From positions 2,800,327 to 2,864,326 of the forward strand of contig CM074807.1 in assembly GCA_037447605.1 (NCBI GenBank): a stretch of DNA of 64,000 nucleotides. Direction: 5' to 3'. The notes below the pieces were generated by a model. The model had not been told where the DNA came from. It worked only from the letters and a program-made list of their open reading frames with translations, and made no database searches. Positions 1-64,000 of this stretch are shown one piece after another (the stretch's first letter is position 1; each line of letters begins with the position of its first letter). Origin of the DNA: Zygnema circumcarinatum SAG 698-1b (Eukaryota > Plantae > Zygnematophyceae). The position numbers and the translations under genes were made by a program.

Positions 1-483
1 TTACTCGGACCCAGCAGAGTTAGGGCCAAGCGGGCACGCAGTGGCTTTCCCATCGCGCTTGACGATTTGAAAATCAATTATGCACAACAACGAGCAGGAT
101 GATTTTCAGGAAGAGCTTTGGCATTGATCTCACGATGGCGATTTTTTGCTTCATCATAAGGGCACTGTTGTGGGACGCACCTGGGAACATGAGGTTGAAT
201 GTGTCTGCCACAATTTAGAGAGAGAGATTTTGGGTGGTCGAGGCATCTCGAGAGGCTCTCATCCGGTTCGTTTCTGGAAAGTTCGGGATTCTTTATGCGC
301 TCATATATTTAAGTACTTTTATCATGGCATACAGTTTAGTCCTTCCGCGAAGACTGTTTGAAACTTTTACGTTGGCTAAGGATTCCGTGCACCTGCAATA
401 CCATAAGGCATTCATAACTGCAGACATTTCTTTTCACTGAACATTGCCTGACTCATCTCGGTTGGGTTGACATGGCAGTCCAG

Positions 484-1572
484 ATATATAGGTAAACTTT
501 TGGATAAGGCTAAGGCTAGAGAACGAGAGCAGGACATCATCTATGAACGCTTGCTGAGTAAGGAGCGGGCCAAGGAAGATCATTTGTATGGCGACAAGGA
601 AAAGTTTGTCACCAGAGCCTATAAGGAGAAATTGGCTGAACAGGCTATGTGGCTGGAACAAGAGAAGCGCAGAGAAGCCTTGGAGGCAGCTGATGATGTG
701 AGTTCACTGACTTAATGGCTGCAGTTGCTGGCGATTATGGCAACTAAAATGCTTATCAATTTTCTTGATACTAATGATGTGAAGCACTACCACAGATACG
801 GCATATTGCTCTTGATAGATGAACAAGTGTGTACATGGGTAGGATTAGATTGCCTTATCGCTGTGATTCACTGAAGGTGGGTTCGCTTTTGTCGTTGGAA
901 TATGTAAAGGATTGGTCCTCATTCTCATAGAAGAGTTTTCTCTTACGGGAAGTGTGAATGCAGGCTGTTCTTGCTCCTTGGTTGACGAAGCTTGACCTGC
1001 GGTTTTACTGGTCATACTGTAATGTTTTGCTGGTTATAGAATTTCAGATACACATCGTACATACCTATTTGAAGAAATATTGAAACGGTGGGAAGCGCAT
1101 TTTGCAGGTTACAAAAAAGGAGGATCTGGGCGATTTCTACCGCAATTTGCTGCAGAAAAATGTGGCATTTGGAGGCAAAGTGGAAGAAGTGCGACAGCCA
1201 CCTCCTAATGCTACAAGTGCAGTTGGGAGGCCTCCGGTAATAGGCCCAACCCTACCCTCGGAGGACAGACAAGAAAGTAGTGCGGCAGCTGGGCCGGGGA
1301 TATCTAGAGCTGTCAGTGAGGAAAGGGAGCCACACATAGGGAAACGCACAATTGAAGGGAGAGACGCACAGCCAGATGAGAGCCGTGAGCAGAAGCAGCG
1401 AGAGGCTGAAGGTGATGCAGAGGGCAACTCAGTCAGGCACACAGTGGAGAGGCCATCAACAGTGGCTGCAAAAACGAGTGACCAATCAGAGGCTCCAAGT
1501 AAAGCTGCTGCAGAAGAGAAAGCGGCTGCGGCTAGGGAACGATATCTTGCAAGGAAGAAGCAGCGGACTTAA
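484..1572 (+). CDS. NSRP1: Nuclear speckle splicing regulatory protein 1 / CCDC55 (DUF2040), last two exons; 5' end lies outside or upstream of the window
   Basis: Exons 484-697 and 1108-1572 joined by a GT-AG intron give YIGKLLDKAKAREREQDIIYERLLSKERAKEDHLYGDKEKFVTRAYKEKL...DDVTKKEDLGDFYRNLL..., ending AAARERYLARKKQRT*. This is the typical CCDC55 core and C-terminus. Confidence 0.9.
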
Positions 1573-2641
1573 TCTGTATGAAAATCTTAAAGTTGGCTAG
1601 CGTAATAGTGAGACGAGTACTGACCGAATTACAGGCGAGGAAGAGATGGGTGGATTTGTGAAAATGTTGTAGTCTTGTCTTGTCAATTGCTTGTTTTCTT
1701 GTGCCAAAGCTTCTCTTGGTGAAGAATGTTGGAAGGTTTGAAGCCTTCGCTATCAGCTTGTTCTCCCTATCTTGCACCCTGTGAAGCTCCACCATTACGA
1801 TGAGCTCTCGCTAAGAAAAGCTCGTCCTCGCCTTTCCACCATTCCTTCGCTCAAAACGACATTTCGTTCCTTTGCCTCGGCCTGCTTTCCCTCTTACCCC
1901 CCCCCCCCCCCACCCTATAGTGTACAGATGCCATGCCTTCGGCCCAGCGTCAATCCATGTTACGCCTCCACCCCCCAACGTTTTAGGATTTTTAGGGTTT
2001 TTAGGATGGGCCAGGCTTAAGCTCTGGAGCCATCACATCATGCGTGCCCCTCCTCCCTATATAGCAGTACGTTGCACAACAATATGAACAAAAGCAACAA
2101 CAACAAGAAGAAGCCATCAACAATTCGTCCCCTAGCACTGTGCCCCCCCCACCCCCCCCCCCTCAAAAAAAACCTCGCGAGGTTCGCGGTCAACAAATTG
2201 GGCCAAAAGGACCTCGTTGTACGAAATGGTACGAAGAGTCCGACGTCCGTACGCCTGTCAGTTTCAGTTACGGGGCCGTCCTCCCGTCGCGACAAAGCAA
2301 CCCAAGCTCACAGATGCGTGCCACGTGGACGGTTGCGATCGCTCCTACGCCCGCCGCCACCGAATGGCCAACCACCAATTTCGGAGCCGTCTCCATGCTC
2401 CCAGATCCGTTCCAGTAACTAGTCCATGTGACGACAGTTCAACGGATCCCGTGGGCCGTTCTCCCGCGATCTCGGCCGCACGTGCGGCACCGCCCGCCGC
2501 AGAAAGCGGGGGAGGGCTGCGGCGGCTTGGCGAGAGGGAGAGAGTGAGGGAGAGAGTGACAGTAGCTGCTGCTTGCTTGCTTCCAGCCGGCGTTGCAAGG
2601 GTTAGGTGTTTGGAGGAGGGGAGGAGGAGGAGGCAGCAGAA

Positions 2642-4798
2642 ATGGCGGAGGGAAAGAAGGAGCTACCGGCGGCGTGGAATGCAGCAAAACCTTTCTTGAA
2701 TGGCGGGCTCGCGGGAATGGGAGCGACCTGCGTCGTGCAGCCTATTGATATGGTGAAGGTGAGGAGGCGTAGATCTGTTCTAGGCTTATTGCCTGTTTTG
2801 GTTGAAGGGACGATCCGGCTGGTGCTCAGACGCGTATCTGTGGCGGGGGTTTTTGTATGCAGGTCCGGATCCAGATCAGTGGAGGAGGTCCGATGGCTGT
2901 GGCAAGCAAAATGATTGCGGAAGAAGGTTTTGGATCCATGTATAAGGTGAGATTTCATTTTTGGCGTCCAGTCGTCCTGCGTCCTGTCGATCTGCATTTC
3001 CAGCTTTCGGCGGAGTATGGCTTGTGTTGATCTAAATGACGCCTGCAACGCTTTGCTCCCATCCCAAGTACGCGACCCTTTTCTCAGTGCTAAACACGCT
3101 GAAATGACTTTCTTGTATATTTGTGCAGGGATTATCTGCGGGTTTACTGCGGCAAGCAACTTACACAACTGCGCGCTTGGGCAGTTTCAAGTGAGTTTGA
3201 AATACTGTCTTTAATGTATAATGAGTACGGAGGGGAGCTGTTAAACAGTTTCCCTTTGCTCTGTGGTTTTTGATTGTTATGGATTTGACCTTTGAAAGCT
3301 CTCAAAAAGATCGGTTCTCTTCCAGTGCTCTTGATTGCAGGAGCTCAGGCAACCTTTTAATTCCGATAGTGTTGTCTGCTTGCTACTGCAGGTGGTTGTC
3401 AGCGAAAGCTGTGGAGGCTAACGAGGGCAAGGCTCTGCCTCTGTATCAGAAGGCGCTCTGTGGTCTAACTGCCGGAGCTATTGGAGCGACTGTAGGAAGT
3501 CCCGCGGATTTGGCTCTGATCCGCATACAGGCCGACTCCATGCTGCCAGTTGCCCAGCGCCGAAACTACGCCAATGTCTTCAGCGCTCTCACTCGCATCG
3601 TTGGGGATGAGGGATTCCTTGCTCTTTGGAAAGGAGCTGGCCCAACCGTTGTTCGTGCCATGGCTCTCAACATGGGCATGCTGGCGTCCTATGACCAGTC
3701 TGTAGAATTCTTCAAGGATTCCATGGGCTTCACTGAAATCCCCACCGTCATTGGTTTGTTACTACCCCCTAGTTATCTAGTTGAGGAGGTGCAAAAGTCC
3801 ATTTTAAAATGCCTCTTTTTGTCTGTGGCGAGTCTAGGCATACCAGTTTAAACTTCTATTTGTTTACTTGCAGAAATGTGGATAATTGAATAAGTGCATT
3901 TGTTCCTTATAAGACTATCATCATTCGTTCAATAATTCTGACATTTTTGTTCCGCTTTGGTTGCAGGTGCCAGTGCTGTGTCAGGATTCTTTGCAGCTGC
4001 ATGCAGTTTGCCCTTCGACTATGTAAAGACACAAATACAAAAGATGCAGCCGGATGCGACTGGGAAACTTCCTTATAGCGGTTCTCTTGATTGTGCCATG
4101 AAGACTTTCGCTGCTGGAGGACCATTGAAGTTTTACACTGGATTTGGCACCTATTGCGTTCGTATTGCTCCTCATGTGATGGTAAGCTCTTAACTTCAAT
4201 CGCACAGATGACTGATGCGATTACTGCACATGGGACGAAGAGTGTTCTCAAAGCAAATCCAATTGTGTATGCATGTTATAGTTCTCGTCCAGGGCGTGGA
4301 GAACTTAGATTCAAGTTCAGAAACTAAGGTGGTGGAGTTTGGAGAACTGTGTTGTTGTTGTTGCTTTCTGAAAGCTTGACTGAAGTTTAGAATATTGATT
4401 TTGGCAAGGAAGAGTTGAAATGGCAGTCAGCAGCAGGGGGGGTGTGCCTGCGAACATTTTAGTTCTTTCGTTCTTCTATTCGTGCCGTGCTTTCTCTCTG
4501 TGGTCGGCCATTTCTAACTCGTCATATTTCCAATCGTCGACCTTAAGTCACGCAAACATTGTCTGAATAAAGGTCTTTAATGTTGTCCCCATATATGGGA
4601 TGGAGCATTTCATACCGAGGAACACCCATTGGGGTTTTGAAGGATGCTGACAGTGAAGTTTGAAACTCTCTGTATTGACCACTCGTGGGTGTCTGTCGTA
4701 CTGAACAATTCCATTTGCTTGTCATTTTTTTTGTCTTGCAGTTGACGTGGATCTTCCTCAACCAGATTCAGAAGTCAGAGAAGGCCCTGGGACTCTGA
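2642..4798 (+). CDS. DTC: Mitochondrial dicarboxylate/tricarboxylate carrier (SLC25 family)
   Basis: Six exons (2642-2758, 2863-2946, 3129-3190, 3392-3753, 3967-4181, 4742-4798), all GT-AG and in frame. Three carrier signatures: QPIDMVKVR, SPADLALIR, LPFDYVKTQ. Also GLSAGLLRQATYTTARLG and RIAPHVMLTWIFLNQ. Confidence 0.95.
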
Positions 4799-5483
4799 GT
4801 GTAGTGCCGTATGAGGAGAGCCACAAGGGGCTACTGTTGGAGAGAGAGGTGGGCCATTCTTTTTTGATTTGGAGACGAATTCCTTATTGGGAACTAGAGG
4901 TGATGGAGCACTGTCGTTCATGCTCCCTCGCCCCTATACCCTACGACCTATTCGCAGTCTAAGCTACGGTAGCACAACAGTAGAGAGTACACATGAATTC
5001 GGTGTAGGTCTGCTCCTGAGCGTGAGCCATTTTTTAACCCTAAAATTCGCCATTGGTTGACGGTTACCGCTATGGAGTGAGGATTGATTGGGCCGCAATA
5101 TGTAGGCGGTCGGTTATATGTGCCGCAGTCCAGCCGCACCTTTCTCCGACCCATTGTTGTAGAGTGCAGGTTACATGTCTTAAAGTATTTGTAACGTAAG
5201 GCAGCTCCAGAGCGGCAGAGCTCGTCGTTTCACTTCAAGTGGTTTCACTCCTTTTCAGATGGCTCTGGAGGGCAATGTGCAAGCTCTGTATGGATACGAC
5301 CTCCTCGGGAATATTTTCTGACTGAGAAATTTGCATTACGCCTTATTCGGCCAGATACATGTTGGCGTGCACAATTTTTTTTCACGTATGCTCTGTATAC
5401 AGATGATCTACAGATTAAAAGGCAGAAAACCTGTGGTTCATGCCCCCACGCTGAAGGAGACTGTTGGTCAATACCCTCCGGTC

Positions 5484-9195
<3,712 letters not shown>

Positions 9196-10814
9196 GGCGC
9201 TTCCCCCTCCTCCTAAACCTCTCCCACCCCCACTCTCTCTAACCCTCCCCCTCTCGACCCTCCTCCGCCTCCCTCTCTCCCTCTCCCTTGACCTCCCCCT
9301 TCCCCTCTCTCACTCGCCCAGTCTCACTTCCTCTCCCTCTCTCACCCTTTCCCCTCTCCCTCTCCCCTCCTCGGGCCAGATCGTACGGACACTCACCCCA
9401 AGTGGCTGCGTAGCCGTACGTTTGTACATACAGTACAAGCCAGGCGGCCCCCCACAGCTGTTTCAGGGCCGTGACAGGCCGTGACGGGCCGGAAGACAAC
9501 GCCGGCTCCATAAATTGAAAAAGAGTTTGCCAATCAGTGCTCGCCACGTGGACAATTGGACTCGAACGTCTTTCGTACGCCGAGCTTTGTCCGAACCTGT
9601 ACGGATGGTTGCGAGCCAGCGTGGCAGTCGTACGCCGGCGGATCTTTGGCAGTCACGTGGCGGCAAGCAACTGGTCATAAACGACGTTACGGCGCCACGG
9701 AGGCATGAATTCATCATCCCATGCATGCATGCATACATACATGCTGAAGACGACGAGTGCCTTGGGCCATCTTGCAACTCGCTCTCCCTCGCCGGGTTTT
9801 GGGTGGTCGGGTCACAAGCGGGGGGAGGCTGCCTGCTGGCTTCGGCGCAGCGCCTGAGAGGGAGAGAGAGGCGGCGGGAGGGAAGGGCCGCCGGGAGGGA
9901 ACATAATGCGTGATGCGAGCGAGCTGCATGTTGCCAAGGGCGGGGGGGCAATGGAAATGGAAATGGAGGAAATGGGCGGGATGTGCCGCGCAATGGAACG
10001 CATGCGCTGCGTGATGCTCGTGTGTCAGTGGAGAAAGGTTATGCGTTTCATACGTATCTAATTGGCATGGAAAAAAAATCATCGTTGCTTGTATAATCTT
10101 CCACCAAGAACAGTGGAGGGAGTTGAAATCTGCTCTTAAAGTAGCTGTTTTGAACAGGTTTGGCTAGCTCATCTTAAGCCCTGCATCTGCCACTTTCCTC
10201 CGTTTTACTTCCGATACAACCCCACAGGAAGTGGCCGTAAAGTTCCCAAATCCTGCCCGCCTGCCTGCCCGGGCCTGGGCAAATAAACACCAGGAAAGAA
10301 ATCGTCAAAGAACCAACCAACCAACCAGCAATGTGCGCGTGTCGTGTCGTGTCGTGACGTGACACGACGTGACACGACGTGACGTGACGTGACGTGACGT
10401 GACGTGACGTGACGTGACGTGACGTGACGTGACGTGACGTGACGTGACGTGACGTGACGTGACGTGACGTGACGTGACGTGACGTTGGCCGAGAGTGTGC
10501 CGGCGACGGACGGACGGTACGGTGTCGCTTGTGACGGAGGGTCAGGGGTTTGGAAGGCGCGGCCGCGGAGAGAGGGGCGGGGGGAGGGAGAGGGAGAGGG
10601 AGAGGGAGAGGGAGAGGCAGAGGGAGAGGGCGGGAGAGAGGGGGAGAGAGGCGAGGCAGGGAAGGGCAGGGACGGAGCTGCGAGGGGGAGGGCTGCAGGG
10701 CGGAGGCGGTGGTGGGGGCAGCGCCCCGCGGAGCCTCCCGAGGCCGCCACGCTGCCGCCTCTCGCGCTACGCGCTCCGCCCTCCACCCTGCGCCTGCAGC
10801 GCCGCCTGCAGGCC
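9196..10814. promoter_or_regulatory. Divergent promoter/5' leader region shared by NSUN5 (-) and FolD (+)
   Basis: Head-to-head ATGs at 9195 and 10815. Contains CCAAT-N9-CCACG (9530-9548), G-box cores (9544, 9654), GTAC clusters, RY-like CATGCATGCATGCA (9720-9733) and a (TGACG)n array. Confidence 0.7.
10339..10485. repeat. Pentanucleotide (GACGT/TGACG)n tandem array
   Basis: 22 perfect GACGT units at 10376-10485, preceded by degenerate GTGTC/GACAC units from about 10339. Confidence 0.98.
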
Positions 10815-12880
10815 ATGGCGGCTGCGAGCGGGCGCGCGCTCGTGGGCCATGCGCTGCTTTCGGAGGGCGCCCATGGCGGGAGGAGCGGGGCTTGGGCAGG
10901 GCGTGCAGCAGCCATGGCGGAGAATTTGCAGCTTCACGGCGCTGTGCTGAGACGGAGGGGAGCTTCAGCAGCAGCAAGCGCGCAGCTGAACGGTTATTTC
11001 CATGTAGCGGAGAGGGAGAGTGCGCTGAGGCAGCGTTGGATGGGAGAGCCTTTCGGGTGGCGGGGCTTGGATGACTGGAGATGGATGGCGGAGCCTAATC
11101 CCTGCTCCGCCGCCCTGGATGAAGGTACAATACTATTCGCCCGCTTCTGCGTGCGCGCTCCTGCACTCTTTATGACATATTTGGAGCTTTCTTAATAACT
11201 GCCCTTTGCTGAGACAGGGTGACCTTCAGCTGAGCGTTGTATTGACTAGTGATGCTCAGGCGTGAACGTGCAGCGAGCACCAGTGAGCAGCTTGCGGCTG
11301 TAATTGATGGAACTGCTATTGCGGGAGACATTCGGCTGGCCATAAAGGAAGAAGTGCAAAAAATGAAGGAGGAGGTTGGCAAGGTTCCGGGCCTTGCAGT
11401 GGTGCTGGTGGGAACGCGGAAGGACTCTCAGGCGTATGTGCGAATGAAGAAGAAAGCATGTGAGCAGACGGGCATTGAAAGCTTTGGAATTGACTTTCCG
11501 GAAGATGTCACTGAACAGGAGGTGCTGGAGGCTGTGGCACAATTGAATAATGACCCGCGGATTCATGGCGTGCTCATTCAGTTGCCACTTCCAAAGGCAC
11601 GTTCTGCGAACCTTTTCGTCTTTTGCTCATCTTTGAGTGGGGGAGAGGTTTTCATGGCAGGGGTGATATGGTTAGGCTGCAGAGGATTGGTATGCAAAGG
11701 TATGCGTTTTGTTATTCAGTGGACTTCTTCTTTTTGAAGTCGCTCTTGTATAAGTCCTAGGCTTGGTGTCCACAGCATGAATATTCGAGACAGGCCACTC
11801 TGTGTAGGTCGAGTTACTGGCTTGCCTTCAAACAATATGCTCAAGTGTGTACATGGGCTTTAAGGTCTTTCATACAAGCACCAGGGAAGCGGCTCCGTCG
11901 ACATTTGTAGTTTATCTCTGGCTTGACCATCTTTTCGTGCTTTAGTAGGGAAAAAGTACTCGCAGTTGAGGCATAGGTGAGTTGCGGGCACACTAAAGAG
12001 GATGCTGCTGAGGCTACGAGGGAAGGACGTGGCGTTTGTCCATGCAGCACATGAACGAGGAGCGTGTTCTTTCTGAAGTGAGCTTAGAGAAAGATGTAGA
12101 CGGCTTTCACCCCCTTAACATGGGGCGCCTGGCCATGGCTGGTCGTGAGCCCCTCTTTGCACCCTGCACTCCCTTGGGATGCATAGAGCTCCTTCACCGC
12201 TCAGGCATCTCACTGGCGGGCAAGCGAGCGGTTGTGATTGGCCGCAGCAACGTTGTGGGTCTGCCTGCTGCACTACTTTTGCAGGTGGGATATGAGAGTT
12301 GGCTCTGTTGCTACGCTCCTCCAGTGGGAAGTTTCAGAATTTTGCAACACATGATTTGACATCTGGCCATTCGCTTGGCAGTGGCTGAGCGATAGTGTAC
12401 GGGGTGCGACGGGGGTTGGGTTGTGGGCTGCAGCGCAACAACGCAACTGTGACGGTGGTGCATAGTCATACCCCAGACCCTGCTTCAGTGACCCGGGAAG
12501 CTGATATAGTGATCGCGGCAGTTGGTGTGGCAAACCTTGTGCGCAGTAACTGGTTGAAGCCGGGCGCTGTGGTCATTGATGTCGGCATCAACAGTGTGAA
12601 GGTGAGGCAAAGAAATTTTAACACTTGGCGAATTTCCACTCCGAGAGGGAATGACAGAGGGCCGGAATGACTTGATGGAGAATGTGGCGGCGGGGTGTTG
12701 CAGGATGAGACCGACAAGAGGGGCTACCGCCTTGTTGGTGATGTGTGCTATGAGGAGGCGCGCAGAGTGGCCTCTGCCATCACTCCTGTTCCGGGGGGAG
12801 TTGGTCCCATGACCATTGCCATGCTTCTGAGGAACACTCTGATTTCAGCCAGGCGGGCATATGGCCTCCAGGAGTCTTAA
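10815..12880 (+). CDS. FOLD: Bifunctional methylenetetrahydrofolate dehydrogenase/cyclohydrolase with N-terminal organellar transit peptide
   Basis: Exons 10815-10992 (less certain), 11274-11596, 12048-12284, 12434-12601, 12704-12880. Motifs [29 protein letters not shown]|[44 protein letters not shown]. Intron 2 is GC-AG. Confidence 0.95.
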
Positions 12881-13177
12881 GAGGCAGGCGGATGTTAGAG
12901 GAGGGAGGATGGGCGAAGGGACTTCAGGCAGCCAAGCATGTGGCTGTAGGGCTCTGCCCGCATTCTGCATTCTTTCTGTGCATCATTGGAGAGAGAATAA
13001 GGGCACACGTCAGAGGAGTAAGTTGAAACGGTTTCCAGGGCAGCCGTTTCACCTCAGTCCCATTTTTGCTCGGTTAGGAGTCGTTCCTGCTGGCGTGAGC
13101 TTTACCGGCTTACTAAATTTGCCATATTTTAAAAACGGAAGTATCGCTTTAGTCAATGAGTTCTGGAAGCCGAGCTG

Positions 13178-13673
13178 TCTCCAGTCGAGCGCTAGTATTG
13201 GGTATATACATATTGGGTTTTTCAAATGATATTTTTTCCCATTTTTTAGATCTTTTCCAGTTTTGCGTGTCATCAGTTACATATTGAGCAAGGCATAATT
13301 TTCCTGCTCGTAATCTTGGGAGCCTCTCATCAGAGAATGGTCTTGCGCAGAGTATGCGTACTTGCTGGCATCGGCTGACGGAAAGACTACAAGATTAGTC
13401 TTCATAGATAGGTCCGACTGAATCACAGACGACAATGAAAATGTGATGCAATAATGTGATGCAATGTTTTAGCGTTCTGAATTTCACTAATTACTGAGAA
13501 TGTATCAAGTCAGTCCCGTCGGTCGAGTGCCTGAAGGCCGCGATAACTGCAAAGGCCATACTATGCTCTAGCTAAGACATTCCCGGACTTTTTAGTCAAG
13601 GAAAATTCAAAGGAGCTCGGGACCAAAATGAAAAAAAGATTGCCAAAACCAATACCCAGCGCTCGGCTGGAGA
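13178..13673. mobile_element. Degenerate MITE-like element (possibly Tourist/PIF-type) between convergent FolD and PQ-loop genes
   Basis: Left arm tctccagtcgagcgctagtattgg (13178-13201) is the near reverse complement of the right arm ccaatacccagcgctcggctggaga (13649-13673). T-rich/A-rich similarity continues inward. No clear TSD. Confidence 0.5.
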
Positions 13674-13950
13674 TGAGAGGGGTACAACAGGAGAAGGATA
13701 TCGATGAAATTTTAATTCCGCTATCTACCTTTACAATCCATCCCGACTCGGAGTGCTGGAGGAAGCTGCCCTGCCTGAAGCCTTACACTTGGAATGCCGT
13801 GGAACCTTCCCTCACAAGAAGGGATTCTCTGTACAAGGCTGCCTACACCTGCTAAGACCATCAGTGGCTGCGTCAAAAAATCTACATAGAAAATATTGCG
13901 AACAGGGGATGGAGCAATTTTAGGCAAAAGCTGACGCTGCCATACGCGCT

Positions 13951-16900
13951 TCACACCACCTGTCGGAGCAGAGGGGTTCTCTCAGAGGCGTCCTTCTCCC
14001 CAGCAGTTCGGCAGCGTTCCAAATAACATACCTGCAACACCCCTGCTCTCTTTTTCTCTCACGGCGCTTAAGAAAAGCTGAAATTCTGCCTCAGCATACC
14101 TTTATCATAGAGCCTGTCGTTTTGAACTGAGACAAGACGAGGGCTAGAACCTCCTAAGCCTAGAACCTGTTGTTTCAAATTGAGATAGTCACTCAACTGT
14201 AGTCAAGCGAGGAGGTCAGAAATGAGTTGTAAATGCAAGACAGTTCTCTTCTGAAACAAGTGACTCCGTGTACGATGCATCATCTACAGCCTTGGTCCGT
14301 GTGGAAGCCCACCTGCATGAAAATGGAGATGTCAAGGGAGAGGGTTCCCATGCTGCCCAACAGCCACGGGGCCTTGCCTGCAAGCTCCGCCCTGCCCCCT
14401 CCCTCCCCCCAACAAAACCAGTGAGCCTTTTGCTGTACTCCGCTCTGATCTGAAATATTTCTCCCCTTAGATGATCAAGGAGTTTCAATTTGAGAGGATC
14501 TATACACACCAGCTGCCCGCCCGGAGCAGGATGGCAAGGCCGTAAGTGAGGTTGGCCATAAAAGCGCAAAAGAACATTGCCAGGGAGAGTCCTTCAGCAG
14601 ACTTGCGCTGATTGTTGCGTACAAGCTGCGCAACGCGAGACCCGAGGTAAAAGCCTGCAGACCCCCACCTGCGAGCAGACCCCCAGGCAGTTCGGATAGC
14701 CCGGCTTTCAAGGGATATAGACTTTCGACCGTTTCGTTTTGAGAAACCCAAGGCAACTCGCCTCAAACAAACAATCAACAAAATATACACTTCCCAATAC
14801 TGAAAATTGGCCATATTTGAGAGCATACCCGAGTAGAAGCCCAACGTAGCGTAGCCACCACACTTGGGCTGTTGCTCCGCACATAACTAGTAGCCGTCTA
14901 ATGGGGCCTTGACCTCCTTCTCTATGCCACTGTCTGTCCAAGTTCGTGGTGCCTTCACTAAATTTCGAGAGGAGCAGCGTCAGCCATTGGCTCCATAACT
15001 GCCATCTATGCCAATCAAGAATCTGCGGGCTACTTAATGTCCCCACGGTCAGCCATTTGGAAGCTTTATAATCCAGTAGTTTGCGCCCAAGTTGTTGCGA
15101 AACAGTCTCTTCACTACCAAAGAGCAAACCAGCTTTGATATTTTCACCTCCATAGTCATATCTCCTGTTGGCCCCTAATCCTCCGCCAGCTTGTAATAAA
15201 GACGAACAGATAACAAGCCCAGCAATACAGGCTAGGGCTCGCCTCCTACTTGAAGAAGGACCAGCTTCATGAGAAGTGTCACGCGACTTGGCTCCGTTGG
15301 AGCGATCACTTGAAGGGTCTACATCCTGACTCAGACACGAAGTGTCGTCGGGTAATGTTTTCTCTGCCTCAGCCTGATCCCGTTCAGAAATGCTCATACA
15401 GTCTGTCGCTACAGGATGCACAGCTTCTAAATGGGGCCTACAATCAGACTGGGCTTCACCCGGTCTCCCCGTTTCATTCGACTGAAACTGAGTTTCACTA
15501 TGCAAAGTGGACGACGCAGGCAGGGACGACTGTAGACTTAAGCTTGACCTAATCTCTCTAACTTCTTGAAAGCGGGGTGGAAGTCCAGCTCCATTTGTAC
15601 TCCCTGAGACCACCCCTAACCTTCTGCCAACAAGGCCTCTTCCATAAACACACTTCTCAGAGCCTGTTTCCTCTCGTCTCCTGCTCTCATCCACCATCTT
15701 CGCCTGTGGTTCTGCCGCTTTACCACCTGCTGCATCGGTGCCTTGGAGATAAGCTTCGAGTTCCTTTACAGGTCGACGCTTACGTGCATTCCTCTGCCAG
15801 TTATGATGAATGGTTAAACGAGGATGGAGAGGAGGGCCATACTCCAGCCCATACTCCTCCACAATTCGCCGAAGATTTCGGCGCCACTCCTTTGAGGAGC
15901 GCGGCGGTACTCTGCTCTCACGAGCATCCCCCACGACAGGTCGTCTGGGGGCAGTGCAGGGATCGGAACGCTCAGGCTCTCGTACATTCTCCTGAACGTT
16001 TGGGAACACCATAATCTCCCCTTGTTCAACAGGACGCTTTGAGGAACCTGACTCTAATTCCAACGGCCTTTGATAAGCCCCCTCTACATGCACTGTAGTG
16101 CTGCTTCCCTCTGGCTTACCGGGGCGTCTCGTTTCGCTTTCTTCACTCGCTTGCTTGCTGTGAGATGCATTGTCGGAGGCGCTCAGAGGCTTGTGTGGAC
16201 CTTGCCATGCGTGAGCGATCATGACTGCCCCCGACCTTCCCGTGACGAATGTCACTGGCTGATAGTGAGGCTGTGGGTGGTGCCCCACTGCTGCACGACT
16301 GCTCTTCTCCCCCGACTCAGCCACCAATGCAGCTCCAGGTTGCCGCCCTGCAGACTCCAACGCAGCTACTGTTTAGTATGACGTGAAGAAATGCAGCAGA
16401 AGCAGCAAAAGGACAAATGAGAAAAGAGGAAGTGAAAGGAATGTTACGTTGATTCTCCATTCCGAACTTACTCCTATCCAACTCCCCATCTGAAATGGCC
16501 CAATAACAACCAGAGGATTGTTTGTTTGCTGATATGTCCGATTCCTGAACATCTGCTGCCAATTGCACTTGGTCCCTGTTGTGGATTTGGTAATACACAT
16601 ACTGCACAAGCACAATGCCCAGACTACATGAGGGATCCAGCCATGCGACTTTCTAAAATGAAAAAATAAGAAGAATCTTCAGAATTTCTATGCCTAATTG
16701 GGTCTCATCCACAGCAGCAAACAGCCACGGGCTCTGTGGAGAGTACCATTAAGGGGCAGGTCAGAATGGGATGACACTGAACAGAAGAAGCAAAACGAAA
16801 GCACCTCAGATACCTACTTGAGAGATAATGCAGCAGTCAGCAAAAATAAAGTAACAAGCGGTGAAGGTCTCCGTGGCGAGCTGGTCGCCCGTCAGAATGC

Positions 16901-17417
16901 AGCCAAGGAGGTTAAGAGTATCTCCCTGAGCCCTCCGAACCAACAACTGTCTTAATTCAATACCAGTTTCGATTCGATTTCAGAGAATTTCAAATTGGAC
17001 GCGGTTCTACGTCTGGTACGAGTCACTAAAGCCCACAACAGTACATTCAACAGAATCTGTTGTGCAGGTGCACGTACTGTCCTGGACTTAAAGCAAGAAC
17101 AAAACATTTGGAATGCATTGCCTCAATTCACTCAAACAGACGCTTGCCCGCAAAGGTGACATAGATGGATCCTGCACGCTTACTGAGAGCCACTGAAAGA
17201 GAAACCATGGAGACAAGGCGTCGGCGCTTTTACAGCGAATGTTACGAATGAACTGCGGAAGCTGTGCAATCACCCAAAATAGGATTGAACTTATTCCCAT
17301 AACGAACCCCACCATATCCCATGGTGTGTACACGCAATCGCTGAACCATCCTTGTATCCATCCAACTGCATCTGCTCCACATTCACACTTGGGAACGGTC
17401 GCTCCTGGAACCCACAT
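13951..17417 (-). CDS. PQLC2: PQ-loop repeat vacuolar/lysosomal cationic amino-acid transporter (PQLC2/LAAT1/YPQ family) with a greatly expanded central region
   Basis: First PQ loop WVIAQLPQFIRNIRCKSADALSPWFLFQWLS|GDTLNLLGCIL. Second loop GWGSAGFYLGSRVAQLVRNNQRKSAEGLSLAMF. PWLLGSMGTLSLDISIFMQ. C-terminal dileucine sorting motif ERTPLL. One in-frame segment spans 14829-16368. Start ATG at 17417 is inferred. Confidence 0.88.
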
Positions 17418-18440
17418 CGCCTGCACGAATTGCATTCAACGAGCGGATGTCTCCGCTTCATGCAAGAACGGATGGCCTAGAGCTGCCGATGCCTGCAGCG
17501 CTGCGCTACGGATAATCCATGTCGAAAGCGCAGCGCATGCGAGCCTCACTTCAGCATCCTCTTGCTTCTGCTTCAGGGTTCTCTACACAAGCAACAAATC
17601 CCGCGGAACATCCCTGGTCAGCTCCCCACGCAGATTTCATTCCAGTAGAGCATCAGAAGCAAACGAATTCAACGATCCTCAGTAATTCCCTGCGCTCCTT
17701 CTCCAGAACTGCTTTCAAAACCTAATACTGGCGCCTCCAAGTCCCTGCAACTCCCCGCCTGCAGCAGTATCCAGCCCTCCCTAAGCTCCAGTACATGTCT
17801 ACCAATCGGCAGCTATGCCTCCGCCATCGCAGGCAGCAGGCCGCACCTTCATCTCCCCGCAACCTCCTGCAGACCCTCCCCTCCGCCGTGGCCGCCGCCC
17901 TTCAGCACCTCAACCACTTCAACCGTCTGCAGTTTGCCCAAGTGCTTCGGACGTTCTCGATTGCGTCACGTGGTAGTCTAAACTGTCCTTCATCGTCCGA
18001 TCAAAGAGGACGTAGTCCCACGTGACACTGAGTTTTTGCACTATTCTCCACGTGGCGCGCTCTGATTGGACACACTCCGGCTGCGACTGCCAATGGCGAG
18101 GGCCCTTTTGGCACGGGGCCTGCACCTGGCCGAATATTAGCGCTTCTTAATACCCCATTTGCACCCCATCTCCAAATTAATTTATGGATTGGGCGGCGCG
18201 CAATCCACGCCAAGGCTGACGTGGCGCGAATGGCGCCATGTCATCGGCGAGGATACGATCGGACGGCCCAGATTACGTTTCGCTTGATATGTCCGTAGCG
18301 TGATAGACATCGACCGGGGGAGGTGTTACCTGGATGCGGCTGGTAGTGGACACGCGACAGATAAAGCCAACGCCAGCGTGGCGAGAACCTCCATGTGGAT
18401 CACGCAGCCCAGTTTACAGTTCGGCGCTCTTCTTGTTCCG

Positions 18441-20190
18441 TGTTGTAGATCGCGCACTATGTACAGTAATTGGAAAACGATGTGGCGTTGATCTCACGAT
18501 GGCGATGAGGCCATCAAATGTGCATGGACAAATCAGCATGGAGAACCACGAGGAACAGGTCACAAAGGACCCAAGGACATATTACTAGTCAATTGAAGCT
18601 AGTGAATTGTCACCAGAATTGTTACTGACAATTCACTAGCTCTCCACACACGGAAAACCCTCACAAAGGTCCACCTCCTCTTGCCAAAGCCATGCCTCAA
18701 ACCTTGCAACACACATCAAGAAGGTTACTATCATACACACCCACTCCTCACTACATCGTATGGTGCTGTGATGTAACAATGTCACGTCACACCTGGCGGG
18801 ACCATGCATGCAACAACCTTATTCAAACAACCTTATCAAACTACTTCGTGTCTTGCCATGCATAGTAGGTCTAGCCTAGCAACGTGCCAACGCCACCATC
18901 CTAACCCAAGTGACGATGCACTCTACCGCCCCGCTGTGCATCCCACTGGCCCACACGACGACTAACTCCCCTACTCAAGATAGGCTCCATCGACTTCTCT
19001 TCCTCTGCCTTGATCTGCCGCCACAAGGCCCACAACATTCCAAGACTCCGCACTCTAGAGACGAGTCCTCAGAGCGATGTTGAATGTCGGCCTCCCGACC
19101 GCAATATCCACATCGCCGTTCGGTCGGTCTTGCCTCCGCGCGCACGCTCCTGAGTCATACGATGAAGCAAGTCTGCCCCCGTACATCTCACATCTAGAAG
19201 CACACCTCTATGAACTAAGTGTTGTACAGCACTAGAGACTGTACAACGTTTTGTGGGACTACTGTAGTGAGGTTAGAGTGATGTCATGATGTGTCTTGCA
19301 GATGTTGGAGGCACGATTGTACGGTAGTCAGAGTCCGTACCATAATATTTGTACGGTGTACGAACTGTACGGGCAATACGGATGAACAAGAATGGTGGCG
19401 CCGCATCTCACCGCCGCGTCAAGCAAAGAGGGCAGAAGGCTTGAACCCTAAATCGATCTTTAGAGGGCCTGCTTGGATGGTTAGCAGAAAAAGTCAGGGC
19501 AATTGTCTATGGGAATATAAGCGGAATAATGAAAGCAAGAAATAGTAGTGTGCCACTGTTGAACATGTTTTGTTTTAATTCATAGCAACAAGAGTTTTAG
19601 GTTGGTGGGGCTTTCTCCAATCTATTGAGCTTTTATGATGTCTTAGACTAAAGAATCAGGTGGGGGAGACACGGCACGAGGGAGATCCATGGATGCATCT
19701 CCTACTCTAAGTGGCAACACAAACATGCTAATCTAAACTAATTATATACACTAACATTCCCCCTCTTAAGCACTTTAGTTCTTGAAGGGCCCCAACCCAA
19801 TGAGATCTGAATTTACCCTTAAGGTCTCATCACTAACCGCCTTAGTCAACATGTCGGCTGCCTGCTCTTTGGTCCTAATGAACTTGATGTCAACAAGTCC
19901 ATGCTCTACCTCTTGTCTCACATAGTGATACTGGATCTGAATTTGCTTGCCCATTTTGTGGAAGATCGGATTCTCCATGAGGGCAATTGATGACATATTG
20001 TATGTGAAGAGTAGCAATTAGAGTTGAGGTAGTTCACACTCCCAAAAGAAGTTCCTTAACCATTTACATTCCTTGGCTGCATGGCATGTTGCCATGTATT
20101 CGGCTTCAGTGTTGGAGAGAGCCATCGAAGCGTGCAAGGTAGAGTTCCACGTGATGGCTCCACCTGTATTTAAGAAAACATAATCGAAAC
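18441..20190 (-). mobile_element. Ty1/copia remnant A: RNase H C-terminus, PPT and 3' LTR (LTR 18441-19756, interrupted by a solo LTR)
   Basis: Copia RNase H motifs AITWNS...ALSNTEAEYMA and NPIFHK..QIQYHYVRQEV..FIRTKEQAADMLTKAV. PPT AGAGGGGGAA at 19757-19766. On minus the LTR starts TGTTAG (19756) and ends CTACAACA (18441). Confidence 0.88.
19220..19706. mobile_element. Nested 487-bp solo LTR with 5-bp target-site duplication CTAAG
   Basis: CTAAG at 19215-19219 and 19707-19711 flanks an insert starting TGTTG and ending CCTACT (one change from CCTACA). Removing it restores collinearity with LTR B (tgaactaag[t/g]ggcaa[c/g]acaaac). Confidence 0.8.
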
Positions 20191-20239
20191 TCAGAATGGC
20201 AAATGGGTCTCTTTATTCCTTTGTTAGAGGAAATATCAA

Positions 20240-21806
20240 AGGATATGTTGCGGAGGTTCAGAATATTAGAGTGCAAGCTATGCACAAGTCCCCGGAGTGT
20301 GCTTCACTAAGGAGATGCCACCATCTACAAAGGAGGAGGCAGCAGAGGCAATGGTTGCTATGCCATATCGATTTGCTATTGGGAGCCTTATGTACTTGAT
20401 GATAGGTAAGAGGCCTAATATTGCAAAGGTTGTGAGCACATCAAGCAGATTCATAAAAAACCCCAAAAAGCATTCAGAAGTAGTCAAACGCATATTTCTG
20501 TTTCTAAAGGGAATAATCGATTATGGTTTATGGTTTCAAGTTTAAGTGGGGGGTTTGTAGGTGAATCATTGGCTATATAGACGCTGGCTAATAAGGGGAT
20601 GTGGATTCATCATGATCCATATCTTGTTATGTTTTTTGGGATGCAGGTGAAGCCATCACATGGAACTCTACTTTGTTGGCATTAGTGGCTCTTTCTAGCA
20701 CTGAGACAGAGTACATGGCAGCGTACAATGTATCAAGGGAATGTGAATAGTTTAAGTAATTTCTTTTGGGAGTATGAGCAACTTCAACTCTTATTATTAT
20801 TCTTCACGATTAACAAGTTTTCCATTGCACTCATAGAGAATTCGGTCTTCCACAAGAGGAGCAAACACATTTAGATTCAATATCACTATGTGAGGCAAGC
20901 GGTGATGCAAGGATTTGACATCAAGTCTATTAAGAGTAAAGAGCATGCAGTCGACATGTTGACTAAGGCTATTGGTGGTGAGACTTTGAGGGTGAGCTAA
21001 GGCCCTTTAGAAACTGAAGTGCCAAAGATGGAGGATGTTAGTATACATAGTTAGTTTCAATTAGCATGTTTGTCTTGCCCCTTAGTTCATAAAAGTGTGC
21101 TCTTAAATGTGAGATGTATGGGGGTAGACTTGCTTCATTGTATGACTTAAGAATGCGCATGGAGGCAAGACTAACTGAACGGCCAATGTAGATATTGCGA
21201 TTAAAAGTCTTGACATTCAACATTGCTCTAAGGAATCTTTTCTAGAGTGCAGTCTTGGAATCTTGTGGCAACAGATCAAGGTAAAGGAAGAGAAGTCGGT
21301 GGAGTTTATCTGAAGGAGTAGGGGAGTTAGTCTTCGTGTGGCCGATAGAATGTACAGTCGGCCGGTAGATTGTCACTTGGGTTAGGATGTAGCATTGGCA
21401 TGTTGCTAGGCTAGACCTACTATGCATGGCAAGACACAAAGTAGTTTGATAAGGTTTGTTTAAATAAGGTTGTTGCATGCATGGTCCCGCCAGGTGTGAT
21501 GTGATTGTCAATGTCACATACCAGTAATTGTCAGTTACCTAGATATAATTTTGTTCATAACTTAGATATAATTTTGTTTATAACCTAAATATAATTTCGT
21601 TCATAGGTCATTTGTGGCCGATGTCCTTGTGGTTCTCCATGTTGCTTTTGGCTACGTGCCTTTGATGGCATCGTCATTGCCATCTCGGAATCAGTTATGC
21701 CCGTATAGTAGTAACTTTTACCCTCCACATAACGAGAGATCGTTGCATTTGTTGGCATTTTGGCATGTGCATTTGGAGCCTCAAGTGCATCTTGCAATCT
21801 TTAACA
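20240..21806 (+). mobile_element. Ty1/copia remnant B: decayed RT C-terminus, RNase H, PPT and 3' LTR (from 21036; right end about 21806, tentative)
   Basis: MPYRFAIGSLMYLMIGKRPNIAKVVSTSSRF...VKRIFLFLKGIIDYGLWF, AITWNS..ALSSTETEYMAA, with multiple stops. LTR starts TGTTAG at 21036 and is clearly homologous by eye to LTR A in reverse complement. Possible TAACA end at 21802-21806. Confidence 0.85.
21538..21606. repeat. Three tandem copies of a 23-bp AT-rich unit inside LTR B
   Basis: cctagatataattttgttcataa / cttagatataattttgtttataa / cctaaatataatttcgttcatag. Confidence 0.95.
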
Positions 21807-22322
21807 GCAAAGCAATGAAAATTAGAAGCCAGAACCAACGCATACTCTCGCCTTATCTGCCTATACGTATGTGGTTATGTATGTATCGCACATGAGCATT
21901 GAACATCCAATGTGCCCGTGCATGTGCTTTGTCTTTACGCTCTTGAGGTTGCCACACTCCAGGCACAGCGGAGGGCCATATAGTATAGAACAGTCTTAAG
22001 GCATACCACGACAGTGCGTGGCACTATCAGCAACAATGCTTTTGCCATCAACCAAAACAATTTTTTCATTACAGAGTAGAGAATAGTAATCTTCATCTTT
22101 GGTTGCTCTCGACTGTACAGATGGCACAGCTGCATATCCATTCCTCTCTACGAAAGACAAGAACCCCATTTTCCATTTACCCCTAAAGCAACTTCCCCTT
22201 TCAAATAGGGTACAGCTACATACTCGGCTCCACAAATTCCATCACCAGCCCTCGGCTTAGCAGGAGCTCATTATGCACAACCACCATCCCATCCACCCCG
22301 GGCCCACCCGCAAACCCACCCC

Positions 22323-25300
22323 TCACTCAAACCTCTGCATTCTTTGCATGAGGTCTACCGGCTGGACGGGCGTGGAAGCAGAAAACGGGGGCTGTGAGAG
22401 CAGGCCGGCTGTCTGGGCAGCAGCCATAGCCCCTCCCCCCCCAGGGCCTGAAGGGATCCCCTTGGCAAATCCTGCAACGACCTCAGCAGGAGCGGCCTTT
22501 GCAAGGGCAGCCGCCTGGGCCAGCTGGACTACTTGCAGGCGGTACTCTGTGTCAGGCCTGCGGCATATCTTGCGCAAAGGAACCACTTCCTGCAAAGCGG
22601 AGGGACGCGCGGCAATCACAAGGGCTGCAGTGTGTGAGGGGAACGGAAGCCAACTTCAGAGAATTGAAGAAAAAGTACCTCATTTCCATCGTGGCGGTAG
22701 CGCACCCAGAAGCGGCAGCGGCAGCCGCGAACATCATGGCGCCGCCTCTGCACATCGAGAACATCAGCGTCAAAGTACAGAGCCTGCTCGTTGGCCTCCT
22801 GCAGCACACAGGATAAGCTTGTAGTCAGACAGTCCATGCAGCTGGCCACCGTGATAAACGTTGCTGCTCTCAGCGTTTTATTGCTACAGCAGAAGTTCAT
22901 TCGACAAATCCATCAGCTTGAAAAGGATAAAAACGGTTTGCTTCCTTAATTGACTCTGCTTGTAATTCTGCAGCCCACTGGGAGACTGGATACCCCAATA
23001 AGAAAAGCATCCACGGACATGTAACCTTTGCAAAACACACGTGACTTGGAATGCGCACCTGAAAGCACAGGACAAGATCCTGTGGAAGCACCGCTACACA
23101 CTCTGTGGCTTCACATGGCAGAGAGCGCTGCCGCACAGAAGTCCGAGCATTCACCCATTCACTCTCATCCTCACCGAAGCCGGCAAACTGTACTCTCACT
23201 TCCTGCCAGCAGAATAACGCCTTGATTAGATGATGTGAATGCCAAGGGATGAAGGTATTCTTAATGAACAATCGGCTCTCAGTCAACTTGCCGTACTTTC
23301 ATTTCGAAACAAAAAGTGGAAGGTCCCTTTGAGAAAGATGTATATCCAGTTAACAGCAATGCACTGGAATACAGGGTAAGATATCTGCGTCCCTCGTACC
23401 CGGTTGAGTAATGGCTAATCAGCCCTTATCTCAGGCTGTACAGATAGTAGCAAGAAAAAACCACAACTTCTTTCTCGCATGCCATCAATCATGCACCAGG
23501 AAATAGGGCCCTATGACAGTACTAAATCATCTCTAGAGAAATTAAAGTGATCTCCTCAGCCTCAAAGACTTCGAACAAGACCAGCCAAGTTCGAAGTCAC
23601 AAGATAGAAAGAACAGTCAATGATTGCATTATGGACAGGCTCATTACGCTTTTACGCATGGTCGACTATTTGACCAGACATTAACATAACTGACAACAGC
23701 CGAATACTTAACAGAACACAAATCAATCGTGCTTGCGCTGTCGCTCTGATGCATCCATGCTAAGGCAGGTCAAGCAGCTGACCTCTTCTCCCGTAGCATT
23801 TTTTCGTTGACCTCCAAACGAATCTACATCATACCTGCACACACCCGTCCGACGAGGGCATCCTGCAACGAGCAATAACGCAAAAATGGTCTTTGCGCAT
23901 AGCCAGCTTGAAAAGTTTCACACAATTTTATAAGGAGTCCGAACTGTCTCGAACCCTGCCAGAATGCTCTCTACTAAATTACGGATGGTCGAAAATGCAC
24001 ATGTATTTGCCAAAGAAGATATGATGGTTGAGCAACAAGGCACTCACCAGGCTCCATCTCGTCCAGACTTCGCCTCAAACTCCATAGTTGACGCAAGGGC
24101 CTCCAAATTCACTGTAGCGTTCAAGTGGCCAGCAACTGCATTACAAATCACTTCTACAGAAGAGAGCTCTCGATATCCAAGGTAGAATCTGCAGATTACC
24201 TTCTGTCTGTTTCCAATGAGAGGATAAAAGCTCGCTTGCCGCTTGACTAGAATCACACCCCTTCTAAGTGAATACCAGCTAAGTAAAAAATAGCCTAGGA
24301 AGTTTATTTCTAACTCATTGAGAGGGGTAGGCGATGATACTCTTCAAGCTTACGGGGGAAACTCTTTCGTGCGGGAAATAGTCTCATAAATTTGAGGGTT
24401 TCAATTGAGATTGGCTCAATGTCCGCGAAGCGTACAAAACATTTGTCAAGACCTTATTCACTTAGAAGGGGTTCTATTGTACACATTTCCACTTATAGAA
24501 TGCTCAACCATAGCAAATACACAGCAGAACAATATCCTTGTCCTTGCCTCACTTGCTTCTATACGTCCTTCCCTCTTTTGCAAACGGCGAGTCTTAGCAC
24601 ATCCATATCCACATGTGAAACCCCACTCTGCTCTGATATAATGGCAACAATCGTCGCATTTTCTTTTACTTCAGCTACACTTTGTTTGACATTCCTACAC
24701 CCCTCCTGGCACTCAAACTCCTATACAATCAGAGTTTTCCACTCTTTACTATAATTTTCCAGGATTGTACGCTTCTTCAATCGAGGTTTGTATGAGTACA
24801 ATGGCAAGGTTGGTTACGCACCTGGAGGTTCCATCTCGCTACTATTGCTCTTCCGTCGACTTGCAATTAAGCCCTTGTTTCGCATCATATGACGTTTATT
24901 CTGAAACCAATTCCACACCTGCAGGGATGCAAAGCACCTTGAGCTACTCTGAATAGGGCCAGAAAACGACTTGCTATAGCATTGCTGCAGCCCATGTTTC
25001 GAATTCAAAAATCAGGATGTTACATGTTGTATAGCATTACCGTGAGATTTAAACGCCAGAGCTTTGGTTAACGATATCAAGTGGAAAAGAATAAACTCCC
25101 AACAGACTGTTCCACTTTTAGACAACCAAAGATGATTAACTGCTCTGTCTGTAAGCGTTCAATTTGCACAAACCTGCTTCCACACAACGTTCTTATGCCC
25201 CGTTTCCATTCTAGCAGCGGAAAACCGGTCTGCGATGGCTTCAATCACAGTTTTGGCGGGCGTGTGAAAGTTATTATCTTGCAGCATTTGCTCCATCTCT

Positions 25301-25616
25301 GCTGTCTGCAACCACGCCCGAGCGATAATCAGGGTCAGCTCAAATCTTCAGGAGAAAATGAGCAGCTCCATCAAGCCAAAATCCTTCCCGCTTCTGCCAA
25401 GTCCAAACCTAACTTTTGATTTAACACAGCTCGGCTTCTGCAACGAGACTTTCCTCCAGCTATGACTTGCAGATATTTCAAAGAAACGGTTTAGAAAAAA
25501 TAATTCTGATCAAGGGGAAAACCAAACAGGAGAGAGCTCCAAAAACTGTAAGGGAACGTGATTGACAAGACGAGGACGGGAGAAACAACCTCCTGCGGAA
25601 GAAAGCGGAACGCCAT
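22323..25616 (-). CDS. SHH: SAWADEE homeodomain homolog (SHH1/SHH2-like, RdDM histone reader)
   Basis: Spliced product MAFRFLPQE|[21 protein letters not shown]|VWNWFQNKR (homeodomain), then [13 protein letters not shown]|[70 protein letters not shown] (SAWADEE). The exact 3' end is uncertain. Confidence 0.92.
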
Positions 25617-25824
25617 GACTTCCCCAACAGCAGCAATTTCTGCACGCTATAGCATTTGCCGCATCCGTCTGCTCGGAGCTGCGCTCAGCGCCGAGCGCCA
25701 TCCTCTGCCGGGCCTTCAGCCGCCATGGCCGTGGCTGCCTCCATCCCGGCCCTCGCCACGCCTCTCGGAACGCGCACTGGCACATGCCGTAGCGTATCGA
25801 GGTGACGATTCCATTTACGGCCGA

Positions 25825-25905
25825 TGACGTCACACAACCAGCCAACAATCTTTCGACTCCCGTTCAAGCACGCCGCTTTCGCGCCAAATGGAGGTGATGA
25901 CGTCA
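25825..25905. promoter_or_regulatory. Pair of perfect TGACGTCA (C-box/CRE) palindromes upstream of SHH
   Basis: GATGACGTCACA at both sites (cores 25825-25832 and 25898-25905), 210-290 bp upstream of the SHH ATG. Confidence 0.55.
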
Positions 25906-26424
25906 CATCGGCGAAAGCGGCTGTCTGCTGAGCTGCCACCCCGGGGGCGGTCGGTCGGTCGGTGCGGGGACGGGACGAGTGGGGAGGGGAGGGAGGGAGG
26001 GGAGGGAGAGCTTCTCGTGGCTGGGCGGCTCGTGGCTGCTCTAGAGGAAGGGAGGGAGGGAGGGAGGAAGCCGTCGGCAGGCGAGGGAGGCATGGCGCGA
26101 GGGAACAGGAGCAGGATGCAGACACGTCGCAGAACACGCGGCGAGGGAATAAGCAATGCACTCGCGGCAGACTGTCGGGGTGTGCAGGGCGGCAAGCAAA
26201 CGAACGAGAGAGCCATGTGGGGCGGCCCCACAGGACAGCTCCCACCTCACTGCTCTTCGTGTTCAACCTGGCAACAAAATCTACCTTCATTTCAACATAG
26301 CCTGCCACCAGAAGCACTTCGCAAAACACAGAACATTGACCCTTAGCAAGCCGTCTACCGCAGCAGATTTCAAGTACGCTCTTTATTGACGACGAAGGAC
26401 GAACAGTTCTGCCGAACCCTCCCA

Positions 26425-29400
26425 TCACATGAGGGGCATGTACGCCCCCCCGTGGCCCCTTCTGAGCACGAGCGGCCCTGCCGTGTCGGGCACTCTATCA
26501 AGCCGCCGAAAGCAGTCCTCCAACACGTCAGGGAAGTCGCGTGCGACGGTGGCCATCTGAAGACGCACCTCCACGTTCCTTGCCATCTGCAGCAGCACTC
26601 GGAAGCTGCTGCCCAGCCAACGCACACTGTCCCGGCGGGCCCCCACCTCCGCCCTGTACAACTGCGCGAGCTCAAGGAGCTCTTTGCTTGGCAGAGGCAG
26701 CGCGCGCATGAAGTCCCGCAAAAACTCAGCCGCCCGCCGGGGCTGCAAAAGCTGAGCCCACAACACAAGCGTCCAGTCTTCTAAGCTCTCTAAGCCGTAG
26801 GCCTGCGCTGTGGCAAGAGCCTCTGCAAACCTCTGCTGCTGCTCCATGAGCCCCCTCGCTGCAGTTTGCGACAAGCACACCCATAGGGCATCAGGGAGGC
26901 CGATCTGCAGGGCCATGAGGGAGGCCTGTGCAGCGCAGCGGCCGGCGCTGCGGCCGCAGTCAGCGGCGGCCCACTCCGCAGCTGCTTCACAGAAATGCCG
27001 CATGGCGTCGAGGAGCTCCTCCGTGCCACTCTCTTCATCGCTCTGCATGCGTCGCCAGTTCAGTCTCTCCCGCCACCTGCTTACTGTCTCCCTCGCACGG
27101 GCCTCGAGAGCGTTGGCCATTTCATGCTTCAGAGAAAGCTCCCTATAGACCTGTACAGAGACAGTTCCCACAAGGATCAGCTTCCACTCCTACCTCAAAT
27201 TCTGCGCTCGCTCTCTCTCCCTCCCTCGACACTAAGTCAACGAAAAAGCAGACGGGGCAAGGAAGATGGGCTTGCCATTTGAAGGCCGGGCTGGTCGTGC
27301 GGCTGCACAGCACATAGAACTGCGATTCTGAGCTCTGCGAGGTGGGAGGATGGCCCTGCGGCTGCCTCAGCATCTGTGAGGTGACGCAACAAAGAGGTGA
27401 GCTGCCCTCCTCCCACCAGACTCTCCAGCACATAGTGGACGGCAGGAAGGTCCACTATCCCCAGCAGAAGCTGAATGGCGTGCTCCACCATGCCCATGGC
27501 CACATAGTCCGCGCCATGCCGTGCCGCTGTGTTGAGGAGCACATCCAAACCATCAAAGCAGCTGCTCGAAAGATAGAGCGTTTGCGCCTGCAGCATCACC
27601 TCCACCTGATGGAGTCCCATCACAGCTCATGTCCAGAACACAGTCCCTTCAGTGCCACCTCATTGTGAAACTTCCGCAGTTCACAATTGACAAGGACGAA
27701 AGGCAATAGGCCGAGATATAGAAGATAGAAGGGAAGAGGAGGAAAGAGAGAGCAAGGAGAGAAGGGCGGAGGGAGGAGACGGACGGTACATGAGGCTTTG
27801 CAAAAATGTCATCAAAGTCCAAGAGTTTTGATTTCCTTCAATACAGATGGAGCCATCTTCTGCAAAAGGAGAGGGGGCTTTGAGCTGCAGAATGTACCTG
27901 ACAGGCAGTTGGAAGTTGGGAGTGCAGGAGGAGTCCCATGAGTGCATGGCCGAGGTCAGAAAGCTGTGGGCATAGCCGCGCCCACATCGCAAAGTCACGA
28001 CCGTGCCACGACAAATGAGAGGGGCCCTTTTCAGAATCGGTCTCTGAATTCCCCATTGCCGCCTGTAAGCCCTGCAGCCGAATTGCAGCAATTAGCAACG
28101 TCGTCACTCACCATGGGTGACTACACTCCCTTCAACATCTCCGAACAATGATCGGGCAGTTGCCAGAGAGGAGACCTACGCAGTACAGAAAAGTGGATGA
28201 GAAATGGACGATAGGAAAGTAGGGGCAGATTAGGCACCTTCAGATAAGCCTCTGTAAGTTTTCGCGCTATTGCAGTTGGAGGCACATGGAACGCGGCAAG
28301 CAACACGTAGGCTACCGGGAGTGCCTCTTGGCCTCGCTCCAGAAGCAACTCCAACAGATACTCCGGATTCCGGCCTTCCACTTGAGAATAGGAGCAGTCC
28401 AAAAAATGCGCAACGTGAAGTAGTGCCGCCAACCGACGACAATGCTTTCGCCCACAGCCCTCCCGGCATGCCTTGGAGAGAGCTTCGACCACCTGCAACG
28501 CACCCCCCAAGCACCCGTCAGCCCTTCGTGCAGAGCGATAAACAGGCTGAAAATGTAGAGTCACTGCATCTTTCAAACCCATTTACGACCAGCCGGCAGT
28601 CTAACCGAAGTCGTCATCCAAACTAACCTATGCTGCTGCAGTTTGCCCTTCACAGCCTTTAATCCCAATGAGTCTACCACTTCGTGGTGTGAAACCCACC
28701 TGCGAAGGTGCCTCTCCTGTGACCTCTTGTATGGGGATATCTCCCGCTGCCTGAAGCTGCTCCAATAGTGCGGTAGAAACTCGGTCACCCTGAGCCACTG
28801 CCTCCGCCACCTCCACAAGGACGACCTCCGGGGGAGTATGCCCCAAGCGAGCTGCCACCTGCTTGGCCGGCAATAGCTGCCCTTCCTCTAGCAAAACCAA
28901 TAACGCCTTCTCCTCTGCATCGCCCCGGCGAACCCCATTCCCGGCTGCACTGCCTCCTACACGGGTCTCCTGCAGCACATCACCTTCTTCACTCACTTTT
29001 TCCTCGTTCAATGAAGGGGAGTCTTCTACTTCAGGCGATACAATGGTAGGTTCGTTTTCTTCTGAGGAAGGAGTCATGCGCTGCTGTCGGAAAGTTGAGC
29101 GTAGGCGGCGGCGGGCGAGGGATACGCGGGAAGGAGAGGACCTATCTAGAGGAGTGGAAGTTGTTGGGAGGGGTCGGGGAAGGGAAGATAGCACCTCGGC
29201 TGTTTGGGTTACATAAGACGGAACATTGGCTGCATGGAAATTCATGCTGCCTCCTCCCTCCCCGCTCCGCTCATCCGCCTCTGCTGCTAACAGCCAAATT
29301 CGCTGCTCCAATTCACTATATGTAATCTCCTCATCAGCCCCTTCTTGGTTCCACTGACGAAGTAGGGGTTCGTTGCTATCCTCACCGCTGCAAGACGGCA

Positions 29401-32400
29401 CCTCCAATCATCCAAGTTAAGGATGCTAATGCCGGCATTATTTTCCTAAGTGGAAGTATCACAGTCTGAGCTTGGAGACGTCACAAAGAGGATTGAATTT
29501 ACCTGAGGGGCCTGCACTGGGCTTGCAGAGCCATCACATGCACCCGCCAAACTTCCTCCGGAGAACCGCCATCTCCTTCCAGAACCTCTCCTTGTCGCAA
29601 GAAAAATGCAGCTGCCTGAACATTTAAACAATTGGAGAGTTCAGCAACAACACATCTCCGGAATATGGCGTTGCTGCAGTTATTAAGGTTGGATATAGCA
29701 TGTTCCACAGACTTGATCACATTTCAGTTTGAGGGTAGACCAGTTTCTTGGAGAAAAATGAATAAAAAAAAACCACAATGAGAACGCGGAACATGCAAAC
29801 GTTTCTCCTCCAAAGCCTATATATTTGAAGGGCACACTTGCCTCCCGAGCAGAAAGATTATAATTGCTGAATAGCGTTTGACAGTGTGTCCAAAGAGCCA
29901 CCCGCTCTTCCAAATCATCCCAAAGTAGATCCTTGCACTCCGCCACAAGCATGTCGGCCTGAAGAACACCCCAGCAAGTCAGCATTTATCGTCGCTTCAA
30001 CAAGCAGAATCTTGCCACTAAGCTGAAGAAACCCACGTACTCGTCGACAGCGCCCTCCCACCAACATCCCTCCCTGATGCTCATACAGCAGCAACGCAAT
30101 CCTCCCTCCCTCACCTGCGAGAGGGTGACATATGCTTGCGCTGCACTTGCACTCCCGAGCACCCCCTCTCCGTCGAGATGTGCTGCCCATGTCCGCGCAT
30201 CCCTCCATTGCTTCGCCCTCACCAGTCCTTCCAGAAGTCCCCTATCGCTTCCTCCACACGTTTCCCGTATGAAGTCCGGCAGACTGCTCTTCAGCTGCAA
30301 TGCAAGATAACGTCTCCGGAACTGCGCTGCTGCTGCCCCTCCGTCTGCGAAGTCTGCGGAGGCGAGCAGCTTAAGCAGGGCGAGCTGCTCGTGGTTTGTG
30401 CTGCTGCGGGCAAGCTGGGCTTCCGCCGCTGCCACGGCGGGGGCAGTGATCCATGCTGCACCTTCCTCCTCTTTCAGTTCACTGCAGAATCGTCGCAGTT
30501 GCTGGGCAGCTTCTGTGACTCGCATTTGAGAGAAGGCCTGCGAGGGTTACTCCAAACACATCCGCAGTCCGTCAGTTTTATCACAGTGACAAAGCTGGCT
30601 AGGCCTACTTGACCTGCCCAGAAATTATCCAATTTAACTGTGGACGACGAAGGGTTGGGCAGCTAGCTCTCTCTTGATCAGTCAAACAGTGTGAAAAAAA
30701 AAACAAGGCGGGAGTGGGGGGATGATCATGGTGCACAAGAAAGGAGTACCTGCAAAAACCGGATAAAATGTAGTAAAGGCGATGATGGCATGAAGAGCTC
30801 AAATCCCCTTAGCAGCGGCAAGAAGCATTGCTGCTGACAAAGGATTCCCACGAGGTCCGCCACTGACTCGTGCCTCCGACCCTCCTCTTTGTGCCAAGAC
30901 TCCCTTGCGATGGCAGAGGGGGGCTCGCGAGTTGCATCAGAGAGCATTGCAGGAGGCGAAACATCACCACTGCTACCATTGCTACTGCTACTACTGCTGC
31001 TGCGTCTGCGCCGTTTGGTCGGTCTCCCATCGCCGGCAGAAGAGAAGCTGACGTCTGAGGGCGCTGCTCCCCCCTTCCCCTCACTCTGCAGGTTCAGAGC
31101 CTCCACAGCTCGACCAACGGCAGTGGCAGCACGCTGAGCTGCCTCTCCACCTTTTACCGCCGTTGTGATTCTGCACCTCACATGCCGATGACGCAGAGGG
31201 TCAGCAGGTGTCCAGGGTGCTTTGCCAATTTGATTTTCACTCATCCCACATTTCTCTGCCATACAACCTTTTGTCATCAACTTGACGAATAGACGACTGG
31301 CCATGGGATAAGTCCAACGAGTGGTACGCATGTGACATCTTTGAATCGGACCAAGTCATGTGGTTTGAACTTTAGCTGCAGGAAACGGCCTTTCAGAATG
31401 CTGCCGACGATCAGTCTGCCAAAGAACTGAGAAATGTCAAACCTTTCTCGCAAGACATTGAACTGTTGTTCACTAGTCGCTACATGTTGCAGTCATACCT
31501 TGCAGCAGTGATGTCTAGCCAGACTGCAAGGCAGCTGAGAGGAGGTGCATCCGAGTAGCAGGATGCGAGCACTGCCACGAGAGGCCACCTTGCCTCCTGC
31601 GCGCGTTCGAGGAGGCCCTTCCCTCTCTGAGGGGGAGAGGAGCACTCTGCGAGCAGAGCGAATAGCTCCCCTTGCTGCGCGGCTGTGCGGATATCCGCCG
31701 GTAAAGCAGGAGAAGCTGCATGTGGTGGCTCCACACTCAGGGCTTCCGCACTACGCAACACGGTCTGCATGTGACTTCTTAGAGCCACATCCGTGAAAGT
31801 GCGAGCTGCCTGCATGCCGGCAAGGGACACAAAGTTGAAGCTTTGCCGGAGTTTCAGGAGTGTGAAGGAAGAAAGGGAGCACATCCATCGTTTCTTGGAA
31901 TTCTGGGGGATAACGCTTTGAATTCTATGCAGGGGTCACAGCACCCGCACAGACTGACGAGCTTCCAGCAATTTGCATATGTGGGGTGATTTCTGCAAAA
32001 GGATTCCATAAACGGGACGCTCACCAGTGAGGCGAGCTGCTCAGCTGGAAACGACTCCGCCTGCGCCTCTGCTAGGAAGCCCACCTGCCTCCGAGCCACC
32101 TCCTCAGCATATAAATACTCAGATCCCGTCACGGAATTTGTCTGTCCATAAACCAATAACTGCTATTCTGAGATGATAACTTACCCAATCGTTATCTTGG
32201 CCCAAGAGACGAAGGTAGGTATCAGAAGGGGGCAACCCATGTGCGCGGCAGAACGCTGTCACAAGTGCCCAACGCTGACTAACTGCATGCTGAGCTGCTC
32301 TTAGTCGACCTCCATCTCCCCCCGCCCCCCTCAGCCATGCCCCTGCACCCCCACTTGCCAACTCCCCTCCTCCTGCCGAAGAAGAAGCAGAGTGTGCCCC

Positions 32401-35400
32401 TAAGCACGCCTGCTCGAGCCGCCGTAAGGCTCCCAAGACAGCCTCTCTGTTGTGCTCCAAGCTGCCGTCCTCCCCCACAGCCGAGCGCGCATAGTGGAGG
32501 GCCAAAGCGTGGGCGAGGGGCCCTGCACCTGCGTGGGACTGTTTGCCGCGGGGATGTTTGCCTGCTTCTGCAATGGCATGCAGGGCTGCTACTGTGGTGC
32601 GCAGCTGCAGACTGTGGTGCCCCAACCCGCACAGCTCTAAGAGCACCACGCTGGCTGCCACCACACGGGCGGAGGAGAAGTGACTCAAAGCCAAAGGCAT
32701 TATCTGTTGCCCACCGTTGCGAGGATCACATCAGCAAAAGCCACCTCCGGTTGCTTCCGAAAGAAAGGGCGCATGTGTTAGTAGCACACATACATAGCAC
32801 ATACAAATGACAACTTCATGTTGGCAGGGTTGTTGTGGGTTCCAACTGAAACTAAAAACTGAGATTTGAGAAGGTAGAGAGTTTTCAACACTAAAAATTC
32901 GCCTCTTCTTCGCCTCTGTGGAATGTATGTCACCAGCGCTGAATCCGTCATGCTAAACTTCCGACATATATGATAGCATGCAGCACAACCAACACAGGGT
33001 GGATTTGCAGAATCACCGATGCAACGAGTTGTCGCTGTTCTCCAGGCGTGAGCGGAGCCAATAGCCCCTGCTCTGCCTGCAGTCCTCTCTGCCGCAGGAA
33101 GGCATCCAGGGCCGCCAAGGGCCTTGCCCGCCTCACAAAATGCTCCAAACTCCTTCCTGCTGCACCTGCACCTTCCTGCCCATCCACTTCCCGCATGCCA
33201 ACTCAATCTCCACCTTTACGGCAGCAGCTACAGTTCTGACGAGTGAGGGCTACCCTGGCTGGTGTATGCATCGTAAAGATAGTTGCGGATGCCACTCTCA
33301 CCTCTGGTTGATGCACATACAAGTCCTGACATATTGAGTGCGCTGCAGAGGCCTCCCAAGACTGTACAAGAGATTGCACCAGTGTCAGCTCTGCAGCTCG
33401 AGCAGCCGACTCTCCTGCAGCAGCTTCTGCCACCGCCACTGCAACAGCTGCCTCGCCGCTCGTCACGCCACTGCTACTGTCTGCCCCACCCGGAACTCCC
33501 TGCAAATACACACGAAAAGTCAGTGAATTCCGCAAAAGGAGACAACAGTCGAACGGCAATAAGGCTGAAGAAGGATGGACTGTAGCTGTCTGAAGAGAAA
33601 CAGCACCTGAATGGACAGGCGCAGAAGGGTACGGAGGGCCTTCGGCTGTGGTCGTGCCAGCATGGAAAGCAGTGAAGCGTCTCCACTGGCAGAGGAGAAC
33701 AGTGTTTCACGCCAATGCAGATAGCTTAACAATGCAGCCTTGCCAGGTTTTGGGCTGCCACCTGTAAAAAATGTCACACGACCTTTTGTAAAGCAAGTTT
33801 CCAACGGTCCTCCACGATAACAATGCACAAAAAAAGCTACTCAAACAATTTAAGCCCTTGAACGTGAGCACATGCGTAGCAGACAGTCACCTGGACCTGC
33901 AACAGGCGGGTGCAGCTCGTGAAGGTGTGACGTGACGGCTGTAGAGCTGGAAAGCGCCCTCCACAAGGTCGGAAAGCGCCATTGCAGAGCATCGTAGAAG
34001 CTTCCCAGAGAGCACTGCCATGGCTGCAATATGAGGTGCCCAGCTGCCGCGGTAACAAGACACTCCTGTGGCGGCCATGGCGCGTGCACAAGGGTGGCCA
34101 GGGCGGCGAAGTCCTCCCCAGCATCCGCCATGGCTTGGACCGTCCCGGGACTGTCCAACCCCATGGCGATGCTTCTCGCGTTCGCAAGTGCAGCTTCAAG
34201 GAGCCCTCCCTTTGAGCGGAGGGCGACCAGCCAACGGGCCCAATCGCAGCCTTTCTGCACCCCACTTCCACTACGGCGTTGGGTTTTGAAACCTTTGGGT
34301 TCTGAACCCTGTACTTTCATTCTACCCGCAAAAAAAAGAGCAATTCACAATGTGGGGTTCAACTTTCTATGACCGGCAGCAGCACTTACTACTGCAGTGA
34401 CAAGTGGCGCTGTGAGGTCCGATTGGTAGTGGGAGATGCCCATGCTGTGGCAATCGAGATACAGCTGCAGAGCGTGTGGGAGGCCATGGCGGCAGCAGTG
34501 TTGGACGAGGAGGGCACGCAGCTCTGCTTGCTGCGAACGGCCACCCTGCGACCCGAGGACAACACCCGCTGCAGCTAACAGGGCGACCAACTCTTCTGGA
34601 CATTCCCATTCCTTCTGCAAGAAAACAAGGTGCTGAGCAAGCCTTCTCTTCGTTCTCTGCTTCATCAGAGTTGTGAACAGAACATTCGCAGGCGGCAGCA
34701 TCACTCTAACCCCCTTCAGCAGAGCCATTGGCAGGCCTTGAGTTAGAAATCGAGCTGTCTCCTCCCCTTCGGAGTGGATTGCCCCCCCCTGCACACTAGT
34801 ACAGAGGAGGTCCGCATCCTGAATTGCAGAATACGGCAAGAAGTCCAGCAACTGGGCGACGTGCGGCCAATCGTGATGCGCAAAATGGAAGCTCATTTGT
34901 GCAGCCCACGATGCGTGAGGCCACGTTGGCACCACCTCAAGATGGACCTGAACATGACCCCCCCTCCAAACTCTCATCAGCTGCATGCCCTTTGTATAGG
35001 CGATGGCATCACACCCATCTCGATTCTTTGTGAGAGCTCTGGTGAGTTGGAACATACTCGTTGAAGAGTTGCAGAATCCCATTCTTGAAGCCAACAAGCT
35101 GCGACACACAGATATGAGCCATCCTTCTCGTTTTGAGATGTCGCAGGCCTACTGCGGCTCTTGGTAGAAACAGAGCTCCATGCAGACCCAACGAAGCCTT
35201 CAATTTCGCCGCAGGTTATCCGAAATTCCGCGTCATCCACCTGTGGTATATCTTTACAATCTTGCCCAGCCAGACTCCTATATGTTGCCAAGAAGCTGCT
35301 GCCCGGATAGACCTCCTGAAGCCCACTCCTTCCCCACAGAATGTCAGAACATACCGCGCCTGTGAGAAACAGCTGAATACGCAAACACAACGAGCTGACT

Positions 35401-38400
35401 TTGGTATGTAGAAGCTTATGTTCAAACTAGAAAAACGTGCAGAGCAGCAGATTGGCTTCCTCACTTCCAGTGAAGTGACTGTTCGAAGCACATCCAAGTC
35501 TGCAGTCGAAAGTAGTGTGAGCAGCTGCAGCTGATGCGCTGCCTGACCCCGTAGCCTGCGGTCGAGTGTGCTCATAGCCAAATCCCTCAGTGCTGTGCCC
35601 GCATCCTCCCCGAGCCTGCGCAATGCTTCCACAGCCGTATCTGCGCGACCCTGCAACAAACAATCCATCCCCTCCGCCATCATCATCACCTCCCCACCCG
35701 CCAACCCATCCATCCTCCAAAACTGCACTCTGTACTATCAAAGGCACAAGCCATACCTTGCAGAGAAGGTCGTACACAATCCCGTGCCCTATGGCCCGCA
35801 GCTCCTCGAACGCCGGGAGAGGTCCCCTTCCGGTCCCCCCCTGGTCCACTTTCCGGCGCAGGTGCACGCCCGCCAGCGCCATGCGGCCCGTGCGGAGGGC
35901 GTCCTTTACCACCGCCTCTGCGCTGCACTGCTCCGCCCTCCACCGGGCGAGCATCTCCCCCGGACTCTCTGCGGCTCCGAGGGACCCCCCCCCTGCTGCA
36001 AGAGAGGGAGAGGGAGAGGGAGAGGTCTGCAGGTGTAAGGGGACGGCCAGAGCGTATTTGTTGGATACCACACCGAAGGAAGCACTGGGGGCTGCAGGCA
36101 TGGCTTCATGGGGCAGCTGTGGTATCACTTGCAACGCAGCGATCTGCAGGACAGTCAGAGTTCAACGTGGGGAACGTCAGCAAGAGATTCTTCAAAGCTC
36201 GTCTCTATCTGAAGGTCAGATAAGTCAATCCACGTCCGAATAGATTCAAACTGTTTGTCAGAGTTTCGAAGAAAGCGTCAGTCTTACACAAAAATAAATG
36301 GGATAGTTTTGTAGCAGAGCCTGTCCTGGAGTTTCACCGTTGACTCACCACATTCGGGGCTTCCTGCTGGCCACCTGCAGCACGTGGCGTGCCTGATTTC
36401 GCCTCGGGGCGAAGCTTGGCCTGCAAGCCCCGTAGCACTTCCACATAATGTGCCACCTGCTCTAAGTGCCGGCTGCTCCACTCCATTTCCTTACTTGGAG
36501 CCGATCCCCTTGCATCCCCAGCCTTGAGGGAGCGTGCAGCTACAACCCATCTTCGGACCTTCGCTGTTGCAAATCGCAACGCCAAGCTGAGAAGTCTGCG
36601 GTTTTGAGAGAGACACACGTTGGCGGAAACCAAAGGGTGATCAATACGAAAGACTGCAAACTCTGGAGAGCAACAATGCGACAAACAAGCAGTTTCCTAA
36701 CTGTTGAAAGGTCTACAGACCTGGTGGCTAAAGTGAGCTTGGTCTCGGACCGCTGCCGCAGGCAACTAAGAGCTGCAAAAAGAAGGACTTGCAAGGCTGC
36801 CAGAGTCACCGCAGGGCCGCTCTGTTCCTGCTCTAAGGCATGGACTGCTCTGCACAGGTTCAACAGGTCATACATGAACAGTTAAAAATCGCAACTCACG
36901 CAACAAATCAATTTTCCGCACACTCCCTGCAAGAACTTCAAGCAGTCACTGTTCTGCTGACACACTCCAATGTCCATGTGGCAAAGTGACAAATGTCATC
37001 ACTCTTCAAGTCATTCGCCGAACAGCTCTAATGAACATGGGGTCAGCTGTCTACCCGGAACAAGGTGGGCGTGACTTGTGGAAAATGACCTGGCGATGGG
37101 GTCTCACGGTGCAAAACAGCAAAGTGAACTTACCTATATAACTTTCAAAATGATTTGAATGGACAAAAGCAGCGAATACTTACCGCTGAATGTCAACTAT
37201 GCTTTGCGAAAGGTCAATCGCCAGCTCAAGACGACGCAGTTGCAGAGCCTGCATGCTCCAGCCTTCAATGACCCCCAAAAGGCAGCCTGATGAAGTCCGG
37301 CCATGGGCCACCCAATACCACCTTACACAAAGGCCCACATCTACGCCGTCATGGGCACATTGTCAAAGAGATCACCTGCCTGAGATCCATGCAACTCTCC
37401 AAACCGTGCAGAAAACAGTGCAGATTCTACAATAATGCGTCCCTTGGTCGATATTGCAGCAAGTACTCCCTTTTCGCCATCCGCACACTAATGGTTTACA
37501 AACATTGTTCACCATTCACTCTACTTTCAACGAAAAATATTCGACATCCGAAAGAAGCAAATACATTAAGATGTCCTTTTGTGATGAAATCTGTTGCCTG
37601 CTGATGGTCCCTCCAAATGACACTCGAAGCTGGAAGAAACTATCCCTCCCAGGCATATGGCTTGCCGATTGTCTTGCTTTATGTGGTGGCTGGTGCATAG
37701 AAGTGATGATTTAATGAGACAGAGCGACACGATGGCAAAAGAATAGAAAACAGCGTACCGTTGATACTGCACAAGTGAAGCGCCTTTTCTATTCCCTCGC
37801 TGACATAGACACGTTCCAAGAGTTTCATCTCCCACTGATCTGAAACAGCGTAACTTGATGAGCCTTTTTGCAGGCCCTGGACAAGCAGAGCCTCCAATCG
37901 CCTGGACAACTTCGCCACAGACTTGCCTTGGGCAGATTGGTATGGTGGAAGGAGCGCATGAAGGCCGACCTTGGAAATGAGGTGGAGGCAGCCATGAGCT
38001 GAGAAAATATTTGTAGTTGGATAAAAGGTGGAAAGACCGCTAGTGGCACCAAGGCGAAGGCCATGCCAAGCCAAACTAAGATTACCGTTAGGTTTCGTAT
38101 AAGCAAAGGCAATTCCGGCTGGCTGTGTGCCCATATCAGGGCTTATGGCGAGAGCGATGGGGCAGTGACATTGCTCGAGAGGGAGAATCACTCTTCGGCG
38201 TTGCCGTACTTCCTCTTGCTTCGCAAACAGCGGTGCCTCCTCCATAGTGGCAGAATTATTAACATGAACGTTAAAACCACTCTGTCCCAGTGTTCTCCTA
38301 GAGAAACTATCCCTCTCTACTCGAGTATCTGGAACTGACTCAACTAGCTCCACTCGATTGTGAGGAACTTCCTGATCAACACGCACAGTTCCAATTGGAC

Positions 38401-39559
38401 CGTCTGCAATGGCCCAGACATTTTGTTCTCGGTGTTTCAAGTGGAGTCTCGCCACACTGCCGTTTGCCAACTTGTGATCATCGTCAAGTCTTTCAGGATG
38501 CAAAACAAAGTATTCGGAAGTATCGGCGAGGCAGATGAGACCACTATCTGTTACTGCTGCAATCTTATGAGAGTCCGCACTGACGGCCAGCATCGAAAAC
38601 GATAATCTTGAAACTCCGCAGTATGAGACAAAATCTAGAAGGCCAACAGGCGTTCCTGAGGATGCCGACCATATGTAAACCTGCCCTGTGCTAAACAGAC
38701 CAAAAAGCAGCTCGTCTGTCAGAGAGAAGCTAGCCCACCATGCTGTCGTTGCTTGTGCTTGCTCAAGCTCATTTTGTTTAGAAGAAGGCGATCCCCACGG
38801 CTGCAACACTATTTTCTGCTCGTGCCACTCCAAACCCCAAGAATGAACTCTTGCAAGGATAGCGAAGCTCCCAGCGAGGACTTTCTGCGAGATTAAGGAT
38901 TTTTTCAGAACTGAAATGCACGCGACCAGGCAATTCGATGGAGAGCTATGGAGTTCCAACAAGCTGCTGGAGCGCGCACCCAAAACGTCAGAATTCTCTG
39001 GTGCCGGCATGGAGAATAGGCACTCGTATCCTTGGGATGATGCGGGCAATGCAGAAGCCATACAGCGTGTAAGGCTATTCTGCGCGTGTGGCCACGGAAA
39101 GTACATACGAAATCCTTTTTCCGAGTCCAACTCGAGGTCTGGACCCCATTGCAAGTCCCATTCTTGCTTATCCTCATGCAAACTTGCTCTTGAAGTGTGG
39201 TTAATCCCATTAAGTGGGCCTGAGAAGGAGTAAACCACGAGACCATGGCTGCCGGCAACAAGCAAAAACTCCTGATACGTGGTGTGTTTGCTCGGGACAG
39301 GCGTGGGGTCACCGTCCTGAGGACATGCCCATGCATGGGAGTATGCGGCATGGCCGTGGGCTGCAGGCCACAGCGGTATTGAGGGCAAGGATGGAGCCAA
39401 ACAGTACAGCAGAGGCGGTCCATGAGAGGGGCGGAGTGCAAGTAGGCGACGCGAGGGAGAAAGCTTCGTAAGGAGTGAAGAAGGAGGAGGTGCAGACTCC
39501 CAGCGATGCAGCGCCACCACCTGCATCGCTTCCTCTGCCCCTCCGCTGTTGCTGCTCAT
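26425..39559 (-). CDS. SPG11: Spatacsin (SPG11, AP-5 associated)
   Basis: About 25 exons. Plant spatacsin motifs MQALQLRRLELA, EVYPGSSF, NDW|VGFLAEAQ, LLHFIRFLQ|AFSQMR, LWTHCQTLF, CFDGLDVL, and C-terminus LVLRRGHGGAYMPLM*. Start MSSNSGG at 39559 is inferred. Two introns are GC-AG. Confidence 0.92.
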
Positions 39560-40608
39560 TAGCACCGCCTTTCCCCACAGATTCCGGAACCCCTCCACTG
39601 CGTCATATGCGAGCCTGCCTGCAATACTAATACGGCCTTCAAAGCCTTCAGCTCCCCCAGCTCCGCTCCGCCTCGCCTCTCTCCCTCCCTCGCTCCCTCC
39701 CTGGGAGGGAGGACGACTCATGGAGCCGTACAGGACGTACAATAACCGCTGTACGAACCGTATTATTGTACGGACAGTCCGCACCGTGCCGGGAAAAGGT
39801 GGTGCCACGTGGCGAACTCGGGCTGTTGGGCTGACGGCGGTTTCCTTGTCGCTGTTGAGGTCGTTCCGTTTGGGGCCAACGGTCATGGAAACAGTTCGTG
39901 GCAGACTGCGAGCAGAGCAGAACTGCCGCATGGGCAAGGAGCGCCAGAGTGCTGCACAACACTGGCTGGGGCTGTATCTCTCCAGCAATTGGTTTACGGT
40001 ACGGCGTGTTTTTTTTAAATTTATAACAAAACATGCTTCAGCGAGCTTCATGTAGACTGAATTCCCACACAAGTGAACCGAAAGCCAACAGCTGCGAAAA
40101 GCGAGCGTTGACAGGCAGGCAGCGGGGGGGGGCACGTCAGGTATTTCAAATGCTCGTGAAAGATCAAGCTCTTTCGAGTCTGGCACCGGAGATTTTTCAA
40201 CCAAAATACAGTCAAAAAGTAAAACATGATAAAGCAGATGATGCCCGCCAGCGCCAACTGCTCGTGAAGACGACCAGTGGGAGGAGGAGCATCACATTCA
40301 AAATTGATTCTGCCACCGCTGCATCCTTATGTCCCGGTTTGAGTGCCTGAACTCTCAGCGCCTTACAGAGAGGCGCACGCCCCACGTGCCCACTATATGA
40401 AGCCGCACATTGAGCGCATACAAGCTGCTGCCGCTACCAACAAGAATGAGCCCTCTCCTTCGCATCAGCAATCATCGCGCTAATGGTTCGGCCGAATCCG
40501 GCCACGGAGTGTGAGGCCCATAGGGACCCATGGGAGTAATATGGTCAGAGAGGGGGGGCACAGGGAGGCAGCAGAGGCGGCATCATGGCTCCAACTTGCT
40601 TGTGGAGG

Positions 40609-43583
40609 TTACTTGGAGATTTGGGCTGCCAACTCTCGAGCAAGCTTTGCCGCCACCATGGCTGTCATCCCGTCCACCGTGTCGCGCTGAGGGTTGAATT
40701 CCACCACATCCGCGCCAACAATGTCTCCTGCAGTCGTACCGGATGCCCAGACTGCTTGCATTAGGGGGGGGTGAAGGAGATAAGGTTAGGACTGCTGCAT
40801 GCTCAGCTTGTTGAAGCCTGGTAAGGACAAGTCTTCAACAGCAAAGTACGGCCTCGTTCTCTGAGAACAGAGAATCTTATTTCTTGAGCACTAATTGCGG
40901 CAGTTACTACACCGCGTGGCATGCCAAGGTCCTGGGGGTTTCAGCACAGCGACTCGCCTTCAAGGTTGTGCAAAATGTTGAGTACGTCGCGGAAGGCCAA
41001 GCCTCCCGCTTCAATGTGAGACACTCCAGGGGCTATCGAAGGATCGAGGCAGTCCACATCAATGGAGATGTACACCCCTTTCACTCCTTCACCCAGTTTC
41101 TGCAAATGCACCACCTCCAATTACTGTCGTCCCTCCCTCTGCCTCCTCCGCATTCCCTGGAAAAGAGGCTGTGAGGCAGCCTTCATCCTTATTGCACTCT
41201 TTTCAATAAATGATAAATCATCCTTCACAATGGACATACCAGCATTCAAGGAATCCAATCCACAACGGCATTTAACACCGTATCGACATCCGGCCCAACT
41301 CACCAAACTCTCAAGGAAGGCGCGATCTTTATGGAAGTTGCGCATCTCGTACTGTTCAGCCCCGAACTTCTTCCCTTGCGCACGGCCCTCCTTGGTGATG
41401 GACCGCAGCCCCACCTGCGTCCGGTTCAACCTTCGGCCACTGATTGTAAGTTAACAACCACCCTACAGCAAAAGTACTTTCTCTGCGTGGGCCTTTCTCT
41501 CCCCTAGCACAGCTGCCAGGTTGGGCTTTGCGACTAGCGCGGTTGGTCATTGCAGGACCTGCAAGAGGCGTCGCACGTGTCCTCCCTCCATTATGCGAGC
41601 AAAGGGCGAAGCGTGGGAGAAGTAGTTCCCCTCAAAAGCGACATAGTTATCGGGATGCGCATCCAGATGCAAGATATCGACGGGCCCTCCAAGGTGCTCC
41701 GTGACAGCACGCACCACGGGGTAGGAGATGGAGTGATCACCTCCCAGCACAAGGGGTCTCAGAGGGCTCTGCCTCACCCCATCGCCAGTGAAATTTTTTC
41801 TTAAGATGCAATCACAGGAAGAGGTAGCGCTTTGTGCAGCCAACCGTAGGAAAGGCACTGAGTGCTAGCACTGGGTAGCAATGATCTTGATCTGTCGTAG
41901 AGGGGGACCTATGCCTACCTCTGCCATGACGAGCTTTACTGAGTCGCTGATAACTCGCATGAGCCGCTCATCGTCCAGTCCGCTGTCCCGCAGCTCCTGC
42001 ACCGGCACGTCTCCGCAGTCGGACAGAACCCGCGGGTCAGTGAGGACCAGTCCTGAACCCCGGCCGCGCTCACACACACAATCAGTCACAGACAGAACAC
42101 GCCCAAGTGAACCTTTAGCAGACGCAGGCAGCCGACAAGACAAGGCTAAGCACCACCTTGCAAGAATTTCCAAGAGGCGAATTCAGTCTTGGCAAATGAC
42201 ATGGACTGTCCCAGACAAACGGGCGAGCAGGTCTCTCAGCTATCGTCATGGCTCCCCATTGTTGATGTATCCTTCCAAGCCTCCTCACTTGCTTTCTCAC
42301 TAGTTCTGCATCATGCTTACCTTCTTCCGTGGTGGAATTAGTGCTTCCGCACCAAATGGCTTCTCGAATACGTGGAGGAGCAAAGGCAGGTCCTTGAAGA
42401 AAGGAGGAGTTGTGGCCCAGAGGCACCCCAAGAAGGCATGCAGTGGCCTGAGAACCGCCGGCTCTGGTAACCGCCTCCGCCTGCAGCACCACACGATCCA
42501 TGTGAAGACATTTACAGATCGCCCAATCCCAAAGAAAAGCATTCAAGGTCAAAGAACGAACCAGATAACCATCACAATATGGATACGCTATCATGGCACA
42601 AGCTTTAACGTCTCTAAGAGAACGGAGTAATGTAAGCATCAAAAGGATCAAAGAAAAATGATCCTTGATTGCGAATGGAGAAGACAATAAGCAGCGTAAA
42701 CTAGCCCAAGTGTATGTCCAAAAAACTAAACTTGACCAACAATATCAAATACTTTAACGATTGATAAAAAGAGGCGTCAACAAAAGTAAAGCACATGCAT
42801 AATGAAAGTGAATTTTCCAGAAGGTTGTGAGGTAGGAGGTAGTTAAACAAGTCGAAGCTACAGCAATTTAGCGAGGAATATTCGCGTTGTCAAGTTCTTC
42901 GAAAGAAATTCGCTAAACTTAACACCATATACAAGCAATGTTTGAACGTGTGCACATTAGTATCATTGGCATAAATGCTACGGCCATCTGGAAAGGCGTA
43001 GACATGAGTCATCCGTCAAGCGCACGAATTTCTTAAAATGTCCCTAAAAATGGCTTGTGTTCTTGACGGGATCATTGTTGGCTAAACTGGAATTTCGGAC
43101 GTACGAAGCAAATGAGTATTGCCATTTTTTCCGTAAACAATAAAGATGCTTTGCATACCGTAAGCCGTCCTTTTCAGCATGCAAAGACATGAGAAAGTAT
43201 CTGCAAGTAGGTACGATTTGACGCACTCCTAACGTGCAGCTTTATGGAACTCTCGGAATTAAACGAATCGTAGGGTTTAGATTGTTTGCCTTCACGGAAC
43301 CTAGAGGGAGCATAAGACTTCTTCTATATCCTTCGCACGCTTAGCAACTTGCTAACTAATTGTATAGTCCTGCATGCCTTTGGATTTGAATTCCAGAAGC
43401 CAAATGCGACCTGCATTGCTGCGTCCATTTTTTGTAAACACCGATTTCCATGGCGAAGAATACCTTGAATCGTGCACGTTCGCGGATAAGAGTTAGAGAA
43501 GCTTCCACCACACGCTCCTGCCCAGTGCTGAACTTCCGAAGCCACCTGGAGCCCCATTGCTGGGCCAGCTGTCGATGCGCCAT
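40609..43583 (-). CDS. ARGAH: Plant-type mitochondrial arginase (ARGAH; ureohydrolase family)
   Basis: Seven exons. ASLTLIRERARFK|AEAV, LLGVPLGHNSSFLQGPAFAPPRIREAIWCGSTNSTTEEG, LGGDHSISYP, DAHPD, SHASPFARI, YISIDVDCLDP, GADVVEFNPQRDTVDGMTAMVAAKL. Mn-binding motifs intact. Last intron is GC-AG. Confidence 0.97.
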
Positions 43584-44024
43584 GGCTGTAAGGAATTTCA
43601 CTCCGGCCCTACCTTTTATTAAACTCAGAACAATGAGCTCGTCACTCGGCGGAAAGGCTGAAGGTTTCCAATATGTGCGTGTCTCCTTGTACCTTTTGTG
43701 CCCATCAGCAGAGCCGCACTTACACTGCGCTCTGTGCTAGCCAGGTGCTGCCTTGGGGGGAGCGCATTCACATGCCTCAGTTTAGGAAAAAAACCGTTGG
43801 AACTGGAATCTCGCCAGCAAGGAACAACGCGATTTGTGCAGCGAACTGTCACATGTAGCTCTATACGTTAAAAAAGGTTTAAAAATGGACGCCAGTTTGC
43901 AAGTGCGGCAGTCGGTCAGCGGCGACGCCGGCGGGCCTTCGCGGGAAGTCTCTGGGAATGTCCTCTTTCATTTAAATTGGATTTCTATGGCAAAAAAAAT
44001 CGTCATTGCCCTGCCCAGCCCCGC

Positions 44025-44113
44025 CCTGTTCCTCGTGGTTTCCCATGCTGATGTTGGCCATGTACATCTGATGGCATCATCGCCATCGTGAGACCAATGC
44101 CACTTCCTTTCCA
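44025..44113 (+). repeat. About 90-bp fragment homologous to the distal part of the copia LTRs, upstream of arginase
   Basis: cctgttcctcgtggtttcccatgctgatgttggccatgtacatctgatggcatcatcgccatcgtgagaccaatgccac closely matches the reverse complement of 18471-18560 and, more weakly, 21610-21690. A 23-bp piece also occurs at about 119-142. Confidence 0.8.
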
Positions 44114-44196
44114 TTTGGTCACTGCTGTAAGATAGTTAGAGTACGTCTTTCCATATATGACGAGACGTCGCGGGTAAAATCTTACGCTTTTTATGT

Positions 44197-44308
44197 AATG
44201 GTTCCAACCATTGCAATGGCTTCCAACCATTGGATTCATCATTGCCAACCATTGGCTATGGTTCCGAGCCATTGGATGGCAAACCATTGCCATGGTTGCG
44301 AACCATTG
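44197..44308. repeat. Six degenerate tandem units of a dyad motif ATGGTT-N2/3-AACCAT
   Basis: aatggttccaaccattgc / aatggcttccaaccattgg / ...gccaaccattggct / atggttccgagccattgg / atggcaaaccattgcc / atggttgcgaaccattgt. Confidence 0.85.
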
Positions 44309-44931
44309 TATCGTCCATTATATCATTTACAAAACGATGCCGTTGCTTTTTGTTGCCCTTACCTAAAAAATGGCACTGTTATATTACTCATACCATACAT
44401 AGTAAGCTTACCAAAGTCGCCTACCACGCAGCAGCCAAGCTGAACAACCGAGTACCAACACGCTCCCCAGCAAAGCAGGATAGGGGGAGAGAGATAGGGC
44501 GAGGGGGTGAGGGAGGGGAGGGAGGGAGGGGCACTGCAGAAGGGGATGTATTATGTGACCGCCACCTTACTACAAAGGCTCACGGCCACAGTTCCAGCGA
44601 ATTACGGCATTTATAATGTTTAAGTGTTAGCTGTAATGAACAGAACTAGAAGCGATGCAGAAACTAGATATGAAGCATCGCAAATGATTGATGGAATCCC
44701 TCAAATTCAAACCTTTGGCAGCAAAAACGGCTCCCCTGTTCCAAGATCAGTCACAGGGAAACACAGGGGGGTATCCAGCCAGAGAAGTGCACTTCGTCAG
44801 GAAAAAGGGAACTAAGAAAAAGTGGAATGGGGATGAATCACATGCGGAAGAAGTTTGGCAGTAATGGCAGCAATGAATCTGCATTCCACTGCCAGATGGT
44901 CAACCTACCTGACGACCACAGGCTTTCCTTA

Positions 44932-46796
44932 TTATCTCGTTCTTACCACACCTCTAATAGCTGGTAACAATTCGTGAATATTTGAGCGGAAGTGGCGGCG
45001 GGAAACCCTATTAAGAGTCATGGGCGCATTATCGAGCATTGGTAGCGATGAGAGGGCGGAACCAAGGTGCTGCTGCACTTCAGGCGCCTGTGAAGCTAAC
45101 AGCTCTTTCACCAGAACCTGCGACAGCCATGATAAGGTACTTGTGAGAAAAAAAAAACTCGACGGCTGAGCGGCACAGATCTTGCAGATGCAGGGTCAAG
45201 GTGATACGGAGGCAGAGACCACTTACAGTGTATGCTTGAGGCTCGCATAATACAAGGGGAAGAAGAGCATCGGCAGCCGGTTCGATAAGTTGGACACTGC
45301 AGGTACAATCACACATCACAGGGATGAACTTGAAAAACTGAAATCATCAAGAGATTGTAATATTACAGAAATAAGGGAAGGGACAGGGCAAGAAGAGCCA
45401 AATCACACGGTAATGAGATATTTGGCGCTATCCTGGATGAGGAAGCAAAAGAAAATTTGGGGAGGGAAACCAATCTTGTATTGCAAGACTGATTGCGAGG
45501 CACTAGGGTTTGTAGGCGTTTTCTGAAATCAGGAGCCCACCTGAGGTCCTCAAACAAAAGTGACTGCAGCAGCATGCGAAGGAATGCAGCTAGCACTCCC
45601 TCAGCATTCAGCTTTCCCTGTGCGTGACTGCCCAGACCAGCCCTTCCCTCTGTTCGCGACTGCCAATGCCAGGAGGCCACCGAATTGAGTGACGAGAAGC
45701 AGAGAGTCACCACCTCTAAGTCCTGCACTCCACCTCCCACGCTAACATCCGTGACCATTTTTCTGTTTTCCAGAAGTAGACCTGCTGAACTTTACCACGC
45801 TTAACACTCTTCCTTCCTCGCACCAATGGCTCACCTGATGATGCAGTCCAAAATCCAGTGTTTGCACGAAGGGCGAAAAAATTTCCGAAGGCAGTTCCGC
45901 CATCTTCTCCGGATGCACAGTCAGCAGGTGCTCCAGCAAGCGGAAGTACTGCAGACGCTTGCCATCCCGGTCAGCTCCAAAATCCCTGCTGCTCACACAA
46001 TCAGGGGGGCATTCAGCCTCTACCACCTAACCAGCTACAAGAGGGGACACCTCATAGAGAGTGCTCCACATCTAGGGGGCCCTAAAGGATGAGGGAGGCA
46101 CCTGAAGACACAACTTTGGAACTTGCAATAGCTGGGGCGTCATGAGAGGCAGAACCACATGTAGGCCTGCGTATAGCACCTACACATGCTCAAAGCCAGA
46201 AAGGTAGACATGAAGAGTCGCTTCTCATCAACAAGGGGCAGAAGATATGAAACATGAGTTTTAAACGCTCTCAGCAATTCAAAACATGCATTGGTCAGAA
46301 TAATGCTATAGAAAAGCGGCGAGATGCTTCCGATGGCTACGACAAACCATAGGGAGCGTCAAGGGATAGCCAATATACACCACATGTTCACCTTTGCAAT
46401 GTCTGTTCCCTCTTCTCCGTCCCCTTTCTGGTAGAAGTTCACCTGTACCCGTCAACCTCCACTGGGCTTCTTCATAACTTCACAAGCAGAGCTGTCTTTT
46501 TTCAGAAACGTGTGAAAGTGAGCTTCTCTCACCCCTTCTACAAAGAAAGTTATGGTCACAGTGCATTGACTCCCGTGCAAATTATGGGTGACACATTCAA
46601 ACCGCTTCAATCCACTTGCTTGCTCCTTTCGCCTTATTTCTCCCATCAATCAGTGTCTGCCTCTTACCAGATCCTTGGAGCTTATGTTCATGAGCAACTG
46701 CAGCAACGCTCGCAGGTCCTTATACTTTTCTGACTGTGCCATATTAGCCAGACTCCATGAGGCCTCAATTGACACCTGCATGTGAGCCACAAATGG

Positions 46797-46840
<44 letters not shown>

Positions 46841-49800
46841 AAAAAAAAAAAAAATGAAAAATGGAAATGGGATTATTGCAAATAATGTGGGCGTTCTCTT
46901 CGCGATGTGTTTCAGTGAGGCAGAGGATAAAGCGTGTGCACCTTGCCACAATTGTTGTTGGTATATGTCTTCAACAGACACATGGAGAACTGTAGCAGCT
47001 CTTGACACTCTGCGCTGTTAAGATATGCCATCTCCATCTCCACCCATTCGACCCAAAACTTGAGGATGAGGTAGACAACTGAAGGCTGCAGGAACAGTTG
47101 CTGACATCAGAAAGGTAGCAAAGAGAAGATTCACTAAAGTTGCGCACTTTCCGTATGGATTCACATTACTCTCGGCGAGTAAAGCACACGGCACGTACAT
47201 AGGTAGACAGACACAACTCAGGATATGTCAGTTTTGCAAAGTCGACTCCATAATGCAGGAGAAACGAGCGGAGGCATGATATACGGAAGATATGAAAGAA
47301 CAATGCATACATACCTGATTTGTATATGCATTTAGAAGTTGCAGCGTCGTTTCTCGAAGTGAAAACCCAAGCTGCAGAACAGCTTTCTGGCTTCTGGCAG
47401 TGCAGGCCCGTGCAGCACCTCTCAGCCTCTCCAGCATACAACTTACCTGCAGAAACAGCAAACATGGAACGTCGTCATGCAGCACCCTCATTTACGGTGC
47501 TTCGAGATAACAGCTCCCCTTGGTTCTGCCCTTAATGTCCATCCTCCCTTGACGATAAGTTTCAGGTAAACAGATTCATGGGGTAGATACCGCCTTAGCC
47601 CTTTTCCCCTCTGAGCAGCTGTCAAGCACAGGTTAGCGACTACCTGCCGCAGCACATCCGGCCGCTGTGCGATGTTGCGGAGGTCCTCTCGGCTCGCCAA
47701 CGCCGTCAACTCTGAGCAAGAGTGCCGCATTAGAGCACTCAGCCGCCTGCAGGGAAGCAGACAGACTAACAGACTGAGTTAAGCAGAACGAAAAAATGAC
47801 AAAAAAAGACCAAACACCATTGGTCCCTGATACCAAAAAGGGTCCTTTTTTGGCTTTACAGGGCAGGGTGAGCAAGCAGTTTTCACATGGAAGGCCTTAA
47901 GAGCATGGGTTTACATCGTACTTCAAACCACACACTGGCGGAACAGAGTAGGTCAATGTGTCTGGGCAAGGGAAGAGTACCCACTCATTACAGAGGTTGG
48001 CGTCGGAGGCAGCCGCTGTGCACAGTACTTGTGCGAGAGCCCTCTTCAAGACCACGTACAGAGCCAACAAAAAGTGTGAGCCGCCGAAAACGGAAATGCA
48101 CATTAGAGCTTGAAAGTTCCCTTCAAATTTTCTGCTTTCAAAGGCATGCTGACCAGCTTGCCGCGTGCTTTTAGCAGGCCTAAGATATTCATACATCTTT
48201 CAACCTTGAGCATCAAAGGACATTTTCCCAAGCCCACAAGACAGACCACACGGTTTCTGGAGGGCAACCAAAGACTGCTCGACTGACACCTATGTGGCAT
48301 ACTACCTAAGGTCCAATTATTGTTGCCGGGCATGCGACATCAATCAATACTGTGCAGAAGTCTAAAGCAGCAGTACCAGATTGGATTGAACAAAATGGAA
48401 TAGCACGAACACAAGAGTGGAGAGTAGTGAAGAATTACATGGAGCGGGGCGGGCAGTGCTGCCAGAAGAGCCTCACCCTCTCCAAAGGCCCTCTCTAAAT
48501 CTCGCCAATTATCCTGCGTAAAACAGCTATTCACCATTTGACTCATCATACACTTCCGTATGAATTTACCAATAGAACATTGACCTTTGATCCCTTAAAA
48601 CGATTCCGTTGAGTTCTATTGCGTGCATCTCTTGAAGGTGCTTGCAAAACTGTCAAGCAAAGGTGTTCTTGCACACAAAGGAGCAGAACGCTGACCAGCT
48701 GAATCACGTGGGTACATATCTTCCGATGGCGGACAAGTACAGAGAGCAGCTTGGAGCAGACGAGACCCTGCAATGAAACCCACGGCTTCATGATCACTCT
48801 CTTCCTGGCAAACCTTGAGAATGCTTACGAAAACATCAAACCCCCGTTGAGCGGAAATACGTGTCCCTAAACGCACCAACCGTACTGCTTTGTCTTGCGT
48901 TTGTTTGCCCTCTGGTTACTATCATCTGCAAGTATTGAAAAGGCTCCGTATACTTGTACCGAGTCCCTGCCTGCACCTTCTACACGGGTGGAGAGTCAAA
49001 GATGATGATTGATTTTTTTTGGACTGATCTGATATCTTCTTTACAAAAGCACTGAATTCAATAGAAAAAACACATGAAATAGCTATCGACCACGGCTGCA
49101 TCAGATTAATTTTCTCTTCCTCATTCAGAGTTCACCCAAATGGTGGGACAAAGATGGTCTATTTTGGGTGCTCTTTTCACTTTGTTCTTCCTCCTTCATT
49201 TTCCAGCATCTATCACCACAATGTTGTCTAGCGACTCCATGGTCTGTGCAAACCGTCCCCTGATGCACGTGTACATACCTGCAAGGTGGTCTCTCCGGGC
49301 CATGCGGTGAGAGCAACAAAGGCCACCGCCATGACTGCCTGCAGCACCTGCGGCCCCTCCCCAGCCTCCCCGAAGGCCTCTGCAAGAACGCGGTGTCCAG
49401 AAGCTACCCCTGCTCCTCCACCTCCCCCACCTGCATTCTGTCCTTCATGCGAAATCTGTCCCCTTATATCGACATCTTTATGCTGCCATGGCGGTGCATT
49501 CTTGCCAGGCATCAGGTACGTATCGGCCCAACGTGACAGGAACCAAACAACAGCCTGCATGAAAACTCTGTCAAAGTCAGTATCGATGATTTGCACATCG
49601 ATTACGGACTTAGGAAAGGGAACATGAGCCAGCCCTGTGTCGGTCGCTTTCCCATAGGGTGCACAGGAAGAGATTGCATCACAGTGCGAGACACTGATAT
49701 AGACATTTTTTAGAGTGGATCCTCTGGGTTTACGGACAATTCGGCAAGCCACTCAGTTTAGCCATAGCACGCGCTGACCTCCATAAGGCGAGGACTAAGA

Positions 49801-52800
49801 ATCGCTGAACGCGCTTGTTCGTTGAGGCTCAGACATGAGAGTTCCAATGCTGATCTGCCCTTGGAACCCCCAGAGAGGAGTCAGCCGGGCATTTCTAGAG
49901 AGTAATCTCACGTATGAGGCATCTGAATAGCTGCAAAGCCATTACCATGTGAAGAGTACATGTAACATGAAAAAGGACCGGCATAAACCACCTGAATAGG
50001 ACCACAAGAGGGTGGCTGTTTGCGTCGTTCACATGCTCAAATGCAGCTTCTAGAACTTCAGGAATCTGCAGGAACCACAGTGGGAGTATGCGTTGAACAT
50101 TCAGGACAGACGCAAATAGACATGGAGGATGTCAGGATAATGTCAAACCATCGTCTCGCTGCATGTTTTGGGTGGGCCATTGTTACTGCAGCGAAATCAT
50201 TTGTTTTGTCAATGACCATCTCAGAAATAAAAGGCAAATCCGAATGATTCCTACGTTCTCGCGTGCTTCAGACAGAGGGCAGTGGGCGGTGCATACCAGC
50301 GGAGTCTCCCCCTCTCCAGAGTCTGCGAGGCTGTGGCCGGACAAGAGCAGCAGGCTGTGCAACTCTTCCATGGTTGCCGTTGGATCCTTTTGTTGTCTCA
50401 CACTCTGCATGACACCAAAATGGTACCGTCGTTAAAGTTGTCACTTAAGTATCTCCGGATAGCAAGCGGAAGTAAAAACACTGCATTAGTATGAGGGAAG
50501 ACAGAAATATAGAATATTTCACATGTGCCATCCTCAAACTCCAGGCTACCTTCAACAAAGAAGGCTTTTATGGCTCACACAACACAACCCCTAGGCAGTA
50601 GTCTACGTTCCTTTATCTACGATTGCTTCATTAGGGGTGTCATTAGCTCACCTCAACAAGCCATACGCGACGCTCATTCAAAAGCTCGGCGAGCAGCGGT
50701 AGCGTCTCATGCGGAGCAGCTCGAACTAAAGGCGCCAATGAACTCAGACGATCGTCTCGTGCTGCAAATACGCAGATTGAGGCGAATCGTCATTCAGCGA
50801 GACTTGAATACTCCAGACATGGCCTTCAAGAGGCTTACTCTCTATCAGCTGAAACATGGACCCGACCGAGGACAAGAATACGCCCTCGACTGGTGAAGCA
50901 AGTGAAAGGCCCACCCGCGATCGCTGCCTGCAAGTTCTCGTCCGCGTCATCCTCTTCATGAGCTGCGGCTGCCGCAGCTGCAGACCACCAAAGGTAGATA
51001 GTAAGCTCATTGGAGTTCCCTCATTAAATTGCATATCTCGTACATGATGCAGGAGCCAAATTCACGCGTTCCTCATAGTTCTGAGCATCAGTAGAAATTG
51101 AACTGATGTACAAGCATGTCGCAGATATGCTTTAGCCCTATCAAGAATTGACATCCGCAACAGCATCTTCAGAAGGATGAAACGACCATCCCGGTTGCCT
51201 TGGATTCTCCCGTTCATACAAGATTCAAGATTCATGTGTTAGAAAAACCTAAAATCCACCATGAACGGAATCTTTGTTACATCCTAAATTGAATCATACA
51301 AACCATATTCCAGACAAATGAAGACGTGAGACAAGAGGTAATAATACAAATGTAAAATCCGATATGGCAATGTTGAATTGGTAGAATGCAAAGATGAGCA
51401 TAGATAGATGCATAGATGAGCACCGTAGGGACGTTTCATCTCTGTTGTGGGCTGGATATGCACGCCTCTGTTTCCTACAAACTGAGGCTAAGTGAGGGCA
51501 GCCTACCCATTAGCTCCGCTTGCAGATAGTTCTTCACTACAGCAGCAGCTCCCTGAACGACCGAGGGATGAAGGCTCCTGCTCTGCTGCTCCTTGCCGAA
51601 CTTCAAATCTGGCTGCAGACATCTCAATCCATGTGACATAGTGTCAAAAGAATGCAAGGAGGAACCCATCATCAGCTGCTATCAAAGTGGCCCTAGACTG
51701 TTGCCGAGCTACTTGTAGACACTAAGTAACTAGAATCTCTAATTCAATCATCGCCCAACAAGTCCTGTATATTAAAGCATATTAGTGGTGACATACTTCC
51801 ACAAGAGAGGCCCACGCTCCCAGCAGCACTTGAAAGATCTCGGCCAGCTCGTCATCCTGCTGTGTGCTCCCCCCGTGAGTGATGCACGCGACTGTCACCT
51901 TCACTAGCAATGCAACCCCTCCACCATGCCTGCAGCAACCAAACGCGACTGCTGCATCATTTATTACTCGTCCCTTAACCAGCGTTAACCACCTTATGGA
52001 TGCATTAAGTCCAGCCAATCGTTTGAAACATTTGGAACATGCACCTATAATTCTTATGAGTAGCTCTCGAAATATGCCAGCAGGATACATGGTTGTCAAT
52101 TGAGATAACCACTTACTCTGAGGCGACAAGGCTCGAGTCGAAAGTAGCTGGTGCAGTGCAGCATGCGAGGGCTGCTAGTGCTCGGCATCCATCCAGTAGT
52201 TCACTAACCACCCAGGAAACAATTGGGTAATCCACAGCATCAAAATGACTAGCTGTTCATTACATATTCATTCCGTAGTCACTAACCGAGTTTGCGTGTG
52301 GATTCGTTACTACAGTACTAAATCTTCATGCTGACCAAATGTCAGATTTAGGGGGCCTGTCAGATGAAGGTTCGGCAGTAACAAGAGCTATACTGAAACA
52401 ACGACAGCGAACGATTGATGCAGTTTGATTTCGATTCACGGAGTAAGGCTTTACCTGCTGGGCCCGCCTGAGCTAACAGCCGCCATTACTGCATCTGGAG
52501 GAGAGAGCCAGACAGCTATTCCCGACAGCATCTGCTGTATATAGACCATGTGATTGGAATTCGAATCTGCCGGGCCAGCCAGCACGATTCATCAAAAAAC
52601 ACTATTTGAATTCCATCACCAAACCCAGTACATTCCAAAGCTTAACGAGCCCCCTGTTCCCCTGCAAAATAAGTATCGAGCATTTCGATAAAGCTCATGT
52701 AACTTTTGTCGAGACTACTTGCTCCAAATTGGCTGCCACACTAGATGGCAGCAAACCCATGACAGCCCACCCATCATCGCAGAGAATGCTCATTGCCTTT

Positions 52801-55800
52801 GCGCAGCAGTTATCCACCACAATGGAAAGCTTGTGTACACCAATGCTTTTGATTAATCCGTTGACAAAAAGAGCTTTTTGGATGCTCCAGTTCTGAAGCA
52901 GAAACCTTCACTGCTAGTGAAGGCAGAAGAGCCCCCCACCTTTGAGATGGCCGCAGGAGGAGCAGAGATGCACCAACAGCTCGCGACTGGCTACCGCCAC
53001 CGCACTGTTCATCCAATGAGACGCTCCGGCAACTATGCCAGCTTTGCGAATACAGTTGTAGAAATCAAGCAGCCAAGAAATCCTTTGAGGTTCCACCAAC
53101 ACGTCTCGCAGCACGGGTCCAATCTGCAAGTGGACATTTGTGAATGGATGAGCTGAAGGTGGGGGAGTACTTTGGACGAAGGAGCATTAGGAGTTCGAGC
53201 AACTACAATCTATGAATTGCAAATTCATTCAAACACGAGATGTGCCCAAAAAATAGCAGAGGTTGCCAGGGCTTTGCTATCCAGTTCCTGTTAAGACTCT
53301 CCTTTCTAGTTTTTGTTCAAATGCGATGCAGTGCGAGCCTGATTGCATTCAAGTTCAATCCTACGACTTTGCTTCCCTTGTTCTCCGATAAATGCCGAAA
53401 GGTTCGCCTAGTTTTCTTACCAAAACTGCACTCACTGACGTCCCAGTTAGGAATCTTTCTGAATTCAAGCATTCTACTAAGCTCCACTCAAACTGATATA
53501 AGGGAACAATTGGATGCTTCCTGTGCCTCCATAGGCCTGCTTACACCCTAAAGCCACCCACCTTTGAAGCCCCAGACCTGCGACGCCCTCTTCCCTCGAA
53601 ACTGCTCTCATCCGACTCCCAGAGCAAAAGCTGCAACAAAAGTCGAAGAGTTGTGGTACAGAGCTCCATAGCTTGTGGCTGATCTCCACCCTGCGCTGTC
53701 TGCGTTGCTGCTCGAATGGCCACTTCTTGTGCGACCTTATAGATTGGCTGTCCAGACCATTCCATTCCCACCCCGTAAAAAAAACATCAGATATGATGGT
53801 GGCTAAAGCCATCTGAACGCTTTGCTGGCAGAGCACGTCAAGCAGGTAAAGCGGTTGTAGTGGGCCAACCAGCAGGTACTGCGTCTCCAAAGAAGCTCGG
53901 CAGCGCTCATGAAAATTGGCTGACATTCCCATGGGAGTGGCACTTGCTGGAGAAAACTCGAGCACCTGAACCACGAACAGCATAAAAAAGCATCGATGAC
54001 TTTCAGGGAGACGGAACCACCAGGAGCACTTCAATCTGAGCTGTACGGCGGCAGCGTTTCTAAGCGAGGGAGTGGATAAACTACCACAGCTTCGAGCAGA
54101 GCGAGGGCTCGGTTTTGGGCCGAAAACGATCGGCCTGGCTCCCCGTGAGCTATTTTTTCGACCTGCCCTAAAGCACACCACATTTGTCAGGATTCATGCA
54201 AGAAACACGCATGCCAAACGTGGAGCATATTCTTTTGGTGCATAAGCTTCAACACTGGAAAGAGGCGAGCAATTGAGGATTCCTTACATGAGTGAAGAAC
54301 GCGTCCTTTTCTGCTCCGCTGCTATCCATCCTGTAGATGCCCATATGCAGCTTGCTCGGATCAGCAATGTGAAACTCACAGCACAAATGATACGGTTCTT
54401 TGAAATACGAAAGATGTTGTGAATCTCCAACTTTGCATTAAAATAAACCAGCAGCATCCGACCAAACAGGGTGTATCAAGAGAAGAGCATCTGCACTCAA
54501 AGAGGCAACGGAACAAAACTATTTGCATCGTAAGGCATGGCAGTGATGAGAGAAGAACGTGCTTGCCAGCCTCTCTTGAAGAGAATCGCGGCGACTGCAA
54601 CCATTTCGCGACACACGACTGAGTCAACTCCTTCGCGTCCGACCACATAATTCAAACAGTACCTGGCAATCAGAAGCCAACAGCTCAATAGGAGTACCCA
54701 ACCTCGCCATCTCTAAGCCTGTGACCGGAGGAAGCTCTTTGAAAGGCTAATAATCATGCCAACAATGTAAAAACTAATCGCAAGCTGGCAAGCACAAGGT
54801 GCTTCAAGACGAGAGGAAGAGATACATGGATGAGAACAAGGGAATGCAGTCCTTGAAAAACTAAACAAAAGACGCAGCTAATCTCAAGTTTAACCTCCCT
54901 CCAATTTTCCTTAGGGGACAACTCTCTAGAATGTGTTGCAAAGAATACATATGTAATGTGACCGCTGCTTGTCATAACATGCAACAACATTTCGATGCCA
55001 TTCTTACTGTAGCAAGAGGCAAGCAAGACCAGTTGTGACTGTAAAATTAGGCCTTACGCTAGAAGACTACTACGGTCCGATGGAGGAAGATTTGGCCATT
55101 CTCGTAGTGCAGCCTGGCGCAGTGCTGAAGCCGCATGGAAACATGCTTCGCTAATTCTCGAAGTCTCTGAACTTTCACCAACAAGCAATTAAAGCATTAC
55201 TTTTCCATGAAAGCTTTCAGCCATCGAAACGACAGAATTGAAAATTCAAAAAAAACCCGCTAAAACTTCTCTGCTTTATACGCGAAAGGAAAACCTAATT
55301 TTAACACATTTAGAGCAAGTGGTGCTGTGGCTAGTAAGAAAGGGTAAACAAAAACGAATAAACTGAAGGGGACAATATACCGGCGACACAGTGAGTCACA
55401 GTCAACAGTCAGTAAGTCAACAGTCACTCTGTTGCAACTCAAATTCAAAGGCTTTAAAACAATAGTTTGCTCCTCGAACCGTCTTAGAGCTAACCATGTA
55501 CTAGAACAGTGCACCCCGCTACATCCATGTTAAACAGAATGTTGTACTCGTGACCCAGGCTCGATGTTCAGGCTGTATCACAATGCCTGCTACAAACCCC
55601 TCTCCTTTCAATCTTTTCTGAACGCTGGTATTAAATCATAACGTCACCTTTTACAAGGTTTTGTTATACCTGCCTAAAACAGGGTCTTGTCACTGTGTTC
55701 CTCGCACTCATGAACAACCTTGATACCTAGTGACTGATCAGCCTGATGTTTTTTCCACATTTCTCGAAAACTGTGAATACTCGATTCCTTTAGCCTCAAC

Positions 55801-57224
55801 ATTGGAGAATCACTAGCTCAAGCTGGTCATCGTTTAGTATTACAGTTTCAAGGCCGATCAATCCCTGTCAGATTCCTGCTCTGTCCTTGACCTCTTGTTT
55901 TAGCCAAACATTGATTGAAAGAGCTTTGACTTCCGCACTCGCTGCTGGCTTCACTTTTTAATGCATCAGCCCCTCCTCCATCAAGATTATTCGCTCTTCA
56001 GTAAAGCAGTGAAAGAACTTCTACAAGATGTATATTTTCCTGGAATTTTCTCTTGCCAGTGAGTATTCATTTCCCTACAGCATGGAGTGTCATTCATTTG
56101 TGATAGGCCCAATTTCATCAACTTTGGAAGATACCATGAGCCGGCTATCCCTTTCGTGCGGAGTCACCAGAACTCTGTTGCACTGCTGTTACAACACTAG
56201 AGTATGCTACAAACTCCATATCCTCCTGCGCGTTCCATGAGCAGATATTACTAGTTTCAAAAATGTACTCTTCAGTGCGAATGAGAGCTATGAGAACTTC
56301 TGTTCGTCAGTCGGCCACGATTGACCACTTTGAGCTATTGAATTCATCTAGGAACTGGTTAGAGCCATCTTCAATCTAATTGCGTTCTCGTTTGCTCTAG
56401 CAGTTTTCATTTCAGTTCCTAAAATTGCTATTGGTCCTACAATCCCATTTGAAAAGTGCTGAGGATCAGTGTCAAGCTCTCACTTCACTACCCTCAAATT
56501 CAGCCAACTAATGGACTAGCAACTGGCTTTCACGATTCTTGTTAATTGCGCTGTAACCTCTTCAACACAAACAAAACACTTGGGCGTGCTAGAATTTTTC
56601 CTTTCCACTCACACTCACACTCGTCTACTTGGCAGTTATCCTTCCTAAAAAGTTCAAGTCCATTCATTAGACACCCTTTGTTCATGTGATGCTGTTATTG
56701 GCTCAGAAATGTTTTTTCAACGAACAACAACTCATCTTCTCTAAAGAATGAGCGCTAATGCAATGATGCGCTGTAGAAGCGTCAGGAGTGCTAAAGTTCA
56801 TAAAATTCCTACTTGCATCCCTAGCATTGCTCACCCAATATGTGCTGGCATGCTTGCAGGGCCTTCGGAGATTGACGGAGGGCGACCAAAGCAGCTTCAG
56901 CATCTCGCCTCAAAGGTCCCTGCACGAGTTGAATCCATACATTCTTAAGATTTAGGCGGGTCCGTCGCTCTTGGGATGTATGATTTTAGAGGACATTCAT
57001 ATGAAAACATCTAGTCACAATGGCAAACAGAGATATATTTTCCACCTCCTCTTCTCGTGTAGAAGTGAAGATGCAATGGCTAATATTGAAAGGGTGCAGC
57101 AGCCATGATGATTTCAGATGCCAGGGGTGTTTCCTTTTTCTTGGAGTGTCGATAGCACCTGGAGAGACGCGCATGCTTGCTCCACCAACTGACGAGTGAT
57201 CTCCAGCTCTGAAAGGGTAGCCAT
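44932..57224 (-). CDS. XPO4: Exportin-4 (importin-beta family)
   Basis: About 28 exons matching plant XPO4: VEQACASLQ, ALRQSPKALQACQHILE, ALREW, ILFKRGW, VLEFSPASATPMG..FHERCR, SELLDGCRAL, LADSGEGETPL, SPRLME, EKYKDLRALLQLL, AADALLPLVLCEP, RGVVRTR*. ATG at 57224 is inferred. One intron is GC-AG. Confidence 0.93.
46797..46854. repeat. Poly(A/T) tract (42 A, TG, 14 A) in an XPO4 intron next to the 3' splice site
   Basis: Read directly. On the XPO4 sense strand it is a poly(U) tract ending about 13 nt before the acceptor. Confidence 0.97.
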
Positions 57225-59883
57225 TACTCTTCTTTTCCTGTTGTTACCCCCAAAATCTTGCCCCTTGCCTGCAGTACTAGCAGCAGTAATCGCTGACAAG
57301 TCTGGAGGATCAATGCCTTCTCTCTCTGCACACCGTAGCATATGAGAGAGTCGCCATGGCTATCAAACCATCAAAGCGGAAGCTTCCTCTGCCTGACAGC
57401 GGGCTGCTCTGCTCTGCTGATCGCAGCGAACCTCTCCTCTCTCGAACGGGGCGCCCGTGAGCGGCAGAATTTTGCTATAAATGGAGAGCCGCGGGAATTG
57501 AGGCGCTCAGTTTTCCATCACGGTAGTTTAAGTCTGACGCTGGCGGGCGCTGTGCTGCTGGGCGCACCGCCAGCGGATGATTGCTGGGGCTCGTCTGAAT
57601 AATGTGAGGCTGATGCAGCCATGCTTGAGCTGCATCTGATGGATGTCACATCAGCGAACTCAGAAGTGAAAGCAGTAAATGGGAAGCCTGAGCGGGGAAG
57701 CCTGGTGGCTGTATGGCTGCCGCTTTCAGCGGAAGGCTTCAAGACAAGCCTCCATGATTAAAGATGTTTTCCTTACCTTATGGACACTCTGCCCTCGTCG
57801 GAGTGTCTCAAAGGCTGAAATTTGACTGGATGAGAGGCTTGACAACTTTGGCAACAATTGTCATCTGGAGAAAGAGGAGACCAGAGGTTTCTTTGCGGGC
57901 CAGATGTCCGATGTTGTAGGGCACTAGATCGCCTTGTCGCAATTGTTTCTCTGTCTTGTCCCTAGAAGCAATGCAAAACAGTCCTTTTTTGGGGCTGCAT
58001 CGGCAGTGTTCGGCGTGAGCGATGCATAAGGGCGCATTCCTCGTTGTCGACGTTTGCAGCAAAGGGGATTTGATGATCCGATGGTTTGCCTCAAGTAAGT
58101 GTGGAACATATGGCCTGCCTGCCTGCCTAAAATAAATAAAGTCTTGTTCAGATTTGTCGTTGACGAGCAGCTAGCACGATTCTTTTACCATTTTGCAAAC
58201 TTTCGGGCTTAATCTGATAGGTAACAAAATTTGCAAGAAGGCCAGAGCAAGTTTCTAAAAATAATGTTCTTCTTAGTTCGCGTTTTTTGATTTTTCTTGC
58301 ATTCAGCTATGCTCCAACGAGAATGTCCCGCAATTGGCACTGTATCAGTTACGAAAATCAAATAGTTTATCACGCTCATGGTTCGGGACATTTTTCATGA
58401 TTCTTTCAGCGAACCCTGTTTTTGTGTCACCTGGAACTTTGGTGCACTTTAGTTGTTACAAACATATCTGGGCTGCGCCAGAATTTTGTGTCCTTTAATA
58501 TCGATGTGGTCATGTTCTTAGTATGTTTGATTTGTGCAAACCTTTGGAGGGAACTATGATGATTACTCCTGCTGAGAATTCTGGCATTGGGTATTGTACA
58601 GCTTGGTTGCTGCTGGCTGCCGCTGCATATATCTGATAGCCTCTCTTTGATGAGAAAAGGCGAAGCTGAGTTCCCTTTATGAATTAGAACGTGTAGTAGG
58701 TGCAAGAAGTCTCTCTCTTTCTCCTTTGGAGAAAAGGAAACAAATTGCTTTCTGTGGTTACAGTCGTAAGTGGGACTGGGTGGTGCATGTTGTTGATTAA
58801 CTGGTAAGAATAAGCTTTCGGTTTTAGTCAATCGTTCTATTCTTTCTAAAAAGTCATAACTTTTCTAGTTGCACTACTACGTAAGTGTGCTTTTAGAAAT
58901 TTAAAAATTTGAAAGGGATGTTACGTAGAAGCCAAACTTGTAATTATTTGTGTAATCTTTGCTCAAGTACTAAATCGTATTTTTGCGTTTTTGATAATTG
59001 CAGGAAAAGAAGGTGAATTGAAGTCAAAGGAACACTAATACATATCCCAGTTTGCACAATAATAAAAAAAAAAAAGTGGCATTTTGCAAATTTACTTATA
59101 TATTGAAAACATATTCGGATTTGTAAGAGAATTTGGGAGTAAAAGTGGGAGGATGAAAAGTGGTATGCTAGAAAGCAATGGAGGATGGATCAAAGTAAGA
59201 CTAAGAGACATGAGAAGGAAAATAAACAAGTTATTGGAAGAGAAATGTAAAGACAAAAAAGACATCGGACGAGAAATTAACAAGAAGATAGTGACATAGA
59301 CGACGAAGAGGAACAAAAAGAGCGGTCCTCTAATTGTGCATTAGGAATAATGTTGTCTTCACAAGCATAAATATAAGTCAAATATAGCTTTTCCTAAGTA
59401 GACTTAGCATAAGTTATTATAGAGAGATTATCCGAGACTGGCAGCCTCTCTCTCCATAGAGGATTGCTCCCACCTTGCCCACGTTGCCCTCCCAAGTTGC
59501 CGCCGCTGCCGCCGCCGTCAAGTCATCCCCGCCAGGCCCCGCGCCTCCCCCCTCGCCCCTGCCCCGTTACGCGGCGCGCCCCCCCTTACATGCCCCGTGG
59601 CCGTCGCGTCGCCTGTGTCGCCGACTGCCCGTCGGATGTTGCAGGTCCGGCCCCTCCGGGTGACGAGGCCCCCCGTCCGCTGCCCCGCCCCAGCCCCGCC
59701 CGCCCCGCCCCGCGGAGCACGAGAGAGCGGCGGGGACACTCGTTCAATTTTTCAGTTGAAAGGCGAGCGCGAGCTGAAGCTCAAGTCAGCGGCGTCACTC
59801 CTGCGGCTTCCTCCTCGAGCGCTTCCTCGGCCTCGCCCTCTCCCACTTCCTCTCCCCTCCCGCCTGCACTCCTTCCCGGCGCC

Positions 59884-62800
59884 ATGCTCGTGCCCCTGCG
59901 AGCGGGCTCGCCGCTGCTGCGCTCTGCCGCCTTCTCACACGCGCACGCGCCGCTCGCCACGCTGCCTCCTACTCGCCGGGGTGTCTCTGCGGCGCGGGCA
60001 GTCAGTTCCATGGCGCCAGATGCCAGGCACTCTCTGCACCTGCCACCTCTCTGCGCTCGTTTCGGCGTCCTTCTTTTGAGAGTTCCTTGAGAAATCATTT
60101 TTTTTTTCTTCTACTCTGTTTCTATCTATATGGTGCTGGCCACCTTTTGAATCTTCTCACTGGCAGACCAGGGACGTGCTTGTGCACTTCTTTTCTCCCC
60201 TTTTTTTTTTTTTCTTACTTAAAATGTTTACTACCCACCAGAGTCAGCCTGCAGCAACTTGCTCACACTTCTAATCACTGAAAGACCGTTTTTTAAAAAT
60301 GATCTTTCTTAAAAGAAATATTAATCATCCTGTTTTTGCTTCTATTTCTTTAGCTCAGTGGTGCGTCCATCTCTAAGGCATCTGATGGCTCACTTAAAGT
60401 TCCCGATCACCCAATCATCCCATTCATTGAAGGAGATGGCACCGGCCCCGATATATGGCGCGCAGCAAAACATGTCTTTGACTCCGCGGTTGAGAGGGCG
60501 TATGGTAGCAAGAGGTGAATTTTTCTGCCTTCTCTACTAATGCTCTTATCAATGCTTGCCAACTGGCAAGTCTGGCAGTTTTGCCAGCTCATGAAACATT
60601 TTCTCTCAAAGCATTTTTTTTCTAGGAATCCCAAACCATGGCATTTCAATCATGCATCACGCGTGAATTTTTTGGTGTACGAAAGCTCGGAAAAAGCAAG
60701 ATTGCTTCCAGTAGGACAGAGTTGAACATGTTCTCGGGCAAATCGAGCGCCGTATGAAGCAAGCTCGCTGCCTGCCATTCAATAAAGGGCGGCATCATGA
60801 GCTGCTTTAAGTATGCTTTTGTCATCGATATTTAAGCGACTGGTGGTGCCACTGAGGCTTCAACGACGATTTTTTTATTGTTTGTTTGTCCTCTGGATTC
60901 AATCTTTTTATTTGCTTGCTGACAAGCTGATGGGAGGGGGTATCCGCTTTGGTTCGATCTATGTTTTGTCAGGAAAATAGTTTGGAAGGAAGTTCTTGCA
61001 GGTGAAAAGGCCTTTGTGCAGACAGGCGAATGGCTGCCTCAGGCAACTTTGAGTGCTTTCCGAAAACATCTTGTTGGAATCAAGGTGAATCGAAGCTGCT
61101 GATCAGGGCCCAAAGTTTATGTTTCCTTGTTTTCCAATCAACGAACTAAGCACTTTTAATTTGGCTGACAAGGAAGGAATTTTCCTGTCCAGTCTTTTAT
61201 GCTCTCAAAGATGGCGAAAAGAATGTCGAGGAAACGTTCCCTGCCTTTATATTGAAGCTCTGCCAGAAGTATGGTTACGGCTTTTTATCCCAAATCGTTT
61301 AGTTGATTTGCCTATTTGCGATGTGATTGCTGTGGCAGGGTCCACTGACAACTCCAATAGGAGGCGGTATTCGATCCCTAAACGTGGCATTGAGGCAAGA
61401 GTTAGATCTTTATACGTGTCTTCGGCCTGTTCGGTGGTACTCGGTAATATGCTTACCCATTTATTGCATTCTTTACCCTTATTTCCTTTGTTACTTGCTC
61501 ATTACCATGACTATTCGGGTCATTTCATTGTAGTTTAGGTAAGAACTGCCTGCATCACGACTTGAATGTCCTTCATCATGTTTTAGACAGTTGTTTGCTT
61601 TATTGAGTCACTCGCTCTTCTTATGACGACTGGCTTTAAGCCATTTAAGCGTAATAAACTTAACGCTTCCTTGCATATTTGTTTCATTTGTACTGCACAT
61701 GTGAATGCCCCTTTGTCATATAATCATTTATAGCTTGGATCTTTTTAACTGAAATGGACTATTTTGAGTAGCTTCCTATGAGCCCAAGTTTTGCATGTAA
61801 CAAAACATGTCTGTTCGCGAAGGGGTTTGGGAAACCACTGCACCATGATGGGTAAAAGCTACTTATAAACACAGTGTGGAAACTGCTAATGACTAGGTCA
61901 TTCGGTCATGACAACATGGAAAATGCAGGGGGTACCATCTCCAGTAAAGCGGCCGGATGACGTGAATGTGGTCATTTTTCGAGAAAACACGGAGGATATA
62001 TATGCAGGCATCGAGTTTCAGCGTGGAACAAAGGATGCTGAGCTTTTTGCGGAACTGTTGCAAAAGCACTTCCCAGACCGATTCAAGAAGGTAGTCGGTT
62101 TCTCTTTTTTTTCTCTTGTCGTTCTTGCGGCATAGTAAATGCTTGCTGACAGCCTCAAGAGAAAATATCTCCTATAGTTCCTTTCTTAATTCTAAACTGT
62201 AAAGCTGTGGTTATCTTGCAGCAAGTTTAGCAGATGTTTCCGATTTCTCATTAGTAACGTTACTCTTCTAGCAAAGCGACTTCCAATTCTGACGATTTGT
62301 CGAAAGGTGCGATGACCTTTCTCCACTGACCAGCATCTTGCTGACTCCTTGCAGATCCGGTTTCCCGGCTCTTCCGGGTTTGGCGTGAAGCCTGTCTCGG
62401 AGGACGGCTCTAAACGGTTGGTCCGCGCCGCCATCAAGTTCGCACTGGCGAAGGCCCGAAAGAGCGTCACGCTTGTGCATAAGGTTTGCTTTCTCCCCCT
62501 GTCTCAGCCGCCGCATACAGAACAGAACAAACTCGCGAAGTTCAGGGTTGCGCCGGACTTTGTTTTTTTATCCTATGTCTTCGAACACACGTTGGGTTCG
62601 TACGGAATTGTTTTCCGTGGTGGATATAGTCGTCAGCTGCAAGGTGCTTAAAGTTTATGTGATGGTCCAAGTGCAAGAACGTTTCAGAGTTAAGACTGAT
62701 GAACTTCCTAAACGGCCTTGGCCCAAGGAAATTTACCATTTTATTCTAGGAACTGTACCCTTGAAGTACAAAAATCGGGAGGAAGCCGCAATTATGGTAT

Positions 62801-63983
62801 TATACTGAGATACGTCAGCAGATCACATGTAAACATACTGTGGTCACTGTTTGTTAACTAGTTCAATATGCATTTATCCAGTATTGATATCAGTTTTTCA
62901 AACCAAACTGGGCCCAGGCGTTGATGTTAGCTTTTCATTCAAACTGGGCCTTCAACTCCTACCTGTCGGAAATTGTGTCACAAGCTTCCTTGCTGCTCTG
63001 AAACGATGCAGTAACTCTGTGCGATGAAGGGATGCGGAGAGTGGTCACTGTGACGTGGCTGCATCCACCGGCAGCCACTGATCACTGATGTAAGTATTGT
63101 CAGTATGTAAATGAAAGTGAGCCAGCAAGGCTTGGAAAGCAATGTGGTGATTTACAGAAGGAGAGGATGCTTTCTGTTGCCGTACTTCTCAACAGCAGCC
63201 TTCTGACTTCGACCGCATTTAGAACGACGTGACTCGAACTCGCGCGCGTCATTGCGACTTTGAAAGCTGCCACATCAAATCTATGTCCATCTATCCCTGA
63301 AGGATGGTTGAGAATTCACTCTCCGTGTGGCCTAGGCTAACTTTCCTGCTTAGGGATCTTCAAGTCACTCAAATTTGAGCAGTGAACACGATTCTTGGAT
63401 ACAAACCAAACGCACCGATGCTACAAATACTGTTTTAATGCCTGCTGTGTTCAGGGCAACATCATGAAGTTTACAGAAGGTGCATTCCGCGACTGGGGCT
63501 ATGAGGTTGCTCGGGAAGAGTTTCGAGAGGATATCATTACAGAACGTGAAAGCTACATTCTGGACAACAAAGACTCTAATCCAGACATTTCAGTTGAGGT
63601 AAGCAGAGCGTCATCTTTTTTTCATGAAATTGAGGCAGCTAACCTTTCTACCTTTCAAATGGGCCTTTTTAGTCTGCAGACAAACTTTTGTTCGTGCAGG
63701 GCAAACAACAAGGCCTCTTGAAGTGAGAGGAACTTTGAGGAAGTGCCTTTGTACCATACTACCTTCTTTGCCTGACCTTATCTGATGGAAGTACAAACGA
63801 CATCTGCAGGATAATGCGCGTATCTTGGAGCCTGGATACAGTCTTATGCCGCCCAAGCGACAGGACGAGATCCGAAATGAGGTGGAGGGCGTTCTGGCGA
63901 AGCTGCATGCTTCACACGGCGATGGAAAGTGGAAGGAGAAGCTTTTGGTTCGCGATGCGATTGCTGACATTGCTCTACAGCAA
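59884..63983 (+). CDS. icd: Bacterial (icd)-type isocitrate dehydrogenase with organellar transit peptide; 3' part runs off the window
   Basis: Exons 59884-60000, 60354-60514, 60973-61084, 61339-61443, 61929-62090, 62355-62483, 63455-63598, 63810-63983 splice in frame. Motifs [98 protein letters not shown]. Confidence 0.95.
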
Positions 63984-64000
63984 GTAAGGGCCGCTATCCA

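What the first reader, a model, noticed from the sequence alone, without database searches (positions are those of the whole stretch)
59884..63983. Domesticated bacterial-type isocitrate dehydrogenase in a plant-lineage nuclear genome
Seen: eight exons splice into an IDH with the E. coli icd-type motifs ([11 protein letters not shown], [20 protein letters not shown], [24 protein letters not shown]). The substrate/catalytic residues equivalent to E. coli Ser113, Tyr160 and Lys230 are intact. A 39-aa Ala/Arg/Ser-rich, acid-free N-terminal extension precedes the enzyme. Established: land-plant NADP-IDHs belong to the distinct eukaryotic homodimeric subfamily and NAD-IDHs are heteromeric IDH3, so this type is not the standard plant complement. 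Inference: it is a horizontally or endosymbiotically acquired gene that gained introns and a plastid or mitochondrial targeting signal, possibly supplying 2-oxoglutarate and NAD(P)H inside an organelle. The coenzyme-specificity residues lie beyond the window end.
Basis: partly seen in the sequence, partly recalled or inferred. Interest (0 to 1): 0.85.

Follow-up and report, generated by a model that had tools for sequence, protein, structure and literature searches.

The report
Old bacterial-style isocitrate dehydrogenase in alga
This streptophyte alga has an expressed, intron-bearing nuclear gene for an E. coli-style NADP isocitrate dehydrogenase, but the gene belongs to an old family shared with many protists rather than being a recent bacterial capture by the plant lineage.

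Summary
The gene is real and expressed. Eight exons (59884-63983, +) give 375 uninterrupted residues of a type I, E. coli Icd-like isocitrate dehydrogenase. Spliced RNA contigs from four studies show all seven junctions. One correction: intron 1 is a GC-AG intron at 60027-60358, so exon 1 encodes 47 residues, not 39.

All eight substrate and catalytic residues that fall inside the window are conserved.

The closest relative is an 82%-identical algal transcript, followed by Spirogloea, Mesotaenium and Mesostigma. These relatives keep the full NADP-specificity residue set.

The "recent domestication" reading is only partly supported. The same long-form enzyme, with mitochondrial-type presequences, occurs in choanoflagellates, Cafeteria, Palpitomonas and others. 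In the ML tree all eukaryotic copies form one clade (97/84), sister to a Planctomycetes protein, although AU tests do not exclude alternatives. Three intron positions of identical phase are shared with Salpingoeca rosetta, and one of them also with a Symbiodinium-assembly contig.

No land-plant copy appeared among the best hits, and I found no paper describing this eukaryotic clade. Cyanobacterial origin could not be tested directly.

Three streptophyte orthologues end in SRL or ARL, a peroxisomal signal. The window gene's C-terminus lies beyond base 64000.

The parts
59707..59883 (+). 5' untranslated region; shortest observed transcript start
   Evidence: The contig of run X1 starts at 59707 and runs colinear into exon 1. 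There is no ATG between 59707 and 59884. Contigs of X2 and X3 run about 700 nt further upstream, which is unresolved.
59884..60026 (+). Exon 1: start codon plus 47 residues of an Ala/Ser/Arg/Pro-rich presequence with no acidic residue before D45
   Evidence: Translation. The RNA joint 60023->60356 has 3 ambiguous bases, and only the +3 cut gives a recognised splice pair, GC..AG.
60027..60358 (+).
   Evidence: The joint is seen in all 4 runs. The frame is kept across it.
60359..60514 (+). Exon 2: [11 protein letters not shown] region
   Evidence: NCBIfam NF005425 at E 2.4e-15. The junction to exon 3 is seen in 4 runs.
60973..61084 (+). Exon 3
   Evidence: NF005425 at E 9e-09. Junctions in 4 runs.
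61339..61443 (+). Exon 4: [20 protein letters not shown], holding the equivalents of S113, N115, R119 and R129. The intron before it (VGIK|GPLTTP, phase 0) is shared with S. rosetta
61929..62090 (+). Exon 5: [10 protein letters not shown], holding the R153 and Y160 equivalents. The intron after it (KK|IRFP, phase 0) is shared with S. rosetta
62355..62483 (+). Exon 6: ends in VHK, the K230 equivalent
63455..63598 (+). Exon 7: [11 protein letters not shown] and the start of the long-form insertion ([13 protein letters not shown]...)
   Evidence: Best NCBIfam match NF005610, 77 bits. Junctions in 4 runs.
63810..63983 (+). Exon 8: the rest of the roughly 45-residue long-form insertion and the D283 equivalent. 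It ends in ...ALQQ
   Evidence: NF005610 at E 2.9e-15. No solved structure contains this segment.
63984..64000 (+). Start of intron 8 (donor GTAAGG); the gene continues beyond the window. The intron position LQQ|VLTR, phase 0, is shared with S. rosetta and with a Symbiodinium sp. KB8 assembly contig
   Evidence: Loose ends of RNA contigs in 4 runs continue as ...GTACTCACAAGGCCGACCACC..., which reads VLTRPTTFDVV.

Best explanation
This is the 5' three-quarters of an expressed nuclear gene of a streptophyte alga. It encodes a homodimer-type, Mg/Mn-dependent, NADP-specific isocitrate dehydrogenase of the E. coli Icd kind (type I). It is the 'long form', which carries a conserved insertion of about 45 residues after the catalytic-lysine segment.

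The enzyme would oxidatively decarboxylate isocitrate to 2-oxoglutarate and make NADPH.

It is not a recent bacterial capture. It belongs to an old eukaryotic lineage of this enzyme that already had introns before streptophytes and choanoflagellates diverged, or that was passed between eukaryotes as an intron-bearing gene. That lineage is patchily retained: streptophyte algae, choanoflagellates, bicosoecids, cryptists and other protists have it, and it is apparently lost in land plants. Its nearest bacterial relatives are long-form enzymes of Planctomycetota, Myxococcota and Acidobacteriota.

The presequence of about 50 residues most likely sends the protein into an organelle. I rank mitochondrion first, by analogy with the non-green members, but plastid is not excluded. 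The three other non-Mesostigma streptophyte proteins with a complete C-terminus also end in a peroxisomal PTS1 (SRL or ARL), so a peroxisomal or dual location is plausible for this protein too.

Shown: the gene model, its expression, family membership, conserved active-site residues, the eukaryote-wide distribution and the shared introns.

Inferred: NADP specificity of this particular copy, dimer state, location, and loss in land plants.
For: - Gene model and open frame.
- Expression: all 7 junctions seen in spliced contigs of 4 runs from 4 studies, with exon depth far above intron depth.
- Exon-level family matches: exons match prokaryotic NADP-IDH models at E 1e-9 to 1e-22.
- Orthologue family matches: P0089 (82% identical over 356 aa) scores 651.7, 626.6 and 604.6 bits against cut-offs of 490, 567.3 and 585 for NF005425, TIGR00183 and NF005610. 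It scores 175 against 432 for mitochondrial NAD-IDH.
- Residues: the S113, N115, R119, R129, R153, Y160, K230 and D283 equivalents are conserved in the window protein. R292, D307, D311, H339, K344, Y345, V351, Y391 and R395 are conserved in every orthologue examined. The R292 equivalent is also visible in the RNA loose end VLTR.
- Closest solved structures are bacterial type I enzymes: B. subtilis 1HQS and E. coli 1AI2/3ICD.
- Relatives include Spirogloea SM000036S13316 and SM000002S05676, Mesotaenium ME000052S08165, Mesostigma Mv23022, Salpingoeca rosetta, Palpitomonas bilix and Cafeteria roenbergensis.
- Tree: in the careful ML tree, 34 eukaryotic or eukaryote-like sequences form one clade (UFBoot 97, SH-aLRT 84) that is sister to a Planctomycetes MAG protein (99/89). 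The green sequences lie on one side of a branch (94/88).
- Introns: three intron positions of identical phase are shared with S. rosetta, and a fourth is 1 nt apart. P is about 1e-4 under uniform placement and 6e-3 under a harsh null. The LQQ|VLTR intron is also present in a Symbiodinium KB8 assembly contig.
- Targeting signals: mitochondrial-type presequences in the non-green members, and PTS1-ending C-terminal extensions only in the three streptophyte sequences, out of 322 sequences with a complete C-terminus.
Against: - The protein tree is weak at depth. A tree joining the green sequences with the Planctomycetes protein to the exclusion of the other eukaryotes is not rejected (p-AU 0.35). 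Nor is one joining them to the Terriglobales/NF005610-like clade (p-AU 0.099).
- Seventeen of the 'eukaryotic' rows are unlabelled transcript-like sequences. I judged them eukaryotic only from presequences and contig length.
- The shared intron sites are proto-splice-like (AAG|G, CAG|GT), so some parallel gain is possible.
- No cyanobacterial or alphaproteobacterial sequence could be added to the tree.
- The C-terminal quarter lies outside the window, so the NADP-specificity residues and any PTS1 are unseen for this copy.
- Absence from land plants rests on their not appearing among the best 120 hits of two searches. It is not a dedicated genome survey.
Confidence: 0.75

Rival explanations
1. 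Lineage-specific horizontal transfer. A bacterium donated the gene to an ancestor of streptophytes or green plants, and the gene then gained introns and a targeting peptide independently of other eukaryotes.
For: The nearest non-eukaryotic relatives are 65-69% identical bacterial proteins, about as close as the non-green eukaryotic ones. The AU test does not reject green plus Planctomycetes P0219 as a clade (p 0.35). Land plants seem to lack the gene.
Against: The ML tree puts all eukaryotes in one clade at 97/84. Three exact intron positions, plus one near-exact, are shared with a choanoflagellate, and one with a Symbiodinium-assembly contig. Every eukaryotic member carries an N-terminal targeting extension.
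Confidence: 0.1
2. Endosymbiotic gene transfer from the cyanobacterial plastid ancestor. This was suggested by the insertion, which is also known from cyanobacterial IDH.
For: Exons 7-8 match only the 474-aa long-form model NF005610. From memory, cyanobacterial IDHs of about 473-475 aa carry an insertion at this place. The AU test for grouping with the NF005610-like clade is not significant (p 0.099).
Against: The insertion is common to a wide bacterial long-form group: Planctomycetota, Acidobacteriota, Chloroflexota and Myxococcota. Those bacterial proteins rank the NCBIfam models in the same order as the algal protein, with NF005425 best. Plastid-less heterotrophs (Salpingoeca, Cafeteria) carry the same gene. 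No cyanobacterial name occurs among the best 120 relatives. The genome scan is limited by its search patterns and is not evidence either way.
Confidence: 0.05
3. One early bacterial acquisition by some eukaryote, followed by spread of the intron-bearing gene between eukaryotes. For example, algal genes reaching choanoflagellates or the reverse, rather than vertical descent from the last eukaryotic common ancestor. This is a variant of the best explanation. It differs only in how the patchy distribution arose.
For: The distribution is very patchy and relationships inside the eukaryotic clade do not follow supergroups. For example, Cafeteria groups with choanoflagellates at 97/82. Branches within the clade are short.
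Against: The green sequences are one group whose internal order is compatible with species relationships: Mesostigma is outside Spirogloea plus the window gene. Differential loss explains the same pattern.
Confidence: 0.25
4. Contaminating bacterial DNA, or a dead pseudogene.
For: None beyond the bacterial-type sequence.
Against: There are seven spliceosomal introns and an uninterrupted frame. Spliced transcripts occur in 4 independent studies. Composition is like the surrounding window.
Confidence: 0.01

Closest known systems
E. coli Icd (NADP-dependent isocitrate dehydrogenase; PDB 3ICD, 1AI2) and B. subtilis IDH (PDB 1HQS)
   Same: Same subfamily. The orthologue passes TIGR00183 and NF005425. 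All substrate, metal, catalytic and NADP-specificity residues are conserved.
   Different: The algal protein has an insertion of about 45 residues replacing E. coli residues ~259-273, and no solved structure contains it. It also has an N-terminal targeting extension, is nuclear and has introns. Regulation by an AceK-type kinase acting on the Ser113 equivalent is not expected and was not tested.
Long-form bacterial NADP-IDH of Planctomycetota, Myxococcota and Acidobacteriota (e.g. MAG proteins P0219, P0218, P0129)
   Same: 65-69% identity, the same insertion, and the same ranking of NCBIfam models. P0219 is sister to the eukaryotic clade.
   Different: These have no presequence, no introns and no C-terminal extension.
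Database-annotated 'isocitrate dehydrogenase [NADP]' of Salpingoeca rosetta, Palpitomonas bilix and Cafeteria roenbergensis
   Same: Same eukaryotic clade, with 64-68% identity. S. rosetta shares 3 intron positions with the window gene.
   Different: They have short (20-35 aa) mitochondrial-type presequences and no PTS1-ending tail. I found no paper that describes them as a eukaryotic lineage of the Icd type. Wang et al. 2015 (PMC4360740) calls this subgroup eubacterial.
Land-plant NADP-ICDH isoforms (type II; cytosolic, mitochondrial/plastid, and peroxisomal)
   Same: Same reaction, and probably the same roles: 2-oxoglutarate and NADPH supply in organelles. The streptophyte orthologues end in SRL/ARL. 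From memory, the Arabidopsis peroxisomal isoform also ends in a PTS1.
   Different: A different subfamily, so this is a functional analogue rather than an orthologue. From general knowledge, type II and type I share under about 15-20% identity.
Cyanobacterial NADP-IDH with an extra internal segment (NF005610/PRK07362-type; recalled from the literature, not checked here)
   Same: Similar length class, with an insertion at the same place.
   Different: The algal and protist proteins score lower on NF005610 than bacterial long forms do: 593-611 bits against 624-693. The NF005610-best clade sits on a separate long branch. No cyanobacterial sequence was available for direct comparison.

Membership tests
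Prokaryote-type (type I) homodimeric NADP-IDH: TIGR00183 prok_nadp_idh / NF005425 | Whole-protein HMM score above the curated cut-off | tested here: inconclusive
   The window holds only about 3/4 of the protein. Its exons each match (summed about 324 bits on NF005425) but cannot reach the cut-off of 490. The 82%-identical orthologue P0089 does pass: 651.7 against 490 and 626.6 against 567.3.
Prokaryote-type (type I) homodimeric NADP-IDH | Isocitrate/metal-binding and catalytic residues (E. coli S113, N115, R119, R129, R153, Y160, K230', D283') | tested here: met
   All eight are conserved in the window protein.
Prokaryote-type (type I) homodimeric NADP-IDH | NADP-specificity set (R292', K344, Y345, V351, Y391, R395) and the remaining metal ligands D307 and D311 | not testable with these tools
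   These lie beyond base 64000. Only the R292 equivalent is visible, in the RNA loose end VLTR. All are conserved in P0089, Spirogloea, Mesostigma, Salpingoeca and Cafeteria.
Long-form NADP-IDH (NF005610 / PRK07362-like) | An insertion of about 45 residues after the [11 protein letters not shown] segment | tested here: met
   Exons 7-8 match NF005610 positions 240-345. P0089 scores 604.6 against a cut-off of 585, which is lower than its NF005425 score.
Mitochondrial hetero-oligomeric NAD-IDH (IDH3; TIGR00175) | HMM score above the cut-off | tested here: not met
   P0089 scores 175 bits against a cut-off of 432.4.
Eukaryotic type II NADP-IDH (plant cICDH, IDH1/2) | Closest sequence relatives are type II enzymes | tested here: not met
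   All 20 PDB matches at E<=1e-60 are bacterial or archaeal type I enzymes. All database relatives are of the Icd type.
Eukaryotic clade of Icd-type IDH (this report) | Groups with other eukaryotic copies and shares introns with them | tested here: met
   Clade support 97/84. Three shared intron positions with S. rosetta. The AU tests leave alternatives open.
PTS1-targeted peroxisomal proteins | C-terminal tripeptide of the SKL type | not testable with these tools
   The C-terminus is outside the window. The orthologues P0089 (ARL), Spirogloea P0185 (SRL) and Mesotaenium P0320 (SRL) have it, each on an extension of about 10-12 residues beyond the usual C-terminus (tails of 23-25 residues after KCSEF, against 13-14). 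None of the other 319 sequences with a complete C-terminus has such an extension.

The most novel reading that the evidence does not exclude
The E. coli-type dimeric NADP-IDH, which the literature treats as eubacterial, is also an ancient eukaryotic gene. It would have been intron-bearing and organelle-targeted before Archaeplastida and Opisthokonta diverged.

Streptophyte algae kept it up to the Zygnematophyceae. There it acquired a PTS1 tail and would serve as a peroxisomal, or dual organellar and peroxisomal, NADPH and 2-oxoglutarate source. Land plants then lost it and filled the role with a type II paralogue, a non-orthologous replacement at the water-to-land transition.
Probability: 0.3. 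Interest if true: 0.55.

Novelty: new member of a known kind. Interest (0 to 1): 0.35.

Why it matters
Textbook and review classifications treat the Icd-type dimeric NADP-IDH as bacterial. They give eukaryotes only IDH3 and type II enzymes.

This locus, with its relatives, shows a third eukaryotic IDH lineage that is old and shares introns across supergroups. It is present in the closest algal relatives of land plants and apparently absent from land plants themselves.

It therefore adds one gene to the list of metabolic losses or replacements at the origin of embryophytes. It also gives a concrete candidate for organellar or peroxisomal NADPH and 2-oxoglutarate supply in streptophyte algae.

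It is not a new enzyme chemistry, and it is not evidence of a recent bacterial gene capture.

Tried and rejected
1. It was rejected in favour of the GC-AG intron seen in RNA.

2. The "mosaic IDH" idea (note s1-397117). The per-exon switch from NF005425 to NF005610 arises because only the 474-aa model has columns for the insertion. Whole bacterial long forms (P0219, P0129, L012) and the algal orthologue rank the models identically.

3. Fetching this gene's own 3' end or full protein. It is not in the protein collection. A findings search by sequence was blank.

4. Getting cyanobacterial IDH sequences. The single genome-contig scan returned none among its 80 loci, and its patterns may simply miss them. 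A plasmid tblastn gave only enterobacterial and Bacillota icd.

5. Cluster look-ups for taxon names of unlabelled relatives. Most gave no names.

6. Identifying the source species of P0089 (SRR8128906-8) in papers: no hit. The gene IDs of the Spirogloea, Mesotaenium and Mesostigma orthologues are in no searchable paper.

7. Rfam scan of 55000-64000: nothing.

8. Repeats in 58500-64000: none.

9. Pfam on neighbouring ORFs: nothing.

10. ESM Atlas look-alikes: only bacterial IDH clusters, which is uninformative for plant distribution.

11. The first tree was spoiled by two wrong-frame ORFs (L002, L024) and two very long rows (P0030, P0056). In the rebuilt tree I corrected L002 and L024 and dropped P0030 and P0056. 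I also dropped nine short-form loci (L071, L045, L019, L037, L075, L081, L033, L064, L080) and three near-duplicates (P0186, P0212, P0192).

12. I did not fold the protein. The family has many solved structures, and a model would not settle location or origin.
Full report
**What is in the sequence**

Between 59884 and 63983 on the + strand, eight exons with canonical boundaries join into one open frame.

RNA evidence is good. I laid the Logan contigs of four runs of this organism, from four studies, on 59700-64000. They show spliced contigs across all seven junctions in every run. Exon depth is 60-560 and intron depth is mostly 0-25. These are therefore transcriptome assemblies, and the gene is expressed and spliced.

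The contigs correct one detail. The first junction joins 60026 to 60359. Of the four equivalent cut positions, only the last gives a recognised pair, GC..AG, so intron 1 is a GC-AG intron at 60027-60358.

Exon 1 therefore encodes 47 residues and the in-window product is 375 aa. The first 44 residues contain no acidic residue. The first 60 residues are rich in Ala, Ser, Leu, Pro and Arg (A13, S11, L7, P6, R5).

Behind exon 8 the contigs continue with letters that read VLTRPTTFDVV, so the gene goes on beyond the window.

**What enzyme it is**

Each exon matches the NCBIfam equivalog models for prokaryotic NADP-dependent isocitrate dehydrogenase. The window holds only about three quarters of the protein, so I looked for a full-length relative.

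- An exhaustive search with exon 8 led to P0020, and a search with P0020 brought in P0089.
- P0089 is a 550-aa protein from transcript contigs of SRR8128906-8. It is 82% identical to the window protein over 356 residues.
- P0089 passes the curated cut-offs of NF005425 (651.7 against 490), TIGR00183 (626.6 against 567.3) and NF005610 (604.6 against 585).
- It fails the mitochondrial NAD-IDH model (175 against 432).
- Its closest solved structures are B. subtilis and E. coli IDH.

In an alignment with E. coli Icd, the window protein keeps the equivalents of S113, N115, R119, R129, R153, Y160, K230 and D283. Every orthologue keeps R292, D307, D311, H339 and the NADP set K344, Y345, V351, Y391 and R395. 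NADP specificity of this copy is therefore a strong inference. It is not an observation.

**The insertion and the "mosaic" note**

Compared with E. coli, the protein has about 45 extra residues ([13 protein letters not shown]...HGDGKWKEK) encoded by exons 7 and 8. These exons match only the 474-aa model NF005610. That prompted another note on this window to call the protein mosaic.

This is a model artefact. The insertion is shared by a broad set of bacterial long-form IDHs from Planctomycetota, Myxococcota, Acidobacteriota and Chloroflexota. Those whole proteins also score best on NF005425, then TIGR00183, then NF005610, exactly like the algal orthologue.

No solved structure includes the insertion.

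**Who else has it**

A search with P0089 and one with its C-terminal half found these streptophyte relatives, with identity to the window protein where it was measured:

| Organism | Protein | Identity to window protein |
|---|---|---|
| Spirogloea muscicola | SM000036S13316 / SM000002S05676 | 72-76% |
| Mesotaenium endlicherianum | ME000052S08165 | 68% over a partial model |
| Mesostigma viride | Mv23022 | 71% |

At 64-70% identity the searches also found many non-green eukaryotes:
- Salpingoeca rosetta, plus four EukProt transcriptome proteins that cluster with it
- Palpitomonas bilix
- Cafeteria roenbergensis
- an MMETSP Tiarina transcript
- an 'icd' model in a Symbiodinium sp. KB8 assembly
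- numerous transcript-length metatranscriptome sequences

Named bacteria at similar identity are Planctomycetes, Phycisphaeraceae, Myxococcales and Vicinamibacteria.

No land-plant name occurs among the best 120 hits of either search. The collection includes NCBI nr and UniRef, and an embryophyte orthologue would be expected to rank near the Zygnematophyceae. Absence from land plants is therefore likely, but it has not been surveyed genome by genome.

**Phylogeny**

I built a careful IQ-TREE analysis (LG+C20 PMSF; 80 rows by 480 columns). Rows left out are listed under tried and rejected.

- All 34 eukaryotic or eukaryote-like sequences fall in one clade (UFBoot 97, SH-aLRT 84).
- That clade is sister to a Planctomycetes MAG protein (99/89).
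- The next group out contains Planctomycetota/Phycisphaerae sequences, together with several nested short-form sequences from Myxococcota, Acidobacteriota and Pseudomonadota.
- The five green sequences (window, P0089, Spirogloea, a GC-rich metagenomic eukaryote-like model, Mesostigma) form one side of a branch (94/88).
- Window plus P0089 is supported at 100/98. Adding Spirogloea gives 100/97.

Deep resolution is limited. AU tests do not reject green plus the Planctomycetes protein as a clade (p 0.35). They also do not reject green plus the Terriglobales/NF005610-best clade (p 0.099).

**Introns**

Independent evidence comes from gene structure. I mapped the S. rosetta gene (10 exons) onto the protein alignment.

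| Position | Window gene | S. rosetta |
|---|---|---|
| VGIK\|GPLTTP | phase 0 | phase 0 |
| KK\|IRFP | phase 0 | phase 0 |
| LQQ\|VLTR | phase 0 | phase 0 |
| WYS\|GVPS | phase 0 | 1 nt away |

With 7 and 8 introns in the shared 325 columns, three exact coincidences have P of about 1e-4 under random placement. P is 6e-3 if only a quarter of the columns can accept introns.

A contig of the Symbiodinium sp. KB8 assembly has a GT-AG intron at the same LQQ|VLTR, phase 0 position.

The Mesotaenium gene model lacks exactly 'VGIK' and 'GVPSPVK...VVIFRE'. This is what mis-called exon edges at two of these positions would produce.

The Cafeteria copy and two unlabelled eukaryotic copies are intronless.

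Together with the tree, this argues that the gene was already a eukaryotic, intron-bearing gene before these lineages separated, or that it moved between eukaryotes as such. It argues against an independent bacterial capture by the plant lineage.

**Cyanobacterial origin**

I could not test this directly because no cyanobacterial sequence was obtainable. Presence of the gene in plastid-less heterotrophs, and the shared introns, make it unlikely.

**Location**

All non-green eukaryotic members with a complete N-terminus carry 20-35-residue presequences. Most end in an R-(F/W/Y)-(A/G)-S | (A/T)-I motif, which is typical of mitochondrial processing.

The streptophyte members have longer extensions: about 50 residues here and about 90 in P0089 and Spirogloea. 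These are richer in Ser, Thr and Pro, so plastid targeting cannot be excluded without a predictor or an experiment.

Unexpectedly, P0089, Spirogloea P0185 and Mesotaenium P0320 each extend about 10-12 residues beyond the usual C-terminus and end in ARL, SRL and SRL. By my knowledge of plant peroxisomal signals, these are canonical PTS1 tripeptides. None of the other 319 sequences with a complete C-terminus has such an extension.

The window gene is nested within this group, so it probably has the tail too, but its C-terminus is outside the window.

An in-frame Met43 just before the mature domain could give a presequence-less form. That is speculation.

**5' end**

One run's contig starts at 59707, and there is no ATG between 59707 and 59884, so 59884 is the likely start codon. 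In two other runs the contig that holds exon 1 extends about 700 nt upstream of 59700 at about a third of the exon depth.

There is an in-frame ATG at 59590 in a Pro-rich, GC-rich stretch. I could not resolve whether this reflects a longer 5' UTR, an alternative start or a neighbouring transcript.

**Literature**

Full-text searches found no paper that describes an Icd-type dimeric NADP-IDH lineage in eukaryotes or in streptophyte algae.

Wang et al. 2015 (PMC4360740) describe this subgroup as eubacterial. A 2021 study (PMC8333347) repeats the division into prokaryotic homodimeric NADP-IDH, eukaryotic IDH3 and type II. The chromalveolate HGT paper (PMC2064935) concerns the unrelated monomeric IDH.

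The proteins are, however, present and auto-annotated in public databases.

**Verdict**

The enzyme assignment is right.

The evolutionary interpretation needs replacing. This is a retained member of an old, patchily distributed eukaryotic lineage of a bacterial-type enzyme, probably lost in land plants. It is not a recent domestication.

It is a new member of a known kind, of moderate interest. The PTS1 tail in sister species and the cross-supergroup introns are the most interesting leads.

Noticed in passing
window 60027-60358: Intron 1 is a GC-AG intron (CAG|GCACTC ... CTCAG|T). All other introns of the gene are GT-AG.
   Followed up: yes
window ~58975-59700 and the ATG at 59590: In runs X2 and X3, the contig that carries exon 1 extends about 700 nt upstream of 59700, while X1 starts at 59707. 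An in-frame ATG at 59590 would add 98 Pro-rich residues. It is unclear whether this is a long 5' UTR, an alternative start or an overlapping neighbour transcript.
   Followed up: partly
window 62455-63482 (intron 6): Three of the four runs hold a 1028-nt unspliced contig spanning the whole 971-nt intron 6, and the fourth (X3) holds an 882-nt contig (62601-63482) that does not reach its 5' edge. Depth is 4-20% of exon depth, higher than for the other introns. This is intron retention or pre-mRNA. Rfam finds nothing there.
   Followed up: partly
window 60200: One run (X4) has one extra T in the poly-T tract of intron 1. This is a length polymorphism or a homopolymer error.
   Followed up: no
P0089, P0185 (Spirogloea), P0320 (Mesotaenium) C-termini: The streptophyte orthologues carry a C-terminal extension of about 10-12 residues ending in ARL, SRL and SRL (PTS1-like), in addition to long N-terminal extensions. 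Mesostigma and all non-green members lack it.
   Followed up: partly
L085 (Salpingoeca rosetta GL832956.1) and L087 (Symbiodinium sp. KB8 CAJNDU010036350.1): The LQQ|VLTR phase-0 intron is shared by a streptophyte alga, a choanoflagellate and a dinoflagellate-assembly contig. The Symbiodinium contig might come from another eukaryote present in the culture.
   Followed up: partly
P0320 = Mesotaenium ME000052S08165; P0067 (EukProt Trinity); P0020 (JGI metagenome 3300050338): Three public models look faulty. The Mesotaenium model lacks the N-terminus and two internal segments next to conserved intron sites. P0067 has its first ~97 residues duplicated. P0020 reads through an intron after VVIFR and loses the frame after KVNPGS.
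   Followed up: partly
P0219 (Planctomycetes MAG, 724-kb contig): A single bacterial protein is sister to the whole eukaryotic clade (99/89). It could be the nearest surviving donor lineage or a eukaryote-to-bacterium transfer.
   Followed up: no
tree, rows L015, L020, L023, L024, L036, L049, L055: Short-form IDHs of about 430 aa from Myxococcota, Acidobacteriota and Gammaproteobacteria nest inside the long-form group. The insertion has therefore probably been lost secondarily in some bacteria.
   Followed up: no
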